Part shown: in pieces, positions 1 through 64,000 of the stretch
How positions within the stretch are numbered: the stretch's first letter is position 1
How the letters are laid out: every line of letters begins with the position of its first letter
Origin: an uncultured candidate division Zixibacteria bacterium
GTDB taxonomy: Bacteria > Zixibacteria > MSB-5A5 > UBA10806 > 4484-95
Length of the DNA: 64,000 nt
Reading direction: 5' to 3'
Assembly (NCBI GenBank): GCA_963668625.2
Contig: CAXXKA010000001.1
Location: 96,001 to 160,000 of the forward strand
Notes under the pieces: generated by a model
What the model saw: the letters and a program-made list of their open reading frames with translations, nothing else
What the model was told of the DNA's origin: nothing
The model's database searches: none
Program-made: the position numbers and the translations under genes

Positions 1-2
1 AT

Positions 3-1022
3 AGCTGGATCGATATCACTGAGATCGGCGATGTGATCGAATTCCCGGATTTCGCCCGCGATGACGGTAACTCAGGTTGGGTCGGTTTAGGATTCGGATT
101 CGATTATTATGGCCGTCAATACGAAAGATTGAAAATCTGTACCAATGGCTGGGCCACTTTCATGGATGGTTATTTCGTCAACCCCGATAACCTCGGTTTC
201 CCGGATGAGACATTGCCTAACGATATATTGGCGCCATATTGGGATGATCTCACCATCGAGTATTACGGTGATATCTATTTCTATTCCAATGATGTCGATA
301 CCGCGATCATCACCTGGGATGGCGTTGCCAGCGCCCAGGATAATTCGCAGTACACTTTCCAGATTATACTCACCGCTCCCGATAATATCGTATTCCAATA
401 CAACTCCATGAGTCCTGCGAATAGAGAGGGCGGTTCGATCGGTATCGAGAACCGTACCGCTACGATCGGTCTCGAGGTTGCCAGAAACGAGGCGTATGTG
501 GAGGATGAGCTGGCGGTCGAGTTCTATCTGGGCGATTCCAACTCACTCGATTGGCTGCAAATAGGTTCGGAGACAGGTATCATTGAAGCTGACTCTGATA
601 TGCTAATTCCAATAACACTCGATGCTACCGGCCTGGATGATGGGCTCTATAGCGCGGTTTTGAGGATTTTAACCAACGATTATAACATGCTGGTTAACGA
701 AATTCCGCTCGATATGTATGTCGGTATCGTGGATATTAATCAGCCCGAGGCTTTGCCCGGTGAGTTTAAGCTCGATTCGGTTTATCCGAATCCATTCAAC
801 GCTGAAACCATGATAAGTTTCAACCTGGCCAGGCAGGGGAGAGTATCGCTCGATATTTATAATGTCATGGGTCAGAATGTGGAAACGCTATGCAATGATA
901 TCATGAACGCGGGCGAACACTCTGTTATTTGGAATGCTTCTGTTTACTCCTCGGGTATTTATTTCATAAGGCTTTCTGACGGTGTAATTTCACGCTCAGA
1001 AAGGGTGACATTGATCAAGTAA
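3..1022 (+). CDS. Secreted protein with T9SS type A C-terminal sorting domain (5'-truncated by window edge)
   Basis: Frame is open to the window start (SWIDITEIGDVIEFP...). C-terminus YPNPFN...WNA...SSGIYF...LIK is a typical CTD. Similar to the C-terminal part of the next gene. Confidence 0.85.
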   Translation, partial: SWIDITEIGDVIEFPDFARDDGNSGWVGLGFGFDYYGRQYERLKICTNGWATFMDGYFVNPDNLGFPDETLPNDILAPYWDDLTIEYYGDIYFYSNDVDTAIITWDGVASAQDNSQYTFQIILTAPDNIVFQYNSMSPANREGGSIGIENRTATIGLEVARNEAYVEDELAVEFYLGDSNSLDWLQIGSETGIIEADSDMLIPITLDATGLDDGLYSAVLRILTNDYNMLVNEIPLDMYVGIVDINQPEALPGEFKLDSVYPNPFNAETMISFNLARQGRVSLDIYNVMGQNVETLCNDIMNAGEHSVIWNASVYSSGIYFIRLSDGVISRSERVTLIK

Positions 1023-1050
1023 TACTTTATCTTTTAATAGGTTAAAGACC

Positions 1051-1078
1051 AAAAGCCGGGTTTAGCTCCCGGCTTTTT
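1051..1078 (+). terminator. Rho-independent terminator
   Basis: AAAAGCCGGG-tttagct-CCCGGCTTTTT, ~30 nt after the stop codon. Confidence 0.85.
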
Positions 1079-1210
1079 CTATTGTCTCAGACATTGATTT
1101 TCCGCTTTCTTTTTGCAGATTTTTATATATACTATAATTGTAGGCTGCTGTGGGGAGAGAAAAGTTTACATAGGTTTAAAGTTATAGGCTCTTTTATTCC
1201 AAATTAACAG

Positions 1211-4200
1211 ATGGAGGTAGTTTTGAGGAAGTTGCTATTGAATCTGGCCCTGGTGTTTGTATTATGTGCTGGAGTTGCCTTTGGCGCTCAGACCGTAACG
1301 GTTGGTACATCACAAACCGATGTAGCATTGTTGCATCAGGATCAGGTCTCTCTCACCATGCAGGTTGATATCGGCGAAGTTGGTTTCGTGCCGATTTCAA
1401 CTAATGCCGGGTCGTTCGTTATGATGGCCGTGGATGGTTTCGCCCGTTCACACGATATCGGACAACCCGATCTGCCTGTGGTCAACCGTATTATTTCGAT
1501 CCCCTTCGGTTGCACTATGCGCGCGGAAGTCATAAATGCGGAGTTCGAGGAGATAAATCTCGCGGACTATGGTATTAGCGAACTGGTGATGCCGTCACAG
1601 CCGTCACTTTCAAAATCAGATGATCCCGACTATGTCGAGTTTCAGATGAACGATCAAGCTTACGCGACCGCCGGTTATACCGGTATGCCGCTGGTTCAAA
1701 CAGAAGTCCTTGGTATCATGCGCGCCCATCGCCTGGGCAAGGTTTCTGTAGCGCCGTTCGAGTATGATCCCGTTCTGAACAAAGTCAAAGTCTATACGAA
1801 TATCGAACTCAGAGTTCAATTCGATAATGCTGATTGGTTAACCACTCAGCAAAAACAACGCGATCTGTATTCGCCTTTCTACGAGGTCGTCTATAGCAAG
1901 TTTTTCAACTATAACGATGACTACCCGGTTATCCTCGATGATCTCGTTAACTATCCCGTAACATACGTGATCATTGCCGATCGTATGTTCGAGTCTCAGT
2001 TGCAGCCGGTTATCGAGTGGAAAACCCTGAAAGGTTTCACGGTCATAACCGCCTACACCGATGAGATCGGTTTTGATAATAGCGCGATTCGCGGCTATAT
2101 CCAGGATCTGTACAATAACAATACTCCGGCGCCGTCATTCGTACTGTTGGTCGGTGATGATCAGCAGATCCCGGCGTTCCCGTATAGCGGACATATCTCG
2201 GACCTCGATTTCTGCGAGTTCACCGGTGATCATATTCCGGAAATATACTACGGTCGCTGGTCTGCGCAAAACCCGGCCCAGCTTCAGCCGCAGATCGATA
2301 AAACTCTCGAATACGAAATGTTAACCATGCCCGATCCGAGCTATCTCGAGGGCGTGACTCTCGTTGTCGGTGTCGATCCCAGCCACGCTCCTACCTATGG
2401 CAACGGCCAGGTCAACTACGGTACCGACTACTATTTCAACGCTGCGCATAGCGTTGAAGCCAATGTCTGGTTATATCCTGCCTCGGATGATCCGAGTGCC
2501 GGCCCCGCTATCAGAGAGACAATCAACGATGGTATCGGGCTCGTAAACTACTCGGCTCACTGCGGTCACGATGGCTGGAGTGACCCGTCGTTTACCTCTG
2601 ATGATATCCGAAACCTCAATAACGAGCACAAGTATCTGTTGAGTATCGGTAATTGCTGTGAGTCTAACACATTTGGCGATGACTACAGCACTCCGTGTTT
2701 CGGTGAAACCTGGCTTCAGGAAGAGGGCAAAGGCGGTTACGGTCACATCGGTGGTTCCAATTCCACTTACTGGGATGAGGACTACTGGTGGGGTGTCGGC
2801 GCCGGCCCGGTGCTTGCCAACCCGACCTACGAGCAGACCGGTTTAGGCGCTTATGATGGTATGTTCCACGAGCACGGTGAGCCCGTTACCGATCATTATA
2901 TAACCAGTGATGCTATCGTATTTTGCGGTAACCTCGCGGTTATGGAAGGTGGCGGCGATTCCGATTACTACTGGGAAATTTATCACCTGATGGGTGATCC
3001 CTCGATTATCAACTATATAGGCATTCCCACCGAAAATAACATCGTGCACGACCCGGTAGTGCTTTTAACCGCTCCGTCGTTCGCAGTTAGCGCCGAGCCC
3101 GGCTCCTATGTCAGTATTTCCATGGACGGTGTGATTCACGGCCAGGGCTTTGTCGATGCATCCGGCCAGGTAGAGATTCTGCTGGACGCTTTCTCGATGC
3201 CCGGCACCGCTGATATCGTTATCACTGCCCAGAACAAACAGCCTTATATAGAGACAATAGCCGTTATCACCCCGAGTGGACCTTACGTGGTATTCAATGA
3301 ATACACTATCGATGATTCGGAAGGTAACGATAACGGTGAGATCGAGATCGGCGAATCGATAAGCCTAGATATAGAGCTTGTCAATGTCGGCCCCGATAAT
3401 GCTAATGATATTACGGCTACCTTATCCACCGAGGATGAATTGATTACCATTACCGATGATAACGCTGATTTCGGCGATATTGCCGGTGATTTCGGTACTG
3501 CCTCGGTTGCTGGTGCGTTCGCGTTTGATGTCCCTGCCGATGTCGAAGACGGTCATACTGTCAGGTTCATGATTTCCGCCACCGATGGCGACAGTACCTG
3601 GGTCAGCTATTTTACCAATACGATTTATGCTCCCGAATTAGGTTTCGTCGGATTGGCTCTTGATGATTCAGAAGGCAACGGCAATGGCATTATCGATCCG
3701 GGTGAAACCGTAGAAATTACCGTTACGATTGAAAATACCGGTTCGGCTACGGCGATGAGCGTCGCAGGCGTCCTTTCCGAGGAAGATGATTACGTAACGA
3801 TATCACAAGCTAACGCCGGTTTCGGTAATATCGATCCCGAATCGACCGCCGATAACTCCTCCGAAGTATTCATCGTTACAGCCGGTGCTGATTACCCGGT
3901 TGGTCATTCCGCTTTGTTTACTTTAGATTTGACAGAGGGTAACGGCTATGAGACCTCGATGCAATTTACACTTACCAACCTCGAATCGTTCGAGTATGGT
4001 AACGGCGGTTACACCGGCGAAGGCGTTTGGGAGTGGGGCGTTCCGAGTTCCGGCCCGGGTGCCGCTTACGATGGCGAAAAAGTTTGGTGTACCGTTCTCG
4101 ACGGTGAATATCCTGACGATTGCGATGATGGTCTCGTGACCCCGTACTATAGCATAGATGTGCCGGGAGCTTTCCTGTCATATTATCACTGGTACAATAA

Positions 4201-5041
4201 CGAGGAAGACTATGATGGTGTTCAGCTTTTGATCACCACCGATGGTTCTAACTGGGAACTGATCACTCCTAATGGCGGCTATCCGATTTCGGAAGTGCTT
4301 GGCCTTGATGATACCCCTGGTTTCTCCGGTGAAGCTACCAGTTGGCAGGAAGTCTATTTCGATCTATCCGCCTACGAAGGCGAAACGGTTAAGATCAAAT
4401 TCCGTTTCGGTAGCGATGGTTCGCAACAACGTCCCGGTTATTATTTCGATGGCGTCGTGTTCTACGGTGGTACCATGAGAGCACCGGAGGCATCTTTGTC
4501 TTGTCCCTCGATGGATATTGATGTCATGCAGGGCGACTCGCATGACGTGCAGATGACTCTTTCCAACAACGGTGATGCTCAGCTTAATTATAATGTAGTT
4601 GTGCTTACCGATCTGGCATTGAGTGCTACCGATGATACCGAAAGAAGCTACACCGGCCAGGTATTCGAGTCCAAAGAAGGCCATATCATGGACGAGAACG
4701 GTTCGATCAAGGTAACGGGCGAATCACCGTTCAACTACGATGATGTAATTACCAGTATTGGTGGCCCGGATGGATTCGGCTACACTTACATAGACTCCGA
4801 TGAGGAGAACGGCCCGCATTACGAGTGGAAAGATATCACCGGAATCGGTTCGGCGATCACTTTCAACGGTGGAACAAATCCGAACGATGACGGTTACTCC
4901 AATTCTATCTCGATGGGCATGAATTTCGAGTTTTACGGTGTTCCTGTCACCGATATTCAGGTCAGCACCAACGGTTGGGTTTCTTTCAATGACTACACGA
5001 TCCTCTTATCTCACCAACGCCGGCATCCCCGGTACCAGTGA
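1211..5041 (+). CDS. C25 family (gingipain, Kgp-like) cysteine peptidase with propeptide and Ig/adhesin-like domains; N-terminal part of a frameshifted gene
   Basis: Signal peptide, C25 propeptide (IGQPDLPV, PSQPSLSKS), FVLLVGD, catalytic His (YSAHC) and Cys (IGNCC), STYWDEDYYW, YHLMGDPS. Confidence 0.88.
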   Translation: MEVVLRKLLLNLALVFVLCAGVAFGAQTVTVGTSQTDVALLHQDQVSLTMQVDIGEVGFVPISTNAGSFVMMAVDGFARSHDIGQPDLPVVNRIISIPFGCTMRAEVINAEFEEINLADYGISELVMPSQPSLSKSDDPDYVEFQMNDQAYATAGYTGMPLVQTEVLGIMRAHRLGKVSVAPFEYDPVLNKVKVYTNIELRVQFDNADWLTTQQKQRDLYSPFYEVVYSKFFNYNDDYPVILDDLVNYPVTYVIIADRMFESQLQPVIEWKTLKGFTVITAYTDEIGFDNSAIRGYIQDLYNNNTPAPSFVLLVGDDQQIPAFPYSGHISDLDFCEFTGDHIPEIYYGRWSAQNPAQLQPQIDKTLEYEMLTMPDPSYLEGVTLVVGVDPSHAPTYGNGQVNYGTDYYFNAAHSVEANVWLYPASDDPSAGPAIRETINDGIGLVNYSAHCGHDGWSDPSFTSDDIRNLNNEHKYLLSIGNCCESNTFGDDYSTPCFGETWLQEEGKGGYGHIGGSNSTYWDEDYWWGVGAGPVLANPTYEQTGLGAYDGMFHEHGEPVTDHYITSDAIVFCGNLAVMEGGGDSDYYWEIYHLMGDPSIINYIGIPTENNIVHDPVVLLTAPSFAVSAEPGSYVSISMDGVIHGQGFVDASGQVEILLDAFSMPGTADIVITAQNKQPYIETIAVITPSGPYVVFNEYTIDDSEGNDNGEIEIGESISLDIELVNVGPDNANDITATLSTEDELITITDDNADFGDIAGDFGTASVAGAFAFDVPADVEDGHTVRFMISATDGDSTWVSYFTNTIYAPELGFVGLALDDSEGNGNGIIDPGETVEITVTIENTGSATAMSVAGVLSEEDDYVTISQANAGFGNIDPESTADNSSEVFIVTAGADYPVGHSALFTLDLTEGNGYETSMQFTLTNLESFEYGNGGYTGEGVWEWGVPSSGPGAAYDGEKVWCTVLDGEYPDDCDDGLVTPYYSIDVPGAFLSYYHWYNNEEDYDGVQLLITTDGSNWELITPNGGYPISEVLGLDDTPGFSGEATSWQEVYFDLSAYEGETVKIKFRFGSDGSQQRPGYYFDGVVFYGGTMRAPEASLSCPSMDIDVMQGDSHDVQMTLSNNGDAQLNYNVVVLTDLALSATDDTERSYTGQVFESKEGHIMDENGSIKVTGESPFNYDDVITSIGGPDGFGYTYIDSDEENGPHYEWKDITGIGSAITFNGGTNPNDDGYSNSISMGMNFEFYGVPVTDIQVSTNGWVSFNDYTILLSHQRRHPRYQ

Positions 5042-5870
5042 TCCAAACAATATGATTGCCGTATTGTGGGATGATCTCAATGGTTATGAAGGCACCTGCT
5101 ACTACTACTACGATGAGACAGAGAATCAATTCATCGTCTCCTGGACCGATTGGGGTTTCTATATTTACGGTGGTGATTCTCGTCGGTATGACATGCAGGT
5201 TATTCTTGATGGCGATGATAACTCGATTCTTTTACAATATGGTGATATCTCCGAGGGAGAATACGATAGTGATATTTCCGTCGGTATAGAAAACGCTGAT
5301 GGTGATGTCGGGCTTGAGTACGCCTATGACAACTTTACCGGCTCAGGCGGTCTGGCTATCAAGTTCAGCTATCCTCTGTTCTGGCTGACCGTGGACCCGA
5401 CTGTCGGCTATGTCATGCCCGAAGGTTCGCAGGTATTCGATGTCAACTTCAATTCGGCTGAACTCGAACAGGGTACCTATTACGGTGAGATTCGTATTAA
5501 CACCAACGATCCCAACAACGGCATGTTCAGCGTACCATGTACTTTGAACGTAGGCCCGGTCGGTATCGATGATTATTCATCGGCTGTTCCGAATGCGTTC
5601 GCGCTGAATCAGAACTATCCCAACCCGTTCAACCCGACTACCGAGATCTCGTTCGGCTTGCCGACCGCCGGTCACGTTAGCCTTGAGGTTTATGATGTCA
5701 TGGGTCGCAAAGTCAGTATCGTCGTTGACGAGGAGATGGCTGCCGGTACCCATAGCATAATCTGGGATGGTAATAACTTATCAGGTGAGAAGGTTACCTC
5801 GGGCGTTTATTTCTACAAACTCTCGCAGGGTGATAACACTACCACCAAAAAGATGATAATGTTGAAATAG
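4938..5870 (+). CDS. C-terminal part of the gingipain gene (+1 frame from ~5001) carrying the T9SS CTD/FlgD-like Ig domain
   Basis: IAVLWDDL module continues the upstream frame; ends LNQNYPNPFNPTT...SGVYFYKL...KKMIMLK; no signal peptide of its own. Confidence 0.85.
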   Translation: MFLSPIFRSAPTVGFLSMTTRSSYLTNAGIPGTSDPNNMIAVLWDDLNGYEGTCYYYYDETENQFIVSWTDWGFYIYGGDSRRYDMQVILDGDDNSILLQYGDISEGEYDSDISVGIENADGDVGLEYAYDNFTGSGGLAIKFSYPLFWLTVDPTVGYVMPEGSQVFDVNFNSAELEQGTYYGEIRINTNDPNNGMFSVPCTLNVGPVGIDDYSSAVPNAFALNQNYPNPFNPTTEISFGLPTAGHVSLEVYDVMGRKVSIVVDEEMAAGTHSIIWDGNNLSGEKVTSGVYFYKLSQGDNTTTKKMIMLK

Positions 5871-5901
5871 AATAAAGCAAAACCTCTGCTTTTGAAGGAG
5901 G

Positions 5902-5934
5902 AAGGGCGGTCATGCAAATGACCGCTCTTTTTTT
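5902..5934 (+). terminator. Rho-independent terminator
   Basis: AAGGGCGGTCAT-gcaa-ATGACCGCTCTT followed by a T run. Confidence 0.88.
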
Positions 5935-5982
5935 ATGCTAAAAACTACCGGCCCGGTAGCCGGTGGCAGTTTATTCAAGCAT

Positions 5983-6011
5983 AAAAAAAACCTCAACGAA
6001 ATGCTGAGGCT
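5983..6011 (-). terminator. Rho-independent terminator of rpmB
   Basis: Minus strand AGCCTCAGC-attt-cGTTGAGG then T8. Confidence 0.75.
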
Positions 6012-6038
6012 TGAAATTTTCCGGTCTTGAGAAGCTAT

Positions 6039-6224
6039 CTATTTTATAACCTTACCAGCTTTGATACATCTGGTACAGACCTTCATCTTTTTCGGGCGGC
6101 CATTTACCTTAGCATGGACGGTTTGTAAATTAGGCTTAAACCGTCTGAGCGTAAGGTGGTGCGAGTGACTGACATTATGACCGATTCCGGGTCTTTTTCC
6201 GCATATTTCGCAAACTTGAGCCAT
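6039..6224 (-). CDS. rpmB: 50S ribosomal protein L28 (Zn-ribbon type)
   Basis: CEICGK...GHNVSHS...RRFKPNLQ...VCTRCIK; AGGAGG SD upstream. Confidence 0.97.
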
Positions 6225-6334
6225 ACTTTTCCTCCTGTATGCCTAATCGGCAATCGAGTCTGAATATATACATTATATCGTTTAATGCAAGCCTTTTTTT
6301 AGCCGCCAAGTATACTCATAGTCAATGGATTAGC

Positions 6335-6363
6335 TTGACAGTCTATTTTATCTGGCGTATTAT
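6335..6363 (+). promoter_or_regulatory. Sigma70-type promoter of recG
   Basis: TTGACA-17 nt-TATTAT, ending 6 nt before the ATG. Confidence 0.7.
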
Positions 6364-6369
6364 CCCGGT

Positions 6370-8493
6370 ATGGTAGATGGCCGCGATATATCGGAAAATC
6401 ATGAGGCAGCGTTAAAATTTCTTTTCTCCAACGTGCAGTATCTCAAGGGAATAGGCCCCTCCAAAGCTCGTGTATTGTACGAGCATGAGATACAAACCGT
6501 GTTTGACCTGTTTTTCTACATTCCCAGAAAATATATCGACTCGAGCCAGGTTGCCAGAATCGGATTTATCAAGGAGGGGGAGACCGTGACCGTTATCGGG
6601 CAGGTGACATCGTATGGATTCATGTACGGCAGAAAGCGGAGATATATAGTCAATATCCGGGATGACAGCGGACATCTCGAGTTGGTCTGGTTCACGGGTT
6701 ATATATATCTCGATGGCCTGTTCCAGGAGGGGGATGTTCTTTCGGTCACGGGCAAGGTAGGTTTTTATGACGGTTTCCAGATTACGCACCCCGAGTTCGA
6801 GATCATATCGGGCAGCGATGACGAGCCGATTCATACCCTGAGGATAATCCCGGTATACCCTGAAACCGCAGTTTTGAAAAAAGCCAGGCTTCATTCTCGT
6901 GGTTTGCGCCGGGTGGTGAAATATGCGCTGGATAAGTTAGAGCATATTCAATGTGAAACGCTGCCGGGTTCGATTCGCAACGAGTTTGGCCTGATGGGGC
7001 TTCGGCAAGCGATAGCGCAGGTGCATTTCCCCGATTCCGAGGAAATGATAGATAAGGGTTACAGACGGCTGGCGTTCGAGGAGCTTTTCTATATGGAGCT
7101 GCTATTGGCCGCCCGTCATAATAACCGGACAAACCAGGAGCCGGGTATATCGCTTTCGCCGCCGACAAAACTTGGCCGCGATATGCTAAATAATCTTCAG
7201 TTCGAATTGACGAGCGGCCAGAAAACGACCTTGAAGCAGATATATCAGGATATGGAAAAGCCACACCCTATGAATCGTTTGTTACAAGGGGATGTCGGTT
7301 GTGGCAAGACAGTTGTAGCTCTGCTAACTATGCTAGGAGCTATCGAGGCGGGATATCAGGCGGCTATGATGGCGCCGACCGAGGTGTTGGCCGAACAACA
7401 CGGTTATACCATATCGAAAATGCTGCAGGGCATGGATATCAAAACAGTAGTGCTGACCGGTTCGGCGACTACGAAAAAACGCCGATTACTGCTCGAGGAG
7501 ATCGAGTCGGGTGACGCTGATATCGTCATCGGCACGCACACCCTCATACAGGATAGCGTCAAGTTCAGCAATCTCGGGGTGGTGATTATAGATGAGCAAC
7601 ATAAATTCGGCGTAGCCCAACGAGGAAAATTTCAACAAAAAGGCGCTTACCCGGATACGCTGGTGATGACAGCCACGCCGATTCCGCGCACCCTGGCAAT
7701 GACTGTTTACGGGGATTTGGATGTTTCGGTTATCAAGGATATGCCTCCGGGACGCACGCCGGTTAAAACCTCATTCGTGCCGGTTGAAAAGCGTGATGGA
7801 ATGTATGGTTTCATCAGTGATCAAATTCGCGCCGGTCGGCAGGTATATATAGTATATCCGCTGGTCGAGGAATCCGAAAAAATAGACCTTCGCGCAGCCA
7901 AGGAGAGCTACGAGCATTTCAGGGATGAGGTATTCCCGAAACATCGCCTGGCTCTTCTTCACGGCAAAATGAAAGGCGCCGACAAAAACGAGGTCATGCG
8001 AAAATTCAAACAGGGAAATGTTGATATCCTGGTTTCGACTACGGTTATCGAGGTGGGGGTGGATGTAGCCAATGCCAATATCATGGCCATCGAGAATGCC
8101 GAGCGTTTCGGCCTGTCTCAACTTCACCAGTTACGAGGGCGAATAGGCCGTGGCAAACATCAATCATACTGCTTTCTGTTGAGTGAGAACAGGCTATCGC
8201 GGGATGCCGAGGCCCGGATAAAGGCCTTATGTGCTACTAATGACGGTTTCAAAATCGCTGAGGTTGATATGTCTATCAGGGGACCGGGCGAGATAATGGG
8301 CACTCGTCAACATGGTATGCCGGAGTTGAAAATAGCCAAACTCACCGATGCGGAGCTGTTAACGCTTGCCAGGGACAGCGCTTTTAAGATAATATCCGAG
8401 GATGATAAATTGTTGAAACCGGAGAACAAATTGCTCAGGCAAGTGTTAATTAAAAAGTATAGCCAAAAAATAAAGTATTCGAGAATCGCATAG
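6370..8493 (+). CDS. recG: ATP-dependent DNA helicase RecG
   Basis: Wedge/OB domain, RLLQGDVGCGKT, DEQH, MTATPIPRTL, QLRGRIGR, RGPGE motifs. Confidence 0.97.
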   Translation: MVDGRDISENHEAALKFLFSNVQYLKGIGPSKARVLYEHEIQTVFDLFFYIPRKYIDSSQVARIGFIKEGETVTVIGQVTSYGFMYGRKRRYIVNIRDDSGHLELVWFTGYIYLDGLFQEGDVLSVTGKVGFYDGFQITHPEFEIISGSDDEPIHTLRIIPVYPETAVLKKARLHSRGLRRVVKYALDKLEHIQCETLPGSIRNEFGLMGLRQAIAQVHFPDSEEMIDKGYRRLAFEELFYMELLLAARHNNRTNQEPGISLSPPTKLGRDMLNNLQFELTSGQKTTLKQIYQDMEKPHPMNRLLQGDVGCGKTVVALLTMLGAIEAGYQAAMMAPTEVLAEQHGYTISKMLQGMDIKTVVLTGSATTKKRRLLLEEIESGDADIVIGTHTLIQDSVKFSNLGVVIIDEQHKFGVAQRGKFQQKGAYPDTLVMTATPIPRTLAMTVYGDLDVSVIKDMPPGRTPVKTSFVPVEKRDGMYGFISDQIRAGRQVYIVYPLVEESEKIDLRAAKESYEHFRDEVFPKHRLALLHGKMKGADKNEVMRKFKQGNVDILVSTTVIEVGVDVANANIMAIENAERFGLSQLHQLRGRIGRGKHQSYCFLLSENRLSRDAEARIKALCATNDGFKIAEVDMSIRGPGEIMGTRQHGMPELKIAKLTDAELLTLARDSAFKIISEDDKLLKPENKLLRQVLIKKYSQKIKYSRIA

Positions 8494-8505
8494 GGAGAGA
8501 TAGAT

Positions 8506-8685
8506 ATGAAAAAGAAAGTCGAAAAAGCAGCTATGCTGGCCGATGAGCTTGGCGGGCTGTTTAACGGGCTGGTCAAGGATGCCGAGGATCTGGATATCAA
8601 GCGGATGTTCAAGCAGCTTGAGGCGGATATGATGGATACCCGTCATAAATTGGCGCTGGCTCTGAAAATACTGGGCTCGAAATAA
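8506..8685 (+). CDS. Small helical hypothetical protein (59 aa, absent from ORF track)
   Basis: GGGAGA SD, ATG 8506, MKKKVEKAAMLADELGGLFNGLVKDAEDLDIKRMFKQLEADMMDTRHKLALALKILGSK*, fills the recG-DUF1844 gap. Confidence 0.7.
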   Translation: MKKKVEKAAMLADELGGLFNGLVKDAEDLDIKRMFKQLEADMMDTRHKLALALKILGSK

Positions 8686-8694
8686 GGATCGTGT

Positions 8695-9003
8695 TTGATG
8701 GCTGAGGGAAAACAAACTGACACGAATACCCTTCTGTTTACGCAGTTGGTGATGACTTTTCAGGCGGCGGCGCTTCAGAATATGGGGAAGATTCCGAACC
8801 ATTTGACCGGCCAGACCGAGATCAATATCGAAATGGCAAAAAACTCAATCGATATCCTGGGTATGCTGGAGGAAAAAACGAATGGTAATCTATCCGAGGA
8901 TGAATCGAAAATGCTCGCACAGAGTTTATCGCAATTGAGAATGTTATATGTGGAGCAGATAAACGAATCGGGATCCGGTGATAGCCAGGATAAAAACAAG
9001 TGA
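8695..9003 (+). CDS. DUF1844 family protein
   Basis: MGKIPN...AKNSIDILGMLEEKTNGNLSEDE...LRMLYV signature. Confidence 0.85.
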   Translation: MMAEGKQTDTNTLLFTQLVMTFQAAALQNMGKIPNHLTGQTEINIEMAKNSIDILGMLEEKTNGNLSEDESKMLAQSLSQLRMLYVEQINESGSGDSQDKNK

Positions 9004-9149
9004 AGATTACTATTTTTACGATCTTAAATTGGCCGCATGAATAAAGTCAGGTTTTAGCATTTTAATTGTCTTGTTATTATCATTTAATTGAACTAAATAT
9101 TAGCCTGAGAGTATACATAAAAAGGCTTGATTTTCGGAGGTATTGACTT

Positions 9150-10073
9150 ATTTTAGGTACTCAAAATGGGGCATCCGTTCTTTTACAAAATAAATTAGGC
9201 GATAGATTAAAAGAGTATGTCGATTTAGCGCCCTATACTACGTTTAAAGTCGGTGGTCCGGCCCGGTATTTTTTCGAGGCTAAAAAATCAGTAGATCTGG
9301 TTTACGCATATGACCTGGTAGTAAAAAATGATTTACGTCATTTCGTGCTTGGCGGCGGTTCCAATACACTGTTTTCCGATGACGGATTCGATGGGATCGT
9401 AATCAGGGACTGTTGTAATGAAATCGTAGTAAAAGGCAACCGAATCAGCGTGCATGGTGGCGCCTGGCTTGATGACGTGGTTGAAACGGCACTGGCTAAT
9501 TCATTGACTGGAATAGAGTTCGCTGCCGGTATACCGGGAAATGTAGGCGGAGCTATTTATGGAAATGCCGGGGCTTTCGGCTCGAATATTTCCGAGATTC
9601 TGGAGAACGCCATAATATACGCGCCAGGTGATGGGGTAAGGATAGTCAAAGCCGATTATTTCGATTTTAAATACCGTCACAGCAAACTTAAAGAGCAATT
9701 CGAGTTGATTTTATCGGCATCGTTCAAACTTAGCTCTGGAAAAAGCGGAGATATCGCCGATAAGATTAAAGAATATCGTGAAATACGCCGAAGGAAGCAT
9801 CCCGATTACAGCCAGGATGGTTGCGCGGGTTCGGTGTTTAAAAATATTAAAGAGCCGGAATTGATACCGGCCGGAAAACTGTTAGAGGAGTCCGGGGTTA
9901 GAGGAATGAAAGTTGGCGGGGCGGAGGTTTATCCCAAACACTGCAATATTATAGTTAACTCGGATAAAGCCACGGCCGCTAATGTTATCGAATTATCATC
10001 AATAATGAGGCAAAAAGTGATTGATAAGTTTAATATAGAACTCGAATACGAAATGTTGATAATTGATCCTTAA
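9150..10073 (+). CDS. murB: UDP-N-acetylenolpyruvoylglucosamine reductase (start uncertain, upstream of track start 9345)
   Basis: LAPYTTFKVGGPARYF in frame upstream of LGGGSN; GIPGNVGGA, NAGAFG, AGSVFKN, KHCN, LEYE. Confidence 0.92.
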   Translation: MLGTQNGASVLLQNKLGDRLKEYVDLAPYTTFKVGGPARYFFEAKKSVDLVYAYDLVVKNDLRHFVLGGGSNTLFSDDGFDGIVIRDCCNEIVVKGNRISVHGGAWLDDVVETALANSLTGIEFAAGIPGNVGGAIYGNAGAFGSNISEILENAIIYAPGDGVRIVKADYFDFKYRHSKLKEQFELILSASFKLSSGKSGDIADKIKEYREIRRRKHPDYSQDGCAGSVFKNIKEPELIPAGKLLEESGVRGMKVGGAEVYPKHCNIIVNSDKATAANVIELSSIMRQKVIDKFNIELEYEMLIIDP

Positions 10074-10127
10074 CCGAGGAGGCCTATCGGAAATTCGATA
10101 ACGTAAAATTAATGTACTATTGGAGTA

Positions 10128-13100
10128 TTGTTGGATATTTTAGTAGTCAAAAGAAATTTCCCGGCTGTTGTTTTAGTGCTTTTATGCGGCCTGTTGAGTT
10201 TTAACTCGGCTTTCGCGGCAGTCGGAGAAATTGGCGCCACACTGGATTATAATTCAAAGTTTGCCCCGTCTCTGAGGTTGCCGGAAATCCCCGGTGGTCT
10301 GTCCATGGATCGGGAGTATTCTCCATTACTGGAATTAAACTATATACAAAGAGCCTGGCTGATAGAAGCGCCGGCGAATTCCGGTTACGTGTATTTTACT
10401 CTGTTTGCCGGGCCATATCAGCTTTATAATACGATCCCAATCAGTCGCGATAAATACACCAGGTATATTTCGGATAAATACTTCTGGGAAATCTGGCTGG
10501 ACGACATGGCCAATTTTACCGGTACCAAAGGCAAAGGCGAGCAATCCGAGGGATTCGTAATCAATCCGAATTTCAGACTCCCCAAGCAGGTAGAGTCGAT
10601 TATCGGTGAGGGCGGGCCGCGCATCAATGTCAGCGGTTCGAGACGAATTTCGTTCTCCGGTCGTTCGCAGTGGGATGACCTTCCCGAAACAGCCAACTAT
10701 AAACAGTCGAAATTCCCATCGCTTCACATGGAGCAAACCTCGCGGTTTAAAATCAAGGGCCAAATCGGCTCGAAAATCACTGTCGAGGTCGATCAGGATT
10801 CCAATCGTGATGTAGAGATAGCCAACACCTTGAAACTTCGCTATAAAGGCGAAGAGGATGAGATCATTCAATCTATCGAGGCGGGCAACACGAACCTGTC
10901 GTTGCCTAACTCGCAATTCATAGGTTTCTCGGAGAACGTGCAGGGTTTGTTCGGTATCAAGGCTACGGCTAAAATCGGTAATATCGATCTGACCGTAATC
11001 ACCTCGCAGGAGAAAGGCTCCAACGAGAAATCCACGTTTAACGCCGGCGCTCAGGCCTCGGCCGATACTATCTGGGATTACCAGTATCTTCATAATGTCT
11101 ATTTCTACCTGAGCGATCAATTCATGCCCGGTGACAGCCTCATCGATGTCAAGCTGTATACGAATGATTCCGAGCAGAATAAATACGGTTTGGCTTGCGT
11201 GTATCCGGTCAACGCCAATGGCGATGTCGGTGGGGTAGATTCTATTTTCAATGTATCGCCGGATGAGGAAACGCGAGATGAGGTGGAGCAGAGTTATTTT
11301 AAGTTGATGGAGCAGGGTGCGGATTACTACCTGTATAAAACCGGTAAGTACATAATCCTAAACCATCAGTTATCCGACGGCAACGTACTGGCTGCGTATA
11401 TCAAGTATATTCGGGACGGTCAGACTTTAGAGATCGGTAATATCACCTCCGATACGCTGGTATTGAAACTCATTCGCGACCGTACTCCCGATACCTCTTT
11501 TACCACCTGGGATTTGGAGTGGAAGAACGTATACGATTTACAGGCCAGGAATATCGCAGCCGAGGGATTCGTGCTGGATATATATAAAGGCCTGGGGGAT
11601 ATAACAACCGATACGATATCGCAGGACAGCAAACCATTCATAGAATTATTCGGTTTCGACCAGTATAATAACAACGATGCCTCGAACACCATCCCGGATG
11701 GTTTATTCGATTTCAATACCACAATCCCACATATAGATCCCGCGCTCGGCCATTTGATATTTCCCCAGCAAAAACCGTTTATATCCGAATTCCTGGATAC
11801 TCCGAACCCTGCGGTTTACGATTATAAATACACCAACACCAGCAGGGCGGATTCCAAGATGTATTACATGCATGTTCAGACCGCTACCAGGGCAAGTACG
11901 TTTACGCTGGGCAGGACGAATATTATCGAGGGCTCCGAGGTGGTTAAACTGGGTGACGGCACGGTGTTGAAAAAAGGCGTGGATTATAATATCGTTTACG
12001 AGATTGGTTCGATAACTTTTATCAACCAGGATGCTCTATCGGCTGCTTCCGATATAACAGTCGATTTCGAATACGCACCGTTTTTCATGCCCGAGAAGAA
12101 ATCATTGTTCGGCCTGGCGGCTGAATACAGGATTAACGAAAACTCCGCATTTACCATATCAGGTATGTACCGTAAAGAATCGACCAAGGAATTCCGTCCC
12201 CGTGTGGGGCATGAACCGAAACGCTGGTTTATCTGGGATTCGAACTTGCTGCTTCATTTCAAACCCGAATTCATTACCGACCTGGTGGATGCGTTGCCCC
12301 TGGTGGAAACGGATGCCGTCTCCACGCTGGAATTCTCCGGCGAGATTGCCCAGAACGTGCCGAATCCGAATACTCGTAACGAGGCTTATATCGATGATTT
12401 CGAAGGCTCTCGTCAGGCGACCGACCTGGTTATGCGAAGAGGTGTCTGGACAGAATCCTCGGCGCCGGTGGGCACGAACAGCCGAGAAGTTCACAACAAA
12501 CGTGATCTCTGGTGGTACAATCCATACGATCCCATATCGATACGGGAGATCTGGCCCGAGAAGGATGTTCAATCGCACGAGGATCGCCAGGATGTCTTAT
12601 TCCTGGAATATTATCCCGATAGCACGATCAATCCCGATACGCAGGGGTGGGCCGGTTTGATGAGGTCTTTGTATTCCGGCCTTGCCGATCAATCGAAAAC
12701 CAAGTTCATCGAGATTTGGTATTTGCCGGATACAACCGCTCTTTCTCATCCGGTACTTTATATCGATGCCGGTAATATCTCCGAGGATATTGATGATGAT
12801 GGTTTTAGAGATACCGAGGATAGGAACGGCAACGGTGTTTTCGAGGAAAACGAGGATACCGGACTGGACACGCTATACAGCGAGGATGAGATCGTGGAAA
12901 ATCCCGTTTCGCCCGATGATCCAGCCGGGGATGATTGGGATTACAGCAACAGTTATGAGTATTCCCATATCAATGGCACGGAGGGAAACCGTCAGGACCC
13001 GGACAGGCTTAACCGTATCGACACCGAGGATATCAACGGTAACGGCGCGCTCGATTTATCGAATTCGTATTATGAATACACTATCGATTTAAACTATGAG

Positions 13101-16100
13101 GAGTATGTCGAGGAGACAACAACCTCCGGCTGGAAATTACTGAGGATACCTTTCCAGGATTCCTCCGTTTACTCGACTGTCGGTAATCCCGATAATAGTA
13201 GTATTAATTTCGTAAGGATGTGGATCAGTGGCGTTAGCGATCACTATCTGTTGAAACTGGCAACCATGGATTTCGTCGGGAATAAATGGCAGGAGCTATC
13301 CACGCCGGACCCGGTATACATGCACGGCATCCCGGTTTCGCCGACTTTCGAGGTTTCGGTGATTAACAGTCAGGAGAACGCCGCTTCATACGAATCACCG
13401 CCGGGAGTCGCCGGTGAGTACGATCAGGAAACGGGTATTCAGGAAAAAGAACAATCACTGGTACTGCAATATGATGGTTTATATCCCGGGCAAAGGCTGG
13501 GCGCCTACTGGACTCTTCTGACTACAGAGGATTACACGCTTTATAATCAACTTAAGATGTTTGTCCATGGGGATGAAAACCTTCCCGAGGATTTACCGGT
13601 TAACTTTTTCTTCAGGCTGGGCACGGACTCTGTCACCAGTTTCTATGAGTATCGTACCAGGCTATACCCCGGCTGGGATGAGAGAAATTATGTTGATATC
13701 AACTTCACCGATATAACCGGACTGAAAGCGATCTGGCAGGCGGAAGCGGAAAACGAAACCCTGAGTGTTGGGTTAACCGATATTAGCTACGGCAAGTACA
13801 GGGTTAAAGGCAATCCATCACTTTCCACCATTAAGATGTTCGTCATCGGGATAGAATACGATTCTTTGTTATTGGATACTACCTATGTCGGCGTCGATTC
13901 GGTTATCAGTATCGATACCACCCGTGTTTCGCCGGTGCCTATTGACGGCCAGGTGTGGGTAGATGAGCTGCTATTAACGGGGGTTCGCAAGAAATCAGAT
14001 TTTGCCGGCAGGTTCCAGGCTAAAGTAAGCCTGGCTGATCTTGGTAACGTAACGATTAATTACTCGCGTACGGGAACGGATTTTTACAAGCTGAACGAAA
14101 AGAAACCACCGGGCAAGCTGACTACCTCGCGGTCGATATCAGGCAGTATCAACGTGGACAAGTTTTTCCCTCCCTCATGGGGCCTAAGCCTGCCGGTAAA
14201 TGCCAGTTGGCAAAAATCTCTGGATTTGCCCAGGTTGAAAACCGGCTCGGATGTCGTATTGCCGGAAGATCTTAAAGATGACGAGAAAACGGAGAATAAA
14301 AGCTGGCAGATTTCGGTAACCGAGAGGTTCAGCAAGAATACCAAAAATTGGCTGTTCAATTGGACATTGAACAGAATCCAGTCGCGTTATGTCTATTCGC
14401 GCAGGGATGGTATCAACCCGACACAGCCGGTCAGTAATATGACCTCGTTCGAGCTTTCCAGCTCGTATGATTTATCGCCCAAGAGCAAACCCGCGATAAA
14501 ACCGTTCAAGTGGACAAAAGCTTTATTCTTACCGAAAACCATATACGATATCGAGATGTTTTACCTTCCGACCACTATCAAATACGACATGCTGGTTAAA
14601 GGTACCAAATCGTACACCGAAAGGAAAAATGTAGCTCCGACCTCTACCTATACCAAAAATTTCACCGGTAAACAAAGCTATGCTATTGGCTTGTTCAACG
14701 CTTTAAGGGCGGATTTCAATACCCAGACAGATAGAGATATAAGTGATCCTGATCTGGTAAACCTCTCTTTCAATCCGGCTGATATAAGGCTCGGCCGTGA
14801 GAAAACTTATTCGCAAAGTTTAAACTCATCATTCTCACCTAAAATTACCAGGGCCCTGGCGCCGCGTTTCACGTATTCGGCTAAATATTCGGATAATTCC
14901 GATCTCGCGCGCAATCCCGATTCCACCAGATCATCCAGCGCTAATTCGAGTATCCGCGGAGATTTGACCCTCGATGTGTTTGAAATTACGGGTATCAAAA
15001 AACTGCTCGGCGCCGGAGAGCAGAAGAATAAATTCGTCAAACCACCCGGTAAACCTAGAGATGAGGAGAGAGAGAAAGAGGAGCCCGAGGAGAAAGGCGA
15101 GGGTTCTATCGATGGCGGCGATAATGTAGACGAAAGCAAGGATAAAGCCGATGACGACGAGCCGAAAAAGAAGATTAAAATACCCAATCCGCTGATTGGA
15201 GTTAAAAAAGTATTTTCCATCCTTAACACGGTCAAGCCGTTAAAAACTACCGTCTCCGTGGATAAGAGAATGGATAGGGCCGGTCTATACACACGACCCG
15301 GCTGGTATTACACGCTGGGGTTCACGGATGATCCTGATGTTTTACGAAAGGATGAAACCACTTATACACGCGACCAGATAACCAGGACAATGGATTACTC
15401 GCTGCAATCGGGAATTACGCCGTTAAGGAATCTCGATATTTCATCATCATATAAATTCCGTGAATCGATATCGAGAAGTAGTAACTCGACCGAGCCCACC
15501 GGGACTAATTCCGTGGAATTCCCCAGGATCGATGCTAATATCTCGGGATTGCATAGCTTACCGATATTCAATAAGCTCACGAGCTCGATGACATTGCAAT
15601 CGAATTTCACGAAAAAAATCGATGAATCCGGTAATCCCGATACGGATGTCGTGAACAGCCGAACCGATAATCAATCGTTCTCGCCGGTGGCCGGATTGAA
15701 TATCGTGCTGGTCAATGACGTTAAACTCACTTTCAGGTACGATTGGACGAAGAAGAAGACCGAGGACCTTAGGCCTGAAGGTAGTAATAGAACCGATTAT
15801 GATAATAGTAGAACTTTTAAAGTATCACTAAGCTATTCGTTCACTGCTCCCAAAGGAGTTAACCTTCCGCTATTTGGTAGATTCAAATTCACCAGCCAAC
15901 TCACTATGTCGCTGGATGTCAACAAACGCTTTTCGAAATCGTGGTTCGTTAATAGCGAGAACGAAAAAACTACGGATGCCGAAAGCGAGGAGATATCTAT
16001 CGAACCTCGTATGACCTACCGGTTCTCGGCGAAAGTAACCGGCGGTATTAACGCCAAGTGGAGTGACGCTGATGATAAAATTCAGGATCGCAAACGTCAT

Positions 16101-16139
16101 GTTAGGGAGCTAGGCATATGGACGGAATTAAGATTCTAA
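10128..16139 (+). CDS. sprA: T9SS outer-membrane translocon SprA/Sov homolog
   Basis: 2003 aa, signal peptide, KLRYKGEEDEIIQSIEAGN, QGLFGIKA, AYIDDFEGS, DTEDING, VWVDEL, C-terminal Phe. Confidence 0.9.
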   Translation: MLDILVVKRNFPAVVLVLLCGLLSFNSAFAAVGEIGATLDYNSKFAPSLRLPEIPGGLSMDREYSPLLELNYIQRAWLIEAPANSGYVYFTLFAGPYQLYNTIPISRDKYTRYISDKYFWEIWLDDMANFTGTKGKGEQSEGFVINPNFRLPKQVESIIGEGGPRINVSGSRRISFSGRSQWDDLPETANYKQSKFPSLHMEQTSRFKIKGQIGSKITVEVDQDSNRDVEIANTLKLRYKGEEDEIIQSIEAGNTNLSLPNSQFIGFSENVQGLFGIKATAKIGNIDLTVITSQEKGSNEKSTFNAGAQASADTIWDYQYLHNVYFYLSDQFMPGDSLIDVKLYTNDSEQNKYGLACVYPVNANGDVGGVDSIFNVSPDEETRDEVEQSYFKLMEQGADYYLYKTGKYIILNHQLSDGNVLAAYIKYIRDGQTLEIGNITSDTLVLKLIRDRTPDTSFTTWDLEWKNVYDLQARNIAAEGFVLDIYKGLGDITTDTISQDSKPFIELFGFDQYNNNDASNTIPDGLFDFNTTIPHIDPALGHLIFPQQKPFISEFLDTPNPAVYDYKYTNTSRADSKMYYMHVQTATRASTFTLGRTNIIEGSEVVKLGDGTVLKKGVDYNIVYEIGSITFINQDALSAASDITVDFEYAPFFMPEKKSLFGLAAEYRINENSAFTISGMYRKESTKEFRPRVGHEPKRWFIWDSNLLLHFKPEFITDLVDALPLVETDAVSTLEFSGEIAQNVPNPNTRNEAYIDDFEGSRQATDLVMRRGVWTESSAPVGTNSREVHNKRDLWWYNPYDPISIREIWPEKDVQSHEDRQDVLFLEYYPDSTINPDTQGWAGLMRSLYSGLADQSKTKFIEIWYLPDTTALSHPVLYIDAGNISEDIDDDGFRDTEDRNGNGVFEENEDTGLDTLYSEDEIVENPVSPDDPAGDDWDYSNSYEYSHINGTEGNRQDPDRLNRIDTEDINGNGALDLSNSYYEYTIDLNYEEYVEETTTSGWKLLRIPFQDSSVYSTVGNPDNSSINFVRMWISGVSDHYLLKLATMDFVGNKWQELSTPDPVYMHGIPVSPTFEVSVINSQENAASYESPPGVAGEYDQETGIQEKEQSLVLQYDGLYPGQRLGAYWTLLTTEDYTLYNQLKMFVHGDENLPEDLPVNFFFRLGTDSVTSFYEYRTRLYPGWDERNYVDINFTDITGLKAIWQAEAENETLSVGLTDISYGKYRVKGNPSLSTIKMFVIGIEYDSLLLDTTYVGVDSVISIDTTRVSPVPIDGQVWVDELLLTGVRKKSDFAGRFQAKVSLADLGNVTINYSRTGTDFYKLNEKKPPGKLTTSRSISGSINVDKFFPPSWGLSLPVNASWQKSLDLPRLKTGSDVVLPEDLKDDEKTENKSWQISVTERFSKNTKNWLFNWTLNRIQSRYVYSRRDGINPTQPVSNMTSFELSSSYDLSPKSKPAIKPFKWTKALFLPKTIYDIEMFYLPTTIKYDMLVKGTKSYTERKNVAPTSTYTKNFTGKQSYAIGLFNALRADFNTQTDRDISDPDLVNLSFNPADIRLGREKTYSQSLNSSFSPKITRALAPRFTYSAKYSDNSDLARNPDSTRSSSANSSIRGDLTLDVFEITGIKKLLGAGEQKNKFVKPPGKPRDEEREKEEPEEKGEGSIDGGDNVDESKDKADDDEPKKKIKIPNPLIGVKKVFSILNTVKPLKTTVSVDKRMDRAGLYTRPGWYYTLGFTDDPDVLRKDETTYTRDQITRTMDYSLQSGITPLRNLDISSSYKFRESISRSSNSTEPTGTNSVEFPRIDANISGLHSLPIFNKLTSSMTLQSNFTKKIDESGNPDTDVVNSRTDNQSFSPVAGLNIVLVNDVKLTFRYDWTKKKTEDLRPEGSNRTDYDNSRTFKVSLSYSFTAPKGVNLPLFGRFKFTSQLTMSLDVNKRFSKSWFVNSENEKTTDAESEEISIEPRMTYRFSAKVTGGINAKWSDADDKIQDRKRHVRELGIWTELRF

Positions 16140-17089
16140 AAATCAAAGCGATTTCATTATTTATTATTATGGTATTCTTATCTGGTTATAGTTGTATAGA
16201 TGATAACCCCACTGACCCCGATTATGTCGATGATGATTCGAATTTGGCCAGGGGAGCCTGGACTATAGCCTCGCCGCCGTCAGGCAAACAGGTGGCGGCT
16301 ATTAACAAGATGTTATGGTATAATCCGTACGATCCTGTATCGATTACCGATATCTGGCCTGACAGCACCGTAGATGTTTCCGAAAATAAACAAACGGTTT
16401 TATATCTCGATTATAGCTTGTTTGACATACTTTATTTGGACAGCGCCTCCTGGTGCGGTATTATGAGAACAACGTTCGAACTCGAGAGCACGATCGATTA
16501 CGAATACCTTAATCTCTGGCTGAAAGTTGATACGCTAATCGGCGTGAGCGATGTTGTATTCAATATCGATATCGGCGTTATAAGCGAGGATATCAATTAT
16601 AACGGCAGGCTCGAGACCGAGGATAGAAATTTAAACGGAGTATTCGAATCGAACGAGGATACCGGGCTTGATACTTTAACCGATGCCCAGGAGATGGCTG
16701 TAATACTAGATCCGGTTTATCCCGATGATCCGAGTGGCGATAACTGGGAATGGAGCGACAGCTATACATATACTTATATTAACGGTACCGAGGGGAACAG
16801 GAACGACTCGCAGAGAGAGAATTTGCCTGATACAGAGGATATTAACGGTGACGGAAGCCTGAATCTCGATAATGCTTATTTCGAGTATCGTATAGATCCG
16901 TTTAATTCTACATATGTCCAAACGGTTACCTCCACCGGCTGGATCAACATACGCATTCCGATTTACGAACAGAGCGCCTATCAAGTTATAGGAAACGCCT
17001 CATTCGATAATTTAAATTGTTTAAGAATATGGTTGCCTGTCGATGAAAATAGAGTTAAGATAATGATTGCCGTACTTGATTTGGAGTAA
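16118..17089 (+). CDS. Predicted lipoprotein made of a stand-alone copy of an internal SprA segment
   Basis: Lipobox-like LSGYSC; colinear with SprA aa ~770-1050 (WYNPYDP, ISEDI, TEDRN.NGVFE.NEDTGLDTL, INGTEGNR, DTEDING). Confidence 0.8.
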   Translation: MDGIKILKIKAISLFIIMVFLSGYSCIDDNPTDPDYVDDDSNLARGAWTIASPPSGKQVAAINKMLWYNPYDPVSITDIWPDSTVDVSENKQTVLYLDYSLFDILYLDSASWCGIMRTTFELESTIDYEYLNLWLKVDTLIGVSDVVFNIDIGVISEDINYNGRLETEDRNLNGVFESNEDTGLDTLTDAQEMAVILDPVYPDDPSGDNWEWSDSYTYTYINGTEGNRNDSQRENLPDTEDINGDGSLNLDNAYFEYRIDPFNSTYVQTVTSTGWINIRIPIYEQSAYQVIGNASFDNLNCLRIWLPVDENRVKIMIAVLDLE

Positions 17090-17114
17090 CATAGGAAACT
17101 GGCTGATTAGTTAA

Positions 17115-18044
17115 ATGCAATCGATGGGCATAGTGAATAAATTATCCGTATCCGTATTGATTTTGGCTGCCTGGGTCATATTCAGCGGTTGTTCGCAAAG
17201 CATTCCGAAATTCGATAAAGCTAAATCGTACAATTATATTATCGAGCAATGCGCGTTCGGCGCTCGCGTACCCAACAGTGAGGCCCACGATAAGTGCGAG
17301 GACTATCTATTTGACAAATTGTCCGAATTCTCCGAAAATGTCAGACGCCAGAAATTCACTTACTATGATAGCTCCCGTGCGGATACGCTCCATCTGACTA
17401 ACTTATTAGCTTCTTTTTACCCGGAAGAAACGCAGCGTATTCTTCTGTGCGCACACTGGGATTGTCGACCGTGGGCGGATAAAGAGGCCGATTCGAGTTT
17501 ACATAACCAACCGGTTATGGGCGCTAATGATGGAGCCTCCGGTGTGGCTCTACTTTTGACACTGGCCGAGATAATCAAGAATAATCCTCCCGGAATGGGC
17601 GTGGATATTATCTTCTTCGATGGTGAAGATTACGGCAAATATAATGAATCGGACGAGTGGCTCCTGGGTAGCAAGTACTTTACGGAAAATATCGGTAATT
17701 ATCACCCCATGTATGTTATTCTTGTCGATATGATCGGTGATAGCGATTTGAATATCCATAAAGATTATTACTCCAATACATATAGCGGCTGGTTGACCAA
17801 TCGTGTTTGGAAAGCTGCCGAGATCGAACAGGCCGAGCATTTTCACCCCGATGTTTTACACACTGTTTATGATGACCACGTACCATTTTTGCTAATCGGG
17901 ATTCCGGCCGTGGATATTATTGACATGGACTATAAATGGTGGCATACTCTTAAAGATATTCCCGAAAACTGCTCGCCGGAAAGTCTTGACGAGGTCGGCA
18001 GGGTGGTGATAAGAGTGCTGTATGATAAAGAGTTACGAGGATGA
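17115..18044 (+). CDS. M28 family lipoprotein, glutaminyl cyclase-like
   Basis: FSGC lipobox; AHWD.RP.AD, GANDGASGV, FDGEDYG, DMIG, DDHVPF, WHT. Confidence 0.85.
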   Translation: MQSMGIVNKLSVSVLILAAWVIFSGCSQSIPKFDKAKSYNYIIEQCAFGARVPNSEAHDKCEDYLFDKLSEFSENVRRQKFTYYDSSRADTLHLTNLLASFYPEETQRILLCAHWDCRPWADKEADSSLHNQPVMGANDGASGVALLLTLAEIIKNNPPGMGVDIIFFDGEDYGKYNESDEWLLGSKYFTENIGNYHPMYVILVDMIGDSDLNIHKDYYSNTYSGWLTNRVWKAAEIEQAEHFHPDVLHTVYDDHVPFLLIGIPAVDIIDMDYKWWHTLKDIPENCSPESLDEVGRVVIRVLYDKELRG

Positions 18045-18103
18045 TCTGATATATTGCGCAACATGCGTTCCGAATTTCCGTATTACTGAAAGTAATTAAG
18101 GAG

Positions 18104-19258
18104 ATGGAAATGAGAAGACTGAGTTTAATAACTCTTATTATATTTATGGTTTCATCGCCAACTTACGCCCAGGAAAACCATTCGGCATTCGTTGGGACGT
18201 TTTCTAGCACATCATCTAATGCCACGATATTAGAGATTAGAACACCCGAGAATATCAGAAGCGATATAACGGTTGAGACACACGAGTTCAATACCATTGA
18301 GGGTAACTTCCGCATCTGGGCCAGAGCTAAAAGCAAGGAGCAGGAGAATCGCTTTATCAAGCTTATCGAGGTAAAACTGGATGAGCGTGGTGGTAATGAG
18401 CAAACTGTCAGGGTACGCGTGCTAACTCCAAAAACTGCCCCCTGGCAAGGAACATCGTATGTTATAGGGGCCAGTCTCGAGATCAAAATACCTGAAGGCT
18501 TTAGGGTCGATTCGCGAAGCATGTTCGGCAATGTGACCATTGAGGGACCGCTAAGCTATGTTGAGGTAGACTGCGAAAACGGCTCGGTAGAGGTTAATAA
18601 TGTCGATGGTGAGACGAATATCAGAACATCCAATGCCGATATCGATGTCAGCGATATAGAAGGATTGATAAGTATAGAAACCGTTCATTCGGATATTTTC
18701 GCCAGTGATATCAATATTACCGAGGAATGTGGCATATTCAGCTCGTCAGGGGGCGAACTCGAATTTGAAAATATCAACGGCCCAATCGAGGCTACCACCA
18801 GCAATGATGATATAACCGTGTACAACCTCAATACCGAGACCGGGGCAATACTGTTGCGCAATACTTACGGTAAAATCAAAGGTTCAAATATCCGGGGAGA
18901 ACTAGTTGCCGAAACGAGTTACCAACCTATTGAGCTGGAAGATATTCATCTGGTGAAAGGTGTTTGCAAGTTCGAGACGATGTATTCTCCCATCGATGTC
19001 GAAATCGCTGAAATCGGCGATTCACATCTGCTGATAAGTAACACGTTCAACGCTATCAACCTGAAACTACCCACCGATACCTCCGCCAAGCTGATTCTAA
19101 ATGTCGGCGAGGGTGGGAAAATCCACACGAAAGGACTATCAATCAAGCCGCTCGTTATGGATAAAAATCGGCTGGTTGGCATAGTCGGGGATGGCATTTC
19201 TCGAATAGAGGCAAATGTAGAGGGCATCGGTTCGATAAATATTAACGGCGAACGTTAA
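18104..19258 (+). CDS. DUF4097-like beta-strand repeat secreted protein
   Basis: Signal peptide; repeated G.I.I.T.N/S..I units. Confidence 0.7.
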   Translation: MEMRRLSLITLIIFMVSSPTYAQENHSAFVGTFSSTSSNATILEIRTPENIRSDITVETHEFNTIEGNFRIWARAKSKEQENRFIKLIEVKLDERGGNEQTVRVRVLTPKTAPWQGTSYVIGASLEIKIPEGFRVDSRSMFGNVTIEGPLSYVEVDCENGSVEVNNVDGETNIRTSNADIDVSDIEGLISIETVHSDIFASDINITEECGIFSSSGGELEFENINGPIEATTSNDDITVYNLNTETGAILLRNTYGKIKGSNIRGELVAETSYQPIELEDIHLVKGVCKFETMYSPIDVEIAEIGDSHLLISNTFNAINLKLPTDTSAKLILNVGEGGKIHTKGLSIKPLVMDKNRLVGIVGDGISRIEANVEGIGSININGER

Positions 19259-20718
19259 TCGATTTGTTTATAATCTAAAATTTCCACCCGTAAAGTTGTC
19301 ATACTTCCCATAATAGCTGTTGCTTGTTTATCGAGGCTTCCGCTTGCCAGCATGATATGGGCGGCATCGGCGATATCCTCACCCCAGGTGGGATCCATCT
19401 GAATCCACTCGCCGATATAGACCTCTACCCAGGCGTGATAACCGAATCCCTCCAGGTACGGCGCATAAGCCACTCCGGCGGCAATACGGGCCGGTATTCC
19501 TGCAGCTCGCAGCAGGGCAACAGTCAAGGCGGCATGCTCGCCGCAATCACCACGTTTCAGCTTTAATGTCTGTACTGCATTGGAAATATCGGGTGAAAAT
19601 TGCTTGTTGATATTACTATATACCCAGCGATTGATCTTGCAGGCGGCCGCGAATCCGGTGCTTTTATCCTGAAGTATTTCATCCGCCAGCGAGACTATCT
19701 CCTCGGCGTCAGACTGAATCAGATGATCGCTGTCGAGATATCGTGTCAATTCTTTCGGGATTGCAGGCATATTATTATCGGTCGGATCGAATTTATCGAT
19801 TGGACTAATGACCGTGATTTTAAATGTATCGTTTTGGGATGGTTCGATTTTTGTCCATTTGTTTTCAGGCAAAAACTCGCTGTTATAACCACTTATTCTG
19901 TATTTCGCCTCGGTCACGAGTTTGGGATCGGCAGGTCCGCTTGGTGTTTTGATAATGCTAGCGGCTAGAATGTCATATCCTTCGTTAATATCTTTTGCGA
20001 CAGACTCCGACTCGAGTTTCATTACTATCCCCATGGAGGGATATTCCTGATAAATCAGATTCCCGTTCATATCTATCGAGTTTTTTCCGCCTATATGCAT
20101 GGAGGGAATACTGTCGATGAACGTATAAACCTCGGTTGGAACGCCAAAGAGCGGTATGGTTTCCTTTCCGGTGAGAGTTGCTATATGCTTGATTCTATCA
20201 AGAATGCTGGGATCGAATACGAAAACCTCCTGCTCGATTTTATCGCCGTTGGCTAATTCCCCGTCATGTGCCCTCATTTGTAAGGTCAAATAATCGTCCA
20301 ATGATTCCGGAGGATAGTCAAGTACTTGATTTTGTTTGTTGCCCATGATATCGATCTCGAACGAGTAATTCTCGGTTCCCTGTTTACCGTTAATTATGAT
20401 GGATCCAAGACCGCTTTCGGAGATATATTTATTAGCCACGATCTCAGCTTTATCTCCATTATAAATTCGGGATTCAATCGATTTAAGCTCGATATCGCCC
20501 TGTCCGGTATTCAATTTCATCAACAATTCCGTCTCATATTGCCAGCTTTGATCTCCGGTTCTATCGATTGAGATTTTAGCGTAACCCATTTTCATATCCT
20601 GCATATAGATTCCGTACCATAAAGTCCCCAGGAATGGATCGAACCTGTCGGGTGAAAGATCGGCAAATGATATGGAGCATAACGATAACAATATTATAAG
20701 AATAATAGCTTTCTTCAT
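19255..20718 (-). CDS. Secreted transglutaminase-like domain protein
   Basis: Start MKKAII after AGGGAGG SD; GDCGEHA, YHAWVEVY, MDPTW (Cys-His-Asp triad). Confidence 0.85.
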   Translation of the reverse strand: MKKAIILIILLSLCSISFADLSPDRFDPFLGTLWYGIYMQDMKMGYAKISIDRTGDQSWQYETELLMKLNTGQGDIELKSIESRIYNGDKAEIVANKYISESGLGSIIINGKQGTENYSFEIDIMGNKQNQVLDYPPESLDDYLTLQMRAHDGELANGDKIEQEVFVFDPSILDRIKHIATLTGKETIPLFGVPTEVYTFIDSIPSMHIGGKNSIDMNGNLIYQEYPSMGIVMKLESESVAKDINEGYDILAASIIKTPSGPADPKLVTEAKYRISGYNSEFLPENKWTKIEPSQNDTFKITVISPIDKFDPTDNNMPAIPKELTRYLDSDHLIQSDAEEIVSLADEILQDKSTGFAAACKINRWVYSNINKQFSPDISNAVQTLKLKRGDCGEHAALTVALLRAAGIPARIAAGVAYAPYLEGFGYHAWVEVYIGEWIQMDPTWGEDIADAAHIMLASGSLDKQATAIMGSMTTLRVEILDYKQID

Positions 20719-20792
20719 AGAACCCTCCCTTAAATATAAAGGCCACCCAATCAGTGAATTCGATCGGATGGCCTTTGAAATTCTTCGTTTAT

Positions 20793-21776
20793 TCAATTCA
20801 TCGATTTTAGCTTTTCGGTTAACGCCGGTACGAACTCGAACAGGTCGCCGACTATACCATAGGTAGCCACCTTGAATATCGGCGCTTCCTCATCACGGTT
20901 GATAGCCACGATGACTTTCGAGGATTGCATCCCCACCAGATGTTGGATCGCGCCGGAGATACCGCAGGCTACGTAGAGCTTGGGATTGACTGTCTTACCG
21001 GTCTGTCCGACCTGATGGGCATATGGTATCCAGCCGGCATCGACTGTAGCCCGCGAAGCGCCGACCGCCGCATCCAGGGTATCTGCCAACTCGTTGATCA
21101 GCTTGAAATTTTCGGGTTCGCGTAAACCTCTGCCTCCGGATACTATGATGTCGGCATCGGTTAAGCTGACGGTTTGTCCACCCTCGGAAACTTTCTCGAT
21201 CACTTTCGCCCTTGAGCCATGTTTCGAGCCGTCATAGTCTATACTTTCGGTATTGCCCGTGCGGCCATCATCCGGGGAGGCATCGGCAAATGCTTTGGAG
21301 CGAATAGTAGCTATCTGTGGCCCCTCGCCAGCGGGGGTGACTTTTAGAATTGCTTTTCCGCCGTAAGCTGGACGGGTAGCCAGTATGTTATCGCCATCCC
21401 ATTCCAGAGCGGTGATATCGGGAGCGAGGCCGGATTTTAATATGGCAGCCAGACGGGGGAACAACTCTTTGCCGAAAAAGCTAGCGCCGCCTAAGATAAC
21501 TCTGGGAGAATCTTTAGCTACGACATCAGCGGCTATTTTAGCATAGCTCTCATCGATGAAATGTTCGACCTCGGTCGAGTCGCAGGAGTAAACCGTATCC
21601 GCGCCCAGTTTTATCAACTGCTCGGCGGCGGCGGCGATATCCTTGCCGATTACCAGACCCGTTACCTGCATGCCTTTTTCATCAGCCATTTTGCGTGAGA
21701 TACCAACAACCTGTTTGCTTATGGGAGCCAGTTCGGAGCCTTTTAGTTCTGCTATAAATAGAATGCCGTTGGCCAT
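20793..21776 (-). CDS. etfA: Electron transfer flavoprotein alpha subunit
   Basis: [39 protein letters not shown]. Confidence 0.95.
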
Positions 21777-22940
21777 TTATTTCTCCTTTCTCAGAGTCGA
21801 GATTATTTCAAAATAGATATCATCGAATGAACTACCCGATAACGCGGCGGCCTCGGCCACATTATCATATTCCGGGAAATATAACACCTTGCCCTCATAG
21901 GATGCAAGTTTTACGCTGAATTCTCCGTATTTAGTCGGGACGATAATTTCTTTGCGCGGAAGAATATTACGCTTTACTCGACCTTTCCTGATACCCAGTG
22001 TAACTCCCGAGCTGAAAATGATATCGGTTATTTTAGATTCGCGTTCATCATCGCAAATAACCGAAAGCATCTGGCCGGGGCGATTTTTTTTCATTTGTAT
22101 GGGAGTGATAAAAACATCCAGCGCCCCCGCTTTAAGAAGTCTATCCATCAGGTAACCGATATGCTCCGGGGAGGTTCTATCGAGATTGGTTTCGAGCAGG
22201 TTGATCTCATCACTTTCTATATCTTCAATGGTATTTCCGATTATCAGCCGCAGTAAATTCGGCAGCTTATCGAATTCACGAGTACCCGAGCCGTAGCCTG
22301 AGTTTTCCGGCATGTAAGATGGCACCGGTGAGAAATCAGCCATCGTGGTCAGTATAGCCGCGCCGGTGGGGGTGAGTATCTCCTGCGTGATCTCGGTTTG
22401 TTTGACCGGGAAGCCTTTTATCAACTCCGCAGTAGCCGGGGCAGGTACAGGCATCACGCCATGCTGAGTGTTTACCGTGCCACTGCCGATTGTCAGGGGA
22501 GAGCAATATATTTTCTCGATACCCAGCATATCGAATGCGATAGCCGCGCCACAGATATCGATTATGGCATCGACCATACCTACCTCGTGAAAATGCACGG
22601 TCTCGACTGTCTCGCCATGAACTTTGGCCTCGGCAATGGCCAGCTTACCGAATATCTTTTTAGCGTTGGCCTTTACATTATCTTTTAATCCTGAGTCATC
22701 TATTATTTTCTCGATATCAGCTAATCCTCTATGGGAATGTGTCTCCTCGATTTCGATATTCAGGTAGGTTGCCGCCAGATGGCTTCGCGTGACCTTCTTT
22801 TCCTCTATCGAGTAACCTTTCAGGGGAATTTTTGCCAGCTCCGCTTTTAGACTATCCAGAGACAGCCCGCTATCTACCAGCGAGGCTAAGATCATATCAC
22901 CGGCGGCGCCGCAGATTAAATTGAAATATGCTATTTTCAT
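21777..22940 (-). CDS. larC: Nickel pincer cofactor biosynthesis protein LarC
   Basis: GAAGDM, AEAKVHG, HFHEVG, PVPAPAT, TPTGAA, ETNLD, MKKNRPG, PEYD. Confidence 0.93.
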   Translation of the reverse strand: MKIAYFNLICGAAGDMILASLVDSGLSLDSLKAELAKIPLKGYSIEEKKVTRSHLAATYLNIEIEETHSHRGLADIEKIIDDSGLKDNVKANAKKIFGKLAIAEAKVHGETVETVHFHEVGMVDAIIDICGAAIAFDMLGIEKIYCSPLTIGSGTVNTQHGVMPVPAPATAELIKGFPVKQTEITQEILTPTGAAILTTMADFSPVPSYMPENSGYGSGTREFDKLPNLLRLIIGNTIEDIESDEINLLETNLDRTSPEHIGYLMDRLLKAGALDVFITPIQMKKNRPGQMLSVICDDERESKITDIIFSSGVTLGIRKGRVKRNILPRKEIIVPTKYGEFSVKLASYEGKVLYFPEYDNVAEAAALSGSSFDDIYFEIISTLRKEK

Positions 22941-23707
22941 TTATCATCCTTTTTACTTCTAAGCCTCAATATGGCATTGGCCGCACAGGCGGCTCCGAAA
23001 CCGTTATCGATATTGACGACCGTAACACCCGGTACGCATGAGTTGAGCATCGAGAGAAGCGCCGATACGCCTTTGAACGAGGCTCCATAACCGACTGATG
23101 TAGGAACCGCTATCACCGGCTTATCGACCAGCCCGCCGACTACCGAGGCCAGCGCACCCTCCATACCGGCCACCACGATTAACACATCCGCCTCCTCGAA
23201 CGCCGATTTATACGCCAGCAAGCGATGGACACCCGCCACGCCAACATCGAACACCCGCTTTACCGAATATCCCGCCACCTCGGCTGTTATTGCGGCTTCC
23301 TCGGCCACTGGAATATCGGAGGTTCCGGCAGAGATAACAAGTACGGATCCATCCCGATTTAGCTTTTTACCGCTATTTGGGATATGAATTATCCGGGCAT
23401 CGGGATTGAATGTTGCAGATTGAAACTTGCTCTTGACAAGCTGATAAGCTTTTTTCTCGGTTCTACTGATTAGTACATCTGCGCCTTTTTTATTCATCAT
23501 ACCGGCGATTTTAACTATTTGCTCATCGGTTTTTCCGGGCGCGTAGATCACCTCGGGCATACCGGTGCGCAACGTTCTATGATGGTCTATTTTGGCGAAA
23601 CCGGCATCCTCGAACGGCAGATCTTTTAATGTCTTGAAAGCCTGCTCGGGATCAGTTTTTCCCGAGGCTACTTCCTGCAATAGTTTCTTTATATTCTTCG
23701 GTTCCAT
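22937..23707 (-). CDS. larB: Nickel pincer cofactor biosynthesis protein LarB
   Basis: AGTSDIPVAEEA, DVGVAGVHRL, AGMEGAL, PTSVGYG, VNIDNGFGA. Confidence 0.95.
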   Translation of the reverse strand: MEPKNIKKLLQEVASGKTDPEQAFKTLKDLPFEDAGFAKIDHHRTLRTGMPEVIYAPGKTDEQIVKIAGMMNKKGADVLISRTEKKAYQLVKSKFQSATFNPDARIIHIPNSGKKLNRDGSVLVISAGTSDIPVAEEAAITAEVAGYSVKRVFDVGVAGVHRLLAYKSAFEEADVLIVVAGMEGALASVVGGLVDKPVIAVPTSVGYGASFKGVSALLSMLNSCVPGVTVVNIDNGFGAACAANAILRLRSKKDDK

Positions 23708-24677
23708 AACCTTTCTCTATCAACTCCAGCTTAAAGTTATTCAAAAGCTTTATCACCTCATCCTCGGCTGGTAATTGTACCAGTGTCGATCTGATACTAC
23801 CAACTCCGGGCAGCCCTCGAAGGTACCAGCATAGTTGATTTCTCATACGAACAAGGCCGTTATAAGGTCCGAATTTTTCTATGGATAAACGCAGATGCTC
23901 CAGCGCGGTTTCTATACGCGTATCGATGGTTGGCATGCTGGGTAGCACGCCCGTTTCGAGATAATGCTTGGTGCGCTGGAAAATCCAGGGATTACCGAAG
24001 GATGCCCGGCATATCATTACCGAATCGCAGCCGGTTTGCTCGAACATCTCTTTAGCTTTCTCCGGGCTGTCAATATCGCCGGAGCCGATTACCGGTACCT
24101 CGACCGCCTCTTTTACCAGCGCGATATGCTCCCAGTTGGATTTACCGGCAAACCCCTGCGTACGGGTTCGCGGGTGAAGGCATAAGCCGGCAATACCGAG
24201 GCTTTCGGCCATGCGAGCTACCTCGACCGCCACTATCGAATTTTCATCCCAACCGGAACGGTATTTCATCGTGACCGGCAGTTCGGTGGCTTTAACGACG
24301 CTGCTTATTATCTCCGCCAGTTTATCCAAATCTTTCAATAACGAGGAGCCTCCGTTTTTGCCTACCACTTTTCTAGCCGGGCAGCCACAATTAATATCGA
24401 TAAAATCCGGATTTAGCTTCGAGGCGGCCTCAGCAGCATTGGCCATGGAGTCGGGCCTGGCGCCGAAAAGCTGTATTCCAAATGGTCGCTCGGATTCCTC
24501 GAAAGCCATTAAGGCGTTGGTTTTTGGGCAGTTACGTATCAAGCCCTCGGCAGAAATCAATTCGCTCACGCAGGCATCGGCACCCCATTTTCGGGCTATT
24601 TGACGAGTGATTGAATCTGTAACGCCTGCCGCTGGAGCCAGCATTACCCATTTATATACTTTAAAGTTTACACGCAT
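23652..24677 (-). CDS. dusB: tRNA-dihydrouridine synthase DusB
   Basis: LAP.AGVTD, IQLFG, DINCGCP, HPRT, GSGDI, GNPWIF. Confidence 0.92.
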   Translation of the reverse strand: MRVNFKVYKWVMLAPAAGVTDSITRQIARKWGADACVSELISAEGLIRNCPKTNALMAFEESERPFGIQLFGARPDSMANAAEAASKLNPDFIDINCGCPARKVVGKNGGSSLLKDLDKLAEIISSVVKATELPVTMKYRSGWDENSIVAVEVARMAESLGIAGLCLHPRTRTQGFAGKSNWEHIALVKEAVEVPVIGSGDIDSPEKAKEMFEQTGCDSVMICRASFGNPWIFQRTKHYLETGVLPSMPTIDTRIETALEHLRLSIEKFGPYNGLVRMRNQLCWYLRGLPGVGSIRSTLVQLPAEDEVIKLLNNFKLELIEKGYGTEEYKETIAGSSLGKN

Positions 24678-24769
24678 GTTACCGAAAATATAACTGAAAT
24701 AGATTCAAGGCAAGATAAATTGACTTTTGAGAAAAGTATGATTTCCCTAATCGCCCGAAGGGGGAGTGT

Positions 24770-25465
24770 ATGCCGGAGATTGTAATAAAATATGAGGATA
24801 AAACCCTCGAAAAATTTATTACCGAAAAGAAACGGATAACCGTCGGCCGTACGGCCGATAACGATATAGTTTTGGAGAACAGGGCAATTTCCCGTCGCCA
24901 CGCTATTATCGAATTTGGAGAACAAAACGCCATTATCATGGATAATGAGTCTTTGAATGGAACCTTTGTTAACGCTCGTAAAGTTACAGAGGAGATATTA
25001 AAAGATAACGACACGATCACGATTGGAAAATATAATCTTATTTTCCACACCGAGGCAAAGAAGGATAACTCGCTTGTCGGTATGGATGGAACCATGGTGC
25101 TCCAGACCAAGAGACAAAAAGAGCTGATAGCTAAAGATAAAATGGCAAAAGAGTTGACAACCGAAGCAGGTTGTTCTATTCTTCTTGGCGAAGTTGGCGC
25201 CGAGCAAGATCAATATCCTTTAGCGCATAATGTGATTACTATCGGCAAGTCAAAATTGGCTAATATTAAGGCTAAGGGTTGGTTTCTTTCCGGTATTCAA
25301 GCTAAAGTTGTAAAGGATGGCGATGATTTTTGGATAGTAAACCTGGGACGAAAAGGGATGTCAAAAGTCAACGGGGAAGACGTTGACAATTACATGTTGA
25401 AAAACGATGACATTCTCCAGGTGGGCAAGACTACCTTCAGATTTATAGAGAATAGAAGTACATGA
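24770..25465 (+). CDS. Tandem FHA-domain protein
   Basis: FHA1 GR...ISRRHA...SLNGTFVN; FHA2 degenerate (IGKS...LSGIQA...KVNG...LKNDDILQVG). Confidence 0.88.
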   Translation: MPEIVIKYEDKTLEKFITEKKRITVGRTADNDIVLENRAISRRHAIIEFGEQNAIIMDNESLNGTFVNARKVTEEILKDNDTITIGKYNLIFHTEAKKDNSLVGMDGTMVLQTKRQKELIAKDKMAKELTTEAGCSILLGEVGAEQDQYPLAHNVITIGKSKLANIKAKGWFLSGIQAKVVKDGDDFWIVNLGRKGMSKVNGEDVDNYMLKNDDILQVGKTTFRFIENRST

Positions 25466-26190
25466 GATACGCATTTTTTTCCGATGTTCATGCCAATCTC
25501 GAGGCATTAAAAGCGGTAATTCTCGATTTTCGCAAAGAGAAAATCGATCGTATTTTTTTCCTCGGGGATGCTGTTGGCTACGGTCCGAATCCCAACGAGT
25601 GCGTGCAACTGATCGATGAGATTGCCGAGGTGAAATTAATGGGCAATCACGATTACGCCGCGCTGGGTTTGATGGATACCGATTATTTCAACCAGTACGC
25701 CGTTGAATCTATCGACTGGACCAAGCATTCACTCGGTGAGAAGACGATCGAGATCATGAGCGATTTCGAAATCACGACAGAGGTGGATGATATATTCATG
25801 GCGCACTCCTCACCCAAAGAACCCGAGCGCTGGCATTACATTCTCGATATGGATGATGTTCGGGAGAATTTCAATTTCTTTAAAAGCAAAATTTGCCTGG
25901 TCGGCCATACGCATCGGCCGTTTATAGTTTCTCTCAACGAGGATGGCAATACTGTCATATCTCATAAACAGGAGGAGAAACTATATCCCGACAGGAAATA
26001 CCTGATGAATATCGGATCGGTAGGGCAGCCACGAGATGGCGACCCGCGTAGCGCTTACCTGATTATCGACAGCGATGAGCAGAAAGCTTTTTGCAAACGA
26101 GTGTCTTATGATTTGAATAACACACAAAAACAGATGGCTGAACATGGTTTGCCGGAATACCTTATAGAAAGATTGGCAGTAGGAAGATAG
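25462..26190 (+). CDS. Calcineurin-like metallophosphoesterase
   Basis: SDVHAN, LGDAVGYG, GNHD, GHTH, GSVGQPRDGDP; ATGA overlap with FHA gene. Confidence 0.9.
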   Translation: MRYAFFSDVHANLEALKAVILDFRKEKIDRIFFLGDAVGYGPNPNECVQLIDEIAEVKLMGNHDYAALGLMDTDYFNQYAVESIDWTKHSLGEKTIEIMSDFEITTEVDDIFMAHSSPKEPERWHYILDMDDVRENFNFFKSKICLVGHTHRPFIVSLNEDGNTVISHKQEEKLYPDRKYLMNIGSVGQPRDGDPRSAYLIIDSDEQKAFCKRVSYDLNNTQKQMAEHGLPEYLIERLAVGR

Positions 26191-26191
26191 T

Positions 26192-26347
26192 ATGTCGAAA
26201 GAGCAAAAAGAGGTTGGATTCAGGCTGGTAATGTTTATCGCTGCTTTGGCCGTGATGATATTAATGGCGGGTTTCGGTTTCACCTCGGATGAGGAACAAA
26301 ATACGGCAACCAACCTGGATGATATAAGTATTTCGATAAACCAGTAG
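26192..26347 (+). CDS. Small single-TM/exported peptide (51 aa, absent from ORF track)
   Basis: ATG 1 nt after upstream stop, AGGA upstream; MSKEQKEVGFRLVMFIAALAVMILMAGFGFTSDEEQNTATNLDDISISINQ*. Confidence 0.55.
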   Translation: MSKEQKEVGFRLVMFIAALAVMILMAGFGFTSDEEQNTATNLDDISISINQ

Positions 26348-26841
26348 CCCTATTTTCGCGATTCAAAGTACCTATATTCATTTTCAAGCTTCATATAATT
26401 ATTGTTGAGCTGTAATTAATCTTTCAATCATTCCTACCCCCATCGGGGAATGAGGTGGAGGATTACCTTACCGGCAGGGTGAGTATTTTCGGAATACGGA
26501 TATGCCATTCATGACCGGCAACCAGGCCGATAGTACTGCCAATCTTTCTGATGGCGAATCTAGAGATCGAATTAATAATACAGGGAAAGTATATAAAAGG
26601 TATAATTAATCGATAGCTTTTAAGCCTTCTCCAATAACTGACAATAAAATATTTCCAATCAACCCATTGTGTTGTTAATTGTTACGTTTTTTTAACTTAG
26701 CTATCAAATTATCTTTAAAGCATTCTCAAGAAAGGTAAAGTTAGGGATAAACTATGCCGAATCATATACTATAATAAGACATTTGCGTTTGGTTTTTGGT
26801 TGTCAAATGAGGCCCGGTAAAGGGCTCGTGTAGGACTTCAA

Positions 26842-29094
26842 ATGGTAAAGAAATTTTCCGGATTCATTTTATATTTCCTGATAACGATACTGGTGGTTAC
26901 TATTTATCTGGACCAGCCGGATATATTAACCTCCTGGGAAATGACATTATACGATAAACTGTTCCAACTGCGCGGTAAACAGGACGTTTCCGATGACATA
27001 CTAATTGTCAGTATCGATGATATGTCTACTCAGGGCGAATATGCCTGGCCCTGGAACAGGGGACATCTGGCGCAACTGATCGAAAAAGTGTCGATGCAGA
27101 ATCCGCAGGCAATCTATGTGAACCTGCCGCTAAACGCCGATCCGGCGGCCGATGCCTCCGGCTTGACTGACTCTCTGGCGATGGTTATTGAAAACGCCGG
27201 TAATGTCATATTGCCATATCGTTTCTCGGCCTCGGAGTATAATGACGCTGGTTTCACGTTACCCGATTATATCGAAAAGAACAGATATAGCAATTTCAAT
27301 GATTTAGAAGAAATGGGTGTGATGCCAATACCTTCCGCAACTACTATCTATTCACCTGCTCTTAAACTCGCGGAATCGGCGGCGGCGTTTGGTTTCGCCG
27401 GTATGAGTTTCGATTCGGATCGCTATATACGTTCCGCCCCGATGATTCTTCGCTATGCAGGTGAGTATTTGCCCTCGGTACCATCGGTTATCGTTCAAAC
27501 ATATTATAAGACTTCACCATCTGATATTATCGTCAATGTTAACGAAAGCATCGTGAACGGGAAGCGTATAATTCCAATCGATAATCACGGTCAGATGAGG
27601 ATTAATTTCAATGGACCATCCAGAACATTCAAATACATCTCTGCAATAGATGTCATAACCAATACTATAGGTAAAAAGGAACTCACCGGCAAGATCGCTA
27701 TCATAACATTTACCGGTACCGGCTCGGTCGATCTGTATTCCACGCCAACCTCGAAAGCCATGTTCGATGCCGAAATCGTTGCTAATAGCGTTGAAAATAT
27801 CATTCACAACCACTTCCTCGTTGACTATGGCTCGGCCAACCTTATTAACCTTCTGGTAATTATCGGTATGGGTATTTTTTCGGCGATCATATTACCGAGG
27901 ATATCGCTTCTGTTCAGGATGATCGTACTCGGGATATTTCTAATCGTGGCTGCAAATGTAAGTTTCGTGCTGTTCACGAATTTCGATATTATGACAAAAG
28001 TGTTTTATCCAATTATAATGACAATCTTCTTCATGGCTACCGCGCCTATGATGAAAATGCAAAAAGAGCAGGCCGGCGAGGATGATGAGGATATAGACTA
28101 CGATGCTCTTCTAGCCGGAACGCCGCTGAATGGTATCCAAACTAATATGAATGTCAACGCCATAGCCAACTCCAGTACCGGCGCCGGTCAAACCGTGATG
28201 GCACAGCCGCAAGCAACAGGCGCTCAATCCTCGGTAGCGACTATGCCGATTTCGACACAGCAAACGCAAGCCGGCGCACCGATTTCCAATTTCGGCAGAT
28301 ACAAGGTGTTGGAGCCGATAGGCCAGGGCGCGATGGGTATGGTTTATAAAGGACTCGATCCGGCTATCGACAGGCCGGTGGCTCTGAAAACCATCAGGCT
28401 GGATAATATCGTTAATTCCAACGAGATGTTCGAGTTGAAGGAACGACTGACTCGTGAGGCTAAAGCTGCCGGTCAGTTGTCGCATCCGAATATTGTTACT
28501 GTATATGATGTGGGTGAGGAACAATCGACTCAATATATTGCAATGGAGTTTTTGGAGGGTAAAACGCTCGAGTCGGTTATCGAGGAAAAACGCCAGTGGG
28601 ATTATAAGACGCTATGCAAGATGATAATCCAGGCCTGTGAGGCGCTCGATTTTGCGCATGAGCGAGGCATAGTCCATCGTGATGTTAAACCGGCTAATAT
28701 AATGATGCTGCCTGATGACCGTGTGAAAGTCATGGATTTCGGCATAGCCCGGCTCGATCAATCCAATATTACTCAATCGGGAGTTGCCCTGGGCACGCCG
28801 AATTATATTTCACCGGAACAGCTAAAAGGGCAGGGAGTAGATCGCCGCAGCGATATATTCAGTCTCGGCGTTGTTTTCTACGAAATGCTGACATTCCAGA
28901 AGCCATTCAAAGGCGATACGATATCAGCTTTGATCTACTCGATACTACATACGAATCCCGCGCCGCCATCCGAGATAAACATGGATGTGCCGCGAATATT
29001 CGATAAAATATCAGCCAAGTCGCTGGCCAAAGACCCTGATTTAAGATTCCAGACGGCGCGCGAGATGGCCGATATATTACGCAAATTAATCTGA
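26842..29094 (+). CDS. CHASE2-domain membrane Ser/Thr (Hanks) protein kinase
   Basis: CHASE2 (IVSIDD, WPW.R, DSDRYIR, INF.GP), 3 TM helices, GQGAMG.V, VALK, HRDVKPAN, DFG, GTPNYISPE. Confidence 0.93.
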   Translation: MVKKFSGFILYFLITILVVTIYLDQPDILTSWEMTLYDKLFQLRGKQDVSDDILIVSIDDMSTQGEYAWPWNRGHLAQLIEKVSMQNPQAIYVNLPLNADPAADASGLTDSLAMVIENAGNVILPYRFSASEYNDAGFTLPDYIEKNRYSNFNDLEEMGVMPIPSATTIYSPALKLAESAAAFGFAGMSFDSDRYIRSAPMILRYAGEYLPSVPSVIVQTYYKTSPSDIIVNVNESIVNGKRIIPIDNHGQMRINFNGPSRTFKYISAIDVITNTIGKKELTGKIAIITFTGTGSVDLYSTPTSKAMFDAEIVANSVENIIHNHFLVDYGSANLINLLVIIGMGIFSAIILPRISLLFRMIVLGIFLIVAANVSFVLFTNFDIMTKVFYPIIMTIFFMATAPMMKMQKEQAGEDDEDIDYDALLAGTPLNGIQTNMNVNAIANSSTGAGQTVMAQPQATGAQSSVATMPISTQQTQAGAPISNFGRYKVLEPIGQGAMGMVYKGLDPAIDRPVALKTIRLDNIVNSNEMFELKERLTREAKAAGQLSHPNIVTVYDVGEEQSTQYIAMEFLEGKTLESVIEEKRQWDYKTLCKMIIQACEALDFAHERGIVHRDVKPANIMMLPDDRVKVMDFGIARLDQSNITQSGVALGTPNYISPEQLKGQGVDRRSDIFSLGVVFYEMLTFQKPFKGDTISALIYSILHTNPAPPSEINMDVPRIFDKISAKSLAKDPDLRFQTAREMADILRKLI

Positions 29095-29095
29095 T

Positions 29096-31420
29096 CTATT
29101 TTAGCAATACCATTTTTCTGGATTCGGAATATTTATCCGTCTCCAACTTATAGAAATAAACACCGGATGGTATTCCATTTGCCTGCCATGTTACCTGATG
29201 TTCACCGGCGGGCTGGCTATTATCCACCAGAGAACTTATCTTTCTGCCCAGGATATCATAAACATCCAGCTTGACATCCGTGCTCCTGGGCAGATTGTAT
29301 TTTATGATCGCGCTTTCGTTAAATGGATTGGGGTAAGCACAGGTAATCATTGATTTTTCAGGAAGCAAATCATTATCGGATTCAGGCACGGATGTCTGGT
29401 TGAGGACTTTTCCCAGGGTCCAACTCGTACTATAAAGCGATGCATCGTTACCATTATCGGAATGGTCATGGATGATATCGCCGTTGCCTTCCTCCATGGG
29501 CCAGTAAGCAACCAGTCCGGGCTCGTTGCCCTCGAGCGTTACATTTATTGATGATTGAATCTCTGTGCCGGATCTAGCATGATCCCAGATTCTCAACTCA
29601 TCGATTAAACCATCAAAAGTTTCCGCTAGTCCTTCGGCGTTACCGATATAAAGGTTTTCATACAGGTTGTCGTTTATCCCGCCCACAGGCGGATTAATTT
29701 GAGAGAGTGTTCGAGGAGATCCGTTTATATAAAGCAACATGCCATCGCTCAGGTTATAAGTTACGGCGATATGCTGCCAGGAATTCAACCGAATGGATAA
29801 ATCTGGCGAATAGCTGAAACCACTCGTACTCTCTGAATCGTTATGAAAGATCACCAGACAACTGTCGTTCAACGTGCCGCCTGCCCGGCAAATGAAAATC
29901 CCTATATTGGCTTTATCGATTATTTTGCCCAACCCGATCGAGGTATTTTCTCCCCAACCATCAGGATATATCCAGCCCTCAATGGTAAAAGCATCCGTGA
30001 TATTGAGGGTTGGATCAGCTTCGCATAGTGCGTAGCTTTCCATTCCATCGAACTGAAGAGCCGAATAACCATCGAAAACCTGCACGTAATTTTCATATAT
30101 GACGGTATGGGTATCGGCATCGCATACGATACCCAGCTTAACAGTGTATTCGCCGGACTCATCGAAAGTATAAGTCGGATGTTGCTCGTACGAATCTATC
30201 TGGCCGTCGTCGTCGAAATCCCAGAGCCGGCCGGTGATAGGTTGAGCCGGTAGGGAGGTATCCTCGAACTCCACTTCGAGAGGAGCATGGCCTGTAGTGG
30301 GCGAACCCTCGAATCGATAATTATAGAGCATATTTTCGAACCAGGCGATCTCATTGCCATATTGGGCCGAACCTAAAATGTCAACATCCCCGTCCTGATC
30401 GACATCAATGATACTCAAACCGGTCGCGCCGTCGAAATTATCGATGACGATATGTTTCGTGAAATTCTGTAAACCGTCATTTTCCCACCAGGATATTTCA
30501 TCGCCGTCTATCGCAATACCTATTACATCGACATCACCGTCATTATCGAAATCGGCGGTGCGTACCAGGTGAGGACGGCGAAAATCCGAATCGATTTCGA
30601 TATACGATAGATTTCCGTCGCCGTCATTTTCCCACCATCCAATGCGATTAACTTCGCATACCGTAGTCAGCAAATCCAAATCGTCGTCTCCGTCCAGGTC
30701 ATCAGCATATATACAGCTCGGCCGTCCCCAGTTTTGGGAGATAATGTTATCAGTAAAATTGCTCTCGCCGTCATTTTCGAATACACAGATAATCGATGAA
30801 ATGCTGGCCGTACCCATCAAGTCCATGTCGTCGTCACCATCCAGATCGCCCGCGCAGATATGATTTGCGCGTGTCCAGTCATCGTGAAAAATATGTGGAG
30901 TGAAATCCTCCGCGCCATCGTTTTCGAACCAGCCTATTCTGCTGGTATTGTATTCACAGGCGGTTGCCATTATATCCAAATCTCCGTCGCTGTCGATATC
31001 GGCTGCTTTCGCCAGGTTAGCTCCGGGCCAACTGGCTATATTGCGACGTTGAAACTGAAGCTCGCCGATATTTTCAAGCCAGCCTATGCATGCGCCGGAG
31101 TTTAAGGCAATGACAATATCCATATCACTATCCTGATCAAGATCGATTACCTGGCAAGCCATAGCTCCGGGGACAGTCGATGATATCGAATGCATAGTGA
31201 AATTCTGATTTCCGTCGTTTTCCCACCAGTCCAGACGCCCCCCGTAAAATGATGTCGCTACGGCATCGATATCGCCGTCAACATCGAGATCTACTCCCTG
31301 AACCCACCATGGGCTGTTATAGTCGCCGGCTATGATATGCTCTGAAAACTCAGGTTGAGCCAAACATAGCGACGCGGAAAATACTATTAGTATCGTTAAT
31401 CTTGCTACCGGTTTGTTCAT
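29096..31420 (-). CDS. T9SS cargo: FG-GAP/VCBS beta-propeller + PKD + LamG + CTD
   Basis: Seven D.D.DGD.D...W.EN.G repeats, WDFDDDG PKD, WQHIAVTY/FDGLIDELRIW LamG, YPNPFN CTD. Confidence 0.88.
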   Translation of the reverse strand: MNKPVARLTILIVFSASLCLAQPEFSEHIIAGDYNSPWWVQGVDLDVDGDIDAVATSFYGGRLDWWENDGNQNFTMHSISSTVPGAMACQVIDLDQDSDMDIVIALNSGACIGWLENIGELQFQRRNIASWPGANLAKAADIDSDGDLDIMATACEYNTSRIGWFENDGAEDFTPHIFHDDWTRANHICAGDLDGDDDMDLMGTASISSIICVFENDGESNFTDNIISQNWGRPSCIYADDLDGDDDLDLLTTVCEVNRIGWWENDGDGNLSYIEIDSDFRRPHLVRTADFDNDGDVDVIGIAIDGDEISWWENDGLQNFTKHIVIDNFDGATGLSIIDVDQDGDVDILGSAQYGNEIAWFENMLYNYRFEGSPTTGHAPLEVEFEDTSLPAQPITGRLWDFDDDGQIDSYEQHPTYTFDESGEYTVKLGIVCDADTHTVIYENYVQVFDGYSALQFDGMESYALCEADPTLNITDAFTIEGWIYPDGWGENTSIGLGKIIDKANIGIFICRAGGTLNDSCLVIFHNDSESTSGFSYSPDLSIRLNSWQHIAVTYNLSDGMLLYINGSPRTLSQINPPVGGINDNLYENLYIGNAEGLAETFDGLIDELRIWDHARSGTEIQSSINVTLEGNEPGLVAYWPMEEGNGDIIHDHSDNGNDASLYSTSWTLGKVLNQTSVPESDNDLLPEKSMITCAYPNPFNESAIIKYNLPRSTDVKLDVYDILGRKISSLVDNSQPAGEHQVTWQANGIPSGVYFYKLETDKYSESRKMVLLK

Positions 31421-31466
31421 TTTCCTTCTCCTACCATTACTTGGGAGATCGACGTTGTTGCCTTGT

Positions 31467-33842
31467 TTACTTTAGAAGCATCATCTTTCTTACTTCCGTG
31501 TTTTTCCCCGATGAGAGTTTGTAGAAGTAAATCCCCGATGGCATTCCCTTCGCGTTCCAGGTAACTTTATGTTCCCCCGAGGGCATCCGACCTTCGGCTA
31601 TTGTTTCGATCTTGCGTCCCAGTATATCGAAAATCTCTAACTTAATCATATCGGGGCGATCGAGCCGATAGCATATTATAGCGCTGTTATTGAATGGATT
31701 GGGATATGCCTGCGAAAGACCGGATTTTTCCGGAAGAAAATTACTTTCGCTTTCAATATCTGTCGGCTCCAATTGTTTTCCGGCAGCCCAGCGCACATCG
31801 ATTAGCATGCCGCTATTAAGGTAGTAACTGTTGTCCCAGGCGAATTCATCACCGCCTTCATCCATTCGCCAATTGAGAATGAGATTATCCGATCCACCGT
31901 CAACGTAATTGTTCATGCAAACATTGATCAAATGACCGGAGCGAACGGTGTCCCATATCCTTAGTTCATCGATGACACCATCGAACGTATGTGAACCCTC
32001 GATGCTGTTTCCGACTATCAAATCGATATCTGAATTGTCCTGAATCGGGCCGTCGATAGCGGTAGTTGATGTCAACTCCTGCGAGACGCCGTTGATATAT
32101 ATGTTAACCTCGTTGATAGCATCATAGCTGACAGCTATATGTTGCCACTGATCGAGCGTTATCGAGTTCTCCGGAGTATTGATAAATCCGCCGGCGCCGC
32201 CGGAGTCCCTGAAATAAAACACGAGACTGTGACTATTTAAACCGCCATGATCATAAAGGGACAACTCTATATAGTTTTTATCGAGAATGCTACCCATACC
32301 CATCGAGATGTTCTCGCCCCAGCCGTAAGGATGTATCCAGGCCTCGATAGTAAACGGCCCGATTAAGTTCATCGATTCGGAAGCCGGGCTGCTGACATAG
32401 CTGACTTCGCCATCGAACTCCAACGCGCTTTGGCCGTCGAATACGCGAACGTAATCCTCGTAAGTAGTCTCGGTAGAATGAATACCATCCGATATTTTGA
32501 GCCTTACCGAGTAATTGCCGGGAGATGTATATTCGTGAGCAGGGTTTTGATCGTATGAATCGGTCACACCATCGTTGTCGAAATCCCATTCCCATGAACT
32601 GGCGTTACCAAGCGATTGATCGGTGAAATTAACCTCATGCGGAGCATGGCCCGAGGGAGTATCCACCGCAAATGATGACTCGAGGTTCGACAGCATCATT
32701 ACGAAAATATCGAACGCTCCATTGCCCCGGGCATTGGTTTGGCCCGCGACAAGGTAGCCGTTGCTAATCTCGCAGATATCATCAGCCCAACTGGAGCCGG
32801 GTGTATCTATGGTCGTACTCCAAAGCTCGTTGCCCGTGGAATCGATTTTGATCAGGTGAACGTTATTGCCATTGATAGTTGATTTCGTTACCCCGCAAAG
32901 AATATAGCCGCCGTCGCTTGTCTGTACGGCGTCCCTGCCGAAATCGTAAAATGTACTTACTCCAAGAAGCTGCTGCCAGCGGAAACTGCCGTCGCTTTCG
33001 ACCTTGATAGCATTAAAATCATAAATTTCCCGGTTGTGACGGCTGGCATGTCCAACCAGTAAATATCCGCCGTCATCAGTGCGGATTATGGAATGGCACC
33101 AGTCATGGTTGAGGTTGAGATCGGAACCGTATGTGCCCATATCGTATATATCGCCGTCGCTATCGATCCAGGTCAAATAACTGTCGCGGTTATCCGTACC
33201 GCCGGGGGAGGTTTTAGTGCCTCCGAAAACATAGTTGCCGCCCAGTTGGAATATGGCGTCTCCCGAGGTGGATCCTAAACCATCATAGATATCACTCCAT
33301 TCCTCGTTGCCGTTCGAATCTACCTTGATGATATAGGTATCGTGTTCGCCCAGCTCATCACTTTCGGCCCAGCCGCTTATTATATAACCGCCATCCGAGG
33401 TTTGAATAACATCCTGGCCGATCTCCTCGACAGCGGTTCCATATGTAGCTTGCCATTCCTGAATACCGGAGGAGTTGATTTTTAGCAGGTAAACATCCTT
33501 GCCGCCCGTACCGAATGAACTGGTGTATCCGACTATGACATAGCCGCCATCTCCGGTTTGCCTGACACGGTTGGCATAGTCTCGTAATGCGCCACCGTAG
33601 GTATAGCTGTTTAACTCGTTGCCGAAAGCATCGATTTTGACCAGTAATATATCCGAACTGCCATTGCCTTCCGAAAAAGTATAGCCGGCGAGAACCGCGC
33701 CGCCATCGCTGGTGGGGCAAATGGATCTAGCGCCCTCGGACAGCGAATCGCCGATAGTGATAGTCCAGACGGTATCGAGCTGGGCGAAACAGGGTGTTGC
33801 CATGATGAATATCACCAGTATCGTTCTTAGAATTTTACTCAT
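31467..33842 (-). CDS. T9SS cargo: QT.DGGY-repeat beta-propeller + PKD + LamG + CTD
   Basis: Start MSKILR overlapping upstream stop; repeats QTSDGGYI..G...D.YL.K.DS.G...W; WEWDFDNDG; FDGVIDELRIW; YPNPFN. Confidence 0.88.
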   Translation of the reverse strand: MSKILRTILVIFIMATPCFAQLDTVWTITIGDSLSEGARSICPTSDGGAVLAGYTFSEGNGSSDILLVKIDAFGNELNSYTYGGALRDYANRVRQTGDGGYVIVGYTSSFGTGGKDVYLLKINSSGIQEWQATYGTAVEEIGQDVIQTSDGGYIISGWAESDELGEHDTYIIKVDSNGNEEWSDIYDGLGSTSGDAIFQLGGNYVFGGTKTSPGGTDNRDSYLTWIDSDGDIYDMGTYGSDLNLNHDWCHSIIRTDDGGYLLVGHASRHNREIYDFNAIKVESDGSFRWQQLLGVSTFYDFGRDAVQTSDGGYILCGVTKSTINGNNVHLIKIDSTGNELWSTTIDTPGSSWADDICEISNGYLVAGQTNARGNGAFDIFVMMLSNLESSFAVDTPSGHAPHEVNFTDQSLGNASSWEWDFDNDGVTDSYDQNPAHEYTSPGNYSVRLKISDGIHSTETTYEDYVRVFDGQSALEFDGEVSYVSSPASESMNLIGPFTIEAWIHPYGWGENISMGMGSILDKNYIELSLYDHGGLNSHSLVFYFRDSGGAGGFINTPENSITLDQWQHIAVSYDAINEVNIYINGVSQELTSTTAIDGPIQDNSDIDLIVGNSIEGSHTFDGVIDELRIWDTVRSGHLINVCMNNYVDGGSDNLILNWRMDEGGDEFAWDNSYYLNSGMLIDVRWAAGKQLEPTDIESESNFLPEKSGLSQAYPNPFNNSAIICYRLDRPDMIKLEIFDILGRKIETIAEGRMPSGEHKVTWNAKGMPSGIYFYKLSSGKNTEVRKMMLLK

Positions 33843-34485
33843 CACTTGCCCCCTCTCTTTCCTGACTGCAGATTTCGACACAATCGGCCACTGCCTGGCA
33901 GTTTTGCGGAGCGAAAAAATCACCGCGCACGCAGGTTACTATATTGCCATCGGTGACAGGTGGAACTCGCACGCCGGCGAAAATAGCTCCTGCCGCTTCG
34001 TACTCCGACCGGTAACTGGGATTGCCGGTGACCGAAACGCCGTCTAAAACATCCGCCGCCGCCAAAACACGCACGCCGGTACAAAACGCCCCGATTGTTA
34101 TATTGGCGGCTACTGCATTTTGGATAAGGGTTAAGGCATCGCTGCTGGCCATCAGGTCAGAGCAAGGATCGTACTGAACCGTCGTGCTCGAGGTGATCAG
34201 AACACAATCGAATTCCGTTACATCATCGATGTCGGAGATAAGTATATCGACATCGATGGACGGGCAGCCGAAAGGTTGAGCGAAAGCGGGGCAGGGTGGA
34301 ACCTGTGCTGTTAAGGCGGTAGTGGTTATGTCCCAGCCTTTCTTTTCGAACTCATCGGCTATCAAATAAAAATTCGCGCCATAGTTATAGGGCAGTATTA
34401 TGAGGGCTTTCACATTACCGTGCGCCTGTGATACCGAGCCGAGTAAAACTATAAACGCAAAAATACACATAAGCAATTTTCTCAT
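33835..34485 (-). CDS. DJ-1/PfpI family protein with signal peptide
   Basis: AAGGAG SD then MRKLL; EFDCVLI, GAFCTGV..LAAAD.L.G..VT, V.DGNIVT. Confidence 0.8.
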   Translation of the reverse strand: MRKLLMCIFAFIVLLGSVSQAHGNVKALIILPYNYGANFYLIADEFEKKGWDITTTALTAQVPPCPAFAQPFGCPSIDVDILISDIDDVTEFDCVLITSSTTVQYDPCSDLMASSDALTLIQNAVAANITIGAFCTGVRVLAAADVLDGVSVTGNPSYRSEYEAAGAIFAGVRVPPVTDGNIVTCVRGDFFAPQNCQAVADCVEICSQEREGASDE

Positions 34486-34885
34486 CGAAACTCCTTTCAA
34501 TTGCGAAATATGAAATTATCAGAGGCGCTTTTCTACGACTGCTGTTTCATTAAGCTAATACGTTTAAACAAATATTATGATACGCGCTACGCTCCATCCG
34601 TGGGTTATTTCTACTCGTTTCACTTTTAATACAATCGAGTATTTTATTTATTCCGTTCGATTTTCATATCGAGAGTTAAATGGCCTATTGACATTATACA
34701 CCCTCGGTCATTTCGATAAACTTTACGAAAACAGTCACCATGAAAAGAAAAAACCCGAGCTTATCGTTAAAAAACATATACTCAGGTAAGAGAGGCAGTC
34801 ATGCGAGAGTGAGAGGCACTCTGGTTATAGAGTTGTTGCACTCATGATACAATTGTAGTCAGGATTTATTCCGTTAATATTTTGG

Positions 34886-35803
34886 CTAAATTAATCCCCG
34901 GCCGGAAAGTTTCAGAAAAACATCCTCCAAGTTAGCGGGACGTTTTAACAGGCCTTTAGGTTTGAACTTGCTCAATTCGGCAACGATAGGATCGCCATCA
35001 TTGGTGTAGATATAAGCCTTATCACCGGTAAATTCGACCCTGCCTTTTTCACCGACAATACCGGGCAAAGCCTCGATCAATTCTCGATCTGGATCGATAA
35101 GCTCGATAGCCTCGATGCCGATATGCTCTTTTATGAGATGCTCGGGAGTACCTCGCGCGATAATTTTGCCCTGATCCATCATTAAAAGCCTGTCGCAGAG
35201 TTGCGCCGCCTCATCCATGTAATGAGTGGTGAGAATGATCGTGATACCTGATTTTTTCAGGGCTCTCAGTTTTTGCCATACCAGGTGACGGGCCTGGGGA
35301 TCGAGGCCGGTAGTAGGTTCATCAAGAATGAGTATTTTCGGATTATTGATAAGCCCCCGGATAATCATCAACCTGCGTTTCATACCGCCCGATAGCTCCT
35401 CGATTATCACATCCTTTTTATCCTCGAGCGACATCATTTCGATCAGCTTATCGGCCCGGGGGGAGGATTCTTTTTCCGGGATATCGAAATAGCGTCCATA
35501 AGTCAACAGGTTTTCTTTTACATTCAAATCGGGATCGAGCGAGTCCTCTTGCTGCACCACGCCCAAAATCTTTTTCACCCCGCGGGGATATTTCATGACA
35601 TCCAGGCCATCCACCTCCAGAAGGCCGCTATCGGGCAAGATAAAACAGTAGATCATTTTCATGGTGGTAGTTTTACCGGCGCCGTTGGGCCCTAAGAAAC
35701 CGAAAGTCTCGCCCTCGGTAATCTCGAACTCGATATGATCGACGGCTGTTAGATCTTTATATTGCTTATACAGCTTTGAGGCTTTGATAATCGATTCAGG
35801 CAT
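34886..35803 (-). CDS. ABC transporter ATP-binding protein (NodI/DrrA-like)
   Basis: GPNGAGKTT, LSGGMKRR, ILDEPTTGLDP, TTHYMDEA, LEDVFL. Confidence 0.92.
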   Translation of the reverse strand: MPESIIKASKLYKQYKDLTAVDHIEFEITEGETFGFLGPNGAGKTTTMKMIYCFILPDSGLLEVDGLDVMKYPRGVKKILGVVQQEDSLDPDLNVKENLLTYGRYFDIPEKESSPRADKLIEMMSLEDKKDVIIEELSGGMKRRLMIIRGLINNPKILILDEPTTGLDPQARHLVWQKLRALKKSGITIILTTHYMDEAAQLCDRLLMMDQGKIIARGTPEHLIKEHIGIEAIELIDPDRELIEALPGIVGEKGRVEFTGDKAYIYTNDGDPIVAELSKFKPKGLLKRPANLEDVFLKLSGRGLI

Positions 35804-36791
35804 TGGAAAACAGGTTCAACTCCTCTATCGCGTACTGCGCGATTTTGTTGCGATTGGCGAGTGTGGCTTTTATCGCGTTATAACCTCGGTATTTCAAATC
35901 CTCGACTATATCCTTGAAACCGAACAGGCAGTAAATCACTTTCGGCTTTGCCATCTCGATATAGTTGATCAAATCATTATACGAGGCGTGATCGGAAAGC
36001 GGAATCAGCTTATCGACATAAGGTAATCGTATATAGCCCGGGTACAACGCCCAGCCGGAAACGAAACAGGTGCGCTTGCGATAGGCAGGGAAGAGGTCGT
36101 GCAAATTCTTATACGAGGGCGGCAATACCAGTGCGCCGTTTTCCGGGTAACTATCGCTTAGCTCGTGGAAATTGTCTATTTTGACGTCATATTTATTGTG
36201 TATCTCGGCGTTAAGCACGGCCTGAGGCACGCCGTACGTATGAAAGCCCTCATCACCGAGGATTTTCATCACCTCCTGCGCCTTACCGGTGCTATAAGCG
36301 AATATCACCGGTATATCTCCCTTGTACAGAGCCGCCTCTACGAATTCCAGCAATTGTTGTTTGATATAGCCGTAGTCCGGAAACTCGAAACGTTTGCTAC
36401 CGAAAGTGGTATCGATAAACAATACGTCGCATTCGTGAATCTCGGCCTGTTTGCAAGTATCGTTCGGGCTTAGTTTAAAGTCACCGGTATATACTACCCG
36501 GTAACCCTGGTAGTCGATAACGAACTGTGCCGAGCCGAGAATATGCCCGGCCGGTTCGGGTCTTAAAGTCGCGCCATCGAAATTGTAGCTTTTGCCGAAC
36601 TCCATAGGCACGCCATGAAAATCGCCGATCATATTATGCGTAAGCTCCAGAGTCGGCGGTGTGGCGAATATGGTCTTATGTTTTTTTACATGATCGGAGT
36701 GAGCGTGCGTGACCGCTGCCGCCGGTTTCACCCGCGTCGGGTCAAGTATAAGCTCCTCACCGATGTTTATTCCGCAGTTGAGTTCTATCAA
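35796..36791 (-). CDS. MBL-fold beta-CASP nuclease (ligase-associated exonuclease-like)
   Basis: THAHSDH, AGHILGS, YTGD, DTTFG, GKAQE, SGW, LSDHA. Confidence 0.82.
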   Translation of the reverse strand: MIELNCGINIGEELILDPTRVKPAAAVTHAHSDHVKKHKTIFATPPTLELTHNMIGDFHGVPMEFGKSYNFDGATLRPEPAGHILGSAQFVIDYQGYRVVYTGDFKLSPNDTCKQAEIHECDVLFIDTTFGSKRFEFPDYGYIKQQLLEFVEAALYKGDIPVIFAYSTGKAQEVMKILGDEGFHTYGVPQAVLNAEIHNKYDVKIDNFHELSDSYPENGALVLPPSYKNLHDLFPAYRKRTCFVSGWALYPGYIRLPYVDKLIPLSDHASYNDLINYIEMAKPKVIYCLFGFKDIVEDLKYRGYNAIKATLANRNKIAQYAIEELNLFSNA

Positions 36792-37282
36792 AGCTTATAA
36801 CCAATATCACGAAGGAATATTTTCCGGGCTTTTCTCTGGGCGTCATTTTCGACTCCCTTCGGCGGGAAACCATCGATTACGCCTAAAACGGCGCCGCCTT
36901 GCTCTTTCCTGGTGACTACGACCTGAATCGGATTGGCGGTGGCGCAATAGAGCCTGACAATCTCGGGCACATTCTTGATAGCCGGAAGAAAATTCAACGG
37001 GAACGCATCCCTTAAAAAGATAATGAAACTGTGACCGCAGCCTATTTCCATTAGGGCGTCGGCGGCTAGTTTCACCAGGTCCTTATCGTTGCCCTCGGTG
37101 CGTATCAGGCATTCCTGCGAGGCCTCGGAGAAGGCTATGCCGAATTTGACACTGGTACTGTTATTGACCATCACCTCGTACAGGTCCTCGGCGGTCTTGA
37201 TAAAATGAGAATGCCCGAAAATGACATTACAGCCCTCGGGAATATTTATTGCGACGGTACTGATATCCATATTAGCCTCCAT
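36788..37282 (-). CDS. Adenosine-specific kinase family protein (DUF355)
   Basis: GHSHFIKT.EDL, FGIAF.EAS, GH.F, CATANP, GVIDG..P. Confidence 0.88.
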   Translation of the reverse strand: MEANMDISTVAINIPEGCNVIFGHSHFIKTAEDLYEVMVNNSTSVKFGIAFSEASQECLIRTEGNDKDLVKLAADALMEIGCGHSFIIFLRDAFPLNFLPAIKNVPEIVRLYCATANPIQVVVTRKEQGGAVLGVIDGFPPKGVENDAQRKARKIFLRDIGYKL

Positions 37283-37303
37283 CGTTATTTTCTATATTGA
37301 TAT

Positions 37304-38275
37304 TTAATTGGATAGAGATAAAATTTCAATAGCTTTTTGAAAATCCTCCGGCAAATTGCTCTCGAAACTCATCTCTTTCTGCTTTCGGGGATGCATGAAA
37401 GTCAGTTTCTGGGCGTGAAGCGCCTGTGTTTCCAGTGTCCTCAGAAGTGATAATCCCAACTGCTTCTTGGGGCCGGTGAGCCGGGTAACCGATTTGGAAC
37501 GACCGCCGTAGGCCGGATCGCCGACTACAGGATTACCGTAATGGGAGAGATGCACCCTTATTTGATGAGTTCTGCCGGTTTCGAGCTTAACTCTAAGCAG
37601 CTCGGCTATGTTGAATGTGTGTATCACCTTAAAATGCGTGACCGCATCCCGGGCTTTCGTGCCGTATACTTTCATTACCTTACGATCACTGGGCGAGCGT
37701 CCCATCGGCAAATCGATAGTGCCCTCCGCCTGCGGCATCTTTCCCCAGACCAGGGCGGCGTATTCGCGCTTGATAGTACGCTTCTTCATCATTTTCTGTA
37801 AAGTTGCAAGCATCTGCTCTGTTTTGGCGATTACCAGCAATCCAGATGTATCCTTGTCCAGGCGATGTACCAGGCCGGGTCTGAGTTTATCCGAAAAATC
37901 AGCTAATCCCTTGAAATGATATAATAGCCCGTTTATCAGGGTACCATCGTAATTACCTGCTGCCGGGTGGCAGACAACACCGGCCTGCTTGTTGACAATC
38001 AGCAGGTATTCATCCTCATAAACGATATCAAGCGGGATATCCTCAGGCTCGGCTTCCAGTGGCGGGGGCGCAACCATTTCGATAACTATTTGATCGCCGG
38101 GTTTGACTTTATACGAGGGCTTTAATTGCTTGCCGTTTAAAGTGATATATCCGCCTGAGGCTAGCTTGGTGAAATGACTTCGGGTGTGATCGAAAACCTT
38201 GCGCGCGCAGAATATATCGAGCCTGTTACCGGCCTCATTCTCCGGCACTGTCAGTTTTAAGATCGGATCGTCCAT
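37304..38275 (-). CDS. rluD: RluA/RluD family pseudouridine synthase
   Basis: S4 domain, VHRLDKDTSG, TGRTHQIRVH, GDP.YG, ALHA. Confidence 0.9.
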   Translation of the reverse strand: MDDPILKLTVPENEAGNRLDIFCARKVFDHTRSHFTKLASGGYITLNGKQLKPSYKVKPGDQIVIEMVAPPPLEAEPEDIPLDIVYEDEYLLIVNKQAGVVCHPAAGNYDGTLINGLLYHFKGLADFSDKLRPGLVHRLDKDTSGLLVIAKTEQMLATLQKMMKKRTIKREYAALVWGKMPQAEGTIDLPMGRSPSDRKVMKVYGTKARDAVTHFKVIHTFNIAELLRVKLETGRTHQIRVHLSHYGNPVVGDPAYGGRSKSVTRLTGPKKQLGLSLLRTLETQALHAQKLTFMHPRKQKEMSFESNLPEDFQKAIEILSLSN

Positions 38276-38834
38276 TTGTTGCTTCTTCGCTGGCTTTTTC
38301 GCCTAACAATTGATGTCCCAATTTATCCTGTATCAGGAGGTATATTATAAATCCTAGAAGTCCAAGCGTGATCGCAGCATCAGCGATATTGAATACGTAC
38401 CATCGGTAAAGTTGGAAACCGGTAAACTCCAGGCCCAAAAAGCTAAATGAGGGAATAGTGACATCAATAGTGTTAATATCGATGAAATCGATTACCTGCC
38501 CGTAAGATATCCTGTCTATCTGGTTGCCTAACGCTCCGCCTACCACGAATGCCAGGCAGTATTTGGCAATTTTATCGGTGGATGGCACTTTAACGAAATA
38601 AATTATCACGATGACAACCGCCAGCATAGAGATAATAGTGTAAACCCAGAAATTACCTATATTTATGCCAAAAGCGCCGCCTGGATTGTAAACGAATGTA
38701 AAGCGTAGAAAATCACCAAGTATCTGTATCGTTTCGCCCGGCACGAATTTGGCATGAATATAAAGCTTGCTCAGTTGATCAATAAGAATGACTGACACAA
38801 TGCTTATAAGGTAAGGACGATACTCAGGCCTCAC
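38235..38834 (-). CDS. lspA: Lipoprotein signal peptidase II
   Basis: DQLSK, N.GGAFG, GGALGN.IDR, VIDFID, FNIAD. Confidence 0.95.
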   Translation of the reverse strand: MRPEYRPYLISIVSVILIDQLSKLYIHAKFVPGETIQILGDFLRFTFVYNPGGAFGINIGNFWVYTIISMLAVVIVIIYFVKVPSTDKIAKYCLAFVVGGALGNQIDRISYGQVIDFIDINTIDVTIPSFSFLGLEFTGFQLYRWYVFNIADAAITLGLLGFIIYLLIQDKLGHQLLGEKASEEATNGRSDLKTDSAGE

Positions 38835-39210
38835 GAGCTTTTCTAATCTCCTCGGCTTCTTTGCATTTTATACACATTCGGGCATGAGGAACAGCTTTCA
38901 GTCGAGCTGCACCTATAGGTTTCCCGCATTCCACACAGTTGCCGTACTTGCCGTCCCGTATGCGGCGCAGGGCCTCATCGATATGATACAGCAGCCGTCC
39001 CGATTTCGAGGCGAACATGAAAGCCTTCTCGCGTTCCATTGCGTCAGTGCCCTGATCAGCCATATGATAGGAATAGGATGACAGATCGCCCGAGCTCTCC
39101 TTAGTGGTGTTATCCAGCGAGGTTTTTCGGATAGCGCCCATGTCTTCGATCAACTGACGTCTTTTATCCAAGAGAAGTCTCTCGTACTTCTTATAGTCAT
39201 CCTTCTTCAC
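38824..39210 (-). CDS. TraR/DksA C4 zinc-finger transcription factor
   Basis: HMADQGTD, AL.RI..G.YG.CVECG..I...RL.AVP.A..C..C. Confidence 0.9.
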   Translation of the reverse strand: MKKDDYKKYERLLLDKRRQLIEDMGAIRKTSLDNTTKESSGDLSSYSYHMADQGTDAMEREKAFMFASKSGRLLYHIDEALRRIRDGKYGNCVECGKPIGAARLKAVPHARMCIKCKEAEEIRKAREA

Positions 39211-39229
39211 ATTTAACTCCGGGATAAAG

Positions 39230-42200
39230 TTAATTCTTCTCTATCGCTATAACGGTGTCGATACCGTTGATGTTCCATTCCTTCTTGATCGATCTATCGA
39301 TGTTGTTGTCCAGACCGACCGACAGAGTTTCACTTTTAATGTAATCACCGAACATCTTAACCGCTTTATCGATTTCATCCGAGGCGGAAATACCCAGGTT
39401 TATCCTGTCGGTGACCTCAAGACCCCCGTTTTTCCTCATGTTCTGAATCTTGTTGACAAGCTCTCTGGCGAATCCCTCAGCGATTAACGTATCAGTCATC
39501 GTCAGGTCAATAGCCACCTTCAATTGATTATCGGCGGCGGCGGCATAGCCTTCCCTGGGCAGTACTTTAATATGTACTTCCTCGGTAGTCAATGTTTTTT
39601 CCACGCCGTCAAATGATGCTTTTATCGATCCGTTTTGCTGAATCTCCACCGCTTGCTCGGAGGACATATTCCTGATGAACTCACCTACCACGTTTGCCAG
39701 CTTGCCGAATTTTGGGCCGATCTGGCGGAATTGCGGTTCGGTTTTAAATGATATGAAACTACTATCATCACCGGTGAAAGAGATTTCTTTGACATTAAGT
39801 TCCTCGAGGATTACTTGAAATAGATTATCCAGACCTTTTGGTGCGCTACCACTATCGTTGATCACGTATAATTTCTGCAAAGGTTGACGGACTTTAGCAT
39901 TGGCATCCTTACGAGCCGCCCGCCCGAGCCTGACAACGTTTTCCGCAGTTGACATGGCGTAGTCGAGGTCTTTATTGATATGAGCCTCATCGGCAACAGG
40001 GTAGTCGCAGTGATGAACCGATTCGGCGAAACCATCGAAACTCTCGGTCAATCTACGGTAGATATCCTCAGCGAAAAACGGCGCAACCGGTGCGATCAAC
40101 TTGGCGGTATTCATCAGTGACTGATACAACACATGGTACGCCGCCGATTTATCATCGCTCATCTCGGCGCCCCAGAACCGCTTGCGGCTTCTCTTGATCC
40201 ACCAGTTGGAAAGCTCATCCACCACGAAATTCGTGATAATACGGGTAGCACGGGTAAACTCGAATTTCTCGAATGCCTCGTTTGTATCCCTGATCATGCC
40301 ATGCATGCGGGACAACAGCCAGGTATCGATAAGCGGTATATTTTCTGGCATCTTCGAGTGTGGATCGAATTTATCCAATTCAGCATACAACGCGAAAAAC
40401 GAGTAGCTATTCTGCAGTGTGGAGAAAAACCGACGCATCACCTCGAGCAAACCATCCTCATCGAATTTTTTGGGCAACGAAACCTGCGAGCCGCTAAGAA
40501 AATACCAGCGCACGATATCCGCGCCATATTTATCGAAAAGCTCTTTCGGCCGGATGATATTTCCCAGACGTTTGGACATCTTCTTGCCCTCGGTATCCAG
40601 TACCAGGTTATTTACGATACAACGCTTATAACTCGAGGTACCGGTTACGAACGTGCTTATCGCCAGCATCGAATAGAACCAGCCCCTTGTCTGATCGAGT
40701 CCTTCGGCAATAAATTCGGATGGAAAGTAATTACTCTCGAAATCATCCTTATGCTCGAACGGGTAATGAGCCTGACCGTAAGGCATAGAGCCCGAATCGA
40801 ACCAGGCGTCGATTACCTCTTTAACACGGGTAGCCTCGCCGCCACAATGACTGCATTTGATCTTGATATTATCAACATACGGTCGATGCAGATCGATTTC
40901 ATCGTCATCGAGCGGGCTTAACGCCAGCTCTTTAAGTTGCTCTATACTGCCGATTGCGGTCTGTTTCTCGCAGCTTTCACATATCCACACCGGCAGCGGG
41001 GTGCCCCAGTACCGTTCACGCGAAAGCGCCCAATCGATATTATTCTCCAGCCACTCGCCGAAACGTTTCTCACCGATCTCCGGCGGGTACCAGCATATCT
41101 GCTTGTTATTTTCGATCATCTTTTCTTTGAAAGAGGTGGTTTTGATAAACCACGAGCTACGGGCATAATACAGTAGGGGAGAGTCGCATCTCCAGCAGAA
41201 CGGGTAAGTATGCTCGTGCTTTTCGGATTTGTATAGCAACTCGCGAGTACGCAAATCTTTCGTGATATCCGGGTCGGCATCTTTAACGAACTGACCCGCC
41301 CAGGGCGTCACCCTGTCGATGAAATTACCGCGGGTATCTACCGCCTGAAGCACGGGGACATCGTATTTCTTGCCTAGCTCATAGTCATCCGCGCCGAAAG
41401 CGGGCGCACAATGGACGATACCCGAACCATCATCCATGGTCACGAAATCGGCGACCGTGGCGTAATAACCGTTTTCCACGCCCTCGGCCATGAAGGGGAA
41501 CAGTGGTTCGTATGGCGTACGTTCGTAATCCTTCCCCGATTTTTCCTCTACGATCTCGTATTCGCCTTCGAGCACATGCAAGCGAGCTTTAGCCAGGATG
41601 AGATATTGATCGTAATGTTTTACTTTTACGTATGTTTCGTCGGCGGCCAAGGCCACCATGATATTCGAGATCAAGGTCCAGGGAGTGGTTGTCCAGACCA
41701 GGAAAAAGGTGTTATTCTCACCCTTGAGTTTCATCTTTACGAATATCGACGGATCTTTAACCTCTTTATAACCCTGGGCGACCTCGTGTGAGGACAATGC
41801 CGTACCGCAACGCGGACACCAGGGGAGAATCTTATAACCTTTATAAAGCAAATCCTCATCGTGGAATTTTTTCAAAATCCACCAGACAGTTTCAACGTAA
41901 TCGTTGGTATAGGTTATATAAGGGTGATCCAGGTCTATCCAGTAACCCATCTTACGGGTGAAATCGTCCCACTCGGTTTTGTATTTCCAGACAGATTCTC
42001 TGCATTTCTTGTTAAAATTCTCGATTCCGTAATTTTCGATCTCATCTTTATGCTTGATCCCGAGGTCAGCTTCGATTTTCAGCTCCACCGGCAGGCCGTG
42101 AGTATCCCAACCGGCTTTACGCTCGACAAAATGACCGGTCATACTTTTGAATCGGCAGACCGTATCTTTAATCGTGCGGGCTAAAGCGTGATGGATACCG

Positions 42201-42361
42201 GGAAGACCATTAGCCGTGGGCGGGCCCTCGTAAAATACGAAACGCTTGGCGTTCTCTCGTAAGGCCAGCTCTTTTTTGAAAATATCTTTTTCATCCCAAT
42301 ACTTTAAAACATCAGCCTCAAGTTTGGGTTGATCGAAGCTTTTATCATATTGTCGAAACAT
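39230..42361 (-). CDS. ileS: Isoleucine--tRNA ligase (type 2)
   Basis: GPPTANGLPGIHH, GWDTHGLPVE, WTTTPWTL, DWALSRERYWGTP, EGLDQTRGWF, KMSKR. Confidence 0.97.
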   Translation of the reverse strand: MFRQYDKSFDQPKLEADVLKYWDEKDIFKKELALRENAKRFVFYEGPPTANGLPGIHHALARTIKDTVCRFKSMTGHFVERKAGWDTHGLPVELKIEADLGIKHKDEIENYGIENFNKKCRESVWKYKTEWDDFTRKMGYWIDLDHPYITYTNDYVETVWWILKKFHDEDLLYKGYKILPWCPRCGTALSSHEVAQGYKEVKDPSIFVKMKLKGENNTFFLVWTTTPWTLISNIMVALAADETYVKVKHYDQYLILAKARLHVLEGEYEIVEEKSGKDYERTPYEPLFPFMAEGVENGYYATVADFVTMDDGSGIVHCAPAFGADDYELGKKYDVPVLQAVDTRGNFIDRVTPWAGQFVKDADPDITKDLRTRELLYKSEKHEHTYPFCWRCDSPLLYYARSSWFIKTTSFKEKMIENNKQICWYPPEIGEKRFGEWLENNIDWALSRERYWGTPLPVWICESCEKQTAIGSIEQLKELALSPLDDDEIDLHRPYVDNIKIKCSHCGGEATRVKEVIDAWFDSGSMPYGQAHYPFEHKDDFESNYFPSEFIAEGLDQTRGWFYSMLAISTFVTGTSSYKRCIVNNLVLDTEGKKMSKRLGNIIRPKELFDKYGADIVRWYFLSGSQVSLPKKFDEDGLLEVMRRFFSTLQNSYSFFALYAELDKFDPHSKMPENIPLIDTWLLSRMHGMIRDTNEAFEKFEFTRATRIITNFVVDELSNWWIKRSRKRFWGAEMSDDKSAAYHVLYQSLMNTAKLIAPVAPFFAEDIYRRLTESFDGFAESVHHCDYPVADEAHINKDLDYAMSTAENVVRLGRAARKDANAKVRQPLQKLYVINDSGSAPKGLDNLFQVILEELNVKEISFTGDDSSFISFKTEPQFRQIGPKFGKLANVVGEFIRNMSSEQAVEIQQNGSIKASFDGVEKTLTTEEVHIKVLPREGYAAAADNQLKVAIDLTMTDTLIAEGFARELVNKIQNMRKNGGLEVTDRINLGISASDEIDKAVKMFGDYIKSETLSVGLDNNIDRSIKKEWNINGIDTVIAIEKN

Positions 42362-42366
42362 TTAAT

Positions 42367-43188
42367 TTACATCCGCTCCACAGTTTTCTCGATTAATCTC
42401 GATAAGTTCGGGCCTGCTTTTTCGGCGGCCGCAACGATTTTTTGATGTGAACAAGATTCCATTGCATCGGGTAAACCCATATCGGTGACTACCGAGAACC
42501 CGATTACTTTGGTACCCTGGTGACGGGCTACGATTACCTCCGGCACTGAGGACATGCCAACGAGATCGCCGCCGATTATGCGTAGAAAACGATACTCGGC
42601 TGCGGTTTCCAGGTTGGGGCCGGATACGCCGACATACACGCCGCGATGAATATAAATGCCCTCATCTATAGCGGTCTGGATAGCCAGTTGACGTAAATCG
42701 TGGTCATAACAGTTGTACATATCGGGGAAACGGGGCCCGAGATCGTCGTCATTGGGGCCCAGGAGCGGGTTGGCGCCCTGGAAATTGATATGATCGGTGA
42801 TCAGGCAGATATCGCCTTTTTCCATCTGCGGGTTCATGCCGCCGGCGGCGTTAGAGACGACCAGTGTCTCGATGCCGAGTTGTTTCATGACCCTGACAGG
42901 GAAAGTGACCTGCTTCAATGTATAACCCTCGTAGTAATGGAACCGTCCCTCCATTGCCACGACATCCTTGCCGCCGACCTTGCCGAACAACAATCTACCG
43001 GCATGGCTTTCCACTGTTGAAACCGGGAAATGCGGGATCTGGTCATATGGAATTTCAATTTCTCTTTTAACGGCTTGTGCCAAACCGCCTAAACCGGTGC
43101 CTAAAATGATACCGATTTTCGGGGATTTATCAGTTTTGGTACGAATAAATTTTACGGCTTCATCGATTTTCTGTCTCAGGTTTTCCAT
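42367..43188 (-). CDS. punA: Purine-nucleoside phosphorylase (trimeric type)
   Basis: IILGTGLG, STVESHAG, GRFHYYEG, NAAGG, GP.LET.AE, VGMS. Confidence 0.93.
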   Translation of the reverse strand: MENLRQKIDEAVKFIRTKTDKSPKIGIILGTGLGGLAQAVKREIEIPYDQIPHFPVSTVESHAGRLLFGKVGGKDVVAMEGRFHYYEGYTLKQVTFPVRVMKQLGIETLVVSNAAGGMNPQMEKGDICLITDHINFQGANPLLGPNDDDLGPRFPDMYNCYDHDLRQLAIQTAIDEGIYIHRGVYVGVSGPNLETAAEYRFLRIIGGDLVGMSSVPEVIVARHQGTKVIGFSVVTDMGLPDAMESCSHQKIVAAAEKAGPNLSRLIEKTVERM

Positions 43189-43191
43189 TTA

Positions 43192-43812
43192 TTATTCCTC
43201 CGGATGGTTAGAATCTGAGTTCTCGGTTGATGTATTGGAAACAGTCACGGTCTCTTCCGTGTTTGGATCGACTTCTCGTTTGAATTGCTCGACGACCCGG
43301 TCAACCTCGGCATCGGCGATCTCCGGGCGCTTTTTCAATCTTAAAACGCGGGGTCTCTCCTCGGCTTCTTTTTCCATTAATTCCAGCAGCTTCAACTGCG
43401 ATTCGATAAGCGATCTGAAATTAACCAAAAACGCAGCCCGCTGGCTTTTCAAAGATATAAATTCCCGCCTCAATTTCGAGGATTTTTCGTAAGCATCATC
43501 GATAATTTTTTCCGCCTGCGAGTTTGCCTCCCTGACAATCAATTCGGCTTTTTCCTCGGCGGAGGCCCGCATTTGCTCGGCCGAATCCTGAGTTGCCACC
43601 AGCGTGTTCTGAAGAGCCGTTTCTATCCTGGTGTAATTTACCAGTTTATCCTGTGCTCGTTGAAGTTTCTCCTTATATTCGAGATTATCCCGAACGAGTT
43701 CCTCCATCTCCTCCGATACCAACTCGAGAAATGATATTACCTCGTCTTTATCGAAGCCTCGAAATTTGGACTGGAACTCTTGCTTTTTAATATCCAGGGG
43801 CGTTATTCTCAT
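43192..43812 (-). CDS. divIVA: DivIVA domain protein
   Basis: Start MRITPLDIKKQEF...RGFD..EV..FL after GGGAGG SD; coiled coil follows. Confidence 0.85.
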   Translation of the reverse strand: MRITPLDIKKQEFQSKFRGFDKDEVISFLELVSEEMEELVRDNLEYKEKLQRAQDKLVNYTRIETALQNTLVATQDSAEQMRASAEEKAELIVREANSQAEKIIDDAYEKSSKLRREFISLKSQRAAFLVNFRSLIESQLKLLELMEKEAEERPRVLRLKKRPEIADAEVDRVVEQFKREVDPNTEETVTVSNTSTENSDSNHPEE

Positions 43813-43831
43813 TTTGCAGCCTCCCGTCAGG

Positions 43832-44521
43832 CTAGTTATAGTTTCTTCTACCAAATATCGCAGTGCCGATCCTGAGCTCTGTGCTGCCGTATATTAATGC
43901 CTGCTCGAAATCGGAACTCATCCCCATTGACAATATCGATATACGCGAACCGAACCGATCCTGCAACCTTGAATACAACTCCTGTGTCATCTTGAAAGAT
44001 TCGTCGATCATATCAAGGTTATCTGTTAGCGGCCCGACCGTCATCAACCCGCGTAGCTCGATATTATCCAGCTTATCTATTTTTTCGGCTGCTGACAAGA
44101 TTTCCTCAGCCTCGAAACCGAATTTGCTTTTTTCGCCGGAGGAATTCAGCTCCAGCAGAATTTTCATTTCGATATCTTGTTTAACGCATTCTTTTGAAAT
44201 TGTTTCAGCTAATTTTACGCTGTCAATCGTCTCTATAATATCGAATAGCTTTACCGCTTTTTTCACCTTGTTGCTCTGGAGATGACCTATCATATGCCAG
44301 ATAGGCCCTTCATCTACTTGCGGTATTTTTCTCTCGGCTTCCTGTATCTTGTTCTCTCCCAAGTGCAAAAGCCCCGCCTCGAAAGCCTCCTGAGCCAATT
44401 CCGCAGGATGCATCTTGCTGACACCGACGAGTACTACCTCATCGGGATTTCGTCCGAATTTCAAGCAAGCTTGCTTTTTTCTGTTTTCAACTGATTTTAA
44501 ATTAATCTCAATATCACCCAT
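43832..44521 (-). CDS. yggS: YggS family PLP homeostasis protein
   Basis: VGVSK, GENKIQE, WHMIGHLQSNK, GLMT, LSMGMS.D, RIGTAIFG. Confidence 0.95.
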   Translation of the reverse strand: MGDIEINLKSVENRKKQACLKFGRNPDEVVLVGVSKMHPAELAQEAFEAGLLHLGENKIQEAERKIPQVDEGPIWHMIGHLQSNKVKKAVKLFDIIETIDSVKLAETISKECVKQDIEMKILLELNSSGEKSKFGFEAEEILSAAEKIDKLDNIELRGLMTVGPLTDNLDMIDESFKMTQELYSRLQDRFGSRISILSMGMSSDFEQALIYGSTELRIGTAIFGRRNYN

Positions 44522-44544
44522 AACAATCCCGAGTTAAGTCTTTC

Positions 44545-44573
44545 ATTATATTCCTTAGGCTGATCAAAAGCAA
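44545..44573 (-). promoter_or_regulatory. Sigma70-type promoter of the yggS operon
   Basis: Minus strand TTGCTT-17 nt-TATAAT. Confidence 0.65.
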
Positions 44574-44858
44574 TTGTTTTTTTGATACCGCAATCTCGAT
44601 ACCGACTGATAACATATTATATAACATGCGGTTATGAGTTTATAGGTCAGTGCCTTATACTATTTGACATATTTTTCAAATTATGATATCCAAATCCGCT
44701 TATCGTAGTCGATTTATAGCTCAATTGAGCTATTGTCACTTGTCTAATTTATTCATCTAATTGGAGGTTTTTTATACAGTTTAGAACGCTAATACCGATA
44801 CATTAATTGAGGTAGTTTCAAATGCTAAAACCTTTGTTGCTTGGTAAGGAGCGGTTTA

Positions 44859-47480
44859 ATGTTTAAATTTCACAAAGTGAGAGGGCCGGAACAGGTCGGT
44901 GATGCTATCAGCACACTGGAAGAAACGGCCAATAGACTGGAATCTATGGTAGAGATTGCTCAGAAAGAGAAATCTCGACTTCATCTTCTGGTAGGGAATG
45001 TCACGGATCGTGTCGATCAGATAAAACAATCAGCATCAGGCTTTGATGGAATTGTTAAAAAAATCGAAACATTTCAGGACCGGTTTCAAAATATCGAAAA
45101 CGAAATCCAGGTGATTCAACGTCAGGCGGACGGCTTAAAAGAGCTAAAAAGCGAGACCGCCAATCTGTTCAATCAATTCAAGCAGTTGAAGCAGGATTTC
45201 GATGGCACCGCCGCCAAGCTGAGAGGCTACAGTGATACTGCAAATAAACTCGCCCCGTTAAACGAAAAGGTTAACGAGGTAAAAAACAAGCTCCTGCCCG
45301 AGATAGAAAGTATCAACATAAAGCAGGATGAGCTTGCCAAAAAATACAACGAATATTTCGATCGGCTGGATAAAGCCGACTTGAAACTTCAGGGATTGAT
45401 GAAACTCAGCGATGAGTTCAAGCAAACCTCCGAGAATGTCGTTCGTGAATCCGCCAGAATAAGCACCTGGATGGAGGCAACCGAATCGATGTCATCGAAG
45501 TTGGAGCAGGCGACCGAGGTTTTTGAAACTACCAAGCAAAAAATCGATAGTCTGCACGAACTGGCCGAGTATGTCGAAAACAAGACCAAATCCTTGAAAA
45601 AGCAAAAAGAGCTGCTCAAAAAAGCCCATATCGAATCGGGACGGGCCAATGGACTGTTCTGGGAGATCAAGTCAAAACTCAACGAACTGGAACAGGACGC
45701 CGAGAAGATTCGCCAGATGGAAATGCAGACAAACGAGTTTGCCGGTACTTTAACGAAAATCGAAAGCCGCTTCGAACAGATAAATAGTTTTTCCAAGAAA
45801 CTTGACCTCATTTTAAACGAATATACTCGTCTCGAGGAATATGCCCGCCAGCTTCACGACCACCGCAAACAGTTTAGTGTGGTGGATGATTTATTGAAGC
45901 AAATTACCAGGCATATCGATATGGCAAAGGACGAACGCAATAAGCTCAGCCAGGCCGAACAGCAGATGAATCTCTTTATCAAACGTTCCGAGGAATCGCA
46001 AGACGAATCCCGCGCATTGATCCGTCAGATGACGGAGCTGATGCAAAACGCGGAGAAATTCCTGCAGCGCGCCCCCGATGTCAACAAGGCGCTGGGGCAG
46101 ATCGAATCGATCAGGAAGCGCGCCCTGGTTCTCGAGAATAAGATCATGGAGGCTATGGCATCCGGTACCGAAATCGAGAAACAGTCGGAGAAAGCCAACC
46201 AGATAAAACACCAGGTAGATCAGTTCAATCAGGATGTCGATCAGAAGATTGCCAACCAGAAAAAGGAACTGGGAGATCTCACCTCCTCGATAACCGGCTT
46301 AAAGAGCAATCTCGAGATGGTGCAGACCAACTGGAATAAAGTCCCGCAGTTGATGGAAAAGCTCTCCGAGGTTGAGAAACTTCAGAGGGAACTCGATAAA
46401 ACCTACAAATCCGTGATGCAACGTGAACAAACCGTCACCGGGCTTAAAAACCTGATGGAACAGAATAACGTCGCTTTCAAGGAATTCGAAAAAACCAGTA
46501 GCGAGATTCATAAAAAAGCTACGGATATTTTGAATGTTAAATCCGAACTGGAAAATATCGAATATAAAGTGCAATCGCTTTCTTCTGCCGCCAAACAGCT
46601 TACCATGATGGGCGAGCGTATCGAGAAAACCGAAACCGAGATGGAGAACTTGAACGAGAATTTCTCCGCGCTCAATTCCCAGGCTAAAAACTGGCAATCG
46701 CAATCGGCTAACATGAAAACCGAGTGCTCCAATATCTCGAAAACGCATGAGGATTTGCGCACGAATATCGGTGATGTCATGGATCTGTTCACCCGCCTGT
46801 CGGAACATCGCGCCCAGGCCGAAAGCGAAGCCAAACGCTTGAACAGCTATTTCCAACAGGCCGAGCGGAAAGTCAAGGAACTGGCAGAGATGAGCGGTAA
46901 ATCCTCGGATAACGCCGCTAAACAGGTCGAGATGATGAATGAGATCAGCGATTCGATTAAAACATTGAATACCGGCCAGGATGAGTTAATAGCGCGTTTC
47001 AACAGTATCGAATCGGAATCGGCCAAACTTACCAGCCTGGCCAACGCGATCAAGGAAAAGCAAATGGAGATGGCCTCCCTCGAGGAGAAAGTCAGCATGC
47101 TTGATGGCAAATTGAACGAGGCGGTAAAAGTACAGAAACGGGTGGAGGAGTTCGATAAGGCTTTCGATAATTTCCGTAAGGACATGAAATCGATATCAGC
47201 GACGCTCGGTAAAATGGAGAACACCAACAAAGAGTTCGACAATTATAAAAACATGATTGCCTCGTTCGAAAAGAAGATTACCTCGATGAGCGAACAGGCC
47301 AAGAAAGTCGATAAACTCAAATCAGATCTCAACCGGGCCTCGATTATGGCCGAGGAGTTGAACGCTCGCCAGAAAACTTTAAAAGACGACAAAGAACTCA
47401 TTGATATGGCTATTAACGCCGCCTCAAAACTTGAGGAACTTGTGTACCGGGCTGAACATATAACAAAGGAGAAGAAATAA
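44859..47480 (+). CDS. Long coiled-coil protein of unknown function (873 aa)
   Basis: AAGGAG SD then ATG 44859; E/K/Q/L-rich heptads throughout, no Walker motifs, TM or signal peptide. Confidence 0.85.
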   Translation: MFKFHKVRGPEQVGDAISTLEETANRLESMVEIAQKEKSRLHLLVGNVTDRVDQIKQSASGFDGIVKKIETFQDRFQNIENEIQVIQRQADGLKELKSETANLFNQFKQLKQDFDGTAAKLRGYSDTANKLAPLNEKVNEVKNKLLPEIESINIKQDELAKKYNEYFDRLDKADLKLQGLMKLSDEFKQTSENVVRESARISTWMEATESMSSKLEQATEVFETTKQKIDSLHELAEYVENKTKSLKKQKELLKKAHIESGRANGLFWEIKSKLNELEQDAEKIRQMEMQTNEFAGTLTKIESRFEQINSFSKKLDLILNEYTRLEEYARQLHDHRKQFSVVDDLLKQITRHIDMAKDERNKLSQAEQQMNLFIKRSEESQDESRALIRQMTELMQNAEKFLQRAPDVNKALGQIESIRKRALVLENKIMEAMASGTEIEKQSEKANQIKHQVDQFNQDVDQKIANQKKELGDLTSSITGLKSNLEMVQTNWNKVPQLMEKLSEVEKLQRELDKTYKSVMQREQTVTGLKNLMEQNNVAFKEFEKTSSEIHKKATDILNVKSELENIEYKVQSLSSAAKQLTMMGERIEKTETEMENLNENFSALNSQAKNWQSQSANMKTECSNISKTHEDLRTNIGDVMDLFTRLSEHRAQAESEAKRLNSYFQQAERKVKELAEMSGKSSDNAAKQVEMMNEISDSIKTLNTGQDELIARFNSIESESAKLTSLANAIKEKQMEMASLEEKVSMLDGKLNEAVKVQKRVEEFDKAFDNFRKDMKSISATLGKMENTNKEFDNYKNMIASFEKKITSMSEQAKKVDKLKSDLNRASIMAEELNARQKTLKDDKELIDMAINAASKLEELVYRAEHITKEKK

Positions 47481-47505
47481 AGGAACCGAAATATTCGGAT
47501 AAAAG

Positions 47506-47534
47506 TTGACATTCACGATATAAGTCAATAGTTT
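47506..47534 (+). promoter_or_regulatory. Sigma70-type promoter of the porV-like gene
   Basis: TTGACA-17 nt-TAGTTT, 8 nt before ATG. Confidence 0.55.
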
Positions 47535-47542
47535 CAGCCAGG

Positions 47543-48472
47543 ATGGATTTGTTGAAAAAATCAATAGTAGCATTGCTAATAGCAATTTTATTCTCACCGG
47601 CACTTGCAGATAAGTACGCCGGTGAGTTTTTGTATTTAGGAGTCGGCGGTAGGCCGCTGGCGATGGGCGGCGCCTATACCGCAGCCGATGGCGATGTATT
47701 CTCCTCGTATTATAACCCCGCTGGCCTGGTCGATTTAGACGGTTACCAGGCGGCTTTCATGCACTCCGAGACATTCGGATCATTACTCAATCATGATTAT
47801 TTCACGGTTGCCCGAAAACAATCGGGGGGAGTTGCTTCCGTTTCGCTGTATTATCTTGGCGGTGGTGGTATTCTAGTTACCGAGGAATATCTCGGCAGGT
47901 TCAGGGTGCTCGAGGAGGAATCGCACGCCGATTACGTTTTATCGTTTGCCTACGGTAGAAATCAATCCGAGCGTCTCGATTGGGGGTTGGCGGCCAAAGT
48001 AATTCGCCGTGATATCGCCTCCTACTCGGCCTGGGGGCTTGGCCTGGATGCCGGTATACGTTACCGGGTTTTCGAGGGATTCACCTCAGCGCTGGCTGTT
48101 CAGGATTTGACCGGTACGCTGCTTTCATATTCCAACGATAACAAGGAGACTGTCAGCCCGACAGCCAAAACCGGTATCGGGTATGTTCGCGAATCCGGAG
48201 ATTTCAGGGGCACCTTGCTTGCGGATATCGACTGGCGATTCGAGGGCAGGGAGGATGCCGCTAATTTCAATATAGGCTCGATCTCGGGTGACTATCATAT
48301 TGGTTTCGAGGTACTATATAAACAAGTGGTAGCAGCCCGTGTTGGTTCGGATATCGGTAATTTAACTACCGGTATCGGCGTTACATTCGGCAGATTCACG
48401 GTCGATTTAGCATTGTTCGACCACGATGAGTTGGATACCTCTTATCGCGGTTCGCTCATCATCGATTGGTGA
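47543..48472 (+). CDS. PorV/PorQ family outer-membrane beta-barrel
   Basis: Signal peptide; FL.LGVG.R.LAMGGA..A...D....YYNPAGL; C-terminal Trp. Confidence 0.85.
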   Translation: MDLLKKSIVALLIAILFSPALADKYAGEFLYLGVGGRPLAMGGAYTAADGDVFSSYYNPAGLVDLDGYQAAFMHSETFGSLLNHDYFTVARKQSGGVASVSLYYLGGGGILVTEEYLGRFRVLEEESHADYVLSFAYGRNQSERLDWGLAAKVIRRDIASYSAWGLGLDAGIRYRVFEGFTSALAVQDLTGTLLSYSNDNKETVSPTAKTGIGYVRESGDFRGTLLADIDWRFEGREDAANFNIGSISGDYHIGFEVLYKQVVAARVGSDIGNLTTGIGVTFGRFTVDLALFDHDELDTSYRGSLIIDW

Positions 48473-48479
48473 TAATAGC

Positions 48480-50186
48480 TTATTCGCAATTTGGCCAACC
48501 GGTCGGAGGCAATGCCGGTCTATCCTCCGGTAAGATCCAGGCCGGTTCATAATCCGGGCAATAGTCAAGCCCATTTAATCCCCTGAAATAATTCACTAAA
48601 GCCGTTACATCCCCGCCTAGAATCCGGCAGTCACCATTGATATCGGCCGAACACCAGAATCCCTGCAATAAGCAAGATGTGCTGGTGGGCAAACCTCTGA
48701 AATAATTTACGAGATAGATAACATCACTACCGAATACGGAGGGAGGCCATGCCCCTACCGCCATATTAACATCACCGGGAAAATATTCAAATCTAAATCC
48801 GCAACCTGTGCCATAGGCGCCGATATCGCCACCTCCGGAACCTGTGCCGATACAGCATGAGCTTGCAGCAAGATAAAAGTTGCCGGTATCAGGCCAACAC
48901 AGTTGGGGATCACAGGAGATATTACCATCCTGGCCGGTTAAATCCGGGAAATCGCAATAGTTGTCGCTTTCGTTATCGTATACATCACAATACGAAATAT
49001 CGTAGTTCGGATCACTTTCATAGTTGTATTTGATACCACAGCCATCGTTTCCGGCAATTATGGTATTGGTAACGATAAAGTACCCGTTGTCATCAAAATG
49101 AAGGACATTAATTCCGGTGCTATGATTGCCGTAAATCGTAGATTGTGATATATTAAGTCTGCCTCCGCTAGCTGGATAGTATTCAATCGGGCTGTGATTA
49201 TCATAGTATAAGCAGTCATTCATTCTCAATATTGGCCACCAATTAGTTGCGTAAATACCCCCCGCATTTCCATATATTCGGCAGTTATTTATCTCCAGCG
49301 TTCCCTCAGTACCGATATAAGCAACCCGGTCTGTACAATTTCTGATGATACTATTGTTGATTTCTGCACGGCAGGGGCCTGAGATCGAGAATACCAATCC
49401 TACAATGTTTTCTATCAGGCAATTGGAAATATAATATTCAATACCTATGCTAAATCCGCCGCCACCTGCTATATATGAGTTAGAGATAGTGAATCCACCT
49501 GTTAACGCGCAATTATTATTAGTGAAATCACAACTGTCGATTTTGCAATGCAAAGGCCAATCGACACGGGAATATACACCGGTTCCATTACTATCAAATG
49601 TGCATCCATTCGCGAGGAAGTTATAGATAGATTCCGCCAGACTAATACCGGTTGAGTTGTTTCGAAACAAGCAATTTCTTATTGTTGTAGGGCAACCAGA
49701 TTCAATGTCCACCCTAACGCCTTCTGCGTTATTGATAAATTCACAATCTCTAATTATAGGACCGGCCGCTATATATGCCCGTATACCCTGCGAAGTATTC
49801 GAGATAAGTTTGAGATTAACGAGTTTCGGGGAAGCATAGAATAGCCATATTCCTTCCTCGGCATTGGTTATGGTGAATCCTTCAATGATAGTTGTAGAAT
49901 CTTCATCCGTATCATCTAGATTAAAACCTTTTACACTTCCTGCTTGGCCATCTATTATGGCTAGACTATCACCCTTAACAAGAATAGCCTTTCCGTTCGT
50001 CGCCAGGTTTACATTTCCAACCCCGGTGTAGGTACCGGATGCAACCAATACGGTATCGCCATCACTGGAGGCATCAATACCGGCTTGTATTGTTGCATAT
50101 TCATTCGGCACATTGATTATAGTCGCTGGAACAGGTAAACATGAAATAACTGTAATAGCTACCGTAAAAATGAGTATTGATCTCAT
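48480..50186 (-). CDS. Secreted right-handed beta-helix protein with C-terminal dockerin-like domain
   Basis: INVP.EYATIQAGID...GDTVLV..GTY, parallel beta-helix repeats, GNIS.DP, GDVN...DV.YLVNYFRG / ADINGDC...DV..LVNYFRG. Confidence 0.85.
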   Translation of the reverse strand: MRSILIFTVAITVISCLPVPATIINVPNEYATIQAGIDASSDGDTVLVASGTYTGVGNVNLATNGKAILVKGDSLAIIDGQAGSVKGFNLDDTDEDSTTIIEGFTITNAEEGIWLFYASPKLVNLKLISNTSQGIRAYIAAGPIIRDCEFINNAEGVRVDIESGCPTTIRNCLFRNNSTGISLAESIYNFLANGCTFDSNGTGVYSRVDWPLHCKIDSCDFTNNNCALTGGFTISNSYIAGGGGFSIGIEYYISNCLIENIVGLVFSISGPCRAEINNSIIRNCTDRVAYIGTEGTLEINNCRIYGNAGGIYATNWWPILRMNDCLYYDNHSPIEYYPASGGRLNISQSTIYGNHSTGINVLHFDDNGYFIVTNTIIAGNDGCGIKYNYESDPNYDISYCDVYDNESDNYCDFPDLTGQDGNISCDPQLCWPDTGNFYLAASSCCIGTGSGGGDIGAYGTGCGFRFEYFPGDVNMAVGAWPPSVFGSDVIYLVNYFRGLPTSTSCLLQGFWCSADINGDCRILGGDVTALVNYFRGLNGLDYCPDYEPAWILPEDRPALPPTGWPNCE

Positions 50187-50398
50187 AATTAACCCCTTGT
50201 TTATGTGTTATATTTTCCTTTGGTGTTAAATATAATGTACTTGCCGGAAATATACCATCGATAGCTTCAGAGTCAACTAAAAAGTATGAAAGTCGTTTTT
50301 TTTTCTTGTTGACAATTATCTGGCTGTATCTTGGATATAATTGATTATTGCCAACGGGCGATATTTTTGGCAACTCGCTAAGTATTCATGATCAATTA

Positions 50399-51835
50399 TT
50401 ACTTATCCTCGGCTCCGGTCACGCTGTTAAACAGGTTTACGAAACTTAATCCGAATCCCCAATAGGTAGTTGGTTTCGAATCTAGGGGGAGAACCCAGCC
50501 GGCGTTTATCTGCAATTTGTTATCGAATAGCGAAAATACCGGGCCAACGGCCAGATCAAGATCATCGGAGTTGAATTCCGGGAATGTTGCATTAATTCCA
50601 ATCCCGGGTCTGATTAAATTGAGAAAGCCGTTTCGAGACCTCAATCTCCAACCGAATGTGGTTCCGGAGGCGAATTCGAATTTAGTCGCGACTGTGCCAT
50701 CGGGTGATTTATCCCTATCCATCAGTATGAACGAATCGGAGAACCTGGCTCGCCAGCCGAAATCTTCCACCTCAAGCAATATAATCATCTTGCGATTGGA
50801 AACATCATCACCGATACCATTCTGAATAGTAATCTCGACTTTCTCGCCAGGTTGTACGCCGGTAGGGGAAAGGAATATATCCGTTTCGCGTAAACCACCT
50901 CGGAGATCCTGTTCGATGTTATATTCGAATCGGCTTATTTTTTTCTGTGTTTCGGTTAATGATATCGAATCGCTGTTGGAATATATGCCTTCCTTGTACA
51001 AATCATCAGGTAAAATATCCGATAAGAATTCCAGGTTGGTTTGTATGTATTTATAATATTTTATTGCTTTGCTCGGATCCTGCATGTTCTGTTTTAGCTC
51101 TTGCAACCATTTGTTCTCTATGCAATTAGCGTAATCGACAATCAAATCAGGATCAACATATTTATCGATAAGCGAAAGATTCCTGCATAACACCTTAAGT
51201 ACATGTTGATACGTTGGCGAGGTAATCTTTTCCAACAGGACAGTTATTTTGGATTGATTGTTCACTATATCAATTATATCCATACTGGAAATCTGGCTCA
51301 CATCTTTATAAAAATAACTCAGGTAAGTTTCCTGCAATTGCTGGAAAATAGCTTTAATCTCCCAGTAATTACTTATTTTTGCGGTTGATGTCTTTTTAAC
51401 TTTACCAAATTCCGTATAACCCGGTACCTCGATCTCTCTTGATTCATCTTTGCTGATTATTTTGGCGGTAATCAGTATATCCGCCTCGAAATTAGCTTTG
51501 CTGGAGCTTCTGATGCTATTCTCAATCCAATCCCGGTCGAATTTTATCAGAATACGACTATTTTTATCGACTACCGGATTGGATTTAATTATCGGCGTTC
51601 TTACATTATTGATTATTTTATGATATAGTATATCCTGTTTGGGAGCGATGTAATCGCCATCATTGGCATATTCCGACATCATCATAAAATATTTAGGGTG
51701 ATAGATATCGTATTCCGAATAGGCCGGTTCGACTGCGATTGAAAGTATAACTATGATTAGAAATAGCTGGAGTAGATTAGTGAAATCTGTCGTTGAGGGA
51801 AGAGTGAATTTGATTGATGTTTTTGAGATTAACAT
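50399..51835 (-). CDS. Hypothetical exported protein with C-terminal amphipathic beta-strands
   Basis: 478-aa ORF with AAGGAG SD, N-terminal hydrophobic segment, AT-rich. Confidence 0.7.
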   Translation of the reverse strand: MLISKTSIKFTLPSTTDFTNLLQLFLIIVILSIAVEPAYSEYDIYHPKYFMMMSEYANDGDYIAPKQDILYHKIINNVRTPIIKSNPVVDKNSRILIKFDRDWIENSIRSSSKANFEADILITAKIISKDESREIEVPGYTEFGKVKKTSTAKISNYWEIKAIFQQLQETYLSYFYKDVSQISSMDIIDIVNNQSKITVLLEKITSPTYQHVLKVLCRNLSLIDKYVDPDLIVDYANCIENKWLQELKQNMQDPSKAIKYYKYIQTNLEFLSDILPDDLYKEGIYSNSDSISLTETQKKISRFEYNIEQDLRGGLRETDIFLSPTGVQPGEKVEITIQNGIGDDVSNRKMIILLEVEDFGWRARFSDSFILMDRDKSPDGTVATKFEFASGTTFGWRLRSRNGFLNLIRPGIGINATFPEFNSDDLDLAVGPVFSLFDNKLQINAGWVLPLDSKPTTYWGFGLSFVNLFNSVTGAEDK

Positions 51836-52020
51836 TGATTACTCCTTGGTTTTATAGTTAATATATTTTGATTTAGAACTCTTTATTATTGACCAAAAAC
51901 ATTATAGATATATCTAGCCGTATAATCAAGGGGAAATAGGATGTTAATAGAATAATTCTCTTTGCATTTTAATTTACGATTATTATTATCATCACAAGCT
52001 TAAAAAATAACGGAGGAGTA

Positions 52021-52908
52021 ATGCCTAAAGTCAAAGATAACATGCAGATCGGCCCCATGATCTGGAAGATGAGAATTGAGGTTCCAAAGCTCGTTAAAAA
52101 AGCTCAGGCCGGTCAGTTCGTTATAATACGAGTCAACGAGGAAGGCGAACGCGTGCCGATGTCTATTGCCGGACTCGATAAAGAAAACGATCTTCTGACC
52201 GTGATTTACCAGGTGGTCGGTAAAACCTCGGCTACCATGACCGCTGTTCCAGCCGGTGGAGATATCCTTGATTGTGTCGGGCCGTTGGGTGTGCCATCCC
52301 ATGTTGATAACTGGGGAACCGCCTGCGTGGTTGGCGGCGGTATTGGTATCGCCCCGATTTACCCGATTGCTCAGGCTTACAAAGCTGCGGGCAACAAGGT
52401 GATCACGATAGTCGGCGCCAGGAGCAAAGATATTCTTTTCTACGAAGATGAACATAAAGCGATTGCCGATGAACTTCACGTCTGCACCGATGACGGCTCG
52501 GCCGGACATCATGGTTTTGTCTCGGATGTATTGAAAAAGCTTTTAGATGATCAAGTCGGTATCAAGATGATTATGGCTATCGGACCTGTCCCCATGATGA
52601 GGGTGGTGGCCAATCTCACCGAACCTTACGGCGTGCCAACCTGGGTTTCGCTTAACCCGCTTATGGTTGACGGCACCGGTATGTGCGGTGGATGCCGCGT
52701 ATCGCTCAAAGGCGAAACCAAGTTCGCCTGCGTTGACGGCCCCGATTTCGACGGTCACCTGGTCGACTTCGACCTTCTGACAAAACGCCTGGGTTCGTAT
52801 AAAGACCAGGAGAGAAAAGCTATGCATCGATTCTTAGCCGAACCCGGCTGCAAGCTGGCCAACTCCGTCAAGGAGTTCAGGTATCCGGATGAGACTAAGA
52901 AAGGCTAA
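52021..52908 (+). CDS. nfnA: NfnA/SudB-type flavoprotein (electron-bifurcating transhydrogenase small subunit)
   Basis: AGQFVI.R, GERVPMSI, VGPLG, GGGIG.AP, M.DGTGMCGGCRV, KFACVDGPDFDG. Confidence 0.85.
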   Translation: MPKVKDNMQIGPMIWKMRIEVPKLVKKAQAGQFVIIRVNEEGERVPMSIAGLDKENDLLTVIYQVVGKTSATMTAVPAGGDILDCVGPLGVPSHVDNWGTACVVGGGIGIAPIYPIAQAYKAAGNKVITIVGARSKDILFYEDEHKAIADELHVCTDDGSAGHHGFVSDVLKKLLDDQVGIKMIMAIGPVPMMRVVANLTEPYGVPTWVSLNPLMVDGTGMCGGCRVSLKGETKFACVDGPDFDGHLVDFDLLTKRLGSYKDQERKAMHRFLAEPGCKLANSVKEFRYPDETKKG

Positions 52909-52937
52909 GACAATAATCCATGTTTGGGAGATAAATC

Positions 52938-54368
52938 GTGGCAGAAAAATTAACTAAAAAAGAGAGAATGGCAATTCCCCGGCAAGCGATGCCGGAGCAG
53001 GAACCAGATGTTCGTAAGGCTAATTTCAAGGAAGTTCCCCGTGGATTATCCGAGGAACAGGCGTTAATAGAGGCCTCCAGATGTCTCGAGTGCAAAAAGA
53101 AACCGTGTATTGATGGTTGCCCGGTCGAGGTGGATATTCCGGCTTTTATCGATCTGATAATGCAGAAAGATTACGCGGCCGCCGCCAGAAAGATCAAAGA
53201 GACCAACTCGTTACCGGCTGTTTGTGGCAGAGTATGCCCGCAGGAGGAGCAGTGCGAGAGCACCTGTATCTTGAGCAAGAGCAAAAATAACAGGCCGGTG
53301 GCTATCGGCTATCTCGAAAGATTCGTGGCCGACTACGAGCGTGAGCATAAATTAACTCAATTGCCGAAAATCGCTCCGCCGACAGGCCGCAAGGTCGCTA
53401 TTATCGGCTCGGGGCCCTCGGGTTTGACTGTTGCCGGTGATTTGATTAAGCTGGGTCACGAGGTGACAATATTCGAAGCTCTGCATAAACCCGGCGGTGT
53501 ACTGGTTTATGGTATCCCCGAATTCAGGCTACCGAAGAAGATAGTGCAGTCCGAATGTGATTTTATGGCTGACATGGGTGTGAAATTCCAGAATTCGGTC
53601 GTGGTGGGCAAAACCGACACTATCGATGAACTGTTCGAGGAGGGTTATGATGCCGTGTTTATCGGCACCGGCGCCGGCCTGCCGAGATTCATGAACATAC
53701 CCGGTGAGAACCTTATCGGAATTTACTCCTCCAACGAGTATCTCACCCGTTCGAATCTCATGCGCGCATTCGATTTCCCCACATACGACACGCCGATTAT
53801 CAAAGGTAATAACGTGGCCGTAATCGGCGGCGGTAATACCGCTATGGACTCTGTCAGAACTTCATTGAGGTTAGGCGCGGATAATGCTTATATCATATAT
53901 CGTAGGAGCGAACAAGAGATGCCGGCTCGTATCGAGGAGATACATCACGCCAAACAGGAGGGAGTCGAGTTCCGCCTGTTGACCACGCCGATCCGCTATA
54001 TCGGCGATGACGACGGCAAAGTGAAAGCCATGGAATGCCTGAAGATGGAGCTGGGTGAGCCGGATGCCTCCGGTCGTAGACGTCCCGTACCGATTCAGGG
54101 GTCGGAGTATATCATCGATATTGATCTGGTTGTCGTAGCTATTGGTAACTCCTCCAACCCGTTGGTACAGTCGACTACTCCGGGACTGGATACCAACAAG
54201 TGGGGGAATATCGTTGTTAATGAGGAGACTATGCAAACCTCGCGTAAGGGAGTATATGCCGGAGGTGATATCGTAACCGGTGGCGCTACGGTAATCTTAG
54301 CCGCCGGCGCCGGTAAAGCAGCGGCTCGCGCGATGCATAAATATCTCATGGAAGAAGTTAAGAAATAG
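52938..54368 (+). CDS. nfnB: NfnB/SudA-type GltD-like oxidoreductase (large subunit)
   Basis: EASRCLEC...CIDGCPV, CGRVCPQE.QCE..C, GSGPSG, YGIPEFRLPK, GGGNTAMD, YRRS, AGGDIVTG. Confidence 0.85.
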   Translation: MAEKLTKKERMAIPRQAMPEQEPDVRKANFKEVPRGLSEEQALIEASRCLECKKKPCIDGCPVEVDIPAFIDLIMQKDYAAAARKIKETNSLPAVCGRVCPQEEQCESTCILSKSKNNRPVAIGYLERFVADYEREHKLTQLPKIAPPTGRKVAIIGSGPSGLTVAGDLIKLGHEVTIFEALHKPGGVLVYGIPEFRLPKKIVQSECDFMADMGVKFQNSVVVGKTDTIDELFEEGYDAVFIGTGAGLPRFMNIPGENLIGIYSSNEYLTRSNLMRAFDFPTYDTPIIKGNNVAVIGGGNTAMDSVRTSLRLGADNAYIIYRRSEQEMPARIEEIHHAKQEGVEFRLLTTPIRYIGDDDGKVKAMECLKMELGEPDASGRRRPVPIQGSEYIIDIDLVVVAIGNSSNPLVQSTTPGLDTNKWGNIVVNEETMQTSRKGVYAGGDIVTGGATVILAAGAGKAAARAMHKYLMEEVKK

Positions 54369-54400
54369 AGATTTATATTTAGCAGATGATACTTTTAATT

Positions 54401-54428
54401 GTAGGGGCGTTCGATCGAACGCCCCTAT
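54401..54428. repeat. Perfect 26-bp palindrome, GTAG-type REP-like; may act as bidirectional terminator
   Basis: g-TAGGGGCGTTCGA|TCGAACGCCCCTA-t between convergent genes. Confidence 0.65.
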
Positions 54429-54485
54429 CTTTATTAACTGTTTCTATATTTTTTTAATACTCGATTCAGAATCCCTCGATTTATG

Positions 54486-55316
54486 CTATCTTACGAGTGG
54501 CGAGAAATACTTCTTTTCGGAACACCTTAAAATTTTATTCGCGGCCGCGACGGCAGTTGTTGCGGTAAACCAGGCCGTATACTCTGTTCCGCATGAGGAT
54601 GTATCGCCGTTATCCGGACCTACCCACATCCAGTAAGTTCCCGCTTGCACTTGAGCTTCCAGAGTTAAAGTATCATAGGCAACAGAGAAAGTATCAATAA
54701 GGGCAAGACTATCAGCACATCCATCTCTGCCATCTATAATAAATAGCAAGGGATTGAACTCGGCGTAAACTGTCCATGTCAATACCTCATCTCCTGTAGC
54801 CTCGTACTCGTACCAATCCGTATCGCGATAATTTAGGGTATCCTGAAACATGTAATGACCGGATTTGCCATGGATTTCCACATCGTTATTAATAGCCTGA
54901 AAAACTTCCGGCGTAGAGTTGCAGCCGCCGTTATAGGAGTCATCATAATCATCGTAACAATCAGGTTCGCCCTCGACAATAAAAGCTAATTCGAAATTAG
55001 CTGTCAGGGTGATATCGTTACGCCCGAAATAAAGCTCGATTTCATCCAGGTACTCGGAGCCCGATTCGAATACGATATCATCGCTCTCCCAGTAAGCGAA
55101 TTCGTAGCCCTCGGATGGTATGGCCGAAAGATATATGGTATCGTCAGGAATATAACAATCATCTATGGGATCGATTTCAACCGTACCCTGACCGATAACA
55201 TCGACATCTAATTCCAGGCATATCGGATTAGATGAACTATCGCTGTTGCAACCGATAGAAACGAAAAAGCCCACGAGAATAGCAGGGAATACGAATTTTG
55301 CGAAATTAAAATGCAA
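54486..55316 (-). CDS. Predicted lipoprotein with InlB B-repeat-like domain
   Basis: AGGAGGAGG SD then TTG 55316; SIGC lipobox; G.G.V...P...Y..D..I.L.A.P..GY.F..W. Confidence 0.7.
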   Translation of the reverse strand: MHFNFAKFVFPAILVGFFVSIGCNSDSSSNPICLELDVDVIGQGTVEIDPIDDCYIPDDTIYLSAIPSEGYEFAYWESDDIVFESGSEYLDEIELYFGRNDITLTANFELAFIVEGEPDCYDDYDDSYNGGCNSTPEVFQAINNDVEIHGKSGHYMFQDTLNYRDTDWYEYEATGDEVLTWTVYAEFNPLLFIIDGRDGCADSLALIDTFSVAYDTLTLEAQVQAGTYWMWVGPDNGDTSSCGTEYTAWFTATTAVAAANKILRCSEKKYFSPLVR

Positions 55317-55540
55317 TTTTCCTCCTCCTTTTGATTTTAATAACATTATCGGGAAAATGTTAGGTTAATATTAATCGAAAGTTGCTGCAGAACGCAAATG
55401 ACTTTTTTCATTTTATTATTGATGCTTTCAGCATTATTCATTATATTATATGCAGTTGCTTCGTTTTTGCTGGAGGCATATGATATTTAGCTAGCATTCA
55501 GTAAGTTATACTTCGCAAATACATTTTTTGGAGGAGAGAA

Positions 55541-56275
55541 ATGGCAAAGCGTATTTTTTTAACTTACGGCTTGATTATTGCCGTTTTGGTTTTAATTGTT
55601 CCACTTAGCGCCCAAACCCCGGATACCTGTGATTTCATGATCTCGCTTGATTCTGCTGTTTATGAATTGGATGATTCGCTCGTGGCGCTAAATATTAGTT
55701 TCACGGGAGATTGCTACGCCGGGGGAATGCAGTATAAGATTTCCACCTCACCGGAGGGTGTGATTATTCCTTTCGATATTGACTTTACCGGTACCATCAT
55801 CGAGGGCTGGGAAGTCCTGAGATCAAACCAGAGTCCTGATTCGACCGAGCTCAAGTTTTTGGGGATAGTTAATATGCCGGGCGGTGATGATCCCGAGCCG
55901 CTGGCTCCCGGTGAGGGGCATATTGGAACGTTGTTATGTAAATACAGATGTAGTTTCGAGGAAGGGCTCGAGGTAACAGTACGAATCGATTCGGCGCTCG
56001 TGCCCGATGTCACGGGGTATAAGATTTTCCCCGCGGATAATACCAACGGCTTGATCGTTATGGGAGAGGATACCTCTATCAGGGGCGATGCTAATTGTGA
56101 TGGTATGCTTATCGGCGCGGATGTTTCGTATCTGGTAAATTATTTCAGGGCAATGTTACCCTGCCCGTGCACGTTAAAGGCCGGGGATGTCAACAACGAC
56201 GGCATGATTATTGGCAGCGATATTACCTACCTCGTAAACTATTTCCGAGGTATCAATCCGCCGCCGGATGATTGA
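55541..56275 (+). CDS. Secreted cohesin-like + dockerin type I protein
   Basis: Signal peptide; beta-sandwich with LAPGEG.I..L; RGDANCDG...DV.YLVNYF and GDVNNDG...DI.YLVNYF repeats. Confidence 0.75.
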   Translation: MAKRIFLTYGLIIAVLVLIVPLSAQTPDTCDFMISLDSAVYELDDSLVALNISFTGDCYAGGMQYKISTSPEGVIIPFDIDFTGTIIEGWEVLRSNQSPDSTELKFLGIVNMPGGDDPEPLAPGEGHIGTLLCKYRCSFEEGLEVTVRIDSALVPDVTGYKIFPADNTNGLIVMGEDTSIRGDANCDGMLIGADVSYLVNYFRAMLPCPCTLKAGDVNNDGMIIGSDITYLVNYFRGINPPPDD

Positions 56276-56329
56276 ATGATTTCAGCTATTTTCTATCAAC
56301 CTGGAAATAAAACTTATAAACGAATTACT

Positions 56330-57868
56330 CTAAACGATGACCACCAGGTATTGTAAATCACCGGCGCGCTCGATTACGAACAGTACTTTGTAACCTCGTC
56401 CTATTTTTTCGATCGTATTTTTGTAATCATTTAGATTCGCAATCTTATTGCGGTTAATTCGCCTGATAATATCGCCCTGCTGAAGCTCCCAGTTGGCAGA
56501 GACCGAATTATCCTCCCAACCTGCCACCATCACGCCCTGGTTATCTTTCAGGTTATATGTGCTGGCCAATTTCTTGGTTATGGATGCTACATGAAGACCG
56601 AAGCGATCGACTATCGAGGGGGCTTTCTCCAGCGGCAGTTCCTCGGGAACTATCTCTATACTCAGCGTATCCGAACCCCGAATGACCGCCAGATCGAGCT
56701 GTTCGCCCACTCTGGCGTAATTGATTATCTCATCCCAGTCGGACTGCTTGATTATTTCCTCGCTGTTAGCCTTGATTATAACATCACCCTGAGTAATACC
56801 GGAATTTTTTGCCGGCGAGTACTCATCAACGGAGGCGACGATAAGGCCGTTATTCACGTTCAATCCCAATCCCTGAGCAACAACCGGCGTGATACGCGCC
56901 GCCCGCAAACCAACCCAGGCTCGTATAACTTTGCCCGAGCTTATCAAATCACTGATTATCACCTTGGCGCGATTGACAGGTATGGCAAAACCGATACCCT
57001 CGGAACCCCTGCTTGAGGTAAATATGAATGAATTTATCCCGATTACATCACCTTTTGAATTAACCAGCGCTCCACCGGAATTCCCGGGGTTGATCGCAGC
57101 ATCGGTCTGGATCATGTTACGGTAAATCTGGCGTTGTCCTTCCTCGGATTTGATATCGCGATTGACCGCCGAGATCACTCCCACGGTGACAGTTGGCTTG
57201 GTATCATCGAGGAGATACCCGAATGGATTACCGATCGCGATAGCCCATTCTCCAGTCATGAGGTCATCCGAATTTCCCAGTATGGCGTAAGGGAAGTCCA
57301 CGTTGTCTGATATGATTTTCAACACTGCCAGATCGGAGGACTCATCTCCGCCGACAAGGTTTGCCTGGTACTGTTCGCCATTAGTCAGGGTTACCGTTAT
57401 TTGCTCGGCGCCTGAAACCACATGTTCGTTGGTTAGCACATAGCCCTCGGGATTTATAATTATGCCCGAGCCCAGCGAGTGAACCTGTTTTCTGTACTGA
57501 CGGGGGCCATACAGGAAGAACTCCCAGAAATCAGCTCCGAGGCCGGGGTGGTTTTGACGGTAGACTTGAGTCCAGGTTACTGAAATCGATACAACCGCAG
57601 GGCCAACTCTTTCAGCGGCAACGACTATCGCGTTTCGTCGGGATTCTAAAATACCCGTGCCATAGTAGGTTTCCTGAGCGGTCTGGTTAACAGGTAGGAT
57701 AGTAGTCGGTGATATACCGCTGTTTATATTGCCATCGCTTTTATTAGTGGCGATGCCTATGTTTTTTCCGGGATTAAATGCTTTTAACAAAAAATAGGAT
57801 GTCGCAGTACCCAGTACGGCACCTATAAGAACTAAGGCTATTACTCCGATTAACTTAGATGTTCTCAT
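56330..57868 (-). CDS. HtrA/DegP family serine protease with two PDZ domains
   Basis: N-terminal TM, GSGII, TNEHV, DLAVLK, QTDAAINPGNSGG. Confidence 0.93.
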   Translation of the reverse strand: MRTSKLIGVIALVLIGAVLGTATSYFLLKAFNPGKNIGIATNKSDGNINSGISPTTILPVNQTAQETYYGTGILESRRNAIVVAAERVGPAVVSISVTWTQVYRQNHPGLGADFWEFFLYGPRQYRKQVHSLGSGIIINPEGYVLTNEHVVSGAEQITVTLTNGEQYQANLVGGDESSDLAVLKIISDNVDFPYAILGNSDDLMTGEWAIAIGNPFGYLLDDTKPTVTVGVISAVNRDIKSEEGQRQIYRNMIQTDAAINPGNSGGALVNSKGDVIGINSFIFTSSRGSEGIGFAIPVNRAKVIISDLISSGKVIRAWVGLRAARITPVVAQGLGLNVNNGLIVASVDEYSPAKNSGITQGDVIIKANSEEIIKQSDWDEIINYARVGEQLDLAVIRGSDTLSIEIVPEELPLEKAPSIVDRFGLHVASITKKLASTYNLKDNQGVMVAGWEDNSVSANWELQQGDIIRRINRNKIANLNDYKNTIEKIGRGYKVLFVIERAGDLQYLVVIV

Positions 57869-57899
57869 AATTTCATCCTTTCTAATCTATCGGATAATT

Positions 57900-57928
57900 A
57901 TACTAAGAGGTAAGCGCAAAAGTTGCAA
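57900..57928 (-). promoter_or_regulatory. Putative sigma70 promoter of the htrA-like gene
   Basis: Minus strand TTGCAA-17 nt-TAGTAT. Confidence 0.45.
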
Positions 57929-57962
57929 TCACTATTATATGCTTATTTCAGGACTTTTATAA

Positions 57963-57991
57963 TTGAAACAGAGCCTTAAATATGGTAGTTT
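57963..57991 (+). promoter_or_regulatory. Putative sigma70 promoter of the sel operon
   Basis: TTGAAA-17 nt-TAGTTT with extended TGn. Confidence 0.55.
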
Positions 57992-58036
57992 TCAACTTAT
58001 ACTGGAATGTATTGGTCCTGCTCGATACCAAGCGCT

Positions 58037-58183
58037 GGGATTGTTGAAAAAGCCCTTGTTGGATGGACGAGGTGTTAGGAATCCTTTCCTGACACCTGAT
58101 TTCATGCGATATGTCGCGGGAAAGGATGAACAATGGACTTCGTCCGCCCAGCGGCGCATGAGAAAGATTTTTTCAACAACCCC
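58037..58183. mobile_element. 147-bp MITE-like element
   Basis: TIRs GGGATTGTTGAAAAA / TTTTTCAACAACCCC (14/15), flanking GCT direct repeats, extensive internal pairing. Confidence 0.7.
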
Positions 58184-58232
58184 GCTGCTTGGTATCGCCG
58201 AAGGAATGGCTAAAAAATATTTTGAGGAAGAA

Positions 58233-59282
58233 ATGAGTTCTAATAAAATAAAGCTCACCGGTTATGCATCCTGTGCCGGGTGAGCGGCTAAATTTTCGCC
58301 CGAGGCGATGATCCAGGTTCTGGATCGTTTACCCAAAAGAAAATTCGATGACGTACTGGTTGGTACGGATTTTTTCGATGATGCCGGGGTGGTCAGGCTC
58401 GATGATAAAACCGGTATCGTGACAACTGTCGATTATTTCACGCCGGTTGTCGATGATCCGGCTGATTTCGGTCGAATCGCCGCCGCCAACTCGCTATCGG
58501 ATATATATGCTATGGGTGGCAAACCCATATCGGCGCTCAATATCGTCGGATTCCCGGAAAAGAATCTGTCACTGGATATATTGGGCGATATCCTCGCCGG
58601 CGGGGCGGAGGTGACTAATGCCAATGATATCCCTATCGTGGGTGGACACTCATTTAAAAGCGATGAGCCGTTTTATGGGCTTTCGGTGACCGGGCTGGTG
58701 GATATCGATAAAATGATGATAAATTCCAACTGCAGAAACGGGGATTATCTTTATCTTACCAAACCCATAGGCTCGGGGCTGATTACTACGGCATTAAAAC
58801 AGAGCAAAGCCGAACCGGAGATAGTGGAGAAGGCTATAAAGGTAATGGCCGCGTTAAACAAAGAGGCCGCCGAGGCCGCCACGGAAACCGGTGTGATCGC
58901 CGGTACGGATGTTACCGGTTATGGTTTTTTAGGCCATTTGATGGAAATGATGATAGCCTCGAACACCTCGGCTGTGGTATACTCCGATAGCGTGCCGTTA
59001 ATGGATGGTGTTCACGAACTCGCCGAGCTTCAGACATTTCCTGGCGGAACGGGCGCGAATCTTCTATATGTGGATAAGCAGGCTGTCTGGGATGAGCGAC
59101 TTTCTCTGAATGAGAAAAGGCTTCTGTGTGACGCTCAGACCTCGGGAGGATTAATCCTGGTTGTTAATCCCGGTAAAGCGGATAAACTCGAGAATGAAAT
59201 GAAAAAACGTAATGTAATGGTTGCCCGGGTGGGCAAAGTGATAAAGCGGGAAGAATGGTTGCTAAAGATCAACAAAAATTAA
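58233..59282 (+). CDS. selD: Selenide, water dikinase, selenocysteine-containing (UGA at 58281-58283)
   Basis: GAGG SD, MSSNKIKLTGYASCAG-UGA-AAKF in frame with DDAGV, TVDYFTPVVDDP, AANSLSDIYAMGG, TDVTGYG, DAQTSGGL. Confidence 0.95.
58307..58329 (+). promoter_or_regulatory. Candidate bacterial SECIS stem-loop in selD
   Basis: GATGATCCAG-GTT-CTGGATCGTT; apical loop starts with GU, 33 nt after the UGA. Confidence 0.6.
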
Positions 59283-60613
59283 GCAAGATACCCTCGGTAA
59301 ATAAGATTCTGGAAAGGGATGATATTCGGGCTTTGATGCCGGAATGGTCGTTTGCCTATGTCTCGTTCGAGACTAAGAAAAAAGTCGGGGAGGCGCGAAA
59401 GCTGGCGCAGAGCAAAGGCGAGATATTATCCGAAAAACGGATCGCCGAGAAAGTAGTCGAAGCGTTCGATTACAAACGTACGACCTTAATCAAACCCGTG
59501 ATAAACGCCACCGGCGTAGCTCTTCACACCAATTTAGGCCGTGCTCCGATGAGTAGTGACTTGATAGAGCAAGTTACTAAAAACTGTGTATCGTATTGTA
59601 ATTTGGAATACGATCTCGAACTCGGCAAACGATCCAAACGCGGCAGCCTTGCCGGAGAAATAGCAGCCGTGCTGACAGGATCGGAAGCGGGTGTGATTGT
59701 CAATAACAATGCCGCTGCGGTGCTGCTAACTGTCAATTGTTTCGCAAAAGATAAATATGTTCTGGTATCAAGGGGTGAGCAGATACAAATAGGCGGTGGA
59801 TTCCGTATCCCCGAGATGATCGAAGCCTCGGGTGCGATGGTTAAAGAGGTAGGTACCACCAATCGCACGGTGCTTTCCGATTACTCCCGTCATATAGGCA
59901 AAAACACCGGGCTTATCATGAAAGTCCATCGCTCGAATTTCGAGCTCTCCGGGTTCACGGAGGAAGCCACACCGGCCGAGTTGACGGTGCTGGCCAACAA
60001 GAAAAAAATTCCACTGCTGTACGATTTAGGCTCGGGCATGATAACTAATTTCGATCTGGAGGAGTTCGATAACGAACCGAGTGTCGAATATGCCGTCCGT
60101 TCGAAAGCCGATATGATCTGTTTCTCCGGGGATAAACTTCTGGGCGGACCCCAGGCCGGCATCATTGTCGGTAAGAAAAAACTTATCAGCAAGCTAAGAG
60201 CGCATCCGCTATACCGACCGTTGAGGCCGGATAAATTCACCTTGAGCGCTATCGAGCAAACGTTGCTCGCTTATCTGGCTAATCCCGCTCGTATTCAGTT
60301 AAACTCGATATTCAAACAGGGCCAGGAGCTTCTTCAGAAAAGAGCCGAGGCGATTTGCGAAAAGCTCGATCTGGAATTCGTGCAACCCGCTCGAATGAAA
60401 AGCACGGCCGGTGGCGGTTCTACACCGACTATTGACTACAACGGGCTTGGTATAGTAATAAAAGAGAATTATAAAGGTCTAGACAGTAAACTTCGTAAAC
60501 ACGATCCTCCGATCATCATCAGGATGGGGCGCAGCAAAGCGATGATAGACCTGACCACGGTCTTGCCCGATCAGGATGAGATCTTAGTAAAGGCGTTGAA
60601 AAAATGTTTGTAG
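59255..60613 (+). CDS. selA: L-seryl-tRNA(Sec) selenium transferase
   Basis: VINATGV.LHTNLGRAP, VNNNAAA, EVGTTNRT, DLGSG, FSGDKLLGGPQAG. Confidence 0.96.
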   Translation: MVAKDQQKLSKIPSVNKILERDDIRALMPEWSFAYVSFETKKKVGEARKLAQSKGEILSEKRIAEKVVEAFDYKRTTLIKPVINATGVALHTNLGRAPMSSDLIEQVTKNCVSYCNLEYDLELGKRSKRGSLAGEIAAVLTGSEAGVIVNNNAAAVLLTVNCFAKDKYVLVSRGEQIQIGGGFRIPEMIEASGAMVKEVGTTNRTVLSDYSRHIGKNTGLIMKVHRSNFELSGFTEEATPAELTVLANKKKIPLLYDLGSGMITNFDLEEFDNEPSVEYAVRSKADMICFSGDKLLGGPQAGIIVGKKKLISKLRAHPLYRPLRPDKFTLSAIEQTLLAYLANPARIQLNSIFKQGQELLQKRAEAICEKLDLEFVQPARMKSTAGGGSTPTIDYNGLGIVIKENYKGLDSKLRKHDPPIIIRMGRSKAMIDLTTVLPDQDEILVKALKKCL

Positions 60614-62463
60614 TCGGCACTGCCGGTCATATAGATCACGGAAAATCCTCACTGGTAAAATCCCTTTCGGGCATCGATCCCGATCGTTTGCCCGAGGAGA
60701 AGCTTCGCGGCCTGACAATCGATCTGGGCTTTGCCTGGTTTAACCTTCCCGGCGGCGATTCGGTTGGCGTTGTGGATGTTCCGGGGCATGAGCGTTTTAT
60801 CAAGAACATGGTTGCCGGTGTTGGCGGTATTGATGCAGTCATGTTAATAATAGCGGCAGATGACGGCTGGATGCCGCAGACCACCGAACATCTGGATATA
60901 CTTTCACTCCTCGACATTAAAACCGGTATCGTGGTTCTTACCAAAATCGATCTGGTTGACGAGGAGATTGTCGAATTGCAAAAGGATGATATCTTAAATC
61001 ATCTTAAAAGTACGTTTTTGGAGAATGCCCCGATTGTATCGTTTTCAGCTAAAGATAACTCCGGCCGCGAGGATGTGCTTTCGGCAATCGAGAAGGCGTT
61101 AAGCAAAGGCGTGGAACATCCAGTATACGGTTCGCCACGACTGTATATCGATAGAAGTTTCGTGGTGAAAGGCATGGGCACGGTGGTAACCGGTACGCTC
61201 ACCGAGGGCGAGATCATGCTGGGACAGGAACTGCAGATCAGCCCCTCGGAGATGAAAGTTCGGGTGCGCGGTTTACAAACGCACAAACGTACTATCGAAC
61301 TGGCTAAGCCCGGCAGTCGCGTAGCTGTAAATATCACGGGCGCTTCTAAAGATGATGCCCATCGTGGCTCGGCCCTGGTTCTGCCCGGACATTTCGAACC
61401 GACAAAAGCGCTAGGCGTAAAAATAAAGATGTTACCCGAGGTTAAGCATCCATTGAAAAACGCCTCTGAGGTGGTATTCCTGTTGGGGACATCGATAACT
61501 CACGCCAAACTGAAATTGTTCAAGCGTAAAACCCTGACAGCGGGCGAGGAGGATTTCGCCGTTCTTCACCTGGAGGATGAGATATGCTGCCGCATAGGCG
61601 ATAGGTTTATACTGAGACGTCTTAGCCCGCCTATTACGGTAGGCGGTGGAACGGTGATCGACTGGGATTTCGATTTAGTCAAGCAGAAAAAAGCCACGCA
61701 ATATGAGATACTGAAAGCCCGTGCCGATTTATCCGTTGAATCGATAATCAAATCCGAACTGATCAAGGATGTTAACATAAAACCGCAACGGCTGAAACTC
61801 AATAGCCGTTACTCGCTCGAACAGATTGAAAAGCAGATAGCCGGAGCTAAGGATATCGTTAAAGCCGGCGGCGCGCTAATCCAGAAAGAGCATCTCCAGA
61901 AATACCTGGAACCGACGGTCACCATGTTAGAGAAAGATCACGAAACCCGCCCCTGGGTTAAGGGTGTACCGATCGGGGAGATAGCCAAGAAATTGAAAAT
62001 ACCGGCTAAAGAGCGCGAGGAGGTAGTAGCATACCTTCAAGCCGAGGGTAATATTACGCAGGAGGGCGGCGTGTTGAGACTGAATTCGCACGAGCCGCAT
62101 CTTAGCCCCGGTCAAAAAGCTTTATCTCAGAAATTGCATGCCATACTCTCGGCCGGACCTCTAGCCTCGCCATTGAAAAAGAAATTCATCAGTGATGATC
62201 CAGCGTATGAGGTTGTCATAAATTTCCTCGTAGAAAGCGGCGAGCTGTTGGAGCTGAAAAACGGAGTGCTGTTTACCCGTAAAGATTTCGATGAAGTCAT
62301 CGATGGCCTGAAAAAATTCATAGGCGGGAAAGGTAAAGCCACCGCCTCCGAGATAAAAGATCATTTGAAAACTACCAGAAAATATATCATCCCGCTTTTA
62401 GAGGAGCTTGACACGCTCGGAATAACGATAAGGGATGGAGATTATCGTAAGCTGGGGGAATAA
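60604..62463 (+). CDS. selB: Selenocysteine-specific elongation factor
   Basis: GTAGHIDHGKS, RGLTIDLGFA, DVPGHERF, TKID, C-terminal winged helix TRKY.IP.LE.LD. Confidence 0.97.
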   Translation: MFVVGTAGHIDHGKSSLVKSLSGIDPDRLPEEKLRGLTIDLGFAWFNLPGGDSVGVVDVPGHERFIKNMVAGVGGIDAVMLIIAADDGWMPQTTEHLDILSLLDIKTGIVVLTKIDLVDEEIVELQKDDILNHLKSTFLENAPIVSFSAKDNSGREDVLSAIEKALSKGVEHPVYGSPRLYIDRSFVVKGMGTVVTGTLTEGEIMLGQELQISPSEMKVRVRGLQTHKRTIELAKPGSRVAVNITGASKDDAHRGSALVLPGHFEPTKALGVKIKMLPEVKHPLKNASEVVFLLGTSITHAKLKLFKRKTLTAGEEDFAVLHLEDEICCRIGDRFILRRLSPPITVGGGTVIDWDFDLVKQKKATQYEILKARADLSVESIIKSELIKDVNIKPQRLKLNSRYSLEQIEKQIAGAKDIVKAGGALIQKEHLQKYLEPTVTMLEKDHETRPWVKGVPIGEIAKKLKIPAKEREEVVAYLQAEGNITQEGGVLRLNSHEPHLSPGQKALSQKLHAILSAGPLASPLKKKFISDDPAYEVVINFLVESGELLELKNGVLFTRKDFDEVIDGLKKFIGGKGKATASEIKDHLKTTRKYIIPLLEELDTLGITIRDGDYRKLGE

Positions 62464-62466
62464 AAC

Positions 62467-64000
62467 ATGAAAACTCTGTTTACCAACGCGGTCATCTATT
62501 CACCGCTGAAATTACGCGCTGATTCGATTGCGGTCGATAACGGCCGTATCGTAGATATAGGCACTAAAACGAAACTGGCCCCGCTAAAACGCCACGGCTT
62601 CAAAGTGTTGAATCTTAAAGGCAAAACGCTGCTGCCTGGTTTCATAGACTCGCATCTTCACTTGCTGTCATCGGGATACGATCTTTTGAACGTACGTCTC
62701 GATTATATCGACTCGCTCGATAAAGTGCTGGTTAAAATAGAAAAAGCTGCCGCGAACGTCCCCGCCGGTCAGTGGGTACTTGGCAGGGGATGGAATAAAA
62801 ATCTCTGGGGTGATGATTTCCCCACCAAAGAGATGCTCGATAAAGTATGCCCTAACAAGCCCGCAAGATTTTACTCCAAGGACGGCCACTCGATCTGGGC
62901 GAACTCCGCCGCGTTGAAAATAGCCGGTATAGATGATCGCACGCTCGACCCGGCAGGCGGCCGTATCGGTAGAGCTTCCGATGGTTCACCGAACGGCATG
63001 TTTTTTGAAAACGCCGTCGGACTCATTGATGATTATCTGCCCGAGGCTCCGACTGATTACAAGCTAAAGGCTTTGAAAAAGGCGGTTACGCATTTCAACA
63101 AGCTGGGCATAACCGGCGTTGGCGATATGGACTGGCACCCAAATCGGCTTGGCCTGTTCAAAATAGCCGAGGATAGAAGGCAGTTAAGCCTTCGGGTTTA
63201 CATGATGCTTTCCCCGGATGATGTGCTGCCTGCCTCCAAGCTCGGGTTACGTACGGGATTCAGTGATGGTTTTATCACTATTGGCGCGCTTAAGTTATAC
63301 ATGGATGGCGCGCTGGGTTCGCAAACGGCCTGGATGTTCGAGGCGTACGAAAACAGCTCCAATACGGGAGTACCGACTCTATCGGAGGAACAGCTGGAGG
63401 ATTATTTCGAGCGGACTCATCTAAACGGTATCTCGATGGCTATCCACGCGATCGGCGATAGAGCCAATGCCGAGCTTCTGGATTTCTTCGGTAAAAAATA
63501 TAAAATATCCAAAAAGCTGGGTTTGAAACATCGACTGGAGCACGCTCAACATATGCGCAAAGAGGATATTGCCAAGTTCAAGAAGTATGATGTCGGCGTA
63601 GCGTTACAGCCGATTCATATCCTGGCCGATAGGGACATGGCCGGGAAGCAGCTCGGTGAGCGTGCGAGATGGGCTTATCCGTTTGCCACCATGTTGAAAC
63701 GCGGCGCGACTATCGGTTTCGGCTCTGACTGCCCGATCGAGGACGCCAACCCGCTTATCGGCATCTATGCGGCTATTGCCCGGAAACGTCCCGGAGATGA
63801 CCGAGGCTCATGGTACGGCGAGGAATGTATTACCCTGCCCGAGGCGATAAGGGCTTACACCGAGGGCGCCGCCTCTATATGCCGCTGGGGTGAATGCTCG
63901 GGAATGATAGCTAACGGCAGGCAGGCGGATTTCGTAGTGCTCTCGGAGGACATTTACAAAGTTGATAAAGACCGGATACCTGATATAAAGGTGCTGGCCA
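62467..64000 (+). CDS. Amidohydrolase family 3 (YtcJ-like), 3'-truncated; absent from ORF track
   Basis: ATG 3 nt after selB stop; LLPGFIDSHLH, DGHS.WANS.AL, K...DGALGS.TA, HAIGDRA, RLEHAQ, FGSD.P. Confidence 0.9.
   Translation, partial: MKTLFTNAVIYSPLKLRADSIAVDNGRIVDIGTKTKLAPLKRHGFKVLNLKGKTLLPGFIDSHLHLLSSGYDLLNVRLDYIDSLDKVLVKIEKAAANVPAGQWVLGRGWNKNLWGDDFPTKEMLDKVCPNKPARFYSKDGHSIWANSAALKIAGIDDRTLDPAGGRIGRASDGSPNGMFFENAVGLIDDYLPEAPTDYKLKALKKAVTHFNKLGITGVGDMDWHPNRLGLFKIAEDRRQLSLRVYMMLSPDDVLPASKLGLRTGFSDGFITIGALKLYMDGALGSQTAWMFEAYENSSNTGVPTLSEEQLEDYFERTHLNGISMAIHAIGDRANAELLDFFGKKYKISKKLGLKHRLEHAQHMRKEDIAKFKKYDVGVALQPIHILADRDMAGKQLGERARWAYPFATMLKRGATIGFGSDCPIEDANPLIGIYAAIARKRPGDDRGSWYGEECITLPEAIRAYTEGAASICRWGECSGMIANGRQADFVVLSEDIYKVDKDRIPDIKVLA

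Follow-up and report, generated by a model that had tools for sequence, protein, structure and literature searches.

A free-standing paralogue of SprA's first folded insert, encoded across the sprA stop codon in a Zixibacteria genome, belongs to a wider set of free SprA-module proteins

The window, that is, the whole stretch of 64,000 nucleotides analysed here from the genome of an uncultured Zixibacteria bacterium, carries on its forward strand a gene for SprA, the outer-membrane translocon of the T9SS (positions 10128-16139, + strand), followed directly by an open reading frame of 323 codons plus a stop (P0001; 16118-17089, + strand), which encodes the free-standing SprA-module protein that is the subject of this analysis. 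SprA/Sov is a giant (36-strand) outer-membrane beta-barrel. The upstream product, 2003 amino acids long from its first listed start (a TTG), is identified as SprA by its matches to TIGR04189 (722 bits, cut-off 200) and to SprA_N (112 bits). As the first-pass annotation of this DNA had it, the two genes overlap by 22 nucleotides (16118-16139, + strand): the ATG of P0001 stands at 16118, the sprA stop codon ends at 16139, and the MDGIKIL codons that open P0001 are the +1 frame of the codons for GIWTELRF and stop that close sprA. A candidate Shine-Dalgarno-like motif, TAGGGAG (16103-16109, + strand), read from the sequence 8 nucleotides before the ATG, falls within conserved R-E codons of sprA. 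Further downstream lie an M28-family glutaminyl-cyclase-like lipoprotein gene (17115-18044, + strand; Pfam M28, E 9e-32), whose product finds its best solved relatives among bacterial glutamine cyclotransferases (E 1e-52 to 1e-58), and orf384 (18104-19258, + strand), the conserved third gene of the sprA cluster, which encodes 384 amino acids with a signal peptide and without a family match. No terminator-like site appears on the + strand between sprA and orf384, which says little; the promoter and terminator scans ran at shuffle level (22 versus 20.9 and 11 versus 9.6, respectively); PADLOC gave no match for P0001, orf384 or the M28 gene. A contig from one sequencing run covers the whole stretch and a second run from the same sample bridges the sprA junction, these two runs possibly being the source of the assembly itself, and two other studies contributed pieces of 151-235 nucleotides at about 99% identity to the locus.

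The claim that this protein is colinear with an internal segment of SprA holds: BLASTP aligned P0001 with the upstream SprA at 124 of 284 identities (44%) and 63% positives (E 1e-73), and residues 43-322 pair with SprA residues 769-1049 (nucleotides 12432-13274) with seven gapped positions. The segment of sprA that corresponds to the free copy spans 12387-13274 (+ strand; codons 754-1049), and a search of the genome returned two matches only, P0001 and SprA. The motifs picked out by eye in the first-pass annotation (WYNPYDP, ISEDI, TEDRN.NGVFE, EDTGLD, GDNW, INGTEGN and DTEDING) are all present, most of them in columns that are invariant over 22 aligned sequences. P0001 is not itself a giant barrel, being 323 amino acids long and colinear with SprA 769-1049 only; it reaches 48.3 bits against TIGR04189 (below the cut-off of 200), with only profile positions 998-1189 of 2319 matched, and 22.9 bits against Pfam SprA_N (PF14349; gathering threshold 27) through residues 224-260 only. 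Pfam and NCBIfam hold no family for a free SprA-module protein and returned matches to SprA only. The open reading frame is a stand-alone paralogue of SprA's first folded insert, a beta-jelly roll from which an acidic loop region extends, and the picture of an excised, intact, non-barrel module with clean boundaries agrees with both the open frame and the alignment.

Over 34 SprA sequences, 24 columns show no variation; the free copy retains 23 of these, as well as 15 of 17 near-invariant ones, while its identity in the other columns is 37% (84/230). A metagenomic orthologue (P0003), 324 amino acids long and intact, is 64% identical to P0001 and retains the MDGIKIL start, the lipobox Cys and the IDD motif; since MDGIKIL is kept, the same overlap with sprA is implied in the genome from which P0003 derives. 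The invariant columns and the intact orthologue bear out the view that the copy has been maintained, and we are highly confident that the gene is real and constrained. Other genomes of this family lack the gene in 9 of 9 cases, so that it is not needed for the T9SS as such. A single metagenome-contig scan with P0001 and P0003 reached three loci, all full-length SprA, and no further close orthologue; a genome-contig scan with a single protein, the window's own record excluded, pointed to Zixibacteria as nearest and again to no close orthologue; and the ESM Atlas yielded only SprA_N-labelled clusters, with scores of 0.91-0.92, a recognition value under the reliable range. The P0001 module is 45% identical to the module of its own SprA and 41-43% identical to those of relatives' SprA, and there is no sign of recent matching between P0001 and its own SprA.

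Residues 43-323 (16244-17086, + strand) make up the beta-jelly-roll module, the homologue of SprA's first folded insert. An AF2 model of P0001 (mean pLDDT 72.7) is a single beta-sandwich plus loops, which superposes on SprA chain 8gl6_A (VIA-align) with a Z of 20.9 and an rmsd of 3.5 over 274 residues, and an alignment profile matches F. johnsoniae SprA (6h3i_A) at residues 933-1258 (E 1.7e-33). What P0001 shares with SprA/Sov of F. johnsoniae (PDB 6H3I, 6H3J, 8GL6) is fold, homology and the conserved acidic motifs; SprA/Sov is a barrel translocon, whereas P0001 is a fragment-sized paralogue with a signal peptide and lipobox of its own and without the barrel. The acidic loop region (16580-16897, + strand; residues 155-260), the most conserved part in sequence, carries the motifs ISEDI, TEDRNLNG, EDTGLD, DDPSGDNW, INGTEGNRND and DTEDINGDG, and the model is poor in these loops (pLDDT below 50 at residues 184-221); to judge from their sequence, the loops may bind metal. 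The nearest folds other than SprA are the carbohydrate-binding modules CBM11/28/30/4 (Z 8-10.4; Foldseek E about 1e-3), of which CBM11/28/30 align over about 145 residues with Z 9.8-10.4 and rmsd 3.2-3.7. This likeness lies in the jelly-roll core, while the large acidic loop insertion of P0001 has no counterpart in the CBMs; the structural alignments have 10-14% identity, and no Pfam CBM match was obtained for P0001 at E 0.01. The shared fold is in itself no demonstration of function or of sugar binding.

Ahead of the module, positions 16118-16195 (+ strand) encode a predicted signal peptide ending in a lipobox-like G-Y-S-C, with Cys26 at 16193-16195. The lipoprotein-type signal proposed earlier stands as far as the lysines (K5/K8/K10), the hydrophobic stretch AISLFIIMVFL and Cys26 are concerned, and is less clear at the lipobox, whose residues at -3 to -1 (G-Y-S) are atypical, as is the G-F-C-C of P0003; the Cys itself recurs in P0003 and throughout the family. 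The signal is caught by a permissive home-made regular expression, the crude pattern that assigns 111 lipoproteins to this genome. An acidic tether follows, IDDNPTDPDYVDDDSN (16196-16243, + strand), in which I-D-D aligns with SprA Y754-I-D-D-F-E: TGT ATA GAT GAT in P0001 stands opposite TAT ATC GAT GAT in sprA, the lipobox Cys replacing SprA Tyr754, and the D-D pair of P0001 may on this alignment be inherited from the IDDFE motif of SprA. PMC5080379 gives C-X-K-(D/E)2, SDDDD and SDDFE as forms of the lipoprotein export signal of Bacteroidota. P0001 resembles lipoproteins with this signal in its acidic residues at +3 and +4 after the Cys (C-I-D-D), but its +2 residue is Ile, where the signal as described in that text has a polar or positive residue (PMC5080379), and the signal has been tested in Bacteroidota only, a phylum to which the organism of P0001 does not belong. 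Acidic residues at both +3 and +4 are found in 16 of the 111 predicted lipoproteins of this genome, and at least two acidic residues at +2 to +5 in 27 of 35 lipoprotein-type family members, versus 26 of the 111 crude-pattern lipoproteins of this genome. P0001 lacks a T9SS C-terminal sorting domain (TIGR04183 / PF18962), the protein ending one residue past the module.

In all six relatives compared, sprA is followed directly by the M28 gene and then by orf384 (one orf384 being partial, at the end of its region), whereas in the window the M28 gene is displaced from sprA and has a signal peptide different from the relatives'. Because the M28 gene stands exactly there in six of six relatives, the free copy sits on that gene's old start. 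The DNA of the junction at the sprA end aligns with that of G001, G002 and G004, in which the position of the P0001 signal is held by the signal peptide of the M28 lipoprotein, and the relatives' overlapping frame runs straight into that signal peptide (for example, MDRIKILSAVAAAVFLALAAFPLAC in G004). In the tree, P0001 and P0003 nest within the SprA proteins of family f1 on a long stem (0.75). We hypothesize that, in the lineage of this species, a stretch of sprA from about codon 754 to codon 1050 was duplicated over the beginning of the gene that follows, that for the glutaminyl-cyclase-like lipoprotein; that the copy would have taken over this gene's translation start, which overlaps the sprA stop, together with its signal-peptide position; and that a single A>G change would have turned SprA Tyr754 into the lipobox Cys. 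We consider such a local origin, with capture of start and signal, probable, and if it is right the locus offers a clean case of an internal domain becoming a lipoprotein by capturing its neighbour's start and signal peptide; insertion at the locus of a pre-existing family gene that was later converted would also fit the tree. As the start taken over overlaps the sprA stop, the free copy would be co-transcribed and translationally coupled with sprA. Two candidate traces of tandem duplication, a likeness of the M28 N-terminus GIVNKL (in G000) to the SprA C-terminus GIWTEL and another of the P0001-M28 spacer to the 3' end of sprA, were discarded as too weak and post hoc.

P0001 does not stand alone. 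Within the phylum (taken as Zixibacteria from the names of the nearest contigs), free copies were found in at least 17 of 285 genomes, and about 35 metagenomic lipoproteins carry a free SprA module as well. Five variants combine a signal peptide with a T9SS type A sorting domain, TIGR04183 scoring above its cut-off in three of the five (P0031, P0047 and P0051). Five or more families of the phylum maintain free copies, which are also found outside it, and decayed ones occur too (a copy split over two frames in G073 and a 126-amino-acid remnant in G034). Most lie amid unrelated housekeeping genes, and neighbours conserved across lineages were looked for around the free copies and not found. The proposed search for short SprA-domain lipoproteins next to sprA in other genomes turned up free copies, none of which adjoins sprA, all 16 of the other 16 free copies in the phylum lying away from it. 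P0001 exemplifies a broader group of free "SprA-cap module" proteins, which seems not to have been described before.

The phylogeny of these modules follows that of the translocon in each genome. Placing all free copies in one clade is rejected (dlnL 866, p-AU 6.8e-6), and free copies each group with the SprA of their own genome, even where they are syntenic orthologues of one another or have two modules in permuted order. In G173 and G176 the free genes share synteny over six genes, and their module 1 is 61% identical to its own SprA versus 51% between the two free copies (p-AU 8e-4, for groups chosen after the first tree had been seen), while their second domain forms a free-copy clade (support 93/96). 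The permuted two-module forms have one shared architecture, and both of their modules group with the resident SprA (p-AU 1.5e-40, likewise for groups chosen after that tree; support 100/99). As the free copies group with their own SprA and not in one clade, the data indicate concerted evolution of the modules and the resident sprA, through either gene conversion or recurrent re-templating. Younger pairs of free copy and sprA are present in the genera g19 (73-79% amino-acid identity), g64 and g78. Concerted evolution by gene conversion in dispersed bacterial paralogues is familiar from the duplicated tuf genes and the pilE/pilS cassettes, which the present case resembles in that free copy and SprA are alike within a genome beyond the likeness of orthologues between genomes; it differs in its partners, one being a lipoprotein in its own right and the other a module inside a giant barrel, and in that the order of the modules is sometimes permuted. 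At the level of the family, this would be a new way for a satellite protein to be coupled in its evolution to a secretion machine. Windows of raised third-position identity between free copies and the resident sprA (60-70% versus about 37% in G031) were dropped as a sign of conversion, being confounded by amino-acid identity.

The overall explanation that we find best, combining local origin, a lipid anchor, surface display and mimicry of the SprA cap, is put forward tentatively, its chances as a whole falling a little short of even. The mature protein would carry a lipid anchor in the outer membrane and face the outside of the cell, as suggested by the presumed place of the SprA insert in the extracellular cap, by the similarity of C-I-D-D to the export signal, and by the relatives that carry a T9SS sorting domain; surface exposure of the free copy is, in our estimation, slightly favoured. 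The folded inserts of SprA are extracellular according to a review, and the placement of this module outside the cell combines that sentence with our reading of the flanking strand-like segments; where the module lies in the SprA structure is taken from the review text and from the ranges of the sequence and fold alignments. A protein so displayed would present a matched copy of the exposed translocon module, and could engage whatever docks on that module, be it the natural ligand or, in the manner of a decoy, a hostile agent (a phage receptor-binding protein or bacteriocin, for example). A mimic or decoy role, although it is the mechanism that we favour, is speculative and less likely than not, and it is more doubtful still that the family consists of decoys kept matched by recurrent gene conversion, or of expressed donor cassettes that diversify the exposed cap. 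Were the proteins decoys, phage receptor-binding proteins, bacteriocins and predators docking on the cap would be titrated away from the translocon; and in either role, decoy or donor cassette, the evolution of the pore would be linked to that of a detached copy of its outer face. One literature match for sprA together with phage was false, resting on the word "spraying".

The partners of SprA named in the available text of PMC10994853 are PorV, Plug, PPI, SprE, SkpA and PorD, none of which is described there as a partial copy of SprA. P0001 would be like them in being a small protein genetically tied to sprA, and unlike them in sequence, no relation being seen in Pfam and NCBIfam, which gave SprA matches only. 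Nor did the T9SS papers that we searched describe a free SprA-module component, in keeping with the initial statement that none was known from described T9SSs; a literature search for the T9SS together with Zixibacteria found no paper.

A partner-like role would suit an alternative in which P0001 is an outer-membrane lipoprotein facing the periplasm, where it would bind whatever the insert binds during SprA biogenesis or gating (BAM, Skp-type factors or a Plug-like role). Translational coupling with sprA is what might be expected of a protein that takes part in assembly or acts in stoichiometric amounts. The lipobox departs from the usual pattern, the export-signal rule has been demonstrated in Bacteroidota only, and several periplasmic accessory proteins belong to the extended translocon as presented in PMC10994853. 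Yet the review places SprA's folded inserts outside the cell, a T9SS sorting domain would lead to export of the relatives that carry it, and acidic residues after the Cys are over-represented in the family; moreover, the other free copies of the phylum lie away from sprA in 16 of 16 cases, and close relatives with the same sprA cluster have no free-copy gene. On these grounds we regard a periplasmic partner as unlikely.

The remaining alternatives do without a present function at the translocon. P0001 could be a surface or secreted lectin-like or Ca-binding protein that reuses the jelly roll, for a glycan or the cell's own LPS, as might be thought from the CBM11/28/30/4 modules being its nearest non-SprA folds, from the acidic loop motifs being its best conserved part, and from the position of most free copies among unrelated housekeeping genes; but a fold match is no proof of sugar binding, and neither the closeness of the two-module forms to the resident SprA in both modules nor the position of the free copy on the sprA stop is explained in this way, which leaves such a role quite improbable. 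Lastly, the gene could be a by-product of local rearrangement, a duplicated fragment behind a signal peptide that is tolerated and heading for loss. The very narrow distribution (this genome and one metagenomic orthologue), the long, fast stem after the duplication, and the decayed copies in G073 and G034 are consistent with such a fate, whereas two lineages with 36% divergence both have an unbroken open reading frame, 23 of 24 SprA-invariant positions have been kept while the rest drifted to 37% identity, the Cys and the IDD motif are conserved, and proteins of this kind persist in no fewer than five families of the phylum as well as outside it; we give this reading the lowest probability of those considered.

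Under the preferred reading, a surface-displayed copy of the cap module, the free copy hints at a function of the cap, or a vulnerability, that is worth duplicating for cells. Natural soluble, separately encoded cap modules also provide a handle for expressing and studying them alone, and the locus extends T9SS biology to Zixibacteria. SprA is, to our knowledge, the largest known single-chain outer-membrane barrel. The T9SS is heavily used in this genome, where 150 Por_Secre_tail matches scored above cut-off, out of 229 candidates, and SprA is the exit pore of a secretion system used here for 150 or more proteins.

Directly downstream of a 2003-aa frame (10128-16139, forward strand) lies an open frame of 323 aa (16118-17089, forward strand; product P0001), whose start codon falls 22 nt within the larger gene. 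The 2003-aa frame encodes SprA, the outer-membrane translocon of the T9SS (722 bits with TIGR04189, cut-off 200; 112 bits with Pfam SprA_N), and residues 43-322 of P0001 align colinearly with SprA residues 769-1049 (BLASTP, 44% identity, 124/284, E 1e-73). The first-pass annotation had described a diverged yet intact protein, colinear with an internal SprA segment and overlapping the sprA stop by 22 nt, and the alignment and frame coordinates confirm this description. P0001 itself falls below the thresholds of both SprA models (TIGR04189, 48 bits vs 200; SprA_N, 22.9 vs 27), and a search of its genome (G000) found two module matches only, SprA and P0001. The whole stretch is covered by the contig of one public run, and the sprA/P0001 junction is bridged by a second run from the same sample, although these two runs may themselves be the source of the assembly; pieces of the P0001 gene (151-235 nt, with 1-2 differences) occur in two runs of other studies.

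An AF2 model of P0001, based on a 22-sequence alignment (mean pLDDT 72.7, pTM 0.73), is confident in its beta-sandwich core and poor in the acidic loops (184-221). Three solved SprA chains rank first in both Foldseek and VIA-align searches with this model (Foldseek E 3.6e-14; VIA-align Z 20.9, rmsd 3.5, 274 residues, 26% identity), and the next-best folds are beta-jelly-roll carbohydrate-binding modules at Z of about 8-10. The alignment profile matches residues 933-1258 of F. johnsoniae SprA (E 1.7e-33). Strand-like segments flank the module in the window's SprA, as read from its sequence, and a second folded domain then runs to about residue 1290; we infer that the module is part of the SprA extracellular cap.

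As a reference for conservation, we used 281 aligned module columns from 34 SprA sequences of the phylum, 24 of them invariant and 17 conserved at 90% or more. P0001 retains 23 of the 24 invariant and 15 of the 17 highly conserved columns, while elsewhere in the module it shares only 37% identity with its own SprA (84/230); judged by its sequence, the gene is constrained, not debris. Its orthologue P0003 (324 aa, from another assembly) is 64% identical to P0001 over its full length and preserves its Cys, the I-D-D after the Cys and all acidic motifs. P0003 begins with MDGIKIL (residues 1-7), which is what the conserved SprA C-terminus GIWTELRF* gives when read in the +1 frame, and an equivalent overlap with sprA is therefore most probable for its gene. 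Taken as a whole, the comparisons establish P0001 as a maintained, by prediction separately translated, copy of an SprA cap module.

How the copy came to lie at the end of sprA can be approached from its relatives. A SprA match is present in all 41 relatives' genomes scanned, among which only G000 and the distant G031 have a full-length short frame; SprA stands alone in 9/9 same-family genomes other than G000. In 6/6 relatives checked (two congeneric and four from its family; L022-L026, L028), sprA is followed directly by an M28-family lipoprotein gene and then a 384-aa gene, and the sprA-M28 interval is too small for an additional gene. In the window, this conserved cluster comprises, besides sprA, the M28 glutaminyl-cyclase-like lipoprotein gene (17115-18044), whose product has bacterial glutamine cyclotransferases as its best solved relatives (E 1e-52 to 1e-58), and a gene (18104-19258) whose secreted product of 384 aa matches no known family. 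In genomes G004, G002 and G001, the M28 signal peptide is encoded in direct continuation of the frame overlapping the sprA stop, as in MDRIKILSAVAAAVFLALAAFPLAC; within the window, the equivalent start is that of P0001, and M28 follows 25 nt past the P0001 stop with another signal peptide. In G003 and G005, M28 more likely starts with an ATG that coincides with the sprA stop or immediately follows it, and the overlap is hence not universal. Codon alignment at I-D-D (sprA GCT TAT ATC GAT GAT, A-Y754-I-D-D; P0001 AGT TGT ATA GAT GAT, S-C26-I-D-D) therefore places the putative lipobox Cys at exactly SprA Tyr754, one transition apart.

In the tree, P0001 and P0003 are nested within the SprA of their own family, beside genera g1 and g5, and their stem is long (0.75 changes per site); the set formed by f1 and f2 SprA (f, family) with P0001/P0003 has support of 99, the inner placement only 80. 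On the simplest reading, sprA codons ~754-1050 would have been copied locally to where the cyclase-like gene starts and would then have diverged rapidly; a tandem duplication from the module through the M28 signal peptide, with later loss of the barrel half, would provide a few-step route. Alternatively, an already existing family member may have been inserted at the sprA end and converted afterwards by the local sprA, a course that would also bring it among its own family's SprA. Duplication traces were considered as evidence of tandem duplication and are too weak to count. The displaced M28 N-terminus, GIVNKL (17124-17144), resembles the SprA C-terminus, GIWTEL (16112-16132, sprA frame), perhaps as a slight remnant of an sprA end that was duplicated, but the likeness is too weak to use.

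Such a copy proved not to be unique to this genome. A profile of eight free copies (stand-alone module proteins), run against 285 genomes of the phylum, all of one class and with Zixibacteria as the nearest named contigs, matched in 274, with two or more matches in 29; re-examination of the 28 besides G000 revealed 16 with a short frame carrying the module right behind a signal peptide and Cys (nine of 365-427 aa, seven of 600-769 aa). Free copies are thus present in at least 17 of the 285 genomes, G000 included, and in five families (f1, 1; f9, 9; f10, 2; f13, 3; f16, 2). The search proposed earlier for counterparts adjoining sprA came out otherwise, as none of the other 16 is sprA-adjacent (0/16): they are found on contigs other than that of sprA, or 720 kb from it in G222, among unrelated housekeeping genes, and no neighbour gene conserved across the lineages of free copies was found. 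Decayed copies in G073 (one of the short frames counted above, split into two adjacent frames of 211 and 190 aa; L043, G073:C1:868543-869569) and G034 (a 126-aa remnant; G034:C27:45696-46010) indicate that the family also undergoes loss. On one contig, G107 has two long SprA-like frames of 1178 and 2013 aa (at G107:C1:2151950-2152933 and 1737984-1739015), which may reflect a second or broken sprA.

A profile search of a large protein collection (lengths 177-987 aa, E <= 1e-10) yielded 60 proteins, sorted by N-terminus, with several Cys positions set by eye. About 35 are of lipoprotein type, and five (P0031, P0047, P0049, P0051, P0056) combine an ordinary signal peptide and the module with a T9SS type A sorting domain at the C-terminus, TIGR04183 exceeding its cut-off in 3/5; the others are SprA fragments. 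The sorting-domain forms would be cargo of the very pore that their module copies. They come from high-GC organisms, one labelled Candidatus Binatia by its source; another free form, whose signal is not of lipoprotein type, comes from a possibly mis-binned contig that bears the label Hyphomicrobiales.

Short free forms consist of the module alone, and the long forms of f13, like P0009, correspond colinearly to SprA 769-1287, which covers the module and the next cap domain. In the long forms of f9 and f16 (G074, G146, G142, G206) and in P0023, P0025 and P0026, a homologue of SprA 310-650 comes after the module (BLASTP against the window's SprA, E 1e-15 to 6e-24), and thus these proteins join, in permuted order, two parts that lie apart in SprA. 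These permuted lipoproteins (640-770 aa; L029, L030, L033, L035 and the three proteins) run from about 767-1050 to about 310-650 in SprA numbering, and the nearest relative of both segments is the resident SprA, that of the same genome.

Free copies do not form a lineage apart from SprA. In a tree of 23 free and 34 SprA modules over 281 columns (omitting the split G073 copy and the G142 SprA, which gave no usable fragment), at least 13 changes between free and SprA labels fall on starred branches, nearly all free copies are placed beside the SprA of their own genome or genus, and forcing all free copies together costs 866 log-likelihood units (p-AU 6.8e-6). Two groups, set by synteny or architecture but picked for testing after the first tree, bear on whether repeated fresh origin could suffice. 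The free genes of G173 and G176, which represent two genera of f13, share a six-gene neighbourhood and are therefore positional orthologues; their second domains form a clade (support 93/96), whereas their first modules are 61% identical to their own SprA vs 51% to each other, and holding the free copies together there is rejected (dlnL 37, p-AU 8e-4). For the four permuted long forms, whose shared architecture makes several separate assemblies unlikely, a common clade is rejected for module 1 (dlnL 159, p-AU 1.5e-40); in module 2, FREE_G074 (the free copy of G074) groups with its resident SPRA_G074, and FREE_G146, G142 and P0023 with SPRA_G146 (support 100/99), the G146 pair being 66% identical, against 36-42% when FREE_G146 is compared with SprA from elsewhere in f9. 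Because both groups side with resident SprA despite their shared position or architecture, repeated fresh origin cannot account for the whole pattern, and we conclude that in several lineages the sequence evolution of the modules is concerted with that of sprA, through either gene conversion or repeated re-templating. Present-day free/SprA pairs share 52-79% identity, which means that the events are not recent, and no conversion tracts between free copies and resident sprA were demonstrated. The window pair gives a weak signal (P0001 45% identical to its own SprA vs 41-43% to others).

At least two D/E at +2 to +5 after the Cys occur in 27/35 lipoprotein-type members vs 26/111 G000 lipoproteins predicted by a crude regex of our own, loose enough to admit P0001; the rows are kin, and the comparison is descriptive. 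The family pattern, C-[SGI]-D-D, is similar to lipoprotein export signals reported for Bacteroidota (C-X-K-(D/E)2, SDDDD, SDDFE; PMC5080379). P0001 is probably lipid-anchored and displayed on the cell surface, and the occurrence of lipoprotein and sorting-domain forms, two putative surface routes in one family, fits an extracellular workplace. Across the 111 predicted lipoproteins, the commonest residue is S at +2 and D at +3 and +4, with D/E at both +3 and +4 in 16/111, which suggests that a Bacteroidota-like export signal may exist in this phylum.

T9SS sorting-domain matches above the Pfam cut-off number at least 150 in G000 (229 candidates, 150 scored), and four lie in the window (780-992; 5616-5858; 29108-29335 and 31479-31706, both reverse strand). 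The P0001 gene appears to be coupled to sprA, and its product would present at the cell surface the face that the translocon's exposed module also shows; such mimicry is speculative, but is our best guess. A need to match the resident pore would be expected of a decoy against cap-binding attackers, and likewise of a partner sharing the cap's ligand. Phage resistance in Flavobacterium reportedly maps in part to gliding and T9SS genes (two papers, by title), and PADLOC gave no defence-family match for P0001, the M28 protein or the 384-aa protein. Among rival roles, a periplasmic assembly or gating helper would keep the tie to sprA but has to be set against the predicted surface routes; an independent lectin-like or Ca-binding surface protein would suit the jelly-roll likeness and acidic loops, but less the grouping of free copies with resident SprA; and a tolerated by-product must be weighed against the retained invariant columns.

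Pfam and NCBIfam hold no family for P0001, only sub-threshold SprA matches. The literature searched, with most subscription journals outside it, contained no free SprA-module component, no mention of gene conversion with SprA, T9SS or lipoproteins, and no paper on T9SS and Zixibacteria; within this scope, the first-pass statement that described T9SSs include no such component stands. Concerted evolution with sprA is the part that specialists would find surprising. We file P0001 within the known SprA family, and its relatives are named 'hypothetical protein' by their sources, with fragments named 'cell surface protein SprA'.

Follow-up and report, generated by a model that had tools for sequence, protein, structure and literature searches.

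Classical bacterial MITEs, such as Correia, RUP, and Nezha, are short and gene-less, possess inverted-repeat ends, are flanked by a target duplication, and are found in many intergenic copies. The element described here, which lies in the selD leader of an uncultured bacterium of the candidate division Zixibacteria, resembled them in being short, gene-less, and present in many copies, with 104 of its 107 loci in the genome outside long open frames, and differed in its parent family, its hairpin-loop target, and its interior, which consisted of repeated extragenic palindromes (REPs).

IS1272 and TnSha1, staphylococcal elements of the IS1182 family, are reported to use hairpins as insertion sites in either orientation and with little dependence on the primary sequence, leaving no target duplication and deleting part of the hairpin stem (PMC4923244, PMC5678879); palindromes are targeted by some members of the family (Siguier 2015, as cited in PMC4923244). 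On this description, they share with the selD-leader element both the transposase family, to which its parent element (protein P0001; see below) belongs, and the use of hairpin targets. On the other hand, the loop was duplicated here by 3-4 bp, both arms were left intact, and the element carried no gene. Insertion sequences that target REPs were assigned to five families, IS3, IS110, IS4, IS256, and IS5, in PMC1525189, in which the term IS1182 had 0 occurrences. These elements (IS1397, ISKpn1, ISPpu9/10, IS621, and others) also insert specifically into repeated extragenic palindromes, but are autonomous, whereas the selD-leader element is a MITE. REPINs and RAYTs are the subject of PMC3116915, PMC3337134 (Bertels and Rainey 2011), PMC2817692, and PMC3333891; compared with such REPINs accompanied by a RAYT, the doublet was located here inside IS1182-type inverted repeats with target duplications, and the bare doublet was rare in the genome. 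A REP doublet enclosed by IS1182 ends was not described in the titles or the first parts of the abstracts of the papers retrieved by literature searches. The best explanation for the segment, with a probability of roughly 0.88, is a MITE with IS1182-type ends and a REPIN-like interior that was inserted into the GCT loop of a selD leader hairpin.

Layout of the selD leader and its orthologous sites

The window, i.e., the whole stretch of 64,000 nucleotides that was analyzed, contained selD, selA, and selB; the gene upstream of selD had the opposite direction and encoded a HtrA/Do-like protease. The features of this region were as follows (positions of the window):

57963-57968 and 57986-57991, plus strand: promoter-like block upstream of selD, TTGAAA and TAGTTT with a spacing of 17 nt (putative promoter)
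57997-58015, plus strand: what may remain, in degenerate form, of the 5' leader hairpin native to the genus (TATACTGG...), aligning weakly with the leaders of two congeners (G002 and G001)
58021-58033, plus strand: left arm of the split target hairpin with a CT flank, probably a member of the REP-B family
58034-58036, plus strand: left copy of the target-site duplication GCT, the original loop of the hairpin
58037-58183, plus strand: non-autonomous element (MITE) of 147 bp with IS1182 ancestry (107 loci, shared ends, and empty orthologous sites)
58037-58055, plus strand: left terminal inverted repeat; over 24 nt, it shares 96% identity with the left end of a G013 insertion sequence
58071-58096, plus strand: interior hairpin P1, REP-A type, with paired changes; the same hairpin is present upstream of a RAYT gene
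58113-58155, plus strand: interior hairpin P2, REP-A type in inverted orientation, with paired changes; its short form is present around the RAYT gene
58128-58146, plus strand: GGAC-TTCG-TCC mini-hairpin of 19 nt within P2
58166-58183, plus strand: right terminal inverted repeat
58184-58186, plus strand: right copy of the target-site duplication GCT
58187-58200, plus strand: right arm of the split target hairpin with a CCG flank; the flank CCGAAG is common to the REP-B copies at C4:71772 and C4:74824
58233-59282, plus strand: selD (selenide, water dikinase; TIGR00476, 360 bits with a cut-off of 125)
59255-60613: selA (TIGR00474, 468 bits)
60604-62463: selB (TIGR00475, 348 bits)

The original prediction described an element placed exactly in the loop of a hairpin, and the arrangement was present in the sequence as described, with GCT on both sides and a split 11-bp stem around 147 bp. 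When the coordinates were re-derived, CGATACCAAGC (58023-58033) was followed by the first GCT, and the second GCT preceded GCTTGGTATCG (58187-58197); the element between them started with GGGATTGTTGAAAAAGCCC and ended with GATTTTTTCAACAACCCC. In silico removal of the element and one GCT restored the perfect hairpin that had been claimed: 11-bp arms CGATACCAAGC/GCTTGGTATCG with a GCT loop. The proposed position between the promoter-like block and the start codon of selD (58233) was also confirmed.

The promoter-like block was aligned in five of five relatives and was exact in four of them (TTGAAAC-N-TAGTTT), while G009 reads TTGTAA and TAGTAT (TTGTAAC...TAGTAT); this block was missing from the list of a consensus scanner because the second hexamer matches only 3 of 6 positions. 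The synteny between the protease gene and selD was kept in the five relatives, and the selD leader lacked the 147-bp element in all five examined, providing the empty sites that were expected for an insertion. The distance between the TAGTTT box and the start codon was approximately 45 nt in four relatives, 59 nt in G003, and 240 nt here. The insertion postdates the split from the two congeners examined (G001 and G002). No empty-site allele was found in the contigs of four public runs: those of run X1 break inside the repeat, while those of run X4, from a second study, covered both junctions in the filled form. Among the public runs listed with the sequence, none was recorded as RNA.

There were two further observations on selD and its upstream region. 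An in-frame TGA was present at codon 17 of selD (58281-58283) and was kept in five of five relatives (L069-L073); SelD itself is a selenoprotein here. In G002 (L070), other REP-like hairpins and a further repeat, e.g., GCCGTCAAAAATCCTTTCCTGACGGC, were located approximately 100-370 nt upstream of selD, indicating that the same intergenic region, upstream of the promoter block, was colonized independently elsewhere.

A repeat family with IS1182-type ends

When the genome of this organism (4.30 Mb in 10 contigs; 95.9% complete) was searched, blastn yielded 79 matches at E-values up to 1e-5, as predicted for a multi-copy sequence, and an nhmmer profile constructed from 24 full copies yielded 120 matches, corresponding to 107 non-overlapping loci, 42 of which had both ends. 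Facing end pairs at a distance of 121-158 bp numbered 25. Terminal inverted repeats of approximately 19 bp per end were conserved over 44 aligned copies. The claim of a non-autonomous multi-copy element was supported by these inverted-repeat ends, by target duplications, and by the number of loci. On the other hand, the open frames that had been noted on both strands proved to be incidental, because the copies ranged between 118 and 158 bp in length and differed by indels of 1, 10, and approximately 20 nt, which break any reading frame.

An exact flanking direct repeat of at least 3 bp was found in 20 of the 42 complete copies (4 bp in 12, 3 bp in 6, and 5 bp in 2) versus 476 of 20,000 controls (2.4%). 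The other 22 had shorter, imperfect, or no duplications, with none at all in 10. Paralogous empty sites, which were uninterrupted copies of an often-hit host repeat (family A; see below), were available for 6 of the 42 copies, and each comparison showed exactly four gapped bases. The most similar pair of copies was 98.6% identical. The sel copy shared 83% identity on average with the other copies, and since even its nearest paralogue was only 87% identical, it is an old insertion.

Two complete copies were flanked by inverted instead of direct sequences (GCT/AGC at C8:385723-385870 and GTTA/TAAC at C6:375703-375850), which matches the expectation of a recombinational inversion between oppositely oriented copies. 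Some copies without a left end (C4:262741-262860, C4:68427-68527, and C6:845452-845565) had near-identical sequences of 20-35 bp on either side, versus the usual 3-4 bp.

The ends had originally been compared with those of the IS5/IS1182 type, and this was borne out: an insertion sequence present in relatives had a left end to which the first 24 nt of the element were 96% identical. Its transposase of this insertion sequence, 444 amino acids long (P0001), scored 369.7 bits on NF033551 (IS1182 family; NCBIfam, cut-off of 270) and contained the Pfam domains DUF772 and DDE_Tnp_1_6. In G013, a member of the same order, three left ends (GGGCTTGTTGAAAAAGCCCTTGTT; 96% over 24 nt to the sel copy) were followed by the start of the transposase; in this single-contig assembly, the copies (G013:C1, 221615, 2039287, and 3622092) run into gaps of 100 N inside the IS1182 element, so that the repeat was left unassembled there. 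Of 285 genomes of the phylum, 14 contained the left-end sequence. An autonomous element with matching ends was found in G013, G009, G270, G113, and others, with full copies of approximately 1.42 kb in G009, G270, and G113, and the MITE shared only the first 24-30 nt and the last 20-24 nt with these full elements. The full copies were themselves bracketed by 8-bp inverted stems in G009 (CATTCCCG...CGGGAATG) and G270 (ATCCCGCC...GGCGGGAT), and by a partial stem in G113.

No autonomous partner was detected in the organism's own assembly, in a gap of which a copy could sit, and a search of the genome with PF13751 gave 0 matches. Several candidates were rejected. Facing ends at distances similar to those of insertion sequences (2631 and 4466 bp) enclosed ordinary genes; a DUF772 remnant (C8:222625-223344) had a similar left end, but its protein was only 39% identical to P0001; and the ends of the two multi-copy insertion sequence types of the genome were unrelated to the MITE. 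The latter two types (1329 and 1268 bp) were each present in six copies (12 loci, e.g., C6:805763 and C3:91534), and look recently active in view of the identity of at least 99.6% among copies. A relic of 29 amino acids in the genome was 69% identical to P0001. The shared ends, and these only, suggest that the MITE may have been mobilized by a P0001-type transposase. As the assembly contained no intact parent transposase, the family is probably immobile now.

Two inverted REPs in the interior of the element

The predicted fold of 58015-58205 had a free energy of -90.9 kcal/mol (z = -8.55), and none of 200 shuffled sequences was equally stable; the opposite strand was nearly as stable (z = -7.54). 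The fold closes the 11-bp outer stem, pairs the two ends of the element, which together would form a near-continuous duplex of approximately 30 bp, and leaves the inner hairpins P1 and P2. In the family consensus, P1 corresponded to GGTGTCAGGAATCCNTTCCTGACACC and P2 to GTCGCCGGGAAAGGAT...CCCAGCGAC. Across the 44 aligned copies, 85.1% of the cells in P1 and P2 were standard pairs, versus 39-53% when the partners were slid; the end helices were 80-90% paired. Changes on both sides were found in 5 of 10 pairs in P1 and 5 of 8 pairs in P2, and the covariation score was reached by 0 of 500 shuffles, counts that are inflated by the kinship of the copies. A long helix with G-U pairs, which had been proposed for the interior (TTGTTGGATGGACGAGGT/ACTTCGTCCGCCCAGCGG), was absent from the minimum-energy and centroid folds, and its left arm fell within the region where the family alignment varied most.

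The competing helices of the original prediction, GGTGTTAGGA/TCCTGACACC versus ATCCTTTCCTG/CGGGAAAGGAT (10 of 11 positions complementary), were both present in the sequence. The apex of P1 (ATCCTT) mirrors that of P2 (AAGGAT), with the two hairpins being complementary at 10 of 11 positions, and these mirror-image tops of inverted REPs give rise to the mutually exclusive helices. In most copies, the GGAC-TTCG-TCC mini-hairpin was located in the top of P2; it was inverted in the top of P1 in L082, L084, and L085, and was missing from L077, L080, L086, and L090.

The same hairpins flanked a RAYT gene (C8:173781-174344), the product of which (P0002) scored 106.7 bits on NF047646 (cut-off of 80). 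Upstream of this gene were P1-type hairpins (C8:173330 and C8:173554), AGCTGTCAGGAATCCTTTCCTGACAGCT and a variant, and two copies of the short form of P2 (CCGTCGGGAAAGGATTCCCAACGG), a third copy of which was present directly past the stop codon. P1 and P2 are a REPIN arrangement, i.e., two inverted REPs, and the interior of the element is derived from a REP pair, not from an insertion sequence. As for the region of the RAYT gene itself (G000:C8:173250-174400; L098), a tandem duplicated unit of approximately 224 bp preceded the gene and carried both hairpin types of the MITE; in all, the genome contained eight Y1_Tnp matches.

The proposal of a switch-like RNA structure was not upheld, because the inverted REP pair, identical in type to the hairpins flanking the RAYT gene, accounts for the strong fold, the compensatory changes, and the competing helices without an RNA switch. 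A dedicated cis-regulatory RNA of the sel operon (riboswitch or leader) would agree with the position in the 5' leader, the stability of the fold, and the compensatory changes in the two inner hairpins; however, the segment was repeated at 107 loci, occurred in both orientations relative to one host repeat (see below), was missing at selD in all five relatives, and folded about as strongly on the opposite strand. In addition, an Rfam search of 57000-59500 at a permissive threshold (E up to 10) gave three matches, all far below the gathering score; the best overlapping match was nadA with 17.1 bits against a gathering score of 37.5. A cis-regulatory RNA is, therefore, extremely improbable, and this reading is largely refuted.

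The core of P2 was confined in this genome to loci of the MITE family (58 of 58 copies), while the congeners G001 and G002 contained 5 and 3 copies, respectively, 8 of 8 without IS1182-type ends. This distribution suggests that IS1182 ends came to enclose, in this lineage, a REP doublet that is native to the genus, and that amplification followed. Bare hairpins in congeners, together with an interior of two inverted REPs that match the hairpins around the RAYT gene, would also be expected if the element were a REPIN whose movement depended on its RAYT tyrosine transposase, with the inverted-repeat ends being incidental. This is very unlikely because the ends were conserved on both sides and matched an IS1182 insertion sequence, the flanking duplications of 3-5 bp and the 4-bp differences at empty sites fit a DDE transposase, and all 58 cores had this architecture here against the few bare copies in the congeners. 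HUH single-strand transposition is not known to leave such a target duplication. A hybrid of two unrelated mobile systems, in which the REP doublet is a RAYT substrate inside DDE (IS1182) ends and either enzyme might act, is rather doubtful. If it were true, nearly the entire REP-A population of this genome would be contained in such hybrids, REPs may owe their spread here to a DDE transposase that was borrowed, and the hybrid would in turn seek the hairpins of another REP family.

Host hairpins, probable order of events, and the sel operon

The predicted preference for hairpin loops was found across the family. When contiguous complementary pairs were counted, with duplicated bases allowed for and controls treated alike, flanking stems of at least seven pairs were present in 9 of the 42 complete copies versus 0.53% of 20,000 controls. 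Several of these nine were sites of one host repeat (family A) and not independent, and at least five different stems were hit: the sel site (11 bp), C7:44207 (10 bp), C6:377387 (8 bp; GAAA loop), C8:474300 (7 bp), and family A with a covarying variant at C5:250768. Since 31 of the 42 complete copies had no flanking stem of at least five pairs, hairpin targeting is a preference, not a rule. In the often-hit family A (...TTACCTC-GGAG-GAGGTAA...), the element was located in the loop in both orientations.

Family A was the most frequent host repeat, extended from the loop by at least 130 bp in each direction, and also had uninterrupted paralogues (loci G000:C6:54100-54700 (L105), C10:412970-413085, and C4:98639-98755). 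At one locus, its start directly followed a tRNA gene (Rfam tRNA, 69.7 bits), and this tRNA beside one copy was the only match when the host-repeat loci were searched against Rfam.

The second group of host sites was related to the REP-B family, which comprised 155 intact hairpins whose stems measured at least 9 bp and whose top read AAGC-NNN-GCTT; the usual loops were GCT, AGC, and GGC, and the hairpins were often paired 69 bp apart with the loops GCT and AGC. Examples are CGTTGCGAAGC-GCT-GCTTCGCAACG and GGTTTCCAAGC-AGC-GCTTGGAAACC. Copies were clustered around another RAYT gene (C4:43960-44490; 115 bits on NF047646, cut-off of 80; region C4:43300-45000, L104). Among the intact ends of the MITE family, 10 of 71 on the right and 4 of 56 on the left were adjoined by REP-B arms, versus approximately 0.15% of controls. 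At the sel site, the restored 30-nt unit CT-CGATACCAAGC-GCT-GCTTGGTATCG-CCG agreed in 26 of 30 positions with a REP-B copy (C1:674622-674651), and the four mismatches corresponded to two compensated pairs. By this similarity, the split host hairpin is probably a repeated REP element, not a dedicated sel leader hairpin. The two congeners possessed leader hairpins of their own, single-copy in their genomes: ATACCGTGTAC-GCT-GTACGGTA in G001 and ATACCGGT-AATTA-ACCGGTAT in G002. The assignment to REP-B is not certain because the outer stem ATACC/GGTA was common to the split hairpin and both of these native hairpins.

Alignment of the leader with those of the congeners gave scores of 36 and 41.5 when the REP-B block and MITE were both removed, versus 28.5 and 31 when only the MITE was removed, which mildly favors a separate insertion of REP-B. 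With the REP-B block removed, TATACTGG was aligned with TATACCGG (G002) or AATACCG (G001), which had an equal offset from the TAGTTT box. A REP-B copy is thus fairly likely, on the basis of these alignments, to have entered the selD leader first and to have been split later by the MITE.

We infer the following order of events. A full-length element would have provided, in trans, a DDE transposase of the P0001 type, and this enzyme would have recognized the ends of the MITE and integrated it into a hairpin or cruciform tip by means of a staggered cut of 3-4 bp; in the 5' leader of selD, insertion into the GCT loop would have duplicated the loop. The parent element would later have been lost or decayed, and the sel copy would have drifted after insertion. 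The effect on selD may have been near-neutral, because closure of the 11-bp outer stem is still possible in the predicted fold, with the element then prolonging that hairpin; such a position in the loop would also explain the tolerance of insertions of this kind in leaders.

Alternatively, the insertion may have been co-opted to tune selD-selA-selB, as a target of RNase III, a stabilizer of the mRNA, or by masking of the leader. A transcript from the conserved promoter-like block must cross the element, the outer stem and the paired ends together offer the near-continuous duplex described above, and the filled allele was also present in the contigs of the second study (run X4). However, no terminator-like site was predicted on the sense strand, the sel copy showed no special conservation relative to its paralogues, and a tolerated loop insertion is the simpler reading; co-option is, therefore, unlikely. 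The original proposal that the element may alter the expression of the Sec machinery was not supported.

Hairpin targeting is already known for the IS1182 family, and the selD-leader element, as an IS1182-ended MITE, is a tidy example of it, not a new regulatory RNA. The feature of modest wider interest is the combination of a REP-pair interior with REP-loop targets. The practical consequence for the sel operon is modest, namely a leader that expanded to approximately 240 nt with a very stable predicted fold. This strong structure is parasitic DNA nested in other repeated DNA, and should, therefore, not be annotated as a selenium-responsive RNA. For the IS1182 family, the locus adds a well-documented case of hairpin-tip targeting outside staphylococci, with clean duplications of 3-4 bp and both hairpin arms intact, unlike the published cases. 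REP, REPIN, and MITE are linked here in one genome, which bears on how REP populations expand.
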